From positions 41,850,001 through 41,914,000 of the forward strand of contig NC_043008.1 of the NCBI RefSeq assembly GCF_006345805.1: a stretch of 64,000 nucleotides of DNA, given 5' to 3'. This document shows positions 1 to 64,000 of this stretch, piece after piece. Source of the DNA: Octopus sinensis. Taxonomy: Eukaryota. The notes beneath the pieces are model-generated. The model did not search any database. It saw only the letters and a program-made list of their open reading frames with translations, and had not been told where the DNA came from. Within the stretch, counting starts at the first letter, position 1, and every line of letters begins with the position of its first letter. A program made the position numbers and the translations under genes.

Positions 1-85
1 AGTAGAAGACAAAGAAAAAAATACCATAAAAATATATAAAGAAAACGGAAATTATATATGAAATATAGCTTAGATACAACAACAC

Positions 86-545
<460 letters not shown>

Positions 546-866
546 TATCGCTACTGTTGTTATGGCTGTTATTGTTGCTGTTGTTTTTTTTGTGTCGTTC
601 ACGTTGATTTTTTTTCAAAACTTATGACATGAGAGAGAGAGATATCAGAATTTTATTTCTTTCTTACATTTCGGTAACAAAAAGAAGAAAAATCAAAAGC
701 AAAAACAATGAGAATCATGTATAACACTTTCAAGTTTACTTTAAAATGTATTTCATACTGTTTCTGCACACTCATTCACGCACATCAGACACATACGGAC
801 ACACGCACACACAGACAGAGAACAAGAAAGCATATACATACACACATATACATGTGTATATATATA

Positions 867-927
<61 letters not shown>

Positions 928-1283
928 ATGCATGTGTGTGTGTGAGTATATGTGCAATAGGGCTAAGAGACAATAAGTTGGAAAGTGGTTTGCCTCATAT
1001 ATGGACAAACGACAGAGTCTCAGATATACAGCGCAGTGATAGGGATCCTACAATTAACAGACGTTATACTTCCAAGTAAAAACGGAAGCCTCCCTATATA
1101 TCTATTTAAAAATATAAAGTCTGGAATGAAGGGAGAGAACTCTAATATCCTTACACATCACCACTAGGAATGGATCTTGTCTTTAAAGCGAATTTGCTAC
1201 ATGCAACAACCGTTGTCACTCTTGTTAGACCTCAGTAGGGAAGTATATTCGCGTCAGTTTACTAGACATAGAGAAGTGACCAA

Positions 1284-1331
<48 letters not shown>

Positions 1332-1337
<6 letters not shown>

Positions 1338-1403
1338 TCATGAAAGGGATGAAAATTAAAAACATTTACCATCTCATTAATTTTCATTCCTTCATGAATT
1401 TAT
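1332..1403. repeat. Inverted repeat between (TA)n tracts, probable PLE terminal remnant
   Basis: ATAAATTCATGAAAGGGATGAAAATTAA ... TTAATTTTCATTCCTTCATGAATTTAT, near-perfect arms of ~27 bp. PLE origin is inferred from similar structures at 11582 and 20369. Confidence 0.7.
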
Positions 1404-1462
1404 CCCTTTTTGTGTTCTAGCACAACGCTTCACTATTTGGAAGCCTCTTATTGTATTTCTAT

Positions 1463-1539
<77 letters not shown>

Positions 1540-1540
<1 letters not shown>

Positions 1541-2040
1541 TAGCAGTATCGCCCGGCGTTGCTCGGATTTGTAAGGGAAATAACTATATAAGCATTTTTA
1601 GAGGGGTACTTCCCTTATAGATGCCAATTCGGGCTTTCTTAGCCATTTCTGTTTTGGTGTCTTCAAACCATGAAGTCGTTGTTCTAAAAGAACGCTGGTC
1701 TCCTTGACAACGCTTTACGACGTTGATTTCCTTACACTCCCTTCCCCACAGCTTCACGAGGGAGGGAAGAAGGGAGAGAAGCAAACAGGTGCAGGTGTGA
1801 CCATGGACGCCAACTCCGCCGCCATCGACACACGAAAAATTATGCATTAAAATGGAATAAAAAATAATGTTAAATTATTTTTAAAATCGTAGACTCATCG
1901 TAGACGCGCGCTAATAGCCAGACGGGCTCGAAATTAATCACGACTATAAGATACCCGAATTTGGTTAAACTGCACCGCAAAATGTGGGAGTAGTTAGGAA
2001 TCTAAATCGAAGGGGACAGACACTCACACAACTACAGTTT

Positions 2041-2045
<5 letters not shown>
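1540..2045 (-). mobile_element. Non-autonomous Helitron
   Basis: Minus-strand 3' end has GC hairpin CCGAGCAACGCCGGG followed by ...CTAG|T. The first ~60 bp are shared with 30443-30825. Inserted in (TA)n. Confidence 0.75.
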
Positions 2046-2083
<38 letters not shown>

Positions 2084-2106
2084 TTATTTATTTATTTATT
2101 TATTTA

Positions 2107-2412
2107 GGCGCCCTTTTCAAACCTAGCCAGGCTCATGGGCCCGGTTTCCCGGTTTCTGTGGCGTATCTGTTGCCCCAAGCTGGACGGGACGCCAGTCCAT
2201 CGCAGCGTTACTCAAGAAACGGGAAGAGAGAGAGAGAGAGAAAGTCTGGGCGAAAGAGAACAACAGGGGTCGTCACAACCCCGCTGCCGGATCCTCGTGG
2301 AGCTTTATGTGTTTTCGCTCAATAAACACAAACAACGCCCAGTCTGGTAATCGAATCCGCGATCCTCCGACCGCGAGACCACTGCACTAACCACTGGGCC
2401 ATTGCACCTCCA
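2107..2412 (-). mobile_element. tRNA-derived SINE (head 1 + tail 2)
   Basis: Head GGAGGTGCAATGGCCCAGTGGTTAG...GGATTCGATT (A/B boxes) is shared with 47901 and 62419. Tail GAGTAACGCTGCGATGGACTGG...AAAAGGGCGC is shared with 23802 and 50980. Confidence 0.85.
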
Positions 2413-2773
2413 GTGTGTGTGTGTGTGTGCGCGGGGAAAAGAACGTAGAAATACTGGTCATAGATATCAATAATCGTGAATGGATGCGTGAAAAAGTCTT
2501 GTAGGAGAAAAGATTTTATTGGATAGCAATGAAAATATGGCGACCAATATGAAATTAGAGCAACATGGAGACAGATAAACATTCAAAAAGTTTGTTTGTG
2601 TTGTTTTGTTTCTTTTCGAATAGGGTGAATACAGATATCCTTTCACATACAATTCCTTGTTTTGGGAACAAAGGATGAGATATCAAATGACAATATTTGA
2701 TACCAGATTCATTAAATTTTTTTTTATGTGTGTGTGTGAAAAAGAGAGAGAGAGAGAGAGAGAGAGAGTGTGT

Positions 2774-2816
<43 letters not shown>

Positions 2817-2949
2817 AGTGTTGATGTGTGGTAAGACGTTCGCTTCCCAACTACTGCGTGACACCTTGGGCAGATGTCTTCCACTACAGCACCGGGCCGA
2901 CCAACTCCTTGCGAGTGGATTTGATAGATAGACACCGAAAGAAGAACGT

Positions 2950-2983
<34 letters not shown>

Positions 2984-3064
2984 CGTGTTTTGAATATTAT
3001 ATATATAATGTTCAAAACAAGTCGGACGGATGAGATGGCCTTGAAGTCGAAGATTTTAATCTAA

Positions 3065-3640
3065 CGAGAGGACCAATCAATTACATCGAGCCTAGTGTTT
3101 CATTGGTTCTTAATTCATCGACCTGGAAAGAGCGAAAGGCAAAGGCGACCTCCGCAGAATTTTATACATAGAAGATGCACGCAAACGAAGTGCCTCAAAG
3201 AATTTCGCCCAGCGTGCTAACGATTCTGCCAGCTCGCTGCCTTCCGTTTATCGAAATAATAACATAAATGGCAGCAAGCTGACAGAAACATTAGCACACC
3301 GGGCGAAATACTTAGCGGTATTTCATCTGCAGCTACGTTCGACTTTGCCTTTCATCCTTTCGGGGTCGATTAAATAAGTACCAGTTACGCACTGGGGTCG
3401 ATATAATCGACTTAATCCGTTTGTTTGTCCTTGTTTGTCCCTTCTGTGTTTAGCTCCTTGTGGGTAGTAAAGAAATAGGTATTTCGTCTGCCGTTACGTT
3501 CTGAGTTCAAATTCCGCCGAGTTCGACTTGGCATTTCATCGTTTTGGGGTCGATAAATTAAATACCAGTTGCATACTGGGATCATCTAATCCTCTGCCCC
3601 CCCTTCCCAAAATCTCGGGCCATGTGCCTATAGCAGAGAA
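3065..3640. mobile_element. SINE family B cluster (one minus copy, then plus-strand tandem copies)
   Basis: Family motif GACTTTGCCTTTCATCCTTTCGGGGTCGAT...AAGTACCAGTT...CTGGGGTCGAT, repeated many times in the window. Confidence 0.85.
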
Positions 3641-3728
3641 GAAAAGTAACCTAAATTCTTCATTCTATGTAGGTTTAAAGAGCCGTTGTTATTGTTATTA
3701 TCATTATTATTATTATTATTATTATTAT

Positions 3729-4282
3729 TGAGTAAGAGAGCAGTTCATGCCATCAAAGTGACACTGGGGTAAAATATACGAAGTCCAATATACCCATAAT
3801 GACTACCCGTCTGATAAAGGTACATCAGGCACATGCATCACAACCATATGTGCGCGACATGGTGATCTCATATCAAGATAAACAGCACATGACCTTGCAG
3901 GTGGGGCCCAGTTAGAATTTTCTTCAGGTTGAGTAGCCCATCCCGCTCAAACGGTCCTTGAATAAGGGTTGTTTAAGGATGTTGAAAGAACCACCCATGT
4001 TTCCAGAGGTGAACTATTCAAATCCCAAAGAATCCCTCTCAACACATGGCTATGATGCTCCCCACTACTTCTGCTCGTGATCAGAGATGCACATATCGTC
4101 AGCCACTAAGGGACATGCTCAACTGGTTAAGGTCAAACAACTGACAAGCAAATCTGTGGTATTGAGCAGAATATTTGCTGTAGCCCATCTTTTATACCAA
4201 GACAAAACAATGTACATGATAACACTTCCAATCAGTTAAGATCAGAAGCCATGAGAGCCACTGCCTGGTACTGCATCAGGGC

Positions 4283-4283
<1 letters not shown>
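3729..4283 (+). mobile_element. 555-bp interspersed element (family D), copy 1, in (ATT)n; strand is arbitrary
   Basis: Near-identical to 28438-28992 (inverted) and 43316-43869, with the same TG...CA termini. Confidence 0.9.
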
Positions 4284-4339
<56 letters not shown>

Positions 4340-4664
4340 TATTATCTTCAAGTATATAATATGTAAGATGTATTGAAATAATTCGATGCACCTCGGTTTG
4401 GTTGGCTCCAGTCCATTACAGTGATTAAGAAAATTTCTGTAATACGTTCTTAATTGTTACATGAGGAATAATCCGAGCTGAGCAATCGATGCTATCGTAT
4501 ATTTAATATTCGGCAGCTTCTCATATCTGTATAATTTACTTATCTTCCACCTTAATGGAATTAAATGCCGTCTGATTAGGTTTTTCTAAGCATTAGTAAT
4601 GCGTCAAGCGAAAATGTCCTTTATAAACATATGTGTGTGTGTGTGTGTGTGCGTGTGTGTGTGC

Positions 4665-4700
<36 letters not shown>

Positions 4701-4863
4701 CTGTGTGTGTGTGCAAGTATGTATGTATATCTGTATGCGTGTATGTACGTATGCATATCAAGGTGGTGGTGGTGGATGTAGATCTTCGATCAACGATGAG
4801 TATTCAGTTGTCCGAACTGATAAGTTACCTGCTCCTGAATTAACGAATATATTTGTGTGTATG

Positions 4864-4931
<68 letters not shown>

Positions 4932-5181
4932 TATGTGTGTGTACTTTAGATACATTTCTGCTTTACGTAATTCTCAAACAAGAATAAGCGTAAACTTGAA
5001 TTATAAGGAAGCCCGTTCAACCAATTTCGATGAAAAAAACATGGGCCCCTCTCCGGCTACAGAATATGGCAATTGCCAATGATGCCATGCATTGGAATCA
5101 AATCTGGGACATTATGTTGATGAAGCTGTCTTTTTGACTATACGCCTGCGCTACGTTTACAAATTATTTGTGTGTGTGTGT

Positions 5182-5228
<47 letters not shown>

Positions 5229-5904
5229 AATGCACTCTGAATGTGGCCGTGAATAAAAGAGGAGGGATTAGTAAATCTGAACTTGAAATTGAGGAATACG
5301 AAGAAGGAGACGCCTATTTTTCTATCTTCATTCGCATTATTTACATCGACGTATTCGCATACGAAGCGTCCTAACTTTCAGTACTGGCTCTAAATTCAAT
5401 AGGACATCTGTAGAGATATGCTTAAGAATATAGAAAAGATATATTTAGTGTCGTATAATATTACTCACGGTTATAATTTCAAACAAATTTAGGAAATGTG
5501 TTAAAACCACGATGTAAGCGGAATAGTGTCAGAAAATGAAAAGATTGCCGAATAATTAGTCGGCCTCAGTCTATAGGGAATCATATAAATCTAACTAGAA
5601 ATGATGTTTCAGTAATAAAACGTATGATATTGATTAATTATCAGAGATAAGAAAAGCAGCTTCAAATGAAAATATAGATAGTAACGAACAATATTGGGTT
5701 ATCAATTTTTAATCATTTTTTAAAGTTTTTTGTTGTTTTCTTTTGATGAGGTGAGTGTGGATAATTTAGTAAACGTTAACAAAAGAGCGAGCTTTAGAAA
5801 AAGTCAATAGAAAAAGTAAGAGAGGTAAAAACAATAGATGGTAAGTGAAGAATTATTTAAAGGGGAACCGGTTTGGTTAATGATGATGTGGTTATTGAAT
5901 TAGA

Positions 5905-7450
5905 CCCAATGCCCGCAATTTTGAGGGGTATAGTGTTAATTGATGGCATTGATCTCAGCACTTGATTGGTACTTTATATTATCGATCGCGAAAGGATGAA
6001 AGGCAAAGTTCATACAGGAATAATTTGAACTCAAAATATAAACGCAGGAAAAAATACCGCAAAGCACTTAGTCCGACGTTCTAATGATTCTGTTAATATG
6101 CCGCCTTCGGTGGATTAGTATTGTTAATAATAATTCTTTGTCATTTTTGTGCAGGGATAGAAAGATTGAGGGATTGGGGTTAGTCTAGCACATCAACTCC
6201 AGTTTCTGACTGGTACTTTCTGTTATCGACCCCGAAAGGATGAAAGACAAAGCTGACGTCAGCGACATTTGAATTCTAAACATAAAGATGCGGAAGAAGT
6301 ACTGCAAATCATTTTATCCGGCACGCTAACGATTCTGCAAGCCGACCCCTTAATGATGATTTTTGTCCATTCTAAAGCACAAGGTCTGAAGTTTGGGAGT
6401 AGGATACAGTCGACTGCATCGATCCCCGTGAATCAACTAAGTCATATATTTATTGACCCCCAAAATAACGAAAGACAAAGTTGATCTCCAAGGCATTTGA
6501 ACTCCGAATGTAAAGCCTGAAGAAATACCGCTAAGCATTTTGTCCGGCATGCTAGCAATTCTACCGGCTCATCATCTTAATTAATAATCTATAATAATCC
6601 TTTCTACTAAAGGCACAAGGTCTGAAATTTGGAGGAAGAGGACTAGTTAATTACATTGACCCAGTGTTTTACTGATACTTAATTTATCGACCTTGAAATT
6701 ATGAAAGGCAAAGTCGACCGCGGCGGAATTTGAACTCAGAACCTTCGACGGGCGAAAAACCTCTAAGCATTTCTTCCAGCGTCCTAAGGATTCTGCCAGC
6801 CTGCTGCCTTTAATAATCTTTCCTACTCTAGGCACAAGGCCCGAAATTTTTTTTGGGGGGGGGCGGTCAGTAGTTTAGATCTACCCCAGTACACAAATGG
6901 CACTTAATTTATCGACCCTGAAGGCATGAAAGGCAAAGTCGACTTGGCAGAATTTGAACTTAGAACGCCCGGTGTGCTAACGTTTCTGCCAGCTCATGGC
7001 CTTTAATAATAATCCTTTCTACTATATACACAATGCCTGAAAATCGCCTGAAAATGATTCTACCAGCTCGCCGCCTTTGCCCTAATAGTAATAATAATAA
7101 TAGTTTATTAATTAGGTACAATGTATGTAAATTGAGGGAGAGATAAATCCATTAAATTCAGCCGGTACTTAGCTGCTTCTTTATTTTATCGTCCCCGAAT
7201 GGGTGAAAATCCCATCAGTGGGATTGGAACTCAAAAAATAAAGTGTCATAAAAAATACCAGAGGGTATTTTGTTGTAACGATTTTGCCGATTATTAATGA
7301 TGTTTTCTGATTCGAGTATAAGGCCAGCAATTTTGATGGGCGGGTACCTATTCGATACTATCAACTCAAGTACATGACTGGTACTTTTAAAAGAGAAAAT
7401 TGACTTCGGTGATATTTGAACTCAGAACGTAAAGAACCAAAATAGGTACC
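5905..7450 (-). mobile_element. Head-to-tail array of about 8 variably decayed SINE family B copies
   Basis: Recurrent ATCGACCCCGAAAGGATGAAAGGCAAAGTCGAC...ATTTGAACTC motif roughly every 200-250 bp. Confidence 0.8.
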
Positions 7451-8819
7451 ACAAGACACAATAATTCTGTCTCGTGTGATATGATGTTCCTTCTATGACT
7501 TTCTTTCCTTTTCTTATTAACCCCCATGGCCTAGATCTTCACTGGCTTTTTATGCAGTCAAAATTGAGCTTATTTGTAATATTTTTAATGCTTTATGTAT
7601 TAATGCTTTCTTTGACAAAGAAAACGCTAGTATTGTTCACACCAGCGGTTCTCGGTAGAATCGCTTTTGATATTTCTTTTCTTTTGTACTCTATGTGTTT
7701 TTATATAGAATGTTTTCTCATTTTATTTTATGTATGTTCTGTGTATTACACTGTTGGTTTTGCACATTTTCTTTCGAGATTCGTGGTTCAAATTTTTATA
7801 GCTAAACACATTTTTTTTAGGTAAACTACGTGGAGAAACAAAATAAGTCTAAAAATGGATTTTTTTTTCTTTTTTGTCTAAAAAATATATGGATATACAA
7901 CAAAAGTTTTGCAACTCACTGTATGCTTCTACGTTCTTCAGAGCTATTCCATGTTGTAAAAATTTTCGTTTTAAAAAGCTACTAGAAAATACGTTTGAGG
8001 TTTGCAGTGAGATCTTGTTTTTGCAGTTGTTGCTGCTGTTATTGTAATTATTATTAATATTATATTAACATTAAAAATATCCCCTCAAAAGAACGAAGTA
8101 AATGTTAAACAATTTAGGAAATGGAACTTCTAATATAAAACCACCTTTATAAAAAGGAAAAGTTCGAACTAAAACGTAATAGGAAAAATAAAGAAAGTTT
8201 TTTTAAGCAGGATTTTAAACTTCGTTGAATATATTTGTTAAAACGCTACTTCTAAGTACATGCTAAGATTTCTTTAGGATACGAAGGTAAATTATGTTGC
8301 TTTCAGAGGGAGCAAAGAAAGGGGGAATAGAGATGGAGGAAGTTGAGTTTAGGCACCTATAAAAGTATAACTAACAATAAAATAAACGCTGCTTGAAATA
8401 AGGTGTATGTTAAAACCAACTATATTAGATCCAATTAAATCAAATTTTAAAAGATATTACGTTTGAATATATTTAGATGTTAATTTTGGTGTAAGAGTTG
8501 CAATTAAAAGGTATTATAGAATATAGAATACACCATGAAGGATTTAGAATTTTCCAAAACTAAGAATATTGGTGAAGCACAAATAAAAGAGTTGTGGTGA
8601 ACCCAATGATTTTCAATGTAGTTAAAAGGTTAAGTAAATGGAAAAATAACAAAGAATGAAATAAAGGCAACAGTAAAGAATATAAGTTAAATACTAATAA
8701 AAAATGTAATACAAAATTCTAAAAATCGGAAGCTCACTAATAACCTAATAATGGCATATTAATCATTAAAAAATTATCAATTTTCAATTTAGTAGTCTAA
8801 AGGGTGATACCGAATCTAC

Positions 8820-9420
8820 TCAATGTTATCGCGATGAACTACACAGGAATCAGCCAAAGCCTTTAAAGAGGTATATATAGCACTCCAGATCCAGTAACAA
8901 TGAAAATTATTCCAGTCTATATCTCTATACTCGGAGGCTTTGGAATGATAGAAATTACTTACCCACTCTAACCAGCAGCATTCTTTACAAAGCCCCTCTT
9001 TATTCATTCGTGTATGGTAAAAGCCGACTTTGTCCTTTAACAAGTAGACTGAACTTTTATATGCTGCCATCAACGGAGCTCCCTGTCAGTAATTTACCAA
9101 TCATTTGTTCCTAAATTTATCCCATCATTTTTAGTGTACTTCAGAAATGTTTCACTTCACTTCAGGTTGTGACCGGAGTAAGGTAAACTTTTCTAATCTT
9201 CTGTGCCAGAATTGTTTCTCACATTCAGTAGTCATTCAGCAATAGTCTCAAACTCTAATGTAGTATAAACTGGTTAATCTTTAAACCTTTAAATTGTTTC
9301 AACTTTAAAGCTGTGTTCATGCTGGGATACCACCAAGCATAACATATCATCCAGTAATAATTACACTTGTCTAAAAACCATGTTTATCATCTTAACAATT
9401 CGAAGCGTGCTTTCACACTA
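8820..9420 (-). pseudogene. Highly decayed non-LTR (L1/Tx1-like) ORF2 C-terminal fragment, tentative
   Basis: ORF 8816..9073 contains LCKECCWLEWVSNFYH, which resembles a CxxC-E-H zinc knuckle; many stops around it. Confidence 0.3.
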
Positions 9421-10911
9421 AAGTGCAGATCCAATCTAAATACTCTAAGCAAAAAATCTATATTTTCCTCGAGATAAGTCGAGTGCTTCTTCTTTGTACA
9501 CCTAGATAAATAGATAGATATATAGATAGACAGATAGATACAGACAGACAGCCACACACATACATACCTACATGGATACATATATACATACATACATACA
9601 TACATACATACATACATACATACATACACACATACATACATACATACATACATACATACATACACACATACATACATACATGCATACACACATACATACA
9701 TGCATACATATATACATATATACATATATACATGCATGCATGAATACATATATACATACATACGTACATATATACATACATACATGCATGCATGCATGCA
9801 TGAATACATACATACATATGTGTGTGCGTGTTTGTGTACGTATATTTTTCCATATGGATGTTAACTTTTTGTCTATTTTTGTCGGTTGGTGTTCAAACAG
9901 GATACTTGATCCCCGTTCATGTTTGTCTAATTTTGTTTATTATTTATAATGAATACGGCTATTGTTTTCTGTAACAAGATGATGTGATGCTGACCAATTG
10001 TTCACCATCTATAGCTTTAATCAAGGTAAAGTATGTGAAACATGCTGTACTGGACGCAGAATGACCGATACATTAAGATGTACTCTCACTTGTGAGGTCC
10101 AAGGCTGGATCCCGATACGTGACGTAACTTCGGGCAGTTCCAGGCGTTGTGGGTGTAATTAGGTAGGCGGAAACTGTACGGAAATCTCAGCTACTTAAAG
10201 CTAATTCATTGAGCAATTAGGTGAGTTGATTGAACAATTAAATACTCGTCATCGAAACCGAAGCAGATCCATTTACAGTTTTCGGTCTTTCAAGGAAGCC
10301 GTATGAAACATTTTTATTGGTGGTTTAATTGAATACACCTAACATTGAAGGTATTCTAGCTAGGACCAACGCATCTTTAGATTTCCATCAGTGTATCTAA
10401 GATGACACTGTTTAAGTTTTGAACTGTAGAAAGACTGGATGCAATTGGGGGTAACTTAGATCCTTTACACTGCGTGATCCCTTAATCAAACCCTTATTCA
10501 GTTCACATATACTCGTGGTGTTCACGCAAATGTCGCAGAATGCCACAGGGTTTAAATCGCATTTTGTATGTCTATTAGTGATATTCTCCTTCGAATATAT
10601 ATATAATTGAGAATCTTTTTGTGTGTAAATGTCTGCAGGAATCCCATTTGAAGGGGGCATTATAACTAATCATCATTCAATTATATTTTCATCTTGAATC
10701 GCGTTGCCCCGATGCAGGTGGTTGCTTATTGAGTGTGTAGAATCTGATATCTCCTAGGTACAGAACTTCCTCAGATATTGTCAATTCATTCATACGTGTA
10801 ATGCATCTGATCTCTCTTGATATTGCTTTTCATATCCTTGCTGCACGACAGGAAATTGCATATATTGCAAAGGTCACGTATACGAAGCCAATAATGAACA
10901 AACACATTGAT

Positions 10912-11006
10912 ACACTGGCATATGGCGTAGTGGCTAAGAGCGCGGGCTACTAACCCCAAGATTCTGAGTTCGATTAATAATAACAATAATAATAATAATG
11001 ATGATG

Positions 11007-11076
<70 letters not shown>

Positions 11077-11228
11077 CAACAACATCGAAAAATACCTTAG
11101 GAATGAGAACCCAGGTTCGAAATTTCCGCAAGACACCTGATGAAGGCTGGAGGGTATATCAGCAGAAAAGTGTTAACAACAAACAGGATGAGGTCAAATA
11201 TCTGTGAAATGTAAATAATGTAAATAAT
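10912..11228 (+). mobile_element. tRNA-headed SINE-like element with (TAA)n linker and HHR-derived tail
   Basis: A box TGGCGTAGTGG, B box GAGTTCGATT, CTGATGA...GAAA core, GTAAATAAT tandem tail, and 12-bp TSD AAACACATTGAT (10900-10911 and 11229-11240). Confidence 0.75.
11132..11174 (+). ncRNA. Degenerate type-I hammerhead ribozyme motif
   Basis: GACAC CTGATGA AG GCTG..CAGC A GAAA A GTGTT. Stems I and II are present; stem III and the cleavage triplet appear deleted. Confidence 0.55.
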
Positions 11229-11311
11229 AAACACATTGATGTTCGCACATGCGATGCCAAGGAATGAAACTGGTAAAAGAATATAGGATATATATATATA
11301 TATATATATAT

Positions 11312-11340
<29 letters not shown>

Positions 11341-11345
<5 letters not shown>

Positions 11346-11532
11346 ATGAAAGCACAAAAAACACAACAACGCGAGGACGTGGAACAAATATAGTATTATT
11401 GGACGCTCAGGAAAGAAGGAAAGAAAGAGGGTTTAACGTTTCGAGCGGAGCTCTTCGTCGGAAACATAGGAGAAGGAAAGATCCAGAGAAGGAAGACAGA
11501 GGAAAAAAAACGCTAACGGTACACGCGAGGCC
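11341..11532 (-). mobile_element. Penelope-like pLTR remnant
   Basis: Pyrimidine-rich tract, then HHR, then GAGCGTC-AA-TAAT motif; same layout as 37800-38008. Flanked by (TA)n. Confidence 0.65.
11431..11465 (-). ncRNA. Minimal hammerhead ribozyme (CCGACGA core variant)
   Basis: Minus strand reads GTTT CCGACGA A GAGC-TCC-GCTC GAAAC GTT AAAC. Confidence 0.7.
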
Positions 11533-11554
11533 ATATATATATATATATATATAT

Positions 11555-11581
<27 letters not shown>

Positions 11582-11585
<4 letters not shown>

Positions 11586-11889
11586 ATATTAATTAGAGAC
11601 AAAACCACTATTTTGAAAATCAAACAAACTCATAACTTAAAATTGAATAGAAGATCTGAAATCCACCTGATGAATGTCCTTAGAAGAGACACGTAACAAT
11701 TGTAGTGGCGAATTTAATTTTATTTAATTTATATTAAATTTTTTAATGTATTGGATTAAGTCTTTCTTTGTTTGATTTGCAAAATAGTGGTTTTGTCTCC
11801 AATTAATATTATATAATATTTTACTATTAAATTGGATTCAATCCTAAATCTGATTTTTCCCTGTAAATTTGGATTTATTCCCTAATATT

Positions 11890-11895
<6 letters not shown>
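11582..11895 (+). mobile_element. Penelope-like remnant with inverted terminal segment
   Basis: 47-bp inverted repeat (11582-11628 vs 11767-11813, 2 mismatches) encloses an HHR; (TA)n on both sides. Confidence 0.7.
11663..11708 (+). ncRNA. Minimal hammerhead ribozyme with GAAA>GTAA mutation
   Basis: CCAC CTGATGA A TGTC..GACA C GTAAC AATT GTA GTGG; palindromic stem III, GUA triplet. Confidence 0.7.
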
Positions 11896-11985
<90 letters not shown>

Positions 11986-12274
11986 GTATGTATGTATGTA
12001 TGTATGCATGTATGTATGTATGTATGTATGTATGTACGTGGCCAGTTCTAATCGTATTGTTTAACTAAACGAAGAAGTTAGGATGCACACTTCTTTATGA
12101 GATTATACGATATACAATATACCTTCAGCAAATGAGTATTATTAACAACGAATATATGTCTTAATCAATCTTGAGATGATGAAAGGAACATAAAAAACAG
12201 GAATTTTTACATATACCCAGCGTTTGAAAACCTCATTTAGAACGTTTTAAAAGCTGATGTTGTGCTATACTCAA

Positions 12275-12970
12275 TATTGGTTTCAAATTTGGGCACGAGG
12301 TCGCAATTTCGGGGGCGTGTACAAGTAGATTACATCGACCCCGAAAGGATGAAAGACAAAGTCGACCACGGTAGAATTTCAATTCAGAACATAAAGAAGG
12401 GCGAAATGCCTCTAAGTATTTTGTTCGTCGTGTCAGTGATATAACCCAACGATACCTGAGTAATGCTTTTTTACCCAGCTGAGCACTAGGATCAATGTAA
12501 TCGACTTATCTCACCTCAAATTGCTAGCCTTATGTCAAAATTTGAAACGCGGCGTGCTGGCAAAGTCGTTAGCGCAGTAGATAAACTGCTTGGCGGCATC
12601 TTCCCAGCTTTACGTTCTGATTTCAGATGCCGTTGATGTCAATTTTGCTCTTAATCCGTTTCGATAAAATAAGTACCAGTTGAGCACTGGGTCGATATAA
12701 TCGACTTACCCCCTCCTCCAATATTAATAGCTTCGTGCCAGACTTTGAAACCAGTTTCATTTAGCCAGTACAGGCGGCGAGCTGCTAGATTCGTTAGCGA
12801 GCTAGATAAATGCTAAGCGGCATTTTTTTCCGGCTTAATTTCTAAGGCAATATCAAGCTGGTCATCTTTTCCATTTATCCTTTCTCATAAAATAAACATC
12901 AGTTGAGCACTGGTGTCGATATAATTGTCTTCCCCCTCCCCTCAAAATTTCTGGCCCTGTGACAAAAATT
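12275..12970. mobile_element. Decayed SINE family B cluster
   Basis: Several partial copies of the AAGTACCAGTTGAGCACTGGGTCGAT motif. Confidence 0.7.
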
Positions 12971-13040
12971 ATTATTTGGTCTTTAGTCTGTCATATCCAG
13001 GATCACATTCATTAATATGAAATCGATATTGCAGAAAAAA

Positions 13041-13083
<43 letters not shown>

Positions 13084-14204
13084 CACACACACAGATAGGC
13101 AGAGAGAAAATTAAGATGCTAAAGACCCAAATGAAAGCGATGCTATCTGATTAGTAAGAATTTTCCAACGCTCTATGTAAATTACAGGTGTGGTGTTGTA
13201 TTAAATTAAACATGTTAGATTAATTGGTTGCTAACCTCAAAACAACATGCTCAGCAAATTTCCGGTAATTTCTTTAGTATTTAATGCTTTCCCAAAACCT
13301 TATTTTTATCTTTATTTAATTTTTTTTTGCTTCATTTATTATTGGTATCAGTAGCGGTGGTGGTGATGGTGATGGTGTTGGTGGTGACTGTTGCGCCGGA
13401 GGAGCTGGTAGTGGCGGTGTTGCTGATTTTGTTTATCAGTTTGCGCTCGTTATTTTTCAATCCTTCACTCTTTCCAACTAATTAGTGTTGCATAGCAAAC
13501 CTTAAAAGAAAGAGAAACAACATTCCGTAACCTTATTCCAAGACGAAAACACTACATTACTTTCTCTCATTTCATTGCGCTAAATGATTACAACGTAACC
13601 ATATAAGCGTGTGTGCGTGTGTGTGTGTGTGTATGTGTAGAAAGAAATTAAATCCTTAATCGAAAGCGAAAAAGAGATGGAAACAAAAAAAAAATAGATG
13701 GTTGTAAATAAATATATTTGGGGAAAAATACCAATTAAAAATACTCAGCTAAGAAAGAATGGATGACGATATATTTTAACACAAAAATGAAATGAGAAAA
13801 ACATCGGATTTAGATAAAAGCATAAACACACATACATACATATATATATATATATTGAGAGAGAGAGAGAGAAAGAGAGAGTCAGAGAGAGAGAGACAGA
13901 GAGAGACAGAGAGAATCTATGCTTATCTAGCAAATATATACGTATGCATATACATACATATATATGCGCATTTCTGTAAGAGCGTGTGTACTGTTCGGTG
14001 TTGTTGATCATTTTATCACTTTATAGGATAAATGCAAAAATGTTTATTGATGACTGGATTTCATCTTCAGTAATTTCGAGTTAATTATAATTTAAATAAT
14101 TTTCAGTTTATTTGGACTTCAAGCTGCGATTGCTTGGCTTGCTCATCGGGCGAAAATTGGCATCGCAATCAACTAATGCTTATGAAAATGTAAACACACA
14201 CATG

Positions 14205-14235
<31 letters not shown>

Positions 14236-14276
14236 TTCACACACTCGTATATATAGACACACACTTAAATATATGC

Positions 14277-14348
<72 letters not shown>

Positions 14349-14467
14349 GCATATGTATGGATATAAATGTATATATGTACATATCTGTGTATGTGTGTGT
14401 TTCTGTGAATGTGTATATATATATATATATATATATACTCAAAATAAGCAACAAGAATGACTCCGGT

Positions 14468-14558
14468 AATTTGGTACGATCGTTTCGTTCTACATCATTT
14501 TATTAAATGTTGTAAGTATTACAACATATTTAAGATGCTGAGTACTCATCAGCCAATT
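14468..14558 (-). ncRNA. Hammerhead ribozyme with intact canonical core and extended stem II
   Basis: Minus strand reads AATTGG CTGATGA GTACT...ATGTTGTAA-TAC-TTACAACAT...AGAAC GAAAC GATC GTA CCAAATT. Confidence 0.85.
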
Positions 14559-14692
14559 ATAGAGGTTTTCCATTCATACAAAAATGTTCAAATCAAGTGG
14601 CAACATTATAAAGAAGGTAGATATACAGACAAAGATGTAGATTTAAATTTTAAGAACATATGAGGTAGTGAAATCCTTCCACTGACTGACTA

Positions 14693-14725
<33 letters not shown>

Positions 14726-14829
14726 AATATATATATGAATATGTATGTGCGTGTGTGCGCGCTGTGTATAGCTCGTTCGCTTTGAGATTTCACCCTGTGC
14801 TATCCAACAGTACTGTTATAAGTACTTCC

Positions 14830-15405
14830 AGATTCGCATATGAAACCAACCATGAAAAGCAAATCAACAGTACAAAGAAAGAAATCAAATGCCAATCCCT
14901 TTTGAACGGCAACCGCATAACAGTAGCAGGATCACCATCCCACTACATCGACACATTGGAAGCAGTTTACCAACGGCCCTTCAACAACAACACACCCTAA
15001 TAAGCTCAGTGACTACTCCTAAATTCAGGCCACCGCAGGTCAAGAGGGTGTTCTTGAAGCCGAGAATATGAACTTACGGAGACAATATTTACATATCGCT
15101 GAGGAAACACAACTAGATCTCATAATGCAGAGAAACGGATACGTAATCAAGTACCTGCATTCCTGGAGAACTACGTTGTGTGGAAACAATTGCAATGATT
15201 GAAAATAAATGTCCAACTGTACTCCTTCTCGTTGACTCCAAAGTTTTTCAACTCGGCCGAAATTGTGAGGATAATCTGGTGCTTGATTGAGGAAAGAATG
15301 ACCCGTCCTTGTTTTCTTTGTATCGTCTATCTGGGTGTTTTGTTGTCCCATTTTTGTATCACCTAGCTGTCCGGATGTTTTGCGTTCTTCTCCCATTTTG
15401 TATTT
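14830..15405 (+). mobile_element. Decayed Penelope-like 3' fragment (GIY-YIG C-terminus plus pLTR)
   Basis: Frame-shifted peptides KQINST / ERQPHNSSR / TL(N)KLS resemble the PLE endonuclease end; T-rich terminus abuts (TA)n. Confidence 0.45.
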
Positions 15406-15421
15406 CATATATATATATATA

Positions 15422-15549
15422 TCACGTGATCGCGTGACCGACCAGACCATCAGATGTTGTTACACATTGCTGGTCACAATGCGTTCGCATTGTTTTAGCC
15501 TTCGAATGACGCCACCCCACTGGCTAAGCGAGCAGGCCAACAGAAGAAA
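15422..15549 (-). mobile_element. SINE tail-3 fragment, 5'-truncated
   Basis: Matches 62419-62546. Confidence 0.8.
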
Positions 15550-15827
15550 CCTTAATTTAACATTCTCACACGCGTGCACGCGCACAACAGATTATTGTAA
15601 CAACATGTTACAACGTGTACACACAATATAAATAACAGGCAAAAAATTGCAACAATCGCCAATAAGCGTTCTAATCATAAAAATGCGGCTGAATATATTT
15701 TATCTTCATATAAAAAGATTATGAAACTGGATATTATTTTTGGCTGAGTATTGAGAGGAAAAGATACGATATCAACTTTGGTATACATCTCGATGTAGAT
15801 CCATGTTCACACATGGATCTACACATT

Positions 15828-16545
15828 TGGTTTGAAATCTTGGCAGAAGGGCAGCAATTTTGAGAGAGTGGGTGAGTCGATTACTCAACTGGTACTTATT
15901 TTATTGACCTCGAAAGGATGAAAGGCAAAATGTACCACGGCGGAATTTAAAGAAAGTAAAGTCGAACGAAATACCTATTTCTTTACCACCCACAAGGGGC
16001 TAAACACAGAGAGGGAAAACAAGGACAGACAAAGGGATTAAGTCGATTACATCGACCCCAGTATGTAACTGGTACTTATTTAATCGACCCCGAAAGGATG
16101 CAAGGCAAAGTCAACCTCGGCAGAATTTGAACTCAGAACGTAAAGACAGACGAAATACCTATTTCTATTTCTTTATTACCCACAAGGGGCTAAACACAGA
16201 GGGGACAAACAAGGACAGACATAGGTATTAAGTCGATTACATCGACCCCAATGCGTAACTGATACTTAATTTATCGACTCCGAAAGGATGAAAGGCAAAG
16301 TCGACCTCGGCGGAATTTGAATTCACAACGTAACGCAGACGAAATACCGCTAAGCATTTCGCCCAGCGTGCTAACGTTTCTGCCAGCTCGCCGCTTTAAA
16401 CATGGCTCTACAAATCGGTTTGAAATTTCGGCACAAGGCCAGCAATTTCAGGGGAAAGGTGAGTCGATTACATCAATTCCAGTTCTTAACTGGTATTTAT
16501 TTTATCGACCCAGAATGATGAAAGTCGAACAAGGCAGAATTTGAG
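15828..16545 (-). mobile_element. SINE family B multimer with internal tandem units of about 185 bp
   Basis: 15965-16150 and 16150-16330 are near-identical repeats. Confidence 0.85.
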
Positions 16546-16999
16546 CCCAATGGGTTTCTTTCAATTTCCGTTAATGGAAACCATTCTCCAGGCTTTAGTC
16601 GGCTCGGGATCATGGTGGTAGACAATCGCTGCAAAAGATGCCATGCAGTGGTACTGAACCCGGAGCTCTTCGGTTTGAAAACAATCTTTTTACCACGCCC
16701 GCGTCAGTTATATGTACAAAGTTCGTAAAATCGGCAATAAGAGATATAATACGAAGATTTCCGCTTACCAAAGATTGAGCTGTACGTTGTTCACCAGAAG
16801 GTGTATTTAGCAATATGGTGGCTGCCCCCTCGTTATCAAGTATGGGCATTGCACGGAGCTTAATCAATGTTGTTATCATGCAATGCCTGTGCAAGAAGAT
16901 TTTTTTTAAAGTGAGGAAATGCTGTGCACTGAGTCAATCCCACTCACTAAGCAACAGCAGCCATAATCCGAAAAGAAGAACAAGTCAACATCATCGGTA

Positions 17000-17555
17000 A
17001 CTACTGAGCCGCAGGTTTTATGTCGGAGTTATCCCAGTTACCTGAGTTTCCTTCTCCTAGAAGGATGCCCTAACAAAGGCTAGGAGTCGTTCACTCCTAA
17101 TGGTTTAACCGCGCGATCAGGTATTCAGTCCGATTATTTCTATGTCCCTGAGCATGATACATCCTTAAGACATTTATTGGATGGCCGTTGGCTCTCAAGA
17201 GTTCCTCCGCCCTTTGACGGGTTTTGTTTTTCATCCCGCAGGGTGACCAATAAACACCCTCCCCACAAAGCAAGCTTGATGGGCGAAATGCGTAGCCGTA
17301 TTTCATCTGCCGTTACGTTCTGAGTTCAAATTCCACCGAGGTCGACTTTGCCTTTCATCCTTTTGTGGTCGAAAAATTAAGTACCAGTTACGCACTGGGG
17401 TCGATGTCATCGACTTAATCCGTTTGTCTGTCCTTATTTGTCCCCTTTATGTTTAGCCCCTTGTGGGTAGTAAAGAAATAGGTTTAGTCGCCGACGACCC
17501 GACCATGCAACAGGTTGTACTGGGTTACATGTTACCAGTAGCACTCGAAAGTGAC
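17000..17555 (-). mobile_element. RTE-like 5' UTR remnant interrupted by a SINE B copy (17281-17482, plus strand)
   Basis: Minus-strand GGGCATCCTTCTAGGAGAAGGAAACTC and CTTGCTTTGTGGGGAGGG resemble RTE-clade 5' UTR motifs as I recall them; not verified. Confidence 0.4.
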
Positions 17556-18386
17556 AATATAAGGGAATATATACATCACTTCAGTTTAGAATTACCGTTC
17601 ATTTTCCCTTTTGCTTAAAGTTTACTCCTTTTGTGAAGTATTTAAAAGAAAATAATCCAGAAGTTTTATTCCTTTCTTAATGACTTCACTCTTTAGAATA
17701 TAATGTGCGTTAGTGTATCCGAGCCAATATCTTACCAATATCAGACTGTTAGCGAGAACTCTCCACATGTTCTCAGAGACAAAACTGCAGTACCAGGTCA
17801 GTGATAGTAAACGAATTCAGGACATCTACATACTGATATTACGATTATATATCTCATATTTTCTTCTCTGTCATTATAACTAGACTTTGATATGTTCAAA
17901 GTTCATATATGAATTATAATGGAGTGAAATCAATGCCTTATTGCCTGGAATGAAATACCAATAGAAATACAAATACTCGATTATTATCAAGAAATATCAC
18001 TAATGTATTTGGCGTCTGAGTATATAAAGTAAATATTTGCAATTTCAGAACTACAACAAAATTATATATTAGTAATAAACCATTTTAATCGGATTTCTAT
18101 GAGTTCAGTCAATAATATGAAACTATGAGTCAGAGATGTCATCTTTAGTTCCATATAAGAATAAATTTATACCGATTTATTACGTTGGAGCGAGTCTAAA
18201 AATTTAATTTTATAGATTCTTGAAGAATGGAAACCAAAGTCAACCATGCCGAGATTGAGATTAGATCATAAACAAATGAATCTAACAAATGATTCTAAAG
18301 GGAGCTGATAAAGATACCAAGTATAAAGATAAGTAAAAAGGTTCAAATAAAGAGGGTGTCCCATATCAGCAAAAAAAAAAAAACTA

Positions 18387-18788
18387 GGATCTTTTCGGTT
18401 TGAGCGGCAGTTTTTTCTAGCGGTGTCATGTGAAATATTCACCCATAATTATGACCCTAGTATCGATCTATTGCATTTCAATCTGTTTTAGGGTTATGGT
18501 TAGGGTTAGGGGCGGGAGGAAGGGTATCTTTTCTCATCCGAAATGTAAATAAACCCAATCTGTTTCTTAAACGAGGGACATATTCATACGGCACAGGATG
18601 CCGTATGGTTGAAATTGCAGAAATTGAAGAAAAAAAAACAACAAATATCTTACAAACTATAGAATTTTCTCAATAAAGCCAAGAGAAAAAGATATTTTAT
18701 AAACACATTCTACCAGTATACGAAGTTTAAAAGTGTTTAGTTACGTGGAAATTATTTTTAAAAACTGCCGTTCAAACCGAAAAGATTC
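18387..18788. mobile_element. MITE with ~28-bp TIRs, 7-8 bp TSD and internal telomere-like repeats
   Basis: TIR GGATCTTTTCGGTTTGAGCGGCAGTTTTT / AAAAACTGCCGTTCAAACCGAAAAGATTC; flank AAAACTA(G) on both sides; TTAGGG-like repeats at 18488-18511. Confidence 0.85.
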
Positions 18789-18868
18789 AAAACTAGGATT
18801 TATGATGCAGTATACAGAAAAAATCGAATAACTATATAAAATGCATGGGTATAGGTAAATGTTAGCTT

Positions 18869-19460
18869 ATATATTGTGTCATCCCATAAATAATGCGACT
18901 TTTTTTATACTTCTTTTAATTTACAAAATTAAGATAAAGTTCTTTTTAAATCTAAAATATACTCTCCTTCAATTTCTACAATGCTCTTCCTTCTGTATGG
19001 TAGACTTGCAAAGCTCCTCTTCCAAAATTCAAACGTCCATTACGAAAAATACTCCTCCAGTACTGTTCTGACCTCATCTACAGAATTCATATTTTCCCGT
19101 CCAAATGATTTTGAAGACTGCGGAATAAATGATAATCAGATAGAGTAATATCCGGCGAATATGGTGGGTTGGGCATCGTTTCCAATTCAAACTGCTCCAG
19201 CTTTAGGAATGTCATCCTCGTTGTATGTGGCGGAGCATTATCATGATGGAAGAACACCTTTTGTCATGAAACCAAAGGTGGTTGTTTTTTTTTTGTTTTT
19301 TTTTTTCTAGAGCTGACTTAAGCTGCTCAAGCTGATTGCAGTAGATCTCCTTTGTTATTGTTTGGTGTGGGTTTAAAATTTCAAAGTGGGCTAAAACTTT
19401 CATATCCCACCAAACAGACAACAACACCTTATGTCAGTGAAGCCCTTCTTTAACCTGGAG
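18869..19460 (-). mobile_element. mariner (DD34D) 3' half, decayed
   Basis: LLSVWWDMK...YCNQLEQL, then HHDNAPP and PPYSPDI-like motifs; TIR-like GTCATCCCATAA near 18877. Confidence 0.8.
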
Positions 19461-20368
19461 TGCCGCTGATTATCCCGTGGGCATATGGCGTATTGGTTAA
19501 ATATAGACCTATAAAATGAATGGCTTTAGATAGATCGAGATTGTATACCGACGGATAAAACAAAAACTGAAGACCGTACACAAGAGGAAGAATACATATA
19601 ATGCATAGATTAAAGAACATTGGGTGCCGCTTGAATATAAGGAATGAAACTTCAATTTATAATCCTCTAGCTCCAATGTAAGGACCAAATTAAGGAAGCG
19701 GAATTTCTAATTAGAAAATTCTTTCATCACAAAGCGAATCTATTCCCGTGGTCTTTGTCTTATCTTAACTCCTTCACAAACTTTTCGTTTCTCACATGGT
19801 ACTTCTTTTTAAGATTCTCTCCCAACATTTTGAATCGTGCGTTATTCACACAAGAAGCACCTCGAGATTCTGCATACATTATAATATATGTGTACTGAAT
19901 TTGTGTATGTGTCTCTGTGTGTGTGTGAGTGAGTGTGTGCGTGTAAGTGCTATTGAATTACATTCTTTGTGCTAATTAACTTTATTGAGAGTCCAAGGAA
20001 TCTAAACTGAAAATGTAAACACTTGAAATAACACCCACCCCACCCCCACTACTATCACCACCACCACCATACATTTACACTTCTCTTGAATTATTTACTC
20101 TACTTTTGCTTTGTTACCATCCTTTTTCGCAAATAATTCGTCGCCACCTTGGTTTCTCTACTGACAAATGTTCATTGATCAGCCGACGTTACTCTTATAC
20201 AAAGTGTAATCAGCACGCAACAAGAAGCTTAAAGTTGACATTCTATATCTTTCAGCATTGTTTATATATATATATATACATACACACACACATATACTTA
20301 CATATATGCGTGTGTGTGTATATGGATATATATCTATGAATGCATATACATACATACATATATATATA

Positions 20369-20553
20369 ATCAAAATAAGCAACAAGAATAACTTCGGTAA
20401 TTTGGTACGATCGTTTCACGCTACATTATTTTATTAAATATTGTTGCTTATTTTGATTATGATCACCCCATGGATTTATATGGATAACACCATACAAAAT
20501 TCTTGTGCATCTGACTTAAGTATCATATTCATTTGAATCCAAATTTTGCTTAA

Positions 20554-20557
<4 letters not shown>
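20369..20557. mobile_element. PLE remnant related to 14437-14560, with inverted terminus
   Basis: About 75 bp shared with 14437-14512 (includes the HHR 3' half). ATCAAAATAAGCAACAA / TTGTTGCTTATTTTGAT inverted repeat. Confidence 0.7.
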
Positions 20558-20602
<45 letters not shown>

Positions 20603-20661
20603 TTTTTTCAGAATGGGATAAAAACAAGGCTGTGAAGGTTTTATAACGTTATAAATAGAAA

Positions 20662-20709
20662 GTCTTACAGCTGTTTCTGGGATAGTTTTTATATCCCTTC
20701 ATCGGAGAC
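20662..20709 (-). ncRNA. Minimal hammerhead ribozyme (CCGAUGA core variant)
   Basis: Minus strand reads GTCT CCGATGA A GGGATA-7nt-TATCCC A GAAAC AGCT GTA AGAC. Upstream LNTIGIYPQGI peptide resembles a PLE endonuclease end. Confidence 0.8.
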
Positions 20710-21400
20710 GGTGTGAGAAGATGGTTATGCAATAGTTAATTTAGATAAGATATGAAATAGAGAGTGAAGTGGAGGAATGAAAATTGATGTGAGATATGCA
20801 AGGATATTGCATTTGTAGATCCATTATTTAGGCAGAATGGTATACATTTAAGATTCTAATACCTTGTGGGTAAATTCCAATAGTATTTAAAATTGGTCAT
20901 TCCATGTATAGTGTTTGTACACAGTGCTATTGAATCGAGGGTTTATTTAAAGTGACCTAAAAGTAGGGAATGTATTTGTAAAGGTCAAATCGAAAACAGG
21001 AAGAGAGGAATAAATAGAAAAGAAAAGCAAGGAGAGAGATAATAAAGAAGTGAACCATTTAGTGGTCAGTCAAGATAAATTGATAGTAGGAATAGGGAGG
21101 GGAGGGTGATAAAGAGAGAAAGATGTGAGAGTGTAAAAAGATGATAGGGTAAAGAGTAAAGGAGTGTCTGATAGAATGAATGGGGGTCATAGAGAAAGAG
21201 GTATAATAGTGTAAAAAAGAAAAGGAGTGTCAGGTATGTAGTGATAGAGCCTAAGTGATGGGGAAGAGAGAGGGTGTAGGGGTAGTAATATGGTGGAATG
21301 AAGAATTTGGGAATATAGATTAGGTTGGTTGGACAGGTCAGTGCTTAGAAGTAGAAGAAAATATATAGGTGAAGATGTATACAGATGCATATATTAAATA

Positions 21401-21439
<39 letters not shown>

Positions 21440-22215
21440 ACATCTACACATACAACTCGTATTCATAGGTATATGTACATATGTGGAGATGGACATTGGT
21501 AATCGTTACGTTATGGCTGCTGAAGAAAAGGACAATGGTGATGACGACCGTGATAAGGGTATTTTAAATTACTTACATAAAACCATTTTTATTATCGTGT
21601 ACTTTCCCACTAACCAAAAAATAGAAAGCAGTCTAGTAGTAGTAGTAGCAGTAGTTGTGGGGGGACGGTGGTGGTGGTGGAGGAAGGGGGCTGCAGCAGT
21701 GGTGGTGGTGGTGGTGGTGGTGGTGGTGGTATTTTCGTTCATAAAGCGAAATTTATTTTGTGACCACATGGCATCTGAACCTCAATCGTTTACACTCCTT
21801 ATTACATCCGGTTGGCTTTTTATGGTCTTGTCAAACGATTTTTATTCTTGAGTATCAGCCATAATACTTTTAACTATGAGCATGTGTGTGTGTGCGCGCG
21901 TGTGTATGTGTATGTGTGCACATATACATAATATAAACATGTATGTATGTATTTTCTGTGCTAAAAACAAACTGTAAACTGTAATAAAAAGCTCAATATC
22001 ATTTAGTAGAATATAACATTGGCGAAATTTCTATTGCGATATCCTACATCAGGGCCTCAATATGGCTCGACAGTGGCAATGTCTACGGCGGAGAGATGCT
22101 GTCTCGCAGAAGTAGATGCAGAATCGATTCGCTTAGAGCCTGGAAGCTGGCTCCACTGGAGAGATAACTACTGCCTGCTTGCCCAACCTGCGATATGGCT
22201 TCATTTTAAAACAGA

Positions 22216-22449
22216 AGGCGACGAGCTGGCAGAAACGTTAGCACGCCGGGCGAAATTCTTAGCGGTAATTCGTCTGTCGTTACGTTCTAAGTTCAAATTC
22301 CGCCGAGGTCGACCTTGCCTTTCATCCTTTCGGGGTCGATAAATACAGAAACAGTTTCGGACTGGGGTCGATGCAATTGAATTGATCCCTTTGTCTGTCC
22401 TTGCTTGTCCCCTCTATGTTTAGCCCCTTATGGGCAGTAAAGAAATATA
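22216..22449 (+). mobile_element. SINE family B, full-length with TSD
   Basis: GGCGACGAGCTGGCAGAAACGTTAG head, GTTCAAATTCC B box, TSD TTAAAACAGA (22206-22215 and 22450-22459). Confidence 0.9.
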
Positions 22450-22685
22450 TTAAAACAGAGATAATGCAGGGAAACGAACAGGCAGCGAAATCTGAGCGAC
22501 CAGATGTTGCCAAGTATCTCAGGTATAGTTATAGACAAAGAAACTTAGTATGACTCTTGTAATGGGGGAGAAAGTTAAAATCAAATATGACGTATTAGGT
22601 CACTATAAAACAATTTAGAGACGAATGACCAGAAGTGACCCATGGTTGAGAATAGCAGTATGAATACCCAAATTGTGAAGTCAGT

Positions 22686-23099
22686 TCTTTTACTCTTTTA
22701 CTCTTTTACTTGTTTCAGTCATTTGACTGCGGCCATGCTGGAGCACCGCCTTTACTCAAGCAAATCGACCCCGGGACTTATTCTTTGTAAGCCCAGTACT
22801 TATTCTATCGGTCTCTTTTGCCGAACCGCTAAGTGACGGGTACGTAAACACACCAGCATCGGTTGTCAAGCAATGCTATGGGGACAAACACAGACACACA
22901 AACATATACACACACACTTATATATATATACATATATACGACAGGCTTCTTTCAGTTTCCGTCTACCAAATCCACTCACAAGGCTATGGTCGGCCCGGGG
23001 CTATAGCAGAATACACTTGTCCAAGATGCCACGCAGTGGGACTGAACCCGGAACCATATGGTTGGTTAGCAAGCTACTTATCACACAGCTTCTCCTGCG
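22686..23099 (-). mobile_element. SINE family A (tRNA head, CORE-like CTTGGGCAAGT, internal microsatellite)
   Basis: Matches 46598-47020. Confidence 0.9.
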
Positions 23100-23687
23100 T
23101 TATGTAATAACATGAAATTAGTTACCCGATAGTAAGAATTTAAATAAAGTAACCCGAAAGGGTCTTTAATGCGTTCTCAGTGTATATAGAACATAGGTGG
23201 AAATATTAATAAGATATGTATACTAAAATCGTGAAGCATGTTACAAAATAACAGGCTAATTAGATATGAGATAATAACTGTTCAAATTAAATAACTCTGA
23301 AAAGGGCTTCAGTTCGTTCCCAGAGAATATTATCCTGAGGGTCGCTTGTGTTGGTATATTCATGAATAAGTCACTAACCGAAATATGTGGATATATTGTT
23401 CAGGAGAATACTATTTACTTGTTTAAGTGTTGTACTCGAATAGTTCAAGTACTAAGAAATAAGCATACTCAATCTCATTTTTACCAAATATATTAGGAAA
23501 ATGAATTGGTTATTTGCCTTGGCTTTATATAAGGATCCCTTCCAGGGGCCCTATTATCTCTTTTTTTTTCAACAATCTGAGTATGCTATGAGGTTTCCAG
23601 ACCTGAGTTCTACTCACATGTCAAGTTTCATCAAAATCCATAAAACGGCGTAGGAGGATTTAGCTAACACCCACAGACAGAATTTCC

Positions 23688-23726
<39 letters not shown>

Positions 23727-23761
23727 GTGTGTGTGTTTGTGTGTGTGTGCGTGTGTGTGTG

Positions 23762-23795
<34 letters not shown>

Positions 23796-23801
23796 GTGAG
23801 T

Positions 23802-24038
23802 GTGCTTAGTGGATAGGGTGTCAGCATCATGGTCGTAGGATTGTGATTTCGATTCCTGGACAGGGCGACGTGTTGTGTTCTTGAGCAAAACACTTCATTT
23901 CACGTTGCTCCAGTCCACTCAGCTGGCAAAAATGAGTAACGCTGCGATGGACTGGTGTCCCGTCCAGCCGGGGAACACATACGCCATTGAAACCGGGAAT
24001 CCGGTCCCATGAGCCTGGCTAGGCTTTAAAAGGGTGCA
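23802..24038 (+). mobile_element. tRNA-derived SINE (head 2 + tail 2)
   Basis: Matches 50980-51213; tail shared with 2107-2412. Confidence 0.85.
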
Positions 24039-24150
24039 TTTATTATTCATTTATTAATAGTAAGTAAAGCGAACATGGAATATATATAATCAGTAAAGGT
24101 TATTATCACGATGCAGTTATGAGGAATTTTAAGTAATGATCTAATGACCA

Positions 24151-24375
24151 TACGAGGGGCGGGGTTCTGAAAACATGCTGACATTGGGTAAAATCAAATA
24201 TCGGAGGATCAGTCAACTATGATTTTATTCAGCATAATCTCCTCTCAGTTGCACACACACCTATTGCAGCGGTGGTTCAATTTCTCTAAGCCCTGTAAAA
24301 GAACTCGGAAAGTTGAGCTGACCAGAACTTTCGTGATCCCTTTAAAGCCAGGAACTCTTCAGCACTGCCTCGCTA
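24151..24375. mobile_element. mariner-derived MITE, decayed
   Basis: TACGAGGGG..TCTGAAAA..CTG and AAAGCCAGGAACTCTTCAGCACTGCCTCG form imperfect TIRs. Confidence 0.6.
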
Positions 24376-25967
24376 GTTATTCACACACCACCATGATTCG
24401 ATTGGATTTTGGTCCCAAAAATAATCAGTTCGCTCCTAGGCTAATCCCCGAAGACATCATCTATGGATAGAGTATCGAGATCAAATCGCATATAATCATG
24501 TAACACATAATCCTTTGTTAAACCATTTCAAGGCGGATGTCTACGCGATCCAGCATATTTTATAATTTCTTTCATTATTTGTGTATGCATGTAGGTAGGC
24601 ACAGTTTTATAGAACAGTTTTCGTTTACCAAATTTATTCAGAAAGCATTGGATAGCCCGGGTCTACAAAAGACTATTGCACAAGGTGTCATTCAGTGTGA
24701 TTGAACCCCGAACCAGTAGTTCTTAAAGCTTCTTAAACAAACAAATCGTATTCAATTTTGCAGTTTTTAGTATTGCTTACTCTAGCTTGTTTATTTCCCT
24801 AATTGCTTCACCTAGATTATCTAAAACCAAAGAGACGGGTCCACATAAAGAGCGAATTATTTCAGATACAAACAGGTTAATTACAGGATACGAAATGCTG
24901 ACCTCCCAGTTATAGTTTACAACCAATCAGTTCGGTCATCAGCAGTTTTCTCTTTCAGAAAAGGAGTTATTTTGACGACGAGTAAACTGACTGAATATAG
25001 CTTTCGATAATTTTGGGAAAGAATAGGAGAATTAGAAAAGGAAGAAAAGGAGATAGCGATGAAGGAGAGAAGGGAGAGGGGAAAGAACCGAAGGGGCAAC
25101 AAATGTAGAAGGAGCAGGAGGAAGGGAAACTAACTTCATATTGAAGAATATGAATATATAGTTTAAATACAATCACATATGAATGTATGTTTACCCGTAT
25201 ATGAGTGTATATATATATATATATATTCATATGCACACATATATATATACACATATATATGCATAAATACATGCATGTATACATACATGTTTATGCATGT
25301 ATGTATACATATATATACATACATAGTTATATGTATATGTATTTATAAATACGTATGTGTGTATGTATATAAATAGATTATACAGGTATTTATGTGTGGG
25401 TGTGTGGGTGTGTGGGTGTTTGCGCGTATATTTCATAATAAAATATATACCTCTGTATAAAGATCTATGTGTGTATACGTATGTTTATGCACATACTTAA
25501 ATTTACTATATTTGATGTGTGTGTATATGGGCATACACGTGCACACAGCCCCGAATCCCATCCCACCCCCACCCACATGCACATTCATTCAGACTAATTA
25601 GGTGATCAAGCTGTGATGCAAGCAGCAAAGGGAGACTTAAAATGTGCACCACTTATAGTTAATTAGATCAAATTAGTGCTAAAACCTGCTATAATAAAAA
25701 AAAAACTGTACGAATGATCATCCCAAGCAAAAGATATTTAAAAATGCATTCTGAAGTAGTTTGATATTATTTTTCGAAATGTTTTCACCGTTTCTTTCAG
25801 TATGTTCAAATATAAATTTTAATGTTTTTCTAATGATTGCAAGAAAATATAGGCGAGAGAAATACACTATAATACACTAAATATAAAATTAAAACATAAT
25901 TATTTATATATATATCTATCTATCTATCTATCTATATATTTATATATGTATTATATCTATCTATCTA

Positions 25968-26034
<67 letters not shown>

Positions 26035-26036
<2 letters not shown>

Positions 26037-26270
26037 AGAAATATTACTCTGCGTCTCAAAGTAAGGCTCGTTTGGCCCACATAATTGTGGCTATAACCTG
26101 AGGAGGTTAAGACATAGATAACGTCCTGGGAAGCACACGTGAAGTTGGTATTAACTGAAAATTTTTCTCCTTGCTGGAATGTGAATTTCGAGCCTTTTGA
26201 AAAGCTAATTAAAATAGCGAAAACCAGTTGGATATCATTACCTTTTATGAGGCTTTTACCATCCATAAAC
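26035..26270 (-). pseudogene. Penelope GIY-YIG endonuclease fragment
   Basis: [32 protein letters not shown] (VIY...YVG...R), truncated at (TA)n. Confidence 0.8.
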
Positions 26271-26339
26271 TATGTATATATATTTTTTTATAAAAAGATA
26301 TTAAACCTATTTTTTGTGTTTTCTATTACTTTCAGACAA

Positions 26340-27450
26340 TCAAGATGGCAGAATCCTTAGCATGCCGGGCGAAATGCTTAGTGGCATTTCATCCATCTAT
26401 ACGTTTTGAGTTCAAATTTCACTGAGGTCGGCCTTCTCCGTTCATCCTTTCGCTGTCGACGAAATAAGTATCAATCGAACTCTAGGGTCGATGTAAATTA
26501 CCCCCCTCCCTCGAAATTGCTGGCTTAGTACCAAAATTTGAAATCAGTTTTTCTGTCTTTTCTCTCAATATCTTCAAATATATATTTCAGAGTATTTCTA
26601 GGGACTGAATATATTGTAGAAATGAGTTGCGACGTCACTGATGCCAAGCTGTATCGGCCTTTGCATTTCCCTCGGATAACACTGATGGCGTGAAGGGAGA
26701 GACCGGTATGCATGGGCGACTGCTGGTCTTCCATAAACAACCTTGCCCGGACTTGTGCATGGGAGGGTAACTTTCTAGTTGCAATCTCATGGTCAGTTAT
26801 TGAAAGTAGAGGAAAGCGATGTAAACTTAAGATAATAAACAAAACATAAAATTATATCAGCATTTTTTTAATATTATCATACTATAAAATTGGTGAACTG
26901 GCAGAAACACCAGTATGCCGGACAAAATGCTAAGCAGTATTTTTTACGCAAATATCGAGTTTTTCGTCATTTTGCGGCCTATAAAATAAAGTCATGTCAA
27001 ATACTGCGAACAATCCAATCGACTTGCCTGCTTCCCAAAATATTATTAGCCCTTGTATTTATAGTAGTAAGGATTATTATTATCATTAAGACGGCAAGCT
27101 GGCAGTGACGTTACCACGTCGGAGAAAATGCTTTTCAGCACTTCTTTCGGTTATTTACGCACTGAGTTCAAATCCCATCGAAGTCAACTATGCCTTTCAT
27201 TCATTCAGGATCGATTCAATAAAATACGAAGTCAAATACCGGTCAAATACTGCGGTTGATGTAATCAACTGGCTATCTTCCCTCAAAACTGCTGGCCTTG
27301 TCTCGAAATCAGAGAGAATTATTATCATTGACTTTGCTTTTCATCACTTCGGGGTCGATCAAATAATTACCAGTCGAGCCCTGTGGTCGATATAATCGAT
27401 TAACACCCTCCCCTGAAAATGCAGGCCTTGTGCCAAAATTTGAAACTATT
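26340..27450 (+). mobile_element. Decayed SINE family B cluster with other fragments
   Basis: Repeated GCCTTTCAT..GGGGTCGAT and GGCCTTGTGCCAAAATTTGAAA motifs. Confidence 0.7.
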
Positions 27451-27499
27451 ATTATAAGAGAAACGAAGACGGTAGGCTAGCAAAATCAAGGAGTTGAGT

Positions 27500-28236
27500 A
27501 CTTCATTAGAAATACAAGGACCTAGTAACTGAAATATCTAGGATGTGACAAATAAAAACCAAACTATCCTTCTTTTTGTGGGTGTCCTGGAGATGATCAA
27601 GAAAGGTAGTGACAAGTTTTTTGGGGGTTTTTTTTCAGATCCCTGCGAAACCAACTATCTATAAGACACAACAACCGCTCACATTCTTAGGGAGTTTCTT
27701 TCTATCTGGTATGTACAGGTCTTACATCTCTGGTTGAGACCCGTTCGGAAGATGAAATAAAATGGGAAGCACATGAAAAATAAAGAAGAAGAAGAAGAAG
27801 AAGAAGAAGAAGAAGAAGAAGAAGAAGAAGAAGAAGAAGAAGAAGAAGAAGAAGATGATAAAGAAGAAGAAGAAGAAGAAGAAGAAGAAGAAGAAGAAGA
27901 AGAAGAAGAAGAAGAAGAAGAAGAAGAAGAAGAAGAAGAAGAAGAAGAAGAAGAAGAAGAAGAAGAAGAAGAAGAAGAAGGGGAAGAAATTGTAAGAATG
28001 ATGAGAGTAAATCTTATGCCAGTGGAATTGACATGGGGGGGCAAAGCAGATCCGAAAAACTGCTCTATTGGGGACAGCTAGGATTTTGAGAGTGGTGCTT
28101 GGCAGTTGAGTGTCTTCCACTACAGTCAACATCCAAGTACCAAATATTACATTTTGCGTAAAGAGACCCTGTTAGACTTCTGACTAGAGGTTGCTATCCG
28201 AATTAACCAGAGGAAGTAAGACCGAGAGCTCTGAGA

Positions 28237-28240
<4 letters not shown>
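27500..28240 (+). mobile_element. Two 3' fragments of R4/Dong-like non-LTR elements separated by (GAA)n
   Basis: KYKDLVTEISRM..GVLEMIKK and GTARILRVVL resemble RLE C-terminal motifs; ends in (TAA)n. Confidence 0.65.
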
Positions 28241-28274
<34 letters not shown>

Positions 28275-28308
28275 TAACAATAACAATAATATTAATAACA
28301 ACAATAAC

Positions 28309-28359
<51 letters not shown>

Positions 28360-28437
28360 TACAACAATAACAATAATAATAATAATAATATAATAATAAT
28401 AATAATAATAATAATTAATAATAATAATAATAATAAA

Positions 28438-28992
28438 TGCCCTGATGCAGTACCAGGCAGTGGCTCTCATGGCTTCTGATCTTAACTGATTGGAAGTGTT
28501 ATCATGTACATTGTTTTGTCTTGGTATAAAAGATGGGCTACAGCAAATATTCTGCTCAATACCACAGATTTGGCTTGTCAGTTGCTTGACCTTAACCAGT
28601 GAGCATGTCCCTTAGTGGCTGACGATATGTGCATCTCTGATCACGAGCAGAAGTAGTGGGGGAGCATCATAGCCATGTGTTGAGAGGGATTCTTTGGGGT
28701 TTGAATAATTCACCTCTGGAAACATGGGTGGTTCTCTCAACATCCTTAAACAACCCTTATTCAGGGACCGTTTGAGCGGGATGGGCTACTCACCTGAAGA
28801 AAATTCTAACTAGGCCCCACCTGCAAGGTCATGTGCTGTTTATCTTGATATGAGAGCACCATGTCGCGCACATATGGTTGTGATGCATGTGCCTGGTGTA
28901 CCCTTATCAGACGGGTAGTGATGATGGGTATATTGGGCTTCGTATATTTTACCCCAGTGTCACTTTGATGGCATGAACTGCTCTCTCACTCA
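28438..28992 (-). mobile_element. 555-bp family D, copy 2
   Basis: Reverse complement of 3729-4283; (AAT)n on both sides. Confidence 0.9.
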
Positions 28993-29009
28993 ATAATAAT
29001 AATAATAAT

Positions 29010-29515
29010 ATGCAGAGAGTGATGGTTATGAGCACAGACAGCAAAGAGTCACGGAGTCGCAAACGAGAAAATTCTTCTTGGATTTTCCGATCCAAACAGA
29101 TCAGGTGTTAGAGTATAACAGACCGGACCTTGTGGTGATCGACAAGATGCACCACATGCGCCATATAGTTGATGTGCATGCCACTATGACCCACGAATAG
29201 TCAAGAAAGAAAGCAGAAAAATATATAAATACAACCCTCTTAAGTACGAAATAGACCGGTTGTGGAAAATAAAGAAGGTGAAAATAGTGCCAATTATTTT
29301 TGGGTCATCGGAAACAGTATCAGAAGGCACCAAGGGGAATATAAAGAAAATTGGAATAGAGTGCCCAGTAGAACTGATACAAAAGGTTTGCCTCCTTGGC
29401 AAGGTCGGAATAATCAGGAAAGAACGGATAGCACGGTACCGTAGGCTGCAGGTAGCAAGTCTGCTACGCATGCAAGATTCCAGGATTTCCAACAAAACCT
29501 GAGATAAAAGGAAAT
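29010..29515 (+). mobile_element. R4/Dong-like 3' fragment, restriction-like endonuclease domain
   Basis: DFPIQTDQVLEYNRPDLVVIDK...KYNPLKYEIDRLWKIKKVKIVPIIFG...IQKVCLLG (RPD motif); ends in TAA/TAG repeats. Confidence 0.85.
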
Positions 29516-29523
29516 AATAATAA

Positions 29524-29600
<77 letters not shown>

Positions 29601-30200
29601 ATGAAAACAATGCTTTGGCTCAGCCGTTAATAGAATGTGTTTTAGCAAGCAGATTAAAGTGTTACTGCAACTATTTTCCAAATTTCAATTAACTGGAAAG
29701 ATGTGTAGTGCGATTTAGTTGCAAGTTGCTAAAACAGGAAATATAAAGGTAAAAATTCCGCACAGGTATATAAATAACTGTAGATAATGCATTCAAACGT
29801 ATCCCGAAATTCTTTGACATTCTATAAAAAAAATACCTATGCAGACAATGTATTCTAACGAAAATAGAGAATATAGTAGAAAATAGAGAGCAAAATAATA
29901 TAAAAACAAAATAATATATATATAAACTATAAAAACAAATGGTATTACAAAAGGTTACATTGTTATGAAGGCAGATATTTTTTATTATATAAAACAGTTT
30001 AACTCATTTAAACGACGACATACGCTTTAGGAAATATCTTAACAACTTTATGAAATACTGGTTTCAAATATGTGCACAAAGCCAGCAATTTTGGGAAGTG
30101 AACTTTTTATGTAGAGCCTGTTCACCTAGGAAATATTTCAACTTAGAATTTCACACACACATATGTTTGTTTGTTTTTTCATATAAAACGAACGTTGTGC

Positions 30201-30232
<32 letters not shown>

Positions 30233-30261
30233 ATGTATATGTATATATATATATATATATA

Positions 30262-30313
<52 letters not shown>

Positions 30314-30442
30314 TATATATATATATATATATATAATATATATATATATATACATATATACACATCACAGAAGTAAATAGACACTCTTATACTCGTTACA
30401 TCTAATTCAAATCTGAAATTCTACATTCAAAATATTTATTAA

Positions 30443-30825
30443 CTAGCAGTATCGCCCGGCGTTGCTCAGGTTTGTAAGGGAAATAACTATAAAGCATTTT
30501 TAGAGAGTTATAGCCAAAAAATAGCAAAAAAATGGAAAAAAACGATGGTAAATTTTTTATTTAGTTAAAAAAGGTGGAGTTGCTTCCCCTAGACAGTTTG
30601 CGGTTTGTGTTTCTGATTCTCGACCCCATGTCGAATTTATCGATAATTTTCAGAACTGGGAGAACTTTTCAAAATTTTCGCTGCGTTAGTTTTGAATTAT
30701 GACATTGGGCTATGTGTGTGTCAAGTTTCATCAGAATCGGTTGAAAGCCGTGGTCAGGGTGAGGGTACAAGCAAACAGACACACAGAAACACGCACAGAC
30801 AAACTGCCGTTTATATAGAGAGAGA
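30443..30825 (-). mobile_element. Non-autonomous Helitron
   Basis: Minus strand A|TC ... hairpin ... CTAG|T, no TSD. Confidence 0.85.
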
Positions 30826-30844
30826 TTATTATAATGGGAATATC

Positions 30845-31420
30845 TAATATTTAGTAGAGATGCCCTTTAGATTTTTCAATGCAAGGATGCTATTAAGCAT
30901 GCTACTGATCAGATGACGAATATTCTCTTGAGGAATTTTTTGCCAAGTTTCATGCAGTAATCTCATAAGTTTTGAATATGCTTTGTCGTCCTTTTTACGA
31001 AGTGCTCTGTTCATTATGACCCAGAGGTGTCCAATAGGGTTCAAATCTGGTGATTGGCTTGGCCAAGGTAGCTTTTTAATGTTATTCCCTTCCAATCAGC
31101 CTTGGGTCTTTTTAGCCCTGTAACAAGGAACCCCATATTCCATAAATAAAGAGTTTTCTTTCATCATTTCACCACTTGAGAAGATTAGGAGTTCTTTCTG
31201 CAATATGGACACATATTTATCTGATTTTATGTTTACCTCACACTCTACTAGCTCTGATCCACCATTGCTCCAAATTGCTCCCCTGACTACCACAGAATAG
31301 CTGCCGTGTTTCATTGTTGGCTGCAATCTTTTCACGTCGAATTCTTTATCACAGATTCTCCAGACCTATACTCGACCACTGTCAGAAAATGCAGCCAACT
31401 TGGACTCATCAGAGTATATG
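30845..31420 (-). pseudogene. Tc1-family DDE transposase fragment
   Basis: SDES, TMKHGS, WPSQSPDLNPIGHLW motifs, with stops and frameshifts. Confidence 0.85.
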
Positions 31421-31469
31421 ACAGTGTCTCAATGCTAGTGGCCTCACTGACCCAGTCTTTTCTCCGCTT

Positions 31470-32810
31470 GACATTTCCTTGATAAATACCCCTAGGTATT
31501 TGTAGCTCTCCGTTGGTTCTAACTTCTTTATGACATTCTGTTGGTCAAGATTAACGTTGGATATTTCTGTCGTTTTTTCTTCGATAAAGGTAGCTTTTGC
31601 ATATTTATCGAGGCCAGATGTCATCCTATCATCACTAAATTGTTTAACAATCGCTAGTAATCCCTATAGATGCTGGTCATTTTTTGCAAACAGCTTTAAA
31701 TCATCCATGTAAATGAGATGATTTATATTTTTATCAAATATTTTATAGCCGTATTGTATATCATCGAGCAATTTCGAGAGAGGTATTAAATCTAGACAAA
31801 AGAATCTAACGCGCTTTTCATACCTTGCTGTGCGGGCAGCTTTAGCACATAGCTTTTATTTGATTGTTTCTATGATGCTATGGATGTCAAGTATGGTTTT
31901 CATATTATATTTTTCTTTACTGTTGTGTCTGGGGAGAGGCATTATCTTTTAGTGCCTTATAATTAACACACTCACCGGTAAAATTTCCACTTATTTCCTT
32001 CTTTATTTTTCTAAAATTTTCCTTGCGTCTTGCAACCTTTTGGTTTGATAGTCTTGTCAAACTTAAGGTTTTTTTAAATATTCTATATCGGACCTAAGTA
32101 GCTGAATTTGATGTTGAATACGCTCTTGCCAAGTAGGCTTTTTGTGGAAATGTCGTTTTGTAATATTTTCACTACATACAATCGTTGAGATTTTCTCGAA
32201 TACATAGTACAGGTGGTTGAGATCTATAATATCAACATCATTAGCTAAAATTATATCCTTAAGTGCAAGGCGGATTTTACCAATTACTTTCAGGTTTTGG
32301 TTAGAATTGCGAATTTTTGGGAGAGCATTGCGTTCATTGATACTGGTTTCTTTAATTTTCAGCCATTCAATCATGATTTGATTTTTTAGATCATGTAGTT
32401 CTGCTGGGTCAACTTCTGTGTGACTTTCTTCATCTATTTCATTTTCATGTCTTAGTGTTTATGGTTGTTCAGACAGTATTTGACTTTGCTTATCAGTTAC
32501 ATTAACTCTTTCTAAGAATTATTGCATTTTCCTCAGACGTGAGCTGGTCTATAATTATTTCCTTTAGCTGCATTTTCGTTCCTTTTATCTCTTACCGATT
32601 GTTTAATTTGGTCAATTTCTAATTCTGTTAGTAACCTCTTTTTCATAATGTTTCTTCTGACGTTGGCAAGTTTGTTATCGTACATGTAGGGTCTTACTTC
32701 AAGGTTTTTCTGTCTCCAGTTTTAGTAGATTTGCACAGTATTAGATTTATTTGTGGGAAAATACATGACATAATAGAAGGTCTTAATAACTTCTTTATTA
32801 TCTCTCCTTG
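31470..32810 (-). mobile_element. R4/Dong-like LINE, internally deleted (N-terminal region plus RT domains 5-7)
   Basis: INHLIYMDDLKLFAK, GLDK.AK, YKYLG; upstream KLANVRRNIMKKRLLTELEI and KKPTWQERI. Confidence 0.85.
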
Positions 32811-33989
32811 TGGTTACTTAGCACAAAGGAATTGTAATTACGTTGATTGTAATTGAAGTGGATTCTTCTTTTTATATTATCATTTCTTCATTAGCTTAAT
32901 GTTCCAAAACATAAAATAAGAGATCTTTCGCAAAACCTTTTTATATAACATTCATCTTTATCTTTGCTAATGTTACATGGCTTCTTGAAAATGTCACGCG
33001 GTATTACGATTATTTAATATTTTTTTCTTTGTTTTCATACTTTTTCTCTTCGTATCGTTTTAATTTTTAAGTTTTACTTCATTCAGAAGTATATTTGTTT
33101 ATCCATTCCGGTATGTTTTGAAATATTTCAGGTTTTGTTCTTCAAGTAAAACTTTTCCAGGGTATAATAAATCTCTTTGTACTTAGCACTTAAATCTATG
33201 TTTCTTTTATAGTAACTATTCTTTTGAGGTTTTAAAATGTATTTTCTTTTTTAAACCCTAAAAATTGGAATTTAACGTATTGTGCTTTATTGAAAATTAA
33301 TGCCTGCATATATACATATATGTATGTATATATATATATATATTATTTATATTATTTATATTATATCATTTCCAAGTAAGTTTTATCTTAACAATTTCGA
33401 TGCGACCCTTATTGTTCTATTTCTATCTCTTTCTATTTCTCTTTCTCTTCCCTCTCCTCTTCGTTTCCTCTCTCTTCCTTTCTCTAATTCCTTTTAACTC
33501 CCCTTCCCCCCCTTTCGATTTTTTCTCTCTCATCCTTTCTCTAATTCTTTTCCTCTCCTCTTCGCCGTTCTCTATCTGTTCCTCTCTCCCTTACTCTTCC
33601 TCTCGTTGCTCGCACGTGACCATCGGCCATCTTTCTTTTTTCTAACTTGAGTTTCTTTCTTTCCTTCCGATCAGCCGCCGGGATCAGACGCATTCTTATT
33701 TGTCTCCTGTCAGAGTTTGTTCCTCCAGCGTTCGCCACTTCAACTCTTTAGGCTTAGCAGCCCTTCCTGTCTGTTTTCACTGTCTTGTTTTTGCTACCGA
33801 CTTTGACCCTCCGCAAAATCCCAAATTTTATTTGATTTGCTTTGCGGGACCAACTGTATTGTCGAAGGTGTATCTTGTCGTAAATTGCTCGAAATACGGA
33901 GTAGGAAAACAGCCGGCAGGATCGTTCTTTATGTTACTTGTCTTTTTTTCCATTTGTTTCGCAAAAAAGTTCCTATTGCATGTTTTCGT

Positions 33990-35323
33990 ATTCAGGAAAA
34001 TGACTTGCTGACTAATACCCAACATAGTTTCCGACCAGGAAGAAGCTGCCTAAATCAGCTCTTACAACATTATGACTGGGTGTTGAAACAGCTCCTCAAC
34101 TACTGAAATGTAGATGTGATGTATCTCGACTTTACAAAGGCTTTCCACAAAGATGATCATGGAATGATATGGTACAAACTACGTGATCTCGGCATAGTCG
34201 AGAATTTGGGAGAATGGCTTCATGACTTTCTGAAAGATAGAAATCAAGCAGTAGTAGCCAATGGGGCCTCCTCCAATGACACGCAAATAGTGAGTGGTGT
34301 TCCGCAAGGCACTCTTTTGGGACTACTACTGTTTATAATGGCCCTTTCAGATATGCCCTCAGTCACACAGCGAGCCACAATCACAGATTATGCAGAGGAT
34401 ACAAAAGTCTCACGGGTGATACAGTACCCTGAATACGCTATGCACCTGCAACATGAGTTAGATGAAACATACAAGAGGTCTAAGAAGAATAACATGCAGG
34501 TTAATGCTGGAACGTTTCAAGCCCTATGAGATCAGTATGCAAAACTAAATGCAATATCAATAAAATATACTGGACCTGGAGGGATTGCAATCCTAGAGAC
34601 CTGGACATTTACATGAGCAATAATGCATACTTCAATGTGCATATTGCTAAGTTAGCAATGACTGAATGGATTCTCAGAACTTTTAAATCAAGAGATCAGG
34701 AAATCATGATGGTCTTCTGGAGGACATTTGTCCTAAGCCACTTTGACTATTACTCCATGATATGGTCACCAACCAGTGTAAAATTAATTGCAGAACTTGA
34801 GGCAACCCAACGTATCAACACGAAGAAGATAGCCTCTACGCAGCATATAAGCTATAGGGAAAGACTCAAGAGATTGAGACTCTATTCCCTGGAGCGTAGG
34901 CATGGAAGATATGCCATAATATGCATCTGGAAGTTCCTGGAGGGATTGAGAGAGTTACACTAATGCTGAAACAAGGCGCCACTGCACTGTGCCAAATATT
35001 CCAACTTTACCATCAAAATATAGAACAAGATATTGCAACATTCTGGACTTTAAAGAACCACAGCTCTTCAATATCCTCCCGAAGGACCTGAGAGACCTGC
35101 ATGAAGTGGATGTGGGTGTCTTCAAAATGAATCTGGATTTCTTAGTGTCACGAGTCCTAGGTGAACCAACCACGGAAGGAAGTGAAACCGCGGCAGGAGT
35201 GCGTCAAATTCCCTTATGCACCGAATGTCAAGTTCCAAAATGAATTGGTGAAGTAAAAGCTATGTATCAGCACCAAATTGCGGTGCCCCTGCACGGCCAC
35301 TGATCTAGAGCTGAAATTGGTTC

Positions 35324-35330
<7 letters not shown>
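33990..35330 (+). mobile_element. 5'-truncated CR1-group LINE (RT plus 3' UTR), disabled
   Basis: QHSFRPGRSCLNQL, YLDFTKAF, SGVPQGTLLG, YAEDTK, YRERLKRLRLYSLERR, QLFNILP; stops and frameshifts. Confidence 0.9.
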
Positions 35331-35400
<70 letters not shown>

Positions 35401-35409
35401 TAGATAGAT

Positions 35410-35458
<49 letters not shown>

Positions 35459-36084
35459 AGATAGATAGAGATAGATAGATAGATATGGAGAGAGAGAGAG
35501 GTGCATGCGTGGCTATGTGGTAAGAGGTGGCATCTCAGGCATGTGTCTTATACTATATTGCGTGATGACAAAAGCCTCGTGAGTCGTTACGGTAGACAGA
35601 AATTGATATAACCGTAATATCCATAAACGTCAAAGAATTGTAAACTTAACCATGAAAAGAATCGAAATTTGATACCTTCTTAAATTGTTCAGGTTTGTTG
35701 CAGACAACAAAGGACAATATTGAAAATTACTACTACATTTTGAAATAGTAGTAGAGGGGAATAAAATTATGTTATAGGAAGAAAAAAAATGACAGCTTGG
35801 TGATTTGCTCAGAAAGAGCAATTTACTATTCGCGTAGTTGACTGCTACTGCTATTGAAGGGGAGAGAATTGCTTCAGGCGTTTAGCTTGTTGAGGAATTT
35901 ATATGTATATTATATTAAACAGTGAAGAACATTTATATATTTCTCTATAACCTTTTAACATTAAATCGTGAAGAGCATATTGACCGTTTATTAAGATAAT
36001 CAGCTTCCTGTAAATAAAGAATACTAATAAATAAAAATCATAACAAACCATGTTTTTATCTCTTATCTTATAATTTGTTTCAGA

Positions 36085-36310
36085 CATTTAATTACGGTCA
36101 TACTGGGGTGCCCTTTTGAGGCATTTTTAGTTGGATTAATCAGCCCCAGTACTTTAGTCTATCGTCGTCTTTTGCCGAACCACTAAGTTATGAGGACCCA
36201 ATCACACCAACACCGGTTGTCAAATGGTGGTTGTGGACAAACACAAAGAAAAAGACACACATACGCACACACAAACGCGCGCACATATGTATAAATATAT
36301 ATATAGATAT

Positions 36311-36377
<67 letters not shown>

Positions 36378-36440
36378 CGAGGGGCTTCATTCAGTTTTAA
36401 TTTACCACGCCCACTGACAAAGCTTTGGCCGGTCCCAGAC
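36085..36440 (-). mobile_element. Decayed SINE family A with internal (GATA)n
   Basis: GTCTTTTGCCGAAC..CACCAACACCGGTTGTCAA matches family A. Confidence 0.7.
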
Positions 36441-36923
36441 ATAGTTTATAAGAAACCGGCATTATGGCAACTCAAAAATATTTTTCTCGTATAAAACTTA
36501 TGACTGAACATAAAATGTTATACTCCTGGAATTGTTAAATCATGAGTGAACCAACTATAGAAATGATATCACTTTTATAACATGCTGAAACGGTAGAAAA
36601 CAGAGAAAACCTCCAATCAAAGTTGAAACTGATGTTCAATCAAATGTAAAGAAATAACTTTAATACATGCAATCAGACTCACCATAGACTTGGGAATTTT
36701 GCGCTCATATGTCACTACATGTAGATACAAAATATTCATGGTTTTACAAGCCAGGCTATAAATAATCAGTGTATGGATGTTTCAAACTCTTGAATATCCT
36801 ACTTAAATTTGGCCGATAGCAATAGCAAGTAGAGTTCCTCAAGATGCATTCCAGCAAAAGATATGGCTTTAAATTGGTCTAATTTTAGAGATAGATGGGG
36901 AGTGCCTAAGGACAGTACATTAT

Positions 36924-36980
<57 letters not shown>

Positions 36981-37110
36981 ATATATGTATGTATGTATGT
37001 ATGCATGTATGTATGTATTATGTATTTATGTATGTATGTATGTATATATGTATGTATATTTAGTTATATACATATATATGTATTTACACATATATGCATA
37101 TACATATATA

Positions 37111-37148
<38 letters not shown>

Positions 37149-37150
<2 letters not shown>

Positions 37151-38005
37151 GGGAGAATTCGCAAAAAAAAGGAAATGACTCTTTTATCTGCACTTCGTTT
37201 TTTACTGTATCTCCTGCGCTTTTTGCCCTTCTCTGTACATCGGTCAGACAGGACGCTGCTTGGCTGACTGGTCCGCGGAGCACCTCCGAAACATTAGATT
37301 CGGTAATTCACCATTTCTGCTCTACCGGTCATTCATTACAACACTTTTCTATGTTCAGACTGTCTTTGCACAGGGGCCATTTGAACTCGTGCCTTCGACG
37401 AGTTTTGGAATTAATCTTCCCTCTTCGCTCCTTTGCCCCACATGGGCTCAACTCCCCTCCCCTCTTCATCTGTCTCCCCTCCTCTCCACTTTTCATCTTA
37501 CACCTACTCCCACTTTTCACTCCTCCCCACCTTCTCTCTTCACTTATATCCCAGCCATCCACACTCCACACCCACACATCCCACTCCCACAACCTCACCC
37601 CAAACCTACACCCCGCACCTACACACCACACCACCACACACCACTCTGCACACACTAGCACTGACCACTTCCCAGCACCACACCACACACTATTATCTGC
37701 ACACATCATCCACACACACAAAAACTCTCGCATACACACACGCATGCACCCCCCTCAGATTTTGGATCACCATGACTTTATTATCTCCCCTTCTCCAGTC
37801 AAACTGTCTTTCCCAACCGGTCGCCGTGATTGATTACTAAATCCACATTTTTTTTTCTATTCTCTCTCTATTTATTTCCTCGTATTCTTTTCTGTTGAAG
37901 AGCATAGGCTGGAAACGTAAAAGACTTTCTCACCCGAGCGTCAAACTAATCCACCTGCTTGTTGTTTATACACCTGTGTTCGTCTTTTGTCTTCCTGTAA
38001 ATTCC

Positions 38006-38008
<3 letters not shown>
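37149..38008 (+). mobile_element. Penelope-like 3' fragment: GIY-YIG C-terminus, CA-rich spacer and HHR-bearing pLTR
   Basis: [15 protein letters not shown]...[15 protein letters not shown] (PxGLN end motif); (TA)n on both flanks. Confidence 0.85.
37886..37924 (+). ncRNA. Minimal hammerhead ribozyme (CUGUUGA core variant)
   Basis: TCTTTT CTGTTGA A GAGC-ATAG-GCTG GAAAC GTA AAAGA. Confidence 0.65.
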
Positions 38009-38081
<73 letters not shown>

Positions 38082-39400
38082 CATACATACTACATACATA
38101 CATACATACATACATACATACATACATAAAATACAAAGAGGGAGAGTGAAGGAAAAATACTTTAGACTGACAGAAAAATAGATAGATAAGTAGACATGTG
38201 ATTCTAACGAAATCTAACATTCTGCAGGTAAAATAAATACTTCATATACGGGAGCGGGTACTAACCGGTCCAATCCGATGTGTTGTATAATGAGATTAAA
38301 CACAAAAGCGCTAGCTGTAAAGCACATTTCTAAATACACAACCATGTACCTCTTGTCTGCAGCTGATTTTGAAATAAAGAGTTCTCGGGTTTTTATTTCA
38401 GAATCACTTCCTATTCTGAAACGAAATCGGAGTCAATATACATTTGTTACATGAAATTTATCCTGAATCCAGTTGGCTATGGAGAATTGTTCAGCTCAAT
38501 TTCATTTGATTGCAAAGTAAGTCCAAATGAAAGATTTGTGAATATCGGTTTTTACTCAAGTTCATTCTAAATCTAATGAAAAATGCTCGAGATATATTTT
38601 TCTCCCTTCTCATTCATCCAATTGTCTTAAATCATCTTATTCGGGTCAATTTCATTCTAATATGAAGGTAAAACTGTTCACACTATACAAATATATGTAT
38701 GCTCACGTTTTTTTACGACTTACTAGTTATTGATCAACGTACGGTTGTAGAAGATTTAACCCTCTGCTTCAACATAATTGCTCTTCATTATATATAATAC
38801 ACACATACATACACATATATATGTGTATGTCTATTATGTATTTATGCGTGTGTGTACATATATATATGTATCTGTGACTATATGTGGGAGAGTGTGTGTA
38901 TATATATATATGTATATATATACTCGTACTTAGAACATTACTGTGAATTACTGAGGTGAGTAGTCACTATTTTCTGATTTATTTGACAATTTCTATGACT
39001 GTCTTCTTATCGAATATATTTAGACATTAGGCAATTGGAGTAATTCCTTCCAACACTCAAAAAAATAAACCTTATCCGTCAAATCATATATCATACAGAG
39101 CATCAATCAGTTTACGATATCCGATTCCTGGTAATGAGATTTTGGTTCAATACTTATATACATATATACCTACATATAGGTAGATAGACAGATAGATATT
39201 CATATAAATATATATATGTATATAAATGCATTTGCATGCGTGAGTGTGAATATGTAAATATATTTGTGTGTATGTGCGTGTTTATGTATGCACATATATA
39301 TCCACACTCATACACACGTGTTTACATATACATCAAATATACAAAGAGAAGATAAACATTTAGACATGCATATAGATATATAAACATAAATGTGTGTATG

Positions 39401-39433
<33 letters not shown>

Positions 39434-39732
39434 ATGTGTAATCACAGAAAACGTATGTGTGTGTGTGTGTGGATACCGAGGCAAAGGAAAAAAGGTAGAT
39501 GCAGAAATATAGTGCATAAGTAAATAATCAACAATAAACATAAAAAAAAGATTTACTCCTCAGAATAAAGGGAATCACGAGTACATGATATTGGTAAGAG
39601 GCAAAAGAAGCATGGATAGAAAAAAGATTTGATAGATCGATAAATAGATAGAAAGACAGACAGACAGACAGAAAGATAGATAGATTGACAGATAGATATA
39701 TAGAGAGAGAAAGGAGAGAGACGGACAGAAAT

Positions 39733-39850
<118 letters not shown>

Positions 39851-39939
39851 GTTTATTATCTTTAATAAATAAATAGATGCATATATATATATATATCTGT
39901 CCATGCTTATAGTTACTAATATATATATTAGTTACTAAG

Positions 39940-39971
<32 letters not shown>

Positions 39972-40080
39972 ATATACACATATATATATGTATGTATGTA
40001 TGTTCTTATGTGTATATACATAAATACATATATTTACACACACAATCGTATTAATATGAATAGTAGTATTTACACATACG

Positions 40081-40140
<60 letters not shown>

Positions 40141-40246
40141 CGTAAATTTATACATATACATATATATATATAAACATATATGTGTGTGTGGGTGGATAAT
40201 AATAATACAAACAATATCAACAGCAGCAATGATAATAATAATAATA

Positions 40247-40365
<119 letters not shown>

Positions 40366-40931
40366 GTAACAGTAAAAAAAAATAATTCGAAGAAAGTAAG
40401 GAGAAGGAATGATTGGTGAAAAAAAAGGAAAATGTTATAAAAAATCCAAGGAAAATAGAGAAAAAAAACAACACAGAATATAGAAAGGCGAGTGATAAGC
40501 TAAAACAAAATCTGTAAGATAGGAACGATGATATAAGAGTCGAGATTTATTGGAATTTCTTCAAGAGGAAATTAAGTCGAAATTTCTTTGAAATATAGCA
40601 CATAAATGGCTGAGAGGCAAGAATCGACAGCTGAAAAGGAAAGGGGAAAAAGAGATGAATTATTTTGAATAAATTTCTATCCTATCGCTTCTGTTTAAGA
40701 GGCATAGAGAGGAAAGGAAGGGAAAAAAAAACTTACGGTGAGTAGAGGACATAGCCAAAAGTAGATTTGATAAAAATTAATATAAAAGCAAAAAAAAATA
40801 AGCAGATATAACGGAGTATAAGTACATAACAAACACTTATTCATTTGAATTATGTTTTCTTTATGATATATATATTATATATATATATATATAATATATA
40901 TATAATATATATTTGATATATATATATATAT

Positions 40932-41024
<93 letters not shown>

Positions 41025-41124
41025 TATATATATATGTATAAACATATATATACATATATGTATGTATAAAAACACATTTACCTATATATAAACATACAAA
41101 TAGTATGCATATATATGTATGCAT

Positions 41125-41163
<39 letters not shown>

Positions 41164-41646
41164 TATATATATACCTATATATATAAACATACAAATAGTA
41201 TGTATATATACATATATATATATTTATGTTTGTATATATATATATATATATATGAAGATGTTATAAGTATGTGAATATATATGTATGTATATATTTTTTA
41301 TATGTATACTTATATACATATATATGTATATTTATATACAAGCCTGGGTGTGTCTTTTTTTAATATTGATATACGTATATGTGTGTAAGTTAGCTCGTGT
41401 TTGTGGCGTGCTTGTGCATGTGTGTGTGCATGCATGCATGCACGCGTGCACGTGCGGACATATGCATGCTTGTGCCAGTGTGTCTGTGTGTGTATTTGGT
41501 TAAATGTTATATAAATACCGCTAGGCAAAGGCAGAAAGCTTGTCGGAGATATTTATTTAATATGTCGTCCGCTGGTCTAAGAGAAACCCACATAAAATAG
41601 CTTTCTTTCAAGAGAATGTATTATTTTTACTTAGATATTAAACTGC

Positions 41647-41713
<67 letters not shown>

Positions 41714-42437
41714 TCGGAAAATAACAATATTTGCAACAAATAAATTTATTATATAAACAATTTTTTTTTTTTTTTTTGGCCTTTAAAAATGTTAAACAGA
41801 ATGCTGTGTTAAGATTTCGGGGAAAAGAAAGAATCGAAGGAAACTGATGATATAGAATACACAGATCTAACTATTTTCCTTGTCACTATATTCAGTTATA
41901 CTACGCTATCACTGCAACATACTAACATGTTCTGTGAAGAATGGTTTTGTTTATTATTATTGTTTTTTTTTTGCTTCTTTTTTTTTGTGCAGAGAAATGT
42001 AAATTTATCTGTAGAAAAATCTTCATTCAAATCCTTTTGAATTATCTGATTGATGGCTTCAGTTTTTGTTTGTTTGTTTTTTTTTGCTCCTATGGTTTTG
42101 TTTAAGAGGATTTTCCGTTTTGGTATTTATTTTTTCTTCATTAAATATATTTGGCGATGTTTTCACTGCATGATAATATCCCTATGGATGTGATGCATAT
42201 GTATGTGTATGTGTGTGTGTGTGTGTGTGTGAAGATGTGTATCTATGTATTTTGTATGTGCACGTTTGCAAGATTCTTGTGACCATTTTTATATGATCTA
42301 AGTAAACGAAACGGCTTTAAAAATTCAATTGAAATATTTTGTTATAATTATCACTGTATTAACGTTAATTCAGCCTTTGTTTAACATTAAATCAATGAAT
42401 CATTATTATTGTTATCGTTATTATTATTATTATTATA

Positions 42438-42515
<78 letters not shown>

Positions 42516-42597
42516 TTTATTTTTATTATTATTATTATTATTATTATCATTATTTTTATTTTTATTATTATTATTATTTTTATTATTATTATTATTA

Positions 42598-42668
<71 letters not shown>

Positions 42669-43257
42669 TCAAATATTTGAATAACAAAATCACTCACTTG
42701 GATGCGGATTCTTTAATGAAATGAATGATGAGTTGATTTGATTTGATTTTTTTGACAAAGAAGCCAGACTTTTGAATTCATTACTGAAGTGTCTTTCATA
42801 CCTTTTCTGTAGATATCAGAAATATAAAGAAATCCGATTTCCACTGAGGTTTATGTTTTCGAGTGAATCTATAAGTAAATCTATAATTAAAAGAATAAAT
42901 AGTTGAATGTGTTACAAAGTAGAATGGGATCAAATCAACCAGATGGAACTTATAGGTTTTACAATCATGGGAGCACGATTTCAACCTGGACGGCTCTCAT
43001 TTTCCTTCTTTCAGTACAAGAATCGCCTAAGGATTATAAACTACATTATGGTCTTAAAGAAATTCTCTGTGTGTGTGTATGTGTGTACGTGTGTCGGAGG
43101 ATTTACTCTATAGACAATCTTTTGCTCATCGGTTTGTTCTGATTGTGTAGCGCCGCCAAAAGACCACATAAAAATGGCTTATATATATGTTCTTATTGTT
43201 TGCGTATTTAACTCCTTTGTTTTCGTATTTCATGGTATTTACACAGTTGGGGACATA

Positions 43258-43300
<43 letters not shown>

Positions 43301-43315
43301 ATTATATATTATTAT

Positions 43316-43869
43316 TGAGTGAGAGAGCAGTTCATGCCATCAAAGTGACACTGGGGTAAAATATACGAAGCCCAATATACCCATCATGACTACCCGTCTG
43401 ATAAAGGTACACCAGGCACATGCATCACAACCATATGTGTGCAACATGGTGATCTCATATCAAGATAAACAGCACATGACCTTGCAGGTGGGGCCCAGTT
43501 AGAATTTTCTTCAGGTTGAGTAGCCCATCCTGCTCAAAAGGTCCCTGAATAAGGTTGCTTTAGGATGTTGAACGAAACACCTATGTTTCCAGAGGTGAAT
43601 TATTCAAACCCAAAGAATCCCTCTCAACACATGGCCATGATGCTCCCCCACTACTTCTGCTCGTGATCAGAGATGCACATATCGTCAGCCACTAAGGGAC
43701 ATGCTCAACTGGCTAAGGCCAAACAACTGACAAGCAAATCTGTGGTATTGAGCAGAATATTTGCTGTAGCCCATCTTTTATACCAAGACAAAACAATGTA
43801 CATGATAACACTTCCAATCAGTTAAGATCAGAAGCCATGAGAGCCACTGCCTGGTACTGCATCAGGGCA
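43316..43869 (+). mobile_element. 555-bp family D, copy 3
   Basis: Same termini as copy 1; in (ATT)n. Confidence 0.9.
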
Positions 43870-43949
<80 letters not shown>

Positions 43950-45929
43950 TATTATTATATATGAGCTGTACATAATTAGATGGGAAAGCAGAATAACGAA
44001 AGCAAAGAGAGCAATTGAATCCTTACGCCTCACAAAAGAAAAAACATTGACGAATTCTATTATTTTTCCATATGGGGCATACTAGAATGATCAAGCGACA
44101 TGGATACTGTCTGAAATGAAACCATACAAAAATTAAAAACCTGTCACTGCAAGATATCTTAACTGCAGTTATACCTCCCCTTTAAAATAAGTCTTGAGAT
44201 TAGAAAACCATAAATGAGGAGTAGAATATTTTAAATTATTCTATAATAATTTCTAAAACAGGCATATGACACAATGTTTTTGTGGGAGCAAGCGGTTATA
44301 TTAGTTCCAGCATTTGATTGATGCTTGTCCCACCGATATTGAGAGGATTAAAGGTAAAATTGCTTTATGAACTCAACGCATAGCGACCTAATCATATACC
44401 GCAAGGTAATTTGCTTGGCACTCTACCGAATGCATAGTTAATTATGAAACTCTGCTGTGAACAGAAGAACAAATAATAAAATTACTATGAGCCAGTTTCG
44501 ATTTTTCTTTGAAGCTAAATCGTTTCGTTTACATCATTAGTATAACAAACAAAAGCCTGTGTCAAGTAGAATCTCATTGCATTCAGCTTTCTAGACGCTT
44601 CTATACATGTTTCAGTGAAGTCGTGCTTACTTTACTAATCCAAGGTAACTTAGGTAACAACGCTGTTACCCCGGAGAAGTGTCACAATATCATATTATGC
44701 ATGCTATTTATTTACCCTTTCAAAATATAAAAGTTTAACATATGGACAAAATTAATTTCCCAATTATTAATTGTGACGAAAATTCTCATCAAACTGACCA
44801 GATTATCATCAAATATCCCTTCGCTACTCGAGAAAAAAAACTGCCTTCGTCACACTAGATTTAACGACAGATGACAGAAATCATTTGTGCAATTTCGGTG
44901 GATAAATACTTAATGGAAACAATATTGAGAATGCAATGTTGTAACTAGATACTTTATGAGAAGTACGGTTACAAACCTTTCCTATAAGTGAAATCAAAAA
45001 CCAACGATTATATGAGGAAATTTTAGCATTACTTCTGCAGTTCAACAAAACTAATAATATTATATATTCCCCCACAATACGCTTACAAACAGGGGGATAG
45101 CATATCCTGAAAACTATTATCATTCTGTGATGAATTATTCACGGGAAAAGCTAAGTTATGTTCTGTAGGAAAATGTCGTCTAACAAATCATGAATATCTC
45201 TTGCAAAGGAACAATGCAGATTAAATATCCATCGCTGAAACTACAGTTTATGAAGGGAAAATATACATTACATAAACGACATTTGTTACTTGAGCTGTGT
45301 TAAGTATTCAATGAAATATTATTTCTTTTCGAGCTTTCTAGCTACTTCCACGTGATCGTACTTCTCTCTATTATTGCTGTCGCTCATTCTTCCTCAGGTT
45401 TCATTATTCTTCCTTTATCGCTAATTTTCTTATACTCCTTCCCTTCTTGTTCTTCCAGCATTCACAGTATTATTGTTTGGTTTGTTTGATTTTTTTCTTG
45501 CTTTTTGTTATTGTTCTACTATTTACCTTTACTTTACATCTGGAAAACAAATCTGTATAGAACGAGCAAATGCAATATTTATCACACTTTTCACATGAAA
45601 CAACTTCACAACCCAGGCAATCCGATTTTTGATTTTGTATTATCGGAATACATGTCTCCTGTAACCGGGCATGAACAACACTTCTAAAACAGAATGGAAA
45701 ATACTCGAATTCGTTTCCAGAGGCCAAACAGGCAATTTGAAGAAGAACAGATGCTGTTACCGCCTTGTGTCTATCATTTTCAAAATATTGGAGAGGATGT
45801 CACTCTATAAAATATTGTATTCTTTCATGTGTGTTGTATTTTGCTTTGTTGTTTTGTCTTTTTTTTTTGTACAGTAGGCTATAGAATATTTGTTTTTACC
45901 GAGAAGGAACAAACTACAGATAAATAGAG

Positions 45930-45960
<31 letters not shown>

Positions 45961-45966
45961 TAGATT

Positions 45967-46062
<96 letters not shown>

Positions 46063-46164
46063 TAGATACAAATTGACATGGTTTTTATTCTTACTATTAT
46101 CCATCATCAGAAATGTTATACTTGAGTTACATTTAGCTGTCTATAATACACTAGATAAACACAC

Positions 46165-46227
<63 letters not shown>

Positions 46228-46597
46228 TTTGGTAGAACCAACAGGATAAACGTGATTTTAAATGTGTTTATACACTTTTATTGCATTTAATCAGCAGAAG
46301 TTACAGAGTGACTTAAGAGCTGAGAGTTTTGCGTACGCCCATTATCAAGTTTGATAAATGTCGTATACGAATCACCCAACCCTTAACGTATTTTGTCACT
46401 TTTGCCGATTAAAAGTAATACATCAAAAATAATATGGCGATTAAAAATAATAATAATGTGCATACAAGCATACACACATTCACATATCATAGATATAATC
46501 ATTATGTTCCGATGATCTGATGAGTTAGCCTCCTATATTTGCATTAGTTTGTGAATATATACTTGTATAAGTATACTTGTGAATATATACTTGCATA

Positions 46598-46768
46598 GGC
46601 GCAGGAGTGGCTGTGTGGTAAGTAGCTTGTTTACCAGCCACATGGTTCCGGGTTCAGTACCACTGCGTGGCACCTTGGGCAAGTGTCTTCTACTATAGCC
46701 TCGGGCCGACCAAAGCCTTGTGAGTGGATTTGGTAGACGGAAACTGAAAGAAGCCCGTCGTATATATG

Positions 46769-46804
<36 letters not shown>

Positions 46805-47020
46805 ATCGTGTGTCTGTGTTTGTCCCCCTAGCATTGCTCGACAACCGATGCTGGTGTGTTTGTGTCCCCGTTACTTAGCGGCTCGGCAAAAGAGACCGAT
46901 AGAATAAGTACTGGGCTTACAAAAGAATAAGTCCTGGGGTCGAGTTGCTCGATTAAAGGCGGTGCTCCAGCATGGCCGCAGTCAAGTGACTGAAACAAGT
47001 AAAAGAGAGAGTAAAAGAGT
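46598..47020 (+). mobile_element. SINE family A, full-length
   Basis: TGGCTGTGTGG A box, GGTTCAGTACC B box, CCTTGGGCAAGT, internal (TA)(GT)n, and GTAAAAGA tail repeats. Confidence 0.9.
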
Positions 47021-47243
47021 AATAATATTGAGTATACATATTGATGCAAACATGTACATATAATTTTTGCATATTTTAAGTAATACTACATGAATATGGT
47101 TTTGAAACAGCTGTAATCATATCCTATGACAGTTAGATGGAAATATCTCACATGTTTTTTGACTTCATATGTGTGTGTATGTGTGTGCTATATGTATGTG
47201 TATATACATATATATATATATGTATGAAATGTATTTATGCATG

Positions 47244-47413
47244 TACTGTATTTTAACCTATATAAGAAACCGTTTTTTTCTTTTTGTCAAAAACTAGGTT
47301 TAAAAAATGGGAGTTTCTTATACATAGATAGTATTATAAAGTCTTACAAAGCCTTTTTTCCACATTTTAAGCCCCCAAATTTGGGGGTTCCTTATACACG
47401 CTAAAATACAGTA
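47244..47413. mobile_element. Tc1/mariner-superfamily (Tc2-like) MITE
   Basis: TA-CTGTATTTTAACCTATATAAG / CTTATACACGCTAAAATACAG-TA TIRs. Confidence 0.8.
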
Positions 47414-47545
47414 TGTATGTGTGTGTATATATATTTATATATATATATATGTATATATATATACACATATATATATAATTATATATATGCATGTATGTAT
47501 GCATGTATGTATTTATGTATGTATGTATGTATGTATGTATGTATG

Positions 47546-47576
<31 letters not shown>

Positions 47577-47900
47577 GTATGTATGTATGTATGTATGTAT
47601 GTAGGTAGGTAGGTAGGTATGTATGTGTATGCTTGTATCTATCCATGTATGTATATATGTATCTGAATAAGAGTAGAGAAAAATGCGCCTTACTCAGCCA
47701 AATCCTAATTTTTGAGGCCATAAAAGAGATACTACATTGAAAGAAACACAGACAGGATGTATTGCGGCAATTAACTATGGTCTTTTAAATCCTAGCTTCA
47801 ACTCACTTTGTATACAAAGTTTTTTCATTGTATGCTAATATGCAGAGATGGCAAGAAGTAGGCACACAGTTGCTTAATATGACTGCAATATTAAGCAACT

Positions 47901-48283
47901 AGTGGAGGCGCAATGGCCCAGTGGTTAGGTCAGCTGACTCGCGGTCATAGGATCGCGGTTTCGATCCCAGACCGGAGGTTGTGAGTGTTTATTGAGCGAA
48001 AACACCTAAAGCTCCATGAGGCTCCGGCAGGGATGGTGGTGATCCCTGCTGTACTCTTTCACCACAACTTTCTCTCACTCTTACTTCCTGTTTCTGTTGT
48101 ACCTGTACATCAAAGGGCCGGCCTTGTCACTCTCTGTGTCACGCTGAATATCCCCGAGAACTACGTTAAGGGTACACGTGTCTGTGGAGTGCTCAGCCAC
48201 TTACACGTTAATTTCACGAGCAGGCTGTTCCGTTGATTCGGATCAACCAGAACCCTCATCGTCGTAACCGATGGTGTGCTTCC
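47901..48283 (+). mobile_element. tRNA-derived SINE (head 1 + tail 1) with TSD
   Basis: A box 47914-47924, B box 47957-47967; TSD ATTAAGCAACT (47890-47900 and 48284-48294). Confidence 0.92.
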
Positions 48284-49209
48284 ATTAAGCAACTGAGCTG
48301 AATCGTTTTTAGTATAAGAGATGAAAAGAATATTCCACGTATGTTGGTCTCGCATATGAGTGGAATATTGTTTTCATTTCTAAAAAAGAAATAGCGAAAT
48401 GAAAGAACATTCCACTCATATTAAGCAATTGTATTCTTACTTTTACCCACTTCCGTATATCTATCACATCTTAAATATTCCTCTCACCTTTTAATCCCTT
48501 ACATCCATATTTTCTTCACTCACATATTATGATTACACACAAACACTAGCACCTCACATGCCCACTAACATGAGCCCCTATACTGCACATGGACAATCGA
48601 CACACAGAACCTGATTCCAACCAAGAGTACACTCCCATTCTTGCACATACACACCCGCCTTCTTCCATTCTTATTCCACTCCATAGCACTGCACTGCGCT
48701 TGGTTCCTAACCTGTCGTCCATTTTTTTTTCTTCGTTCGCTGACTTTCTCCGCTCCCGCTATGTTTTTATCACTTTTCATTATGAAGGTCTAACTTCCGA
48801 AATATTTTGGTTCTTTATCTTCATATCAAAGACTTAAGCTAATACCGTATTTTATTAAAACCCTCTTTCTCCTGTACGAGCCTTTTTATTCTTCATTGCA
48901 TTTACACCGTAAAACTTAATAGTTAACACTGGTGTCTATCCAAATCAGAAAGCTACAATAAATATTGCCGCCATTGAATATTAGAAACCCACGCTTCTTG
49001 GTTATTCATATTAGTTGAATAATTGAAAATATAGAATGCTCTGACATCTCTTTTTCATGAATTTAGGTTCTTTCTGTATATATTTCACTTTGCATGACGC
49101 TGATGTCTGTTTTATGACTCAGCCATGCATGTTTAATGTAATAAAAACGTAAAAGATTTGCTCGACCCTGTCTCATAAAAGTAGTAATTATTCTACAACA
49201 ATACGTGAA

Positions 49210-50240
49210 ATTGTCAATGCGCTTTAATTAAAAATGTTGCTCTCGTTGACATTTTGCTTCTTAATGCGATTGTTTAATTGTCGACACAAATTTATTACCA
49301 TTGTAATGATATAGAACATGTGATGCAGTAGTCAATGCTTTATGACTGTAATGGATTTGATTGTCAATTCATTCCTGTTGACAAGATGTTATGATTGTCA
49401 ATCGTATTCATTACCCGTTTGAAACAGCCAACATGTTACGCTTAACGAAGTAATCTCATTGCCGATATTATTGATTGTCAAATATTCTTAATACCAGTGT
49501 GTGTTTTTATGGAAATTTAACTGCTAATACGTTTCGTTGCCAATGATTCTGAATATTTATCGTATTTAATTGCTAGAGCAACATTATTGTTAATCTCCTT
49601 TGGGCCACAGCGTTTTCAAAGCCAATGTGGTGAGATCGCCAGGTGTCAGAGTTGCAATCGTGTCATCATCGTTTATAGTATTTAATGCTAAATGCATTTT
49701 GATTCTCAATACAATATGGTTGCCAATATGATTTTTATTACCAATGTGTTTCATTGTAAAAATATACGTCGAAGCCTAATGTGTTTTGATTACCAATCAA
49801 TTCTAATTCCTAAGAAGTTCTTTATTCCCAACGTATTTTGCTTGCAAATGCTCTTTGAGAATATATTTCGATTGGCAACGCGTTTTGATTGCTAATTTAA
49901 AATGATTGACAAACCGCTTTCCATCGATAACAATGTGTCTTTGTATAAATGCTTTAATTGCCAGCGGACTTTGTGCGTATGCCTCTGATAAACTGCTCCA
50001 TAGTTTGATTAGTATTTTTTTTTGCATTATTTACTTTATTTATTTTTGCCATTGAGTTTTTACTGCTAATATTCATTTGTTTCTTAATTCCCCAGTGTGT
50101 TTTCGTTGCAAATGTATCTTTATTACATGTTTTAATTTGACATTATGACGAGTGTAATTAATATTTTTTATAGTTTTCCATTTTACTTTGTACAATTATA
50201 GGGAATAGTTCGATCTCAATCATGTTTTAATTGGCATGCA
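49210..50240. repeat. Cryptic degenerate minisatellite, ~17-bp period, consensus about ATTGCCAATGYRTTTTG
   Basis: Unit starts at 49789, 49806, 49824, 49841 and at 49871, 49888, 49905. Confidence 0.7.
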
Positions 50241-50869
50241 GTTCTTAAGTCATTTGCATAACAGTATATGTGGGGGTTCGTGTGAATGTGTGAATGTGTA
50301 GTGGTGCGAGCGCATGTGCGGGGAGGGGGCGAGCGCATGTGTATGTAATGTGTGTGACACACAGACACACAGTTACACAATAAACTACCCAATACATCGA
50401 GATCTATTCAAACCTTACGATTTCCCCAATGGGTGATGATTACTGTCAACGGAAAACTTGCAAGGTTCGAAACATTGGCATCACCATACATTATATACAA
50501 ATACACACGCACACACGCACACATGCATACATACATACATACGTACATACATTCATACATACATACATACATACATACATACATACATACATACATACAT
50601 ACACACATACATACACATATACGTATAACATGCATATATGCTCATGTATGTGCATATAGATAGATTGATATTATCATGGGTGTGCTTGCATATACACATG
50701 TGTATGTATTTATTTATGTATGGTTGAATATATACATATAGCGAAGAAATGAGAGGGAGTCAAAATTAACATATTTCATTCCACTAGAGTAGTGGTTCCC
50801 AATTTGCGGTCCACGTATCCCTGGTGGTCTGCGAAGGTAGTAATGGGGCTCCGTGAACTAAATTCAAAT

Positions 50870-50970
<101 letters not shown>

Positions 50971-50979
50971 ATAAATAAC

Positions 50980-51211
50980 TGCGCCCTTTTAAAGCCTTGC
51001 CAGGCTCATGGGCCCGGTTTCCCGTTTCAATGGCGTATATGTTCCCCAGCTGGACGGGACGCCAGACAATCGCAGCGTTACTCAATTTAGCCAGCTGAGT
51101 GGACTGGAGCAACGTGAAAGGAAGTGTTTTGCTCAAGAACACAACGCATCGCTCGGTCCAGGAATCGAAATCACAATCCTACGACCATGATGCTGACACC
51201 CTATCCACTAA

Positions 51212-51213
<2 letters not shown>
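50980..51213 (-). mobile_element. SINE head 2 + tail 2, nested in the hAT MITE
   Basis: Matches 23802-24038. Confidence 0.85.
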
Positions 51214-51262
<49 letters not shown>

Positions 51263-51263
<1 letters not shown>

Positions 51264-51491
51264 TTCTTTATTACCCACAAGGGGCTAAACACAGAGAGGA
51301 CAAACAAGGACAGACAAACAATTAAGTCGATTAAATCGACCCCAGTGCGTAACTGGTACTTGATTTATCGACCCCGAAGGGATGAAAGGCAAAGTCGACC
51401 TCGGCGGAATTTGAACTCAGAACGTAACGGCAGACGAAATACGGCTACGCATTTCGCCCAGCGTGCTAACGTTTCTGCCAGCTCGCCGCCT
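51263..51491 (-). mobile_element. SINE family B, nested in the hAT MITE
   Basis: Full head and long tail present. Confidence 0.9.
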
Positions 51492-52313
51492 TATATATAT
51501 ATATATACCTAAGGATAAGCATGTTAAAAGGGGTCCGTGGGAAGATTCATTTAAATAAAAAGGGTCCTTGGTACTTAAAAGTTTGAGAACTACTGCACTA
51601 GAGCACAAGCGTATCTAATTTCTTCATTTTTATTGATCAAAAGGCTCCTTCGACGAGAAAGTGATGCTCAGGGAGAGATGAAGGAGAAGCAGCAGAGATT
51701 GACTTACTTTGCAAATGGGAAATTTGGGCAGAAAAGGATAATCTATACAATCAGTCATTGAAACTAATTCAACTAACCTTGGACATGACCATAGTTTTAT
51801 ATAAATATACTGTTGTGTTTGTGTGTATTTCTGTGCATCATTATATGTGTGCGCTCTCGACTATGTGAATATCACACCGAAGATTTCATTTGAATGTTTG
51901 GAAGAGAGTAGAATTGGCTTAAAGGTCCTAAATACCTGAAACCGATGTTAAATTCGGTGATAATTTAGCCATTGATAACTATGTGTTATAAGCTATATAA
52001 TTTTTTACCCAGCCAATGATTTGTATAATAGGGTTAAATGTCATACGTTTGTGAATAGGCGTACTTGATTATTGGATCAGTCGCATACCTTGGAGTTGAT
52101 TCTATCGACCAAGGAAGATTGTATGTTAAACTAATTTTGCTGGTTATGAATACACGAAGTACTGGGTACAATCGTAGGGGACAACGTATCTTTACACAAC
52201 AATCTACGATTTGTGATACTCCAAATCCCTAAGGATTCATAATAGCAAAGAAAATTATTTTGTTATATAGCAAGAGTTTTATGAAAACTGCTTTCTTCGC
52301 TCTCAATTTGAAA

Positions 52314-52740
52314 TATTATCACTAAGGATTTTCTAAACTGGATTCAGAAACATTTTCCGACAGGTCACAGATATTCCAAAGGGTTTTAGCGGAAAGATTT
52401 AAAGGTAAGATATAATTATATGATAAATATGGACGGTTTCATCGCAGTGAGTAAGCATCCCAAGTCACATAATAAGCTTAAGCACTGGAAAAAATTGCAT
52501 AGACATTTATCATCCAAATACAAACCATGGAATAGGCAAATAGGAATTCCATTAGCTTAAACTGGAGAGGATATAACTAAATTTGTCAAAAATGACATTT
52601 ATGTCCTTTTGGCAAGTCATGGAGAATTGTATCTCTAACACTCAGAATTATATTCCCAGCTCCATGAGACATACTGCCGCCTGAATCATATATCGGATTG
52701 AGCAGGTGAGTTTCAAGAGCTACCTCTTAAACTTAAGTCT
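52314..52740 (+). pseudogene. Decayed Penelope RT-linker / GIY-YIG fragment
   Basis: KDFLNWIQKHFPTGHRYSK (KHFP linker motif) and downstream SYIGLS. Confidence 0.6.
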
Positions 52741-53025
52741 AATTTTAGTTATGTAAGCGAGAGAATTACTATAGTTTTAAGAAGCATAATGTATATAAAG
52801 TGCCGTCAAACCGAAATTTCGTCCGGTCTGTATTGAACTTCATAGGTAAGTACATCACTTATGCAAATTTTGGAGCTATTGCAATCATGATATGTATTAC
52901 AGCCAAAAGAAAAAGATTTACACCTTGAATAGAAAGTCAGAGCTAATTACTTAATGTTGCTAATAAACCAAACACTACCTGCTAATCAGAGGAGAATTAT
53001 GTATGCATACATGTATGAGGCTATA

Positions 53026-54311
53026 TATCAAGTCATTCCATAAGTTCTATCCGAATTTTGAATAAAGAAAACAAGTGATCAAACGTTTTATTTAATTGAA
53101 ATTTAATCATCAATGTACTTTCCCTGATTATCTGTGACTTCCTTCCATCTATTTACAAGCTTTTTAATTCCATTAATGTAGAACTCTTTTGGTTTCAAAG
53201 CGAAGAACTCTGAAATGTCAGTTTCAACCTCCTCCTGGCTTGATAAAGTTATGTCCCCCAAATGATTCTGTAAACTACAAAACAAATGATAGTCTGAAGG
53301 AGCAAGATCAGGAGAATAAGGTGGATGAGGAATTTTTTCCCAACCAAGCTCTTCGATCTTCTGTGATGTGATCTTTGCAGTGGGGGGTCGCGCATTGTCC
53401 TGATGAAACATCACTCCATTTCGATTCACTAAAGCGTGTATTTTTTATTTCAAAGCTTAGTTCAAATGCTCTAATTGCTGACAATAGACTTGAGCACTGA
53501 TTGTTGCATTAAGTGGTAACAATTCAAAGTGAATTACTCCTTTGCAATCCCACAAGATAGAGAGAAGAATCTTTTTTCTCATGAAGTTCCCTTCTCGGTT
53601 GTGGTTGAGCTTTTTCCCTTTTACCAAGCCACAGTTTACGACGTTTAACATTTCGATAGAAGATCCATTTTTCGTCACCAGTCACCAGTCAAAAAGGGTG
53701 AAATGAGTTCTCGAGAATGGAGAGAAGAGCAGATGTCAACACGGGATTTGCAGTTGCTTTCGGACAATTCATGAGGCACCCATTTTCCAAGTTTAGGAAG
53801 CTTTCCAAGTTGTTGAAGATGACGATGAACAGTTGTATGGTTTTAACTAAGTTTTATGGCCAATTCTTCGACTGATAACGCATGATTTTCTTCAAATAAT
53901 GCCTCAAGGAGCTTATAATCAAAATCAACTAGACGTCCTGTTCGATCTTCATCTTCAAGGCTGAAATCTCCACTTCTGAATTTTGCAAACCATCTTCTGC
54001 AAGTTCTTTCATTCAAGCATTCTTTACTTAAACAAAGTGTATGTTTCGAGTCGCTTCGGCTGCAGAGTTTCTTTTTTGTATTCATAAGCATTGTGTGCCT
54101 GAAATGTTCTTTGGATACTTCCATGTTTGAAAGGGTTTTAATCAAAGAAATTTTAATTTTATTATTCTGTAAAATAATATTTAATTAGCTTAAATGTACA
54201 CAAATACATAAAAATATTTTTTAATTCCGTTAGACATTCTAAAATACTATTAAATTTCATTCAATTTAAAAAAAGGTGAATTCGGACATAACTTATGGGA
54301 TGACCATTTAT
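53026..54311 (-). mobile_element. Near full-length mariner (DD34D) with disabled transposase
   Basis: TIRs GTCATTCCATAAGTTCTATCCGAATT / AATTCGGACATAACTTATGGGATGAC; RRWFAKF, WVPHEL, TGDEKW, HQDNARP and YSPDLAPSD motifs split over three ORFs. Confidence 0.93.
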
Positions 54312-54351
54312 ATGTCTGTCTGTGTGTGTGTGTGTGTGGTGTGTGTATGTG

Positions 54352-55006
54352 TTCAAAGTTGCAGAAAGTGTATGGAGAGGAGTATATGAGCTGCACAAAA
54401 GTGTACGAGTCGCTCAGACGTTTCCAAGATGGCCGAAAAGATGTTGATATTGACGAACAGTGTGGGAGGCCCGCAACTAGCACAGAAAAACATCGCAGAT
54501 GTGCGTGCAGCTGTGAGGATAAATCGTCGAATCACCATCCGTCAGTTATTAGAGGATGTGCAGATTAGTTACAGTTCAGTTCAGTCCATTATCACGGAAG
54601 ATTTGGATAGAGAGACGCAAGTCTGCTAAGTTTGTGCCAAAACTGCTTTCGGCTGACCAAAATGAAACTCGAGTTTGAGTTGCACAGGATCTCCTTGATT
54701 GTGTCGAAAATGATGAAAACCTTTTGAAAATTTGCGTAGGCCTCTGAGCACGTATTACCAAGCTTTTGGCAAAATTTGACGCAGACTCTCTGCTCAACTC
54801 TTCCCGTTATGGCCAATACCACGATTACAAGCTACACACCTTCCTTCCAAACACTACTGTAAACAGTGGAACTGAGCTACAACGTTAAAACTTAGTGCGC
54901 ATGCACAACAAAGATCATAGTCAATCTAAGGCAAGCGGCTATACTCTGCATGCTTTAGCTTCGTTACTCTGGCAGCACTCTGAATACTTATTGATCAGAC
55001 CACGTA
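54352..55006. mobile_element. Second mariner 5' half with an internal inversion
   Basis: Minus strand carries TIR TACGTGGTCTGATCAATAAG and EQRVCVKFCQKLG. Plus strand carries the continuation KLQKVYGEE..GRPATS..FVPKLL. Confidence 0.8.
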
Positions 55007-55129
55007 TGGATGGATGGATAGTAATCATTTAGCTTATTTCTAATATTTTCATAACTAGAATGCGGAAGGTCCATGTCGACTTAGGCGTAATAGTGTCACC
55101 GTTAAAGTGTCGGATGCTCTGAGAAATGG

Positions 55130-55855
55130 GAGTGGTCGACACTGCTCTGAGTAAGAAACGGCGGCAGGAGGAAAAATTAACATCAAAAGTCCATACAGTC
55201 AGAGAGCGTCGTAGAGCGCTGGACGGAAAAAGCAGTTAAATTGTTCGGGTTCTGGTGTGGCCCGTACCTCCAGGAGAAGAAGAACAGGAGGAGATTGACG
55301 AGCAGGGTGGCCAGTCTCATTCAGAAACGGACAGAGAGGAAGATGTTTGCCCACCCCACGCCTTCTTTTGGTCGGGAAAGGAAGGCAGTTTTCAACTGTC
55401 TGGTGGCTATGGCGAAAGAGGTAGTGTGGTAGACGAAGTTGAAATGACAGAAGATAGATACTTTCCTCTTTGACCAAGCTTTCGTCGACTTTTTCAAATT
55501 CCACCTGAAAAGGAAAGTGAGGGTGGAGAGAAAAGTGCCGAACCCTACCCACCCAGTACTTGTTTTGAAAGGTGTGAATGTGGCGTGGGAGGACTGTGTG
55601 GATGGGCCTAGTCTGGGCATATGTTTGTAAGGTGGAGAGGTTAGGCAGTGGTCGATGTGTCAAGGATGTATAGTTTTCCTTGGTTGCCCCTGGATGGAGT
55701 TTCCACCCTTTGGGGAAATATTATTGTTCGAATTTTTAATGCCAGTTTTTATTGATGTTTTTTCTCCTTACATGCACTATATGTAAATCCTCACTGCACC
55801 TTTATGTTGTACCGTCCTTTGCTTTTGTGTGTGGCCCCTATGGCTAGTAAAGAAA
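55130..55855 (+). mobile_element. L1/Tx1-like 3' fragment
   Basis: LVAMAKEVVW...VDFFKFHLKRKVRVER resembles the Tx1 ORF2 C-terminus; followed by a 3' UTR. Confidence 0.6.
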
Positions 55856-57074
55856 GGATCATCACCATCATCAACATCATCAGGGTGGCGAGCTGGGCGA
55901 GTCGTTAACACGTCGTGAAAAATTTTGGCGGCATTTCGTCCGTCCTTACATAGTGAGTTCAAATACCACTGGGGCTGAGTTGACCTTCTGGGGTGGAAAA
56001 AAATAATTACCAGTTAAGCACAGGGGTCAATGTAATCAACTTGAACTCTCTCCCGAACATGCTGGCCTTGTGCCAAAATTTGAAAGCATTATTATCATTA
56101 TTATCATCATCATCATTCCGCTCCTTAAAGACCAAAAGGTTTTTAAACGCAGCTTTTATCCTGTTTGAATCAATAAATTATATTGCTTCATATTTTGTAT
56201 TGTCATAAACCAAGTGATTCAAATGATTTCCAAAATATTAACGACAGTTAAACCAAGATGAATCTTTTAACTTTAATTCTATTACCTTTGAATTAAATAG
56301 AATTTAACTATCATTTAAATTCTGCTTTGTGATTCTATACTTCGTAAAAATATTTATTATATTTATTTATTATAAAACTTTTAAAATATTATTGTTGGTT
56401 CTAAATAGCTTCAGTTCAAATGTAAACAAATACGAAGTTTTGAACACCGTTCTTCTCAACATTAAACAGTTTTATTCGAATCAATATATACCTTTCTTTT
56501 AAGTATTAAATTACATTTCATTTAACTTTTATTTGGTATGAAAATAATTCAAATAATAAAAATACATTTATCTGTTTTTAAAACTATATAGTTTTATGGT
56601 ATGCCCGTTTCAACGAGTGTGTCTCTGCACCGATACATGGCCTGCTAGTTATAGCAAGTGAATCAGCCTCAAATCACATTTTGATCATATACCTTCCTTA
56701 TCAGAACTAAAGTGAAAAATCGACACCGAGCGCAAAATAAAAGAAATTTGCCTGATCGATGAAAGCCAATTCAGTTCCGATCGCCAATGTTGTTGGCATT
56801 TGATCCTTTAACTTTCGTGAGACTCATTTTTGAATCAACACTTACTAAAAGAAAACAAAAAGAATATCAATTTTGTATTTTTTTAATTTCTGTATCTTAT
56901 AACAATGAAGACGGCTAACCAGTCTCTCGTATAAACGTGTTTTTCATATTCTTGCGAGGAAATATGAAATAATAGTCTAACAAAAGAGCACTGAATACTT
57001 TCGTCTTGAATTAGCTAACCGTTAATAGCAAGATAACTATGATGAACACATCGTCCCAATCATTACTACCAATC

Positions 57075-57488
57075 TCTTTTACTCTTTTTCTTGTTTCGGT
57101 CATTTGATTGTGGCCATGCTGGAGCACTGCCTTTAGTCGAGCAGGACTTATTGCTTGTAAGCCTAGTACTTATTCTATCGGTCTCTTTTGCCGAATCGCT
57201 AAGTTACGGGGACGTAAACACACCAACATCGGTTGTCAAGCGATGTTGAAGGGACAAACACAGACACACAAACATATACTCACACACATGCATATATATA
57301 TATAAATATATATATATATACATATATACGACGGGCTTCTTTCAGTTTCCGTCTACCAAATCCACTCACAAGGCTTTGGTCGGCCCGAGGCTATCGTAGA
57401 AGACACTTGTCCAAGGTGCCACCCAGTGGGACAGAACCCGGAACCATGTGGTTGGAAAACAAGCTACTTACCACACAGCCACTCCTGA
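57075..57488 (-). mobile_element. SINE family A
   Basis: Matches 46598-47020. Confidence 0.9.
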
Positions 57489-57924
57489 CATTCCTCAACG
57501 CTAATGCAACAACACCATTCTCCAGCTCAGGGAACTGATATGCTACCGTTCACCTTGTTTTGTGGATATTGTAGTCTTCTCCAGGGTTTGGCAATATATT
57601 AAGCTGTTTCAGTTGGTGTACGTCACCTAGATGGATGGCCAGAGTGTCTAATATTTTTTTAGTTTTAATATAAATGTTTTGATTCTTGTACGTTGCCCTG
57701 TCTTATTGATTGGTTGTCAACCGTGTTATCTATAGAGGGAAGTAGATTTTTATGTTATAAGTCATCCACTATGTTTAAAATGGTAGTTTTATTTTGTCAT
57801 TTGTTTTTTTCTTGTTCTGTCAGTTGTTCTTATTGTTTTGATAGTCTATCTCCGAATCGTGATGTTGGAACCGATTACGTTCCTTTCTAACGGTTGCAAC
57901 TCAACGAAATTAAATACATACGCC

Positions 57925-58278
57925 AAGACGTTGCTATGTGGTAAGAAGCTTGCTTCCCGTCGACATGGTTCCCGGTTCAGTTCCACTGCGTGGTACATTG
58001 GGCAAGTGTCTTCAACTATAGCCTCGGCCGGACCAAAGACTTGTGAGTGGATTTCGTAGACGGAAACTGAAAGAAACCCGTTGTATATATCGCTTGACAA
58101 CCGATGTTAGTGTGTTCACTTCCTTGTAATTTAGCGGTTCAGCAATAGAGACTGATAGAGTAAGTACTAGGCTTTCAAAGAATAAGTCCTGGGGTCGATT
58201 CGTTCGACTATATGTGATGCTCCAGCGTGGCCACAGTCAAATGACTGGAACAAATAAAAGAACAAAATAATAAAAGAA
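57925..58278 (+). mobile_element. SINE family A lacking most of the internal microsatellite
   Basis: Matches 46598-47020. Confidence 0.85.
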
Positions 58279-59437
58279 TGCAGGGAGGGAATCCAAGCAG
58301 AAAGACGTCCTCTTGAATGATTAGTACGAAAACAAGGATGAGTGACGGTAAGAGGAGAAAAGCTTGAGTAGAGATTGCACAAGATGAGTCGTTTCTGGGG
58401 AACTGAGCCCACGGCACTAGCCGTGAAAGCAAGGGGAGGACGAAAACGGCACATTAGTCAGAGGTTGTTGTGTTACGGTTTCACGATTTCATTCCGAACA
58501 ACAAAGAAAACCATTTTTATGCTCACTAATATATTTCTGTGCGTCAGCAGTTGCAACCCAGGTATGAGAGCAGTAACCCACACTGGGCCTCGCTTGAGCA
58601 TTGTTGGGATTTAATAGTTATTGGTGGCTGAAGCATTTTCTGGTTCTGAATACTTAATCTTTGTGATACAATATTTGTTGTAATCACGAGAAGTTCTAAC
58701 AGTATGCTGCCCACAAACAGCAATTTGATGTGACAATATTTTCTTGATACGCGCTATAATTTTGCATTTTTTATATGATGACAGTTCATGATTGCTACGG
58801 CCCTACTCAAAGATATTTTTGAGGTCACAGTTCAGATTTGACAATTAATATCTATAGTGCACACAAACAATGGTTAAGTGCAGAACCGAATCTTAGAGCA
58901 CACTAAAATTGGTAAACCCCGAGGCAGTTTGATTTGACAAGATTTTGTTCTAAACAGTGTGATGAGTGCAGCCTCTAATTGAATAGTTTTGCTAATAGAT
59001 TTGTGTAACAGATACAGTCGAAAGTTACCCCGATGTCGAGTCAATTGCACAGCGTTTGTCAAATATATCAAGGGTCACAGCCGACTAATGATAAAGTAGA
59101 ATAAAGCTCCAATAGATGAAACTTTACACAAACAATATTGCTGGCCGTGGAAGAGGAAAAAGAAAGTCAAGTTGTCTGAGATGACTGTTCTTAGTGGCTG
59201 TCTCCGTCATAATTGAGAATTTAGAAGTGAGGGTGATCTAAGAGTTTCGGAAGGGAAGGCCTGACTTGGGAATGTATCACACTGTGGCGTGTTTCGAAAG
59301 ATGAAAAGCTTGCATGCAGGTGATGAAACTAGATGACGGAGCGATGAGTATTGCAAAAACTTCGGCTTCTGTACCGACAGCATCAGTACGGAATGGATTT
59401 GAGAGATGGGATTTGAGATTTTGAAACAATTTATATT

Positions 59438-59495
<58 letters not shown>

Positions 59496-59512
59496 GGATA
59501 GATGGATAGATG

Positions 59513-59559
<47 letters not shown>

Positions 59560-60319
59560 GGATAGATAGATAATTAGATATACACACAAACATGTACATA
59601 TATGTATACATATATATTTGTATGTATGTATATATGTATGTATATATATATATGTTATATGTATGTATATATATATTTGTATATATGTGTATATATATGT
59701 GTATATATATATATATCTTTGTATGTATATGTGTATATATATATATACATAAATATATATTTTAATACATATATATATATATACACACACATGCACACAC
59801 ACACAGAGAAATGTCTGTATATAGTGTAGGTAGGGTAAAATCCAAGCTCTGTGAGCGTATTCGTGTGTGTGTGTTTGTGTGTATACACACATATGTACGT
59901 TCGTATACGAGTTATCTAACATATTTATTCAAATGCAGACGACATTTAATAAAGAATGGACGACATATAGCTTCTATTTCTAGCAACTCTCAGAACCAAA
60001 TTGAAGGGTTCTCTCTAACCTGCTCATGTATCATAGTCTAACAGCTCTCTGCACACCATAACTAATTCTTAGATTGATGGCTATACTTAAGGAATCGCTT
60101 TAATTCTTCCAATATGTTGTACGATCCATCTTTGTGATGGATTATCCCTGGCATTCCATAAAAACATTTTCTAGAAAATTCTAAACTGCTTCATATCAAA
60201 GTTTATTCCTACCATTATGAAGGAAACTTTGGCGGATGTAAAAAGAAATTTGCTACTATTCTACTGCAAAAATTCTTCGTATGGAATCTGTTTTACTGCG
60301 ATGGTTCTTAAGTAATGGG

Positions 60320-60860
60320 TGGAGTCTGGTGTTGGTGCTTGTGGCATTGGTCTTAATGGTGTTGGTTGATAGTGGTGGTCATGCAGCTGGGTTGATGATG
60401 CTGGCGATGATGACGATCTTACTGCCGCTGCTGGGACCTGGTAGTGGTGGTAGTGGTAGTGGTGGTGGTGGTGGTGAGGATGATCACGATGATGATGATG
60501 TTGACGATAACGATGATGATAGCAAGAATAATAACAAGAATTGAAGTGATGGGAGGTTGTGTGGTGATGATGATGGTGATGGTGGTGGTGGTGGTAGCCA
60601 TGATGATGATTATGATGATGATGGTGATGATGTTGATAACGATAATGATGGTGTAATGGTGTGGGAGAGTTGTGGTGGTTGTGGTGATGGTGTTGGTGTT
60701 GGTGTTGTTGTCGTGGTGGGGATGGGGGTGGCGGTGCTGGGGTGGCGGTGCTGGTGGCGGCGGTGGTGTTGATGGCGGCGGCGGCGGCAGCGGTGGTAGT
60801 AGTGGGGTGGCGGTGGTGTTGATGGCAGCGGCGGCAGAGGCGGTGGTGGTGGTGGTTATG
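60320..60860. repeat. Low-complexity GGT/GAT/GGC triplet tract
   Basis: Directly visible; produces spurious ORFs in several frames. Confidence 0.85.
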
Positions 60861-61249
60861 ATTGCGAAAACACAGTTGATGGAGTAACGCTATATAGAAT
60901 CAGACAAGGTTGAATATTTAGAAAGTTCACTTCGTAGCCATGATCTCCCGGTTTTAGTCTTACAATACAGCAACTGGGATAAGTCCGTTTAGCAAAACCT
61001 AGAGCAGCGCTAAAGCCTCCTCAATGAAATTGAGTAGACGGAAGCTACCCTTTTTTATGTCCGAACCGGCCAGATTCAGCCCCTCACATCTGCCCTGCAC
61101 AATACAATTCTAGAAAGAAGACATTCACGTCAACAAAATTTCGAATGTACAAAATAATGTATAATTAATTGAAAATAATGTGAATCAATAAGCTAAAATT
61201 AGACAAAGTAATCTGAACGCTAAAGGGTAATATGTGTGTGTGTATGTGC

Positions 61250-61363
<114 letters not shown>

Positions 61364-61383
61364 TGCATATATATATATGTATG

Positions 61384-61497
<114 letters not shown>

Positions 61498-61722
61498 GCA
61501 AAATAGGTAGTCTTGTAAAATGTCAAGAAGAGATCAGAGTTGTAACTATACGAACAAGTAAACCAGCTGGCGGGCAATCTGCTTGGGGTTAAACAAGTAG
61601 AAACATGGAACAGCCACTTTGACGTGGCAAATGACTTTACTTGTTAGTACAGTTATTAATCTGATCTCTTCTTGAGATTTCAGGACTAGATATTTTGCTT
61701 GCTGCAAATCAGTCACCGATTT

Positions 61723-62250
<528 letters not shown>

Positions 62251-62369
62251 TATACTTAACGATAGCAGGAGTGAACCCTTAAACTGACCAGCCAGTTTTG
62301 GCTTTTTCCGTAGCCATCGGCAGTAAGGACACCTCGTTTGGTTGATTCCGGGTTGCCTCACCTATCAGA

Positions 62370-62418
<49 letters not shown>

Positions 62419-62425
<7 letters not shown>

Positions 62426-62711
62426 ATCACGTGACCGACCAGACCATCATATGTTGCTACACATCGCTGGTCACAATGCGTTCGCATTGTTTTAGTCTTC
62501 GAATGACGCCACCCCGCTGGCTAAGCGAGCAGGCCAACAGAAGAAAGAGTGAGAGAAAGAGTACAGCAGGGATCACCACCCCCTGCGGGAGCCTCGTGGA
62601 GCTTTAAGGTGTTTTCGCTCAATAAACACACACATTGCCCGGTCTGGGAATCGAAACCGCGATCCTACGACCGCGAGTTCGCTGCCCTAACCACTAGGCC
62701 ATTGCGCCTCC
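62419..62711 (-). mobile_element. tRNA-derived SINE (head 1 + tail 3)
   Basis: Head as at 47901; tail ends GGTCGGTCACGTGATCACGTGA followed by (TA)n. Confidence 0.88.
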
Positions 62712-62735
62712 ACACACACACACACACACACACAT

Positions 62736-62780
<45 letters not shown>

Positions 62781-62863
62781 CCATAGAAATGTATGGATAA
62801 TTTAGCAGATCGCTAATGGGTATACAAACAATTAATAGAAACAGCTGTTTGCAATGTTATACC

Positions 62864-63094
62864 TATTTTATTACTACCCACAAGGGGTTAAACACAGAGA
62901 GGACAAACAAGGACAGAGAAACGGATTAGGCCGATTACGTCGACCTCAGTGCGTAACTGGTACTTATTTAATCGACCCCGAAAGGATGAAAGGTAAAGTC
63001 GACCTCGGCGGAATTTGAACTCAGAACGTAGCGGCAGACGAAATACCGCTAAGCATTTCACCCGGCGTGCTAACGTGTCTGCCAGCTCGCCGCC
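62864..63094 (-). mobile_element. SINE family B, full-length with 17-bp TSD
   Basis: TSD GTTTGCAATGTTATACC (62847-62863 and 63095-63111). Confidence 0.92.
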
Positions 63095-63580
63095 GTTTGC
63101 AATGTTATACCGTAAATGAAAATTATAGTCATCAACTAAACTTGACTAAGGGCATGAATAACACCTATATTGCTATATATTGAATAACACCTATATATTG
63201 AATATTGAATAACACATATATGTGTGTGCGCGCGCGTGGGTATACTGCTTTGTAGGAGCATTATTGTTTTATGTTTGCGAGAGATTAGTTGTATTACTTT
63301 ATATAATACATAAGGATATATATTTATATGTATATATTTGTATGCGTGTGTGTGTTTTGAGAGAGAAAGGGAGAGAGGGAGAGAGAGGGAGAGGTGCTCG
63401 TTCCTGTGCTGATGCATACAAAGACAGTCATACTGCCCAATCTACGACTCGAAGAGGTAACGCACTCGATAGATTTTTGGGGTGCAATTCAATCTTGTAT
63501 TCGTATGGAAAATTCCGCTAACACAGAGTAAGCTAGCAGTTTCATTCCGTGCACATCTGTACGTAAGTGCGATACGTACG

Positions 63581-63611
<31 letters not shown>

Positions 63612-63925
63612 TTAGACATGTATATATATGTAAATATATATTGCATGTAATTATTTCATCTGTAATAGTTAAAGATAGGTTATCATATATACATTAATAA
63701 ATATATATTACATATTTGTATGTGTGTGCGCGTGTGGGTATATGTGGTTGATCGTATAGAATAGAATCACACATATTTACTGAAAACAAAGAATTAGGAA
63801 CTGCTACGTCAGTACAAGTGAGGTTATATTTATACTTCAAGTATTTTGCTCTTGTGTTCTCCATCTGACAATGGCTATTATTTATACAAAGGAAAGTACA
63901 CTAAAACAATACTTGTGCATGTCTT

Positions 63926-63983
<58 letters not shown>

Positions 63984-64000
63984 TATGTGTGTTGGTGTAC

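Follow-up and report, generated by a model that had tools for sequence, protein, structure and literature searches.

A tRNA-like head with A and B boxes in the pLTR of an autonomous Penelope/Poseidon-type element

The unit at 10900 to 11240

The window, the whole stretch of 64 kb that was analysed, contains a 12-bp direct repeat, AAACACATTGAT, with two exact sites (10900 and 11229) that flank 317 bp. The preliminary description of this DNA had reported the repeat, which is indeed unique to these two positions, and had read the enclosed unit as a Pol III-transcribed tRNA SINE that took a Penelope pLTR as its tail. Our analysis indicates that the unit is almost certainly a pLTR fragment of a PLE family. 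Its parts, and a small relic of the same family, are as follows.

10900..10911 (+): left target-site duplication, 12 bp, exact repeat match in the window
10912..11228 (+): 5'-truncated copy of the pLTR of an autonomous Penelope/Poseidon-type PLE, spanning about -2 to +234 of the family
10916..10975 (+): tRNA-like head, family +1 to +60, by the invariant tRNA positions in the family majority
10923..10933 (+): A box, TGGCGTAGTGG, by sequence, with a putative promoter function
10966..10975 (+): B box, clipped, C61 lost, by sequence comparison with the family form GTTCGATTCC
10975..11082 (+): (TAA/TGA/CAA)n linker, TRF period 3, 33 copies at 10975-11073
11103..11228 (+): start of the PLE ORF within the pLTR, by window translation, with a stop present in this copy
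11132..11174 (+): minimal type-I hammerhead, dead, by comparison with the family form GAAACGTTGTGTT
11209..11228 (+): 9-bp tandem (11209/11218) that ends at family +234, a putative RT start site
11229..11240 (+): right target-site duplication, exact repeat match in the window
19474..19510 (+): small remnant of another family copy, a fold-back-type junction followed by head +1 to +22

Family positions +61 to about +75 are deleted from the window copy. The B box described earlier is thus present at 10966 but clipped (C61-C62 and the next ~13 nt are gone), and it is probably weak, since C61 and the following bases are lost. An anticodon-like loop, CT-ACT-AA, lies at 10947. In the window copy ARAGORN called no tRNA, Rfam recognised neither a tRNA nor a hammerhead, and a search with an A/B-box pattern gave no match. 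Since ARAGORN and Rfam were negative, the identity of both parts follows from the position of the motifs and from the family. The linker differs strongly in length between family copies. The 9-bp tandem is found at 11209/11218 as described, but it is not a tail, many family copies running on for about 27 nt.

The hammerhead motifs of the window copy are GACAC-CTGATGA at 11132, GAAA at 11165 and GTGTT at 11170. Compared with the family this copy has the closing pair of helix II changed (C>A), C15.2 changed to A and a deletion of 3 nt that removes G16.2-U16.1-H17, confirming the absence of the helix III pair and of the NUH triplet. A natural intact copy folds into helices I and II (-13.6 kcal/mol), whereas the window copy adopts another fold (-8.8 kcal/mol). 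With a dead hammerhead and a clipped B box, we agree that this copy is inactive. The start of the head does recur near 19480 (a match of 21 nt at 90%, with E=0.003 in a search of the window); the junction motif of this relic is also present at two other loci (L057, L058), and the relic is perhaps joined to a pLTR end.

The family and its coding element

The genome searched is a microsatellite-rich animal genome of 2.72 Gb, in which exact matches to a 22-nt hammerhead motif number 3,887, against none for the control. Searches with the tail and the head yielded 1,384 and 359 candidates, respectively; 40 of each were scored and the best 30 loci examined, and counts out of 29 exclude the window's own locus. 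The head was co-linear upstream in 21/29 of the tail-selected loci (best 30 of 1,384), and the tail was found downstream in 24/29 of the head-selected loci (best 30 of 359). Among loci selected with GIY, the head lay at most 60 nt from the endonuclease end in 26/29 and the tail at most 300 nt from it in 21/29. The co-linearity of head and tail on which the preliminary description depended is therefore found elsewhere, and its recurrence in three selections (21/29, 24/29 and 26/29) refutes a single-locus accident, in which an unrelated tRNA SINE would have come to adjoin a PLE fragment by chance. No point in support of such a nesting was found and we give it practically no weight.

An autonomous Penelope/Poseidon-type element has as its pLTR the head, the (TAA)n linker and the hammerhead together. 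At two tail loci the coding sequence ends directly 5' of the head, and one tandem (L159) has the order GIY end, head, tail, ORF N-terminus, RT, GIY, head, tail. The column majority of a MAFFT-based alignment of 308 fragments, from which redundant loci were dropped, is 2,645 nt long and has a single open frame of 783 codons. Along the element, the ORF stop is followed after ~30 nt by the head, the TAA linker, an ATG and the minimal hammerhead; next come two 3' ends, RT and GIY-YIG. The ORF begins at the ATG that matches window position 11103, and the frame crosses the hammerhead into the RT; in a natural copy (L248) 401 codons are open from the linker, and the N-terminus aligns with a relative (P0003) from the hammerhead-coded peptide onward. 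The tail was thus correctly recognised as a PLE pLTR, the GAAAC-GUU core being intact in the family. The SINE with a borrowed Penelope tail, on the other hand, did not hold up: the same head lies about 30 nt past the stop of the coding element, as seen in the 26/29 GIY-selected loci and in the tandem. What is unusual is the presence of a tRNA-like A/B-box head inside the pLTR of an autonomous element.

RVT_1 was matched by 2/4 natural pieces, with an E value of 2.5e-11 in L073. The search for relatives gave twelve longer homologs, of which the best have 54-68% identity and the same precomputed Pfam set. GIY-YIG (PF01541) was matched by 3/9 aligned members, with invariant Y/R/H/E columns; the family's own piece gave no Pfam match. 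A model of the C-terminus has a pLDDT of 78, and its top Foldseek match is the I-TevI catalytic domain (probability 0.90 but E 0.48). By eye, no Zn-finger-like linker between RT and EN is visible in the alignment. Such a linker has been reported to set Neptune/Nematis apart from Penelope/Poseidon (PMC8557442), and its absence therefore indicates the Penelope/Poseidon clade. A pLTR, partial tandems, inverted 5' copies and an optional 3' tail are all present in the family, as in Penelope/Poseidon PLEs. Judged from the domain and pLTR features, the evidence points to a member of Penelope/Poseidon. An intron in the pLTR was also considered and is unsupported, the best 15 of the 68 joints in the RNA-seq data (the best-supported ones) containing no intron-like joint in the pLTR.

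The family hammerhead consists of a helix I of 5 bp, CUGAUGA, an unpaired A, a helix II of 6 bp and GAAAC-GUU, without a loop III. By its sequence it is the known minimal PLE type, for which CUGANGA, GAAAC-GUH without loop III, a helix I of 4-5 bp and an unpaired base before helix II have been described (PMC4209133); the same source describes a helix II of 7-8 bp for Schistosoma, compared with 6 bp here. The intact GAAAC-GUH for which the preliminary description proposed to look is thus present in the family. The 3' core GAAAC-N-T-H-GTG is kept in 16/64 ORF-selected and 14/29 head-selected segments, and much of its loss is due to CpG decay. The 3-nt deletion of the window copy occurs in 4/64 ORF-selected segments as well and is therefore no marker of a SINE. 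In the conserved core the sole common non-CpG variant concerns N7, a free position (15/97). Compensatory stem variants were not found within the family, and aligning and folding hammerheads across families gave no consensus structure. The hammerhead is dual-coding (L159, L248, N-terminus of P0003), and neither the recurrent deletion of 3 nt nor the 9-bp tandem disrupts the reading frame. Distant PLEs on metagenome contigs (L262-L264, L271, L278, L279) share the minimal core GAAACGTT with a different helix II and without an A/B-box match.

In the family majority of the head, T8, A14, G15, Y32-U33-R37 and G53-T54-T55-C56-R57-A58 are at canonical tRNA positions. The A and B boxes are perfect compared with the consensus. 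Decay has instead affected the acceptor, D and T stems, a contrast suggesting that the boxes are under selection. In line with the decay of the stems, ARAGORN called none of 82 heads a tRNA with default settings and made four scattered calls with a 90% threshold, and Rfam found no tRNA match in the head. Among 26 loci of distant PLEs from a metagenome scan, mostly with 26-46% identity, none matched the A/B-box pattern.

Insertion, 5' ends and transcription

The 3' ends and target-site duplications were studied in a sample of 90 loci on contig C1, which cover 93 of the 100 motif matches listed first. The 3' ends cluster near +234 and +261. Flank repeats with at least nine matches were present at 25/90 loci, two of the 25 being mutual duplicates, compared with 1.7 in mismatched pairs, and the target-site duplications of the family are 10-13 bp long. 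The duplication in the window is therefore ordinary for this PLE family and, contrary to the earlier reading, not a hallmark of a SINE. An inverted partner is located upstream in 19/29 tail-selected loci. Copies often adjoin the TAA tails of other retroelements (L002, L016, L021, L026, L043, L182, L212), suggesting that the family is targeted to TAA microsatellites or expanded within them.

The number of copies drops at the 5' edge of the head. Exact 18-mers have 8,882 matches genome-wide for the tail (+104), 5,870 for the head (+32), 1,042 at -30 and 1,010 at -194, the end of the ORF. Correction with rough match rates from aligned selected loci (80/195, 65/139, 25/68 and 42/66, respectively) gives about 21,700, 12,600, 2,800 and 1,600 copies, and a 4-6-fold step at the head edge remains. 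Roughly four fifths of the head-bearing copies end within 60 nt at this edge. The 5' ends were mapped in hammerhead-selected loci, head-selected and redundant loci being excluded: among 84 head-bearing ends, 64 lie at -19 to +20, one at -40 to -20, 13 farther upstream and six past +20. The upstream edge of the cluster is at -7/-6, about 13 nt before the A box, with small peaks at -1 and +1. This distance matches the spacing in tRNA genes. A TATA-like TTTATAA, overlapping the stop codon, is located 30-24 nt upstream of the same edge. Some full-length copies (L246, L249, L250, L253) reach past the 5' head into GIY sequence, which shows that longer templates exist.

The 2,645-nt unit contains 12 T3 runs and neither a T4 nor a G4 run; the short unit from head to tail likewise has no T4. 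The probability of finding no T4 was 0.057 with synonymous permutation, 0.010 with positional synonymous permutation, 0.048 with codon shuffling and 0.016 with mononucleotide shuffling, but 0.12 and 0.29 with Markov-1 and Markov-2 nulls. In natural copies, which are not mutually independent, 20 T4 runs occur in 72,617 nt (O/E 0.13). PLE ORFs of other eukaryotes have 81 in 18,452 nt (O/E 1.56; 20/26 loci, five near-duplicates and one 156-nt match being excluded). Four ORF sets of the same genome, which we assume to be LINE-like, have an O/E of 0.72-0.92 for T4 and 0.40-0.59 for G4; a low G4 content is therefore general in this genome but a low T4 content is not. At the T4 rates of these sets the Poisson probability of no T4 is 0.045-0.004. 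At the codon level, avoidance of T was borderline, with a P of 0.053 for Phe (TTT:TTC 5:14) and of 0.50 in the NTT test. Altogether, the absence of T4 is a suggestive, not conclusive, sign of Pol III use.

RNA data comprised three raw runs from organism C (~6% of each) and one contig set from organism A, which was guessed to be RNA. Head- and ORF-matching reads are present in organism C. The RNA-seq data are unstranded, with a depth that mirrors genomic copy number, and 65-70% of the raw reads continue into unlike sequence; reads over the pLTR show no pile-up of beginnings or ends in such data, which speaks on neither side where Pol III or hammerhead cleavage is concerned. The main loose-end site at the head edge in the reads of organism C is a fold-back at a small hairpin and hence not independent support for the start site.

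We consider it likely that the RNA's 5' end is located at the head, and Pol III is rather probably the polymerase. Our main reading, with a probability of about 0.6, is that transcripts start at the head by Pol III and that the short copies are run-off cDNAs of the same masters. The RNA would begin some 13 nt upstream of the A box. The PLE protein would nick the target, and reverse transcription would start inside the RNA at +234 or +261; if uncleaved RNA is copied through the hammerhead as far as its 5' end, this would generate the unit from the head to +234/+261, with fold-back or template jumps often giving the inverted partner. The template could be the 5' pLTR of the full-length RNA or the RNA of solo pLTR copies. 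The in vitro data available for PAc, the anole Poseidon, likewise show use of uncleaved RNA and an internal RT start (PMC11167929), so that run-off at the RNA 5' end would be the simplest cause of the pile-up of 5' ends. Mobilisation by Penelope RT, as suggested before, would be correct, the nicking and RT step being modelled on the anole Poseidon. The family works partly like a SINE, with short, PLE-mobilised, probably Pol III-started units that are not independent of their partner.

Pol II might instead start from a TATA/initiator at the head edge, as could be expected from D. virilis Penelope with its internal pLTR promoter of the Pol II type (PMC2377424). The anatomy would be the same, the head being the relic of a SINE or tRNA that was captured and T4 being missing by chance, which the Markov nulls do not reject; the TATA-like sequence fits the edge equally well and a capped mRNA would solve the problem of translation. 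However, the perfect boxes beside decayed stems suggest box selection, the edge lies at a distance from the A box that is typical of tRNA genes, the T4 rate is far below that of other PLE ORFs and of the LINE-like ORFs of the same genome, and no intron-like pLTR joint was seen among the best 15 of 68. We therefore regard transcription by Pol II from this edge as unlikely. That the head is promoterless, the ends resulting from RT stalling or fold-back at a TGCCC/GGGCA hairpin or from RNase P cutting of read-through RNA, appears very improbable to us. It is true that local fold-backs are flagged at 23 of the 64 clustered ends and may make part of the peak, that the main loose end in organism C is a fold-back at this very hairpin and that eight ends are exactly at +1. 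The other 41 ends, unflagged, join unrelated sequence, though, the hairpin has just 5 bp and a 2-nt loop, the poorly paired acceptor and T stems would presumably make a weak RNase P substrate, and the depletion of T4 would be left unexplained.

An independent Pol III SINE lineage with its own masters, in which a tRNA head is combined with a pLTR borrowed from a PLE and which is mobilised by PLE RT in trans, would account for the ~80% of head-bearing copies that start at the head; the short unit is T4-free and could be transcribed alone, and Sm-alpha is a precedent. The autonomous element carries the identical head, however, and a comparison of 31 short with 84 ORF-linked segments revealed no diagnostic site (best P 0.004 of 61 tests), a small sample in which minor SINE subfamilies are possible. 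Both groups share linked variants and are of similar age, with divergences of 5.8-5.9% vs 6.4-6.6%. Of the traits of SINE2, the tRNA-derived head with A and B boxes is present in the family; a non-autonomous lineage with a head absent from its partner is not what we found, as the head is in the autonomous element. We think such a lineage improbable and retain transcription from the head of shared masters, rather probably by Pol III.

A further, tentative extension, which we rate as somewhat doubtful, is that the autonomous coding element (~2.6-2.9 kb) is read end to end by Pol III from the tRNA-derived promoter of its pLTR. If true, the ORF would be kept free of T4, an uncapped RNA would be translated, and the 5' end of the transcript would yield about ten thousand SINE-like copies. 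Kojima argues that the autonomous partners of elements with Pol III promoters must use Pol II (PMC10886601), and a similar argument is made in PMC5786205. A coding element driven by Pol III would be new, would go against the working rule of Pol II use by autonomous retrotransposons and would be a natural example of a long Pol III RNA that is translated. Should Pol III make only short RNAs, a SINE-like family would still have been born from the repeat of an autonomous element, which suggests a route for the origin of elements of the Sm-alpha type. The head model predicts the 5' end of the PLE RNA within a few bases.

Related systems and neighbouring elements

The family resembles Penelope/Poseidon elements (D. 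virilis Penelope and anole PAc, PMC11167929) in its single ORF with RT and with GIY-YIG at the C-terminus, and in the start of the ORF in the pLTR across the hammerhead, an overlap that is similar in the anole Poseidon (PMC11167929). Two RT start sites or 3' ends about 27 nt apart and an optional tail are reported for PAc as well (PMC11167929), and partial tandems, inverted 5'-truncated partners and the minimal hammerhead are further common features. It differs in the tRNA-like A/B-box head and TAA microsatellite of its pLTR, in the T4-free unit and in showing no intron; the tested promoter of Penelope is moreover of the Pol II type (PMC2377424).

A tRNA SINE joined to a hammerhead, presented earlier as a novelty, is not new in itself: Sm-alpha and Sj-alpha of Schistosoma are described as tRNA-derived, apparently Pol III units followed by a hammerhead (PMC6765202, PMC2770079). 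These are non-coding, in contrast to the unit studied here, which forms the terminal repeat of an element that codes for protein, with dispersed copies and PLE-type inversions. TRIMp3 Helenus, Ajax and Cassandra also have a small-RNA-derived Pol III promoter within a terminal repeat, but they are non-autonomous LTR elements of at most ~1.3 kb (PMC10886601). Animal non-LTR retrozymes are likewise short non-coding hammerhead units from PLE pLTRs; they are defined as tandem arrays, and the accessible part of their description mentions no tRNA head (bioRxiv 10.64898/2026.07.22.740005). Copies of our family are mostly single or inverted pairs (90 position-ordered loci), not tandem arrays. PLE hammerheads, tRNA-headed hammerhead SINEs and Pol III promoters in non-autonomous LTRs are thus already known from the sources available. 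In the full-text literature covered, to the extent accessible and with Repbase, Dfam, subscription journals and supplements outside its scope, no autonomous PLE is reported to have a tRNA-type promoter in its terminal repeat; the portion seen of an octopus repeat survey names Penelope families but gives no detail at the level of head or hammerhead (PMC13282606).

Several other elements are located in the window. Three hammerhead-like motifs lie within 600 bp of the unit at 10900..11240. At 11663-11728 (+) a second minimal-hammerhead-like motif, of another family, has a helix I CCAC/GTGG, CTGATGA, a palindromic CAATTG and GTAA in place of the core GAAA, and sits in an AT-rich stretch with inverted ends (~11570-11815). 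The hammerhead-like motifs at 11433-11466 (-) and ~20660-20710 (-), with CCGA replacing CTGA in the core, are probably pLTRs of other PLE families. A GIY-YIG-like frame fragment with a YIGQT motif at 37179-37655 (+), without a Pfam match, belongs to another PLE, which we take to be Neptune-like. At 47914 (+) and ~62700 (-) there are two heads, with intact A and B boxes, from another tRNA-derived SINE family. At 15887-16348 a 190-bp unit is repeated 2.5 times; this abundant repeat is also present in many of the loci examined.
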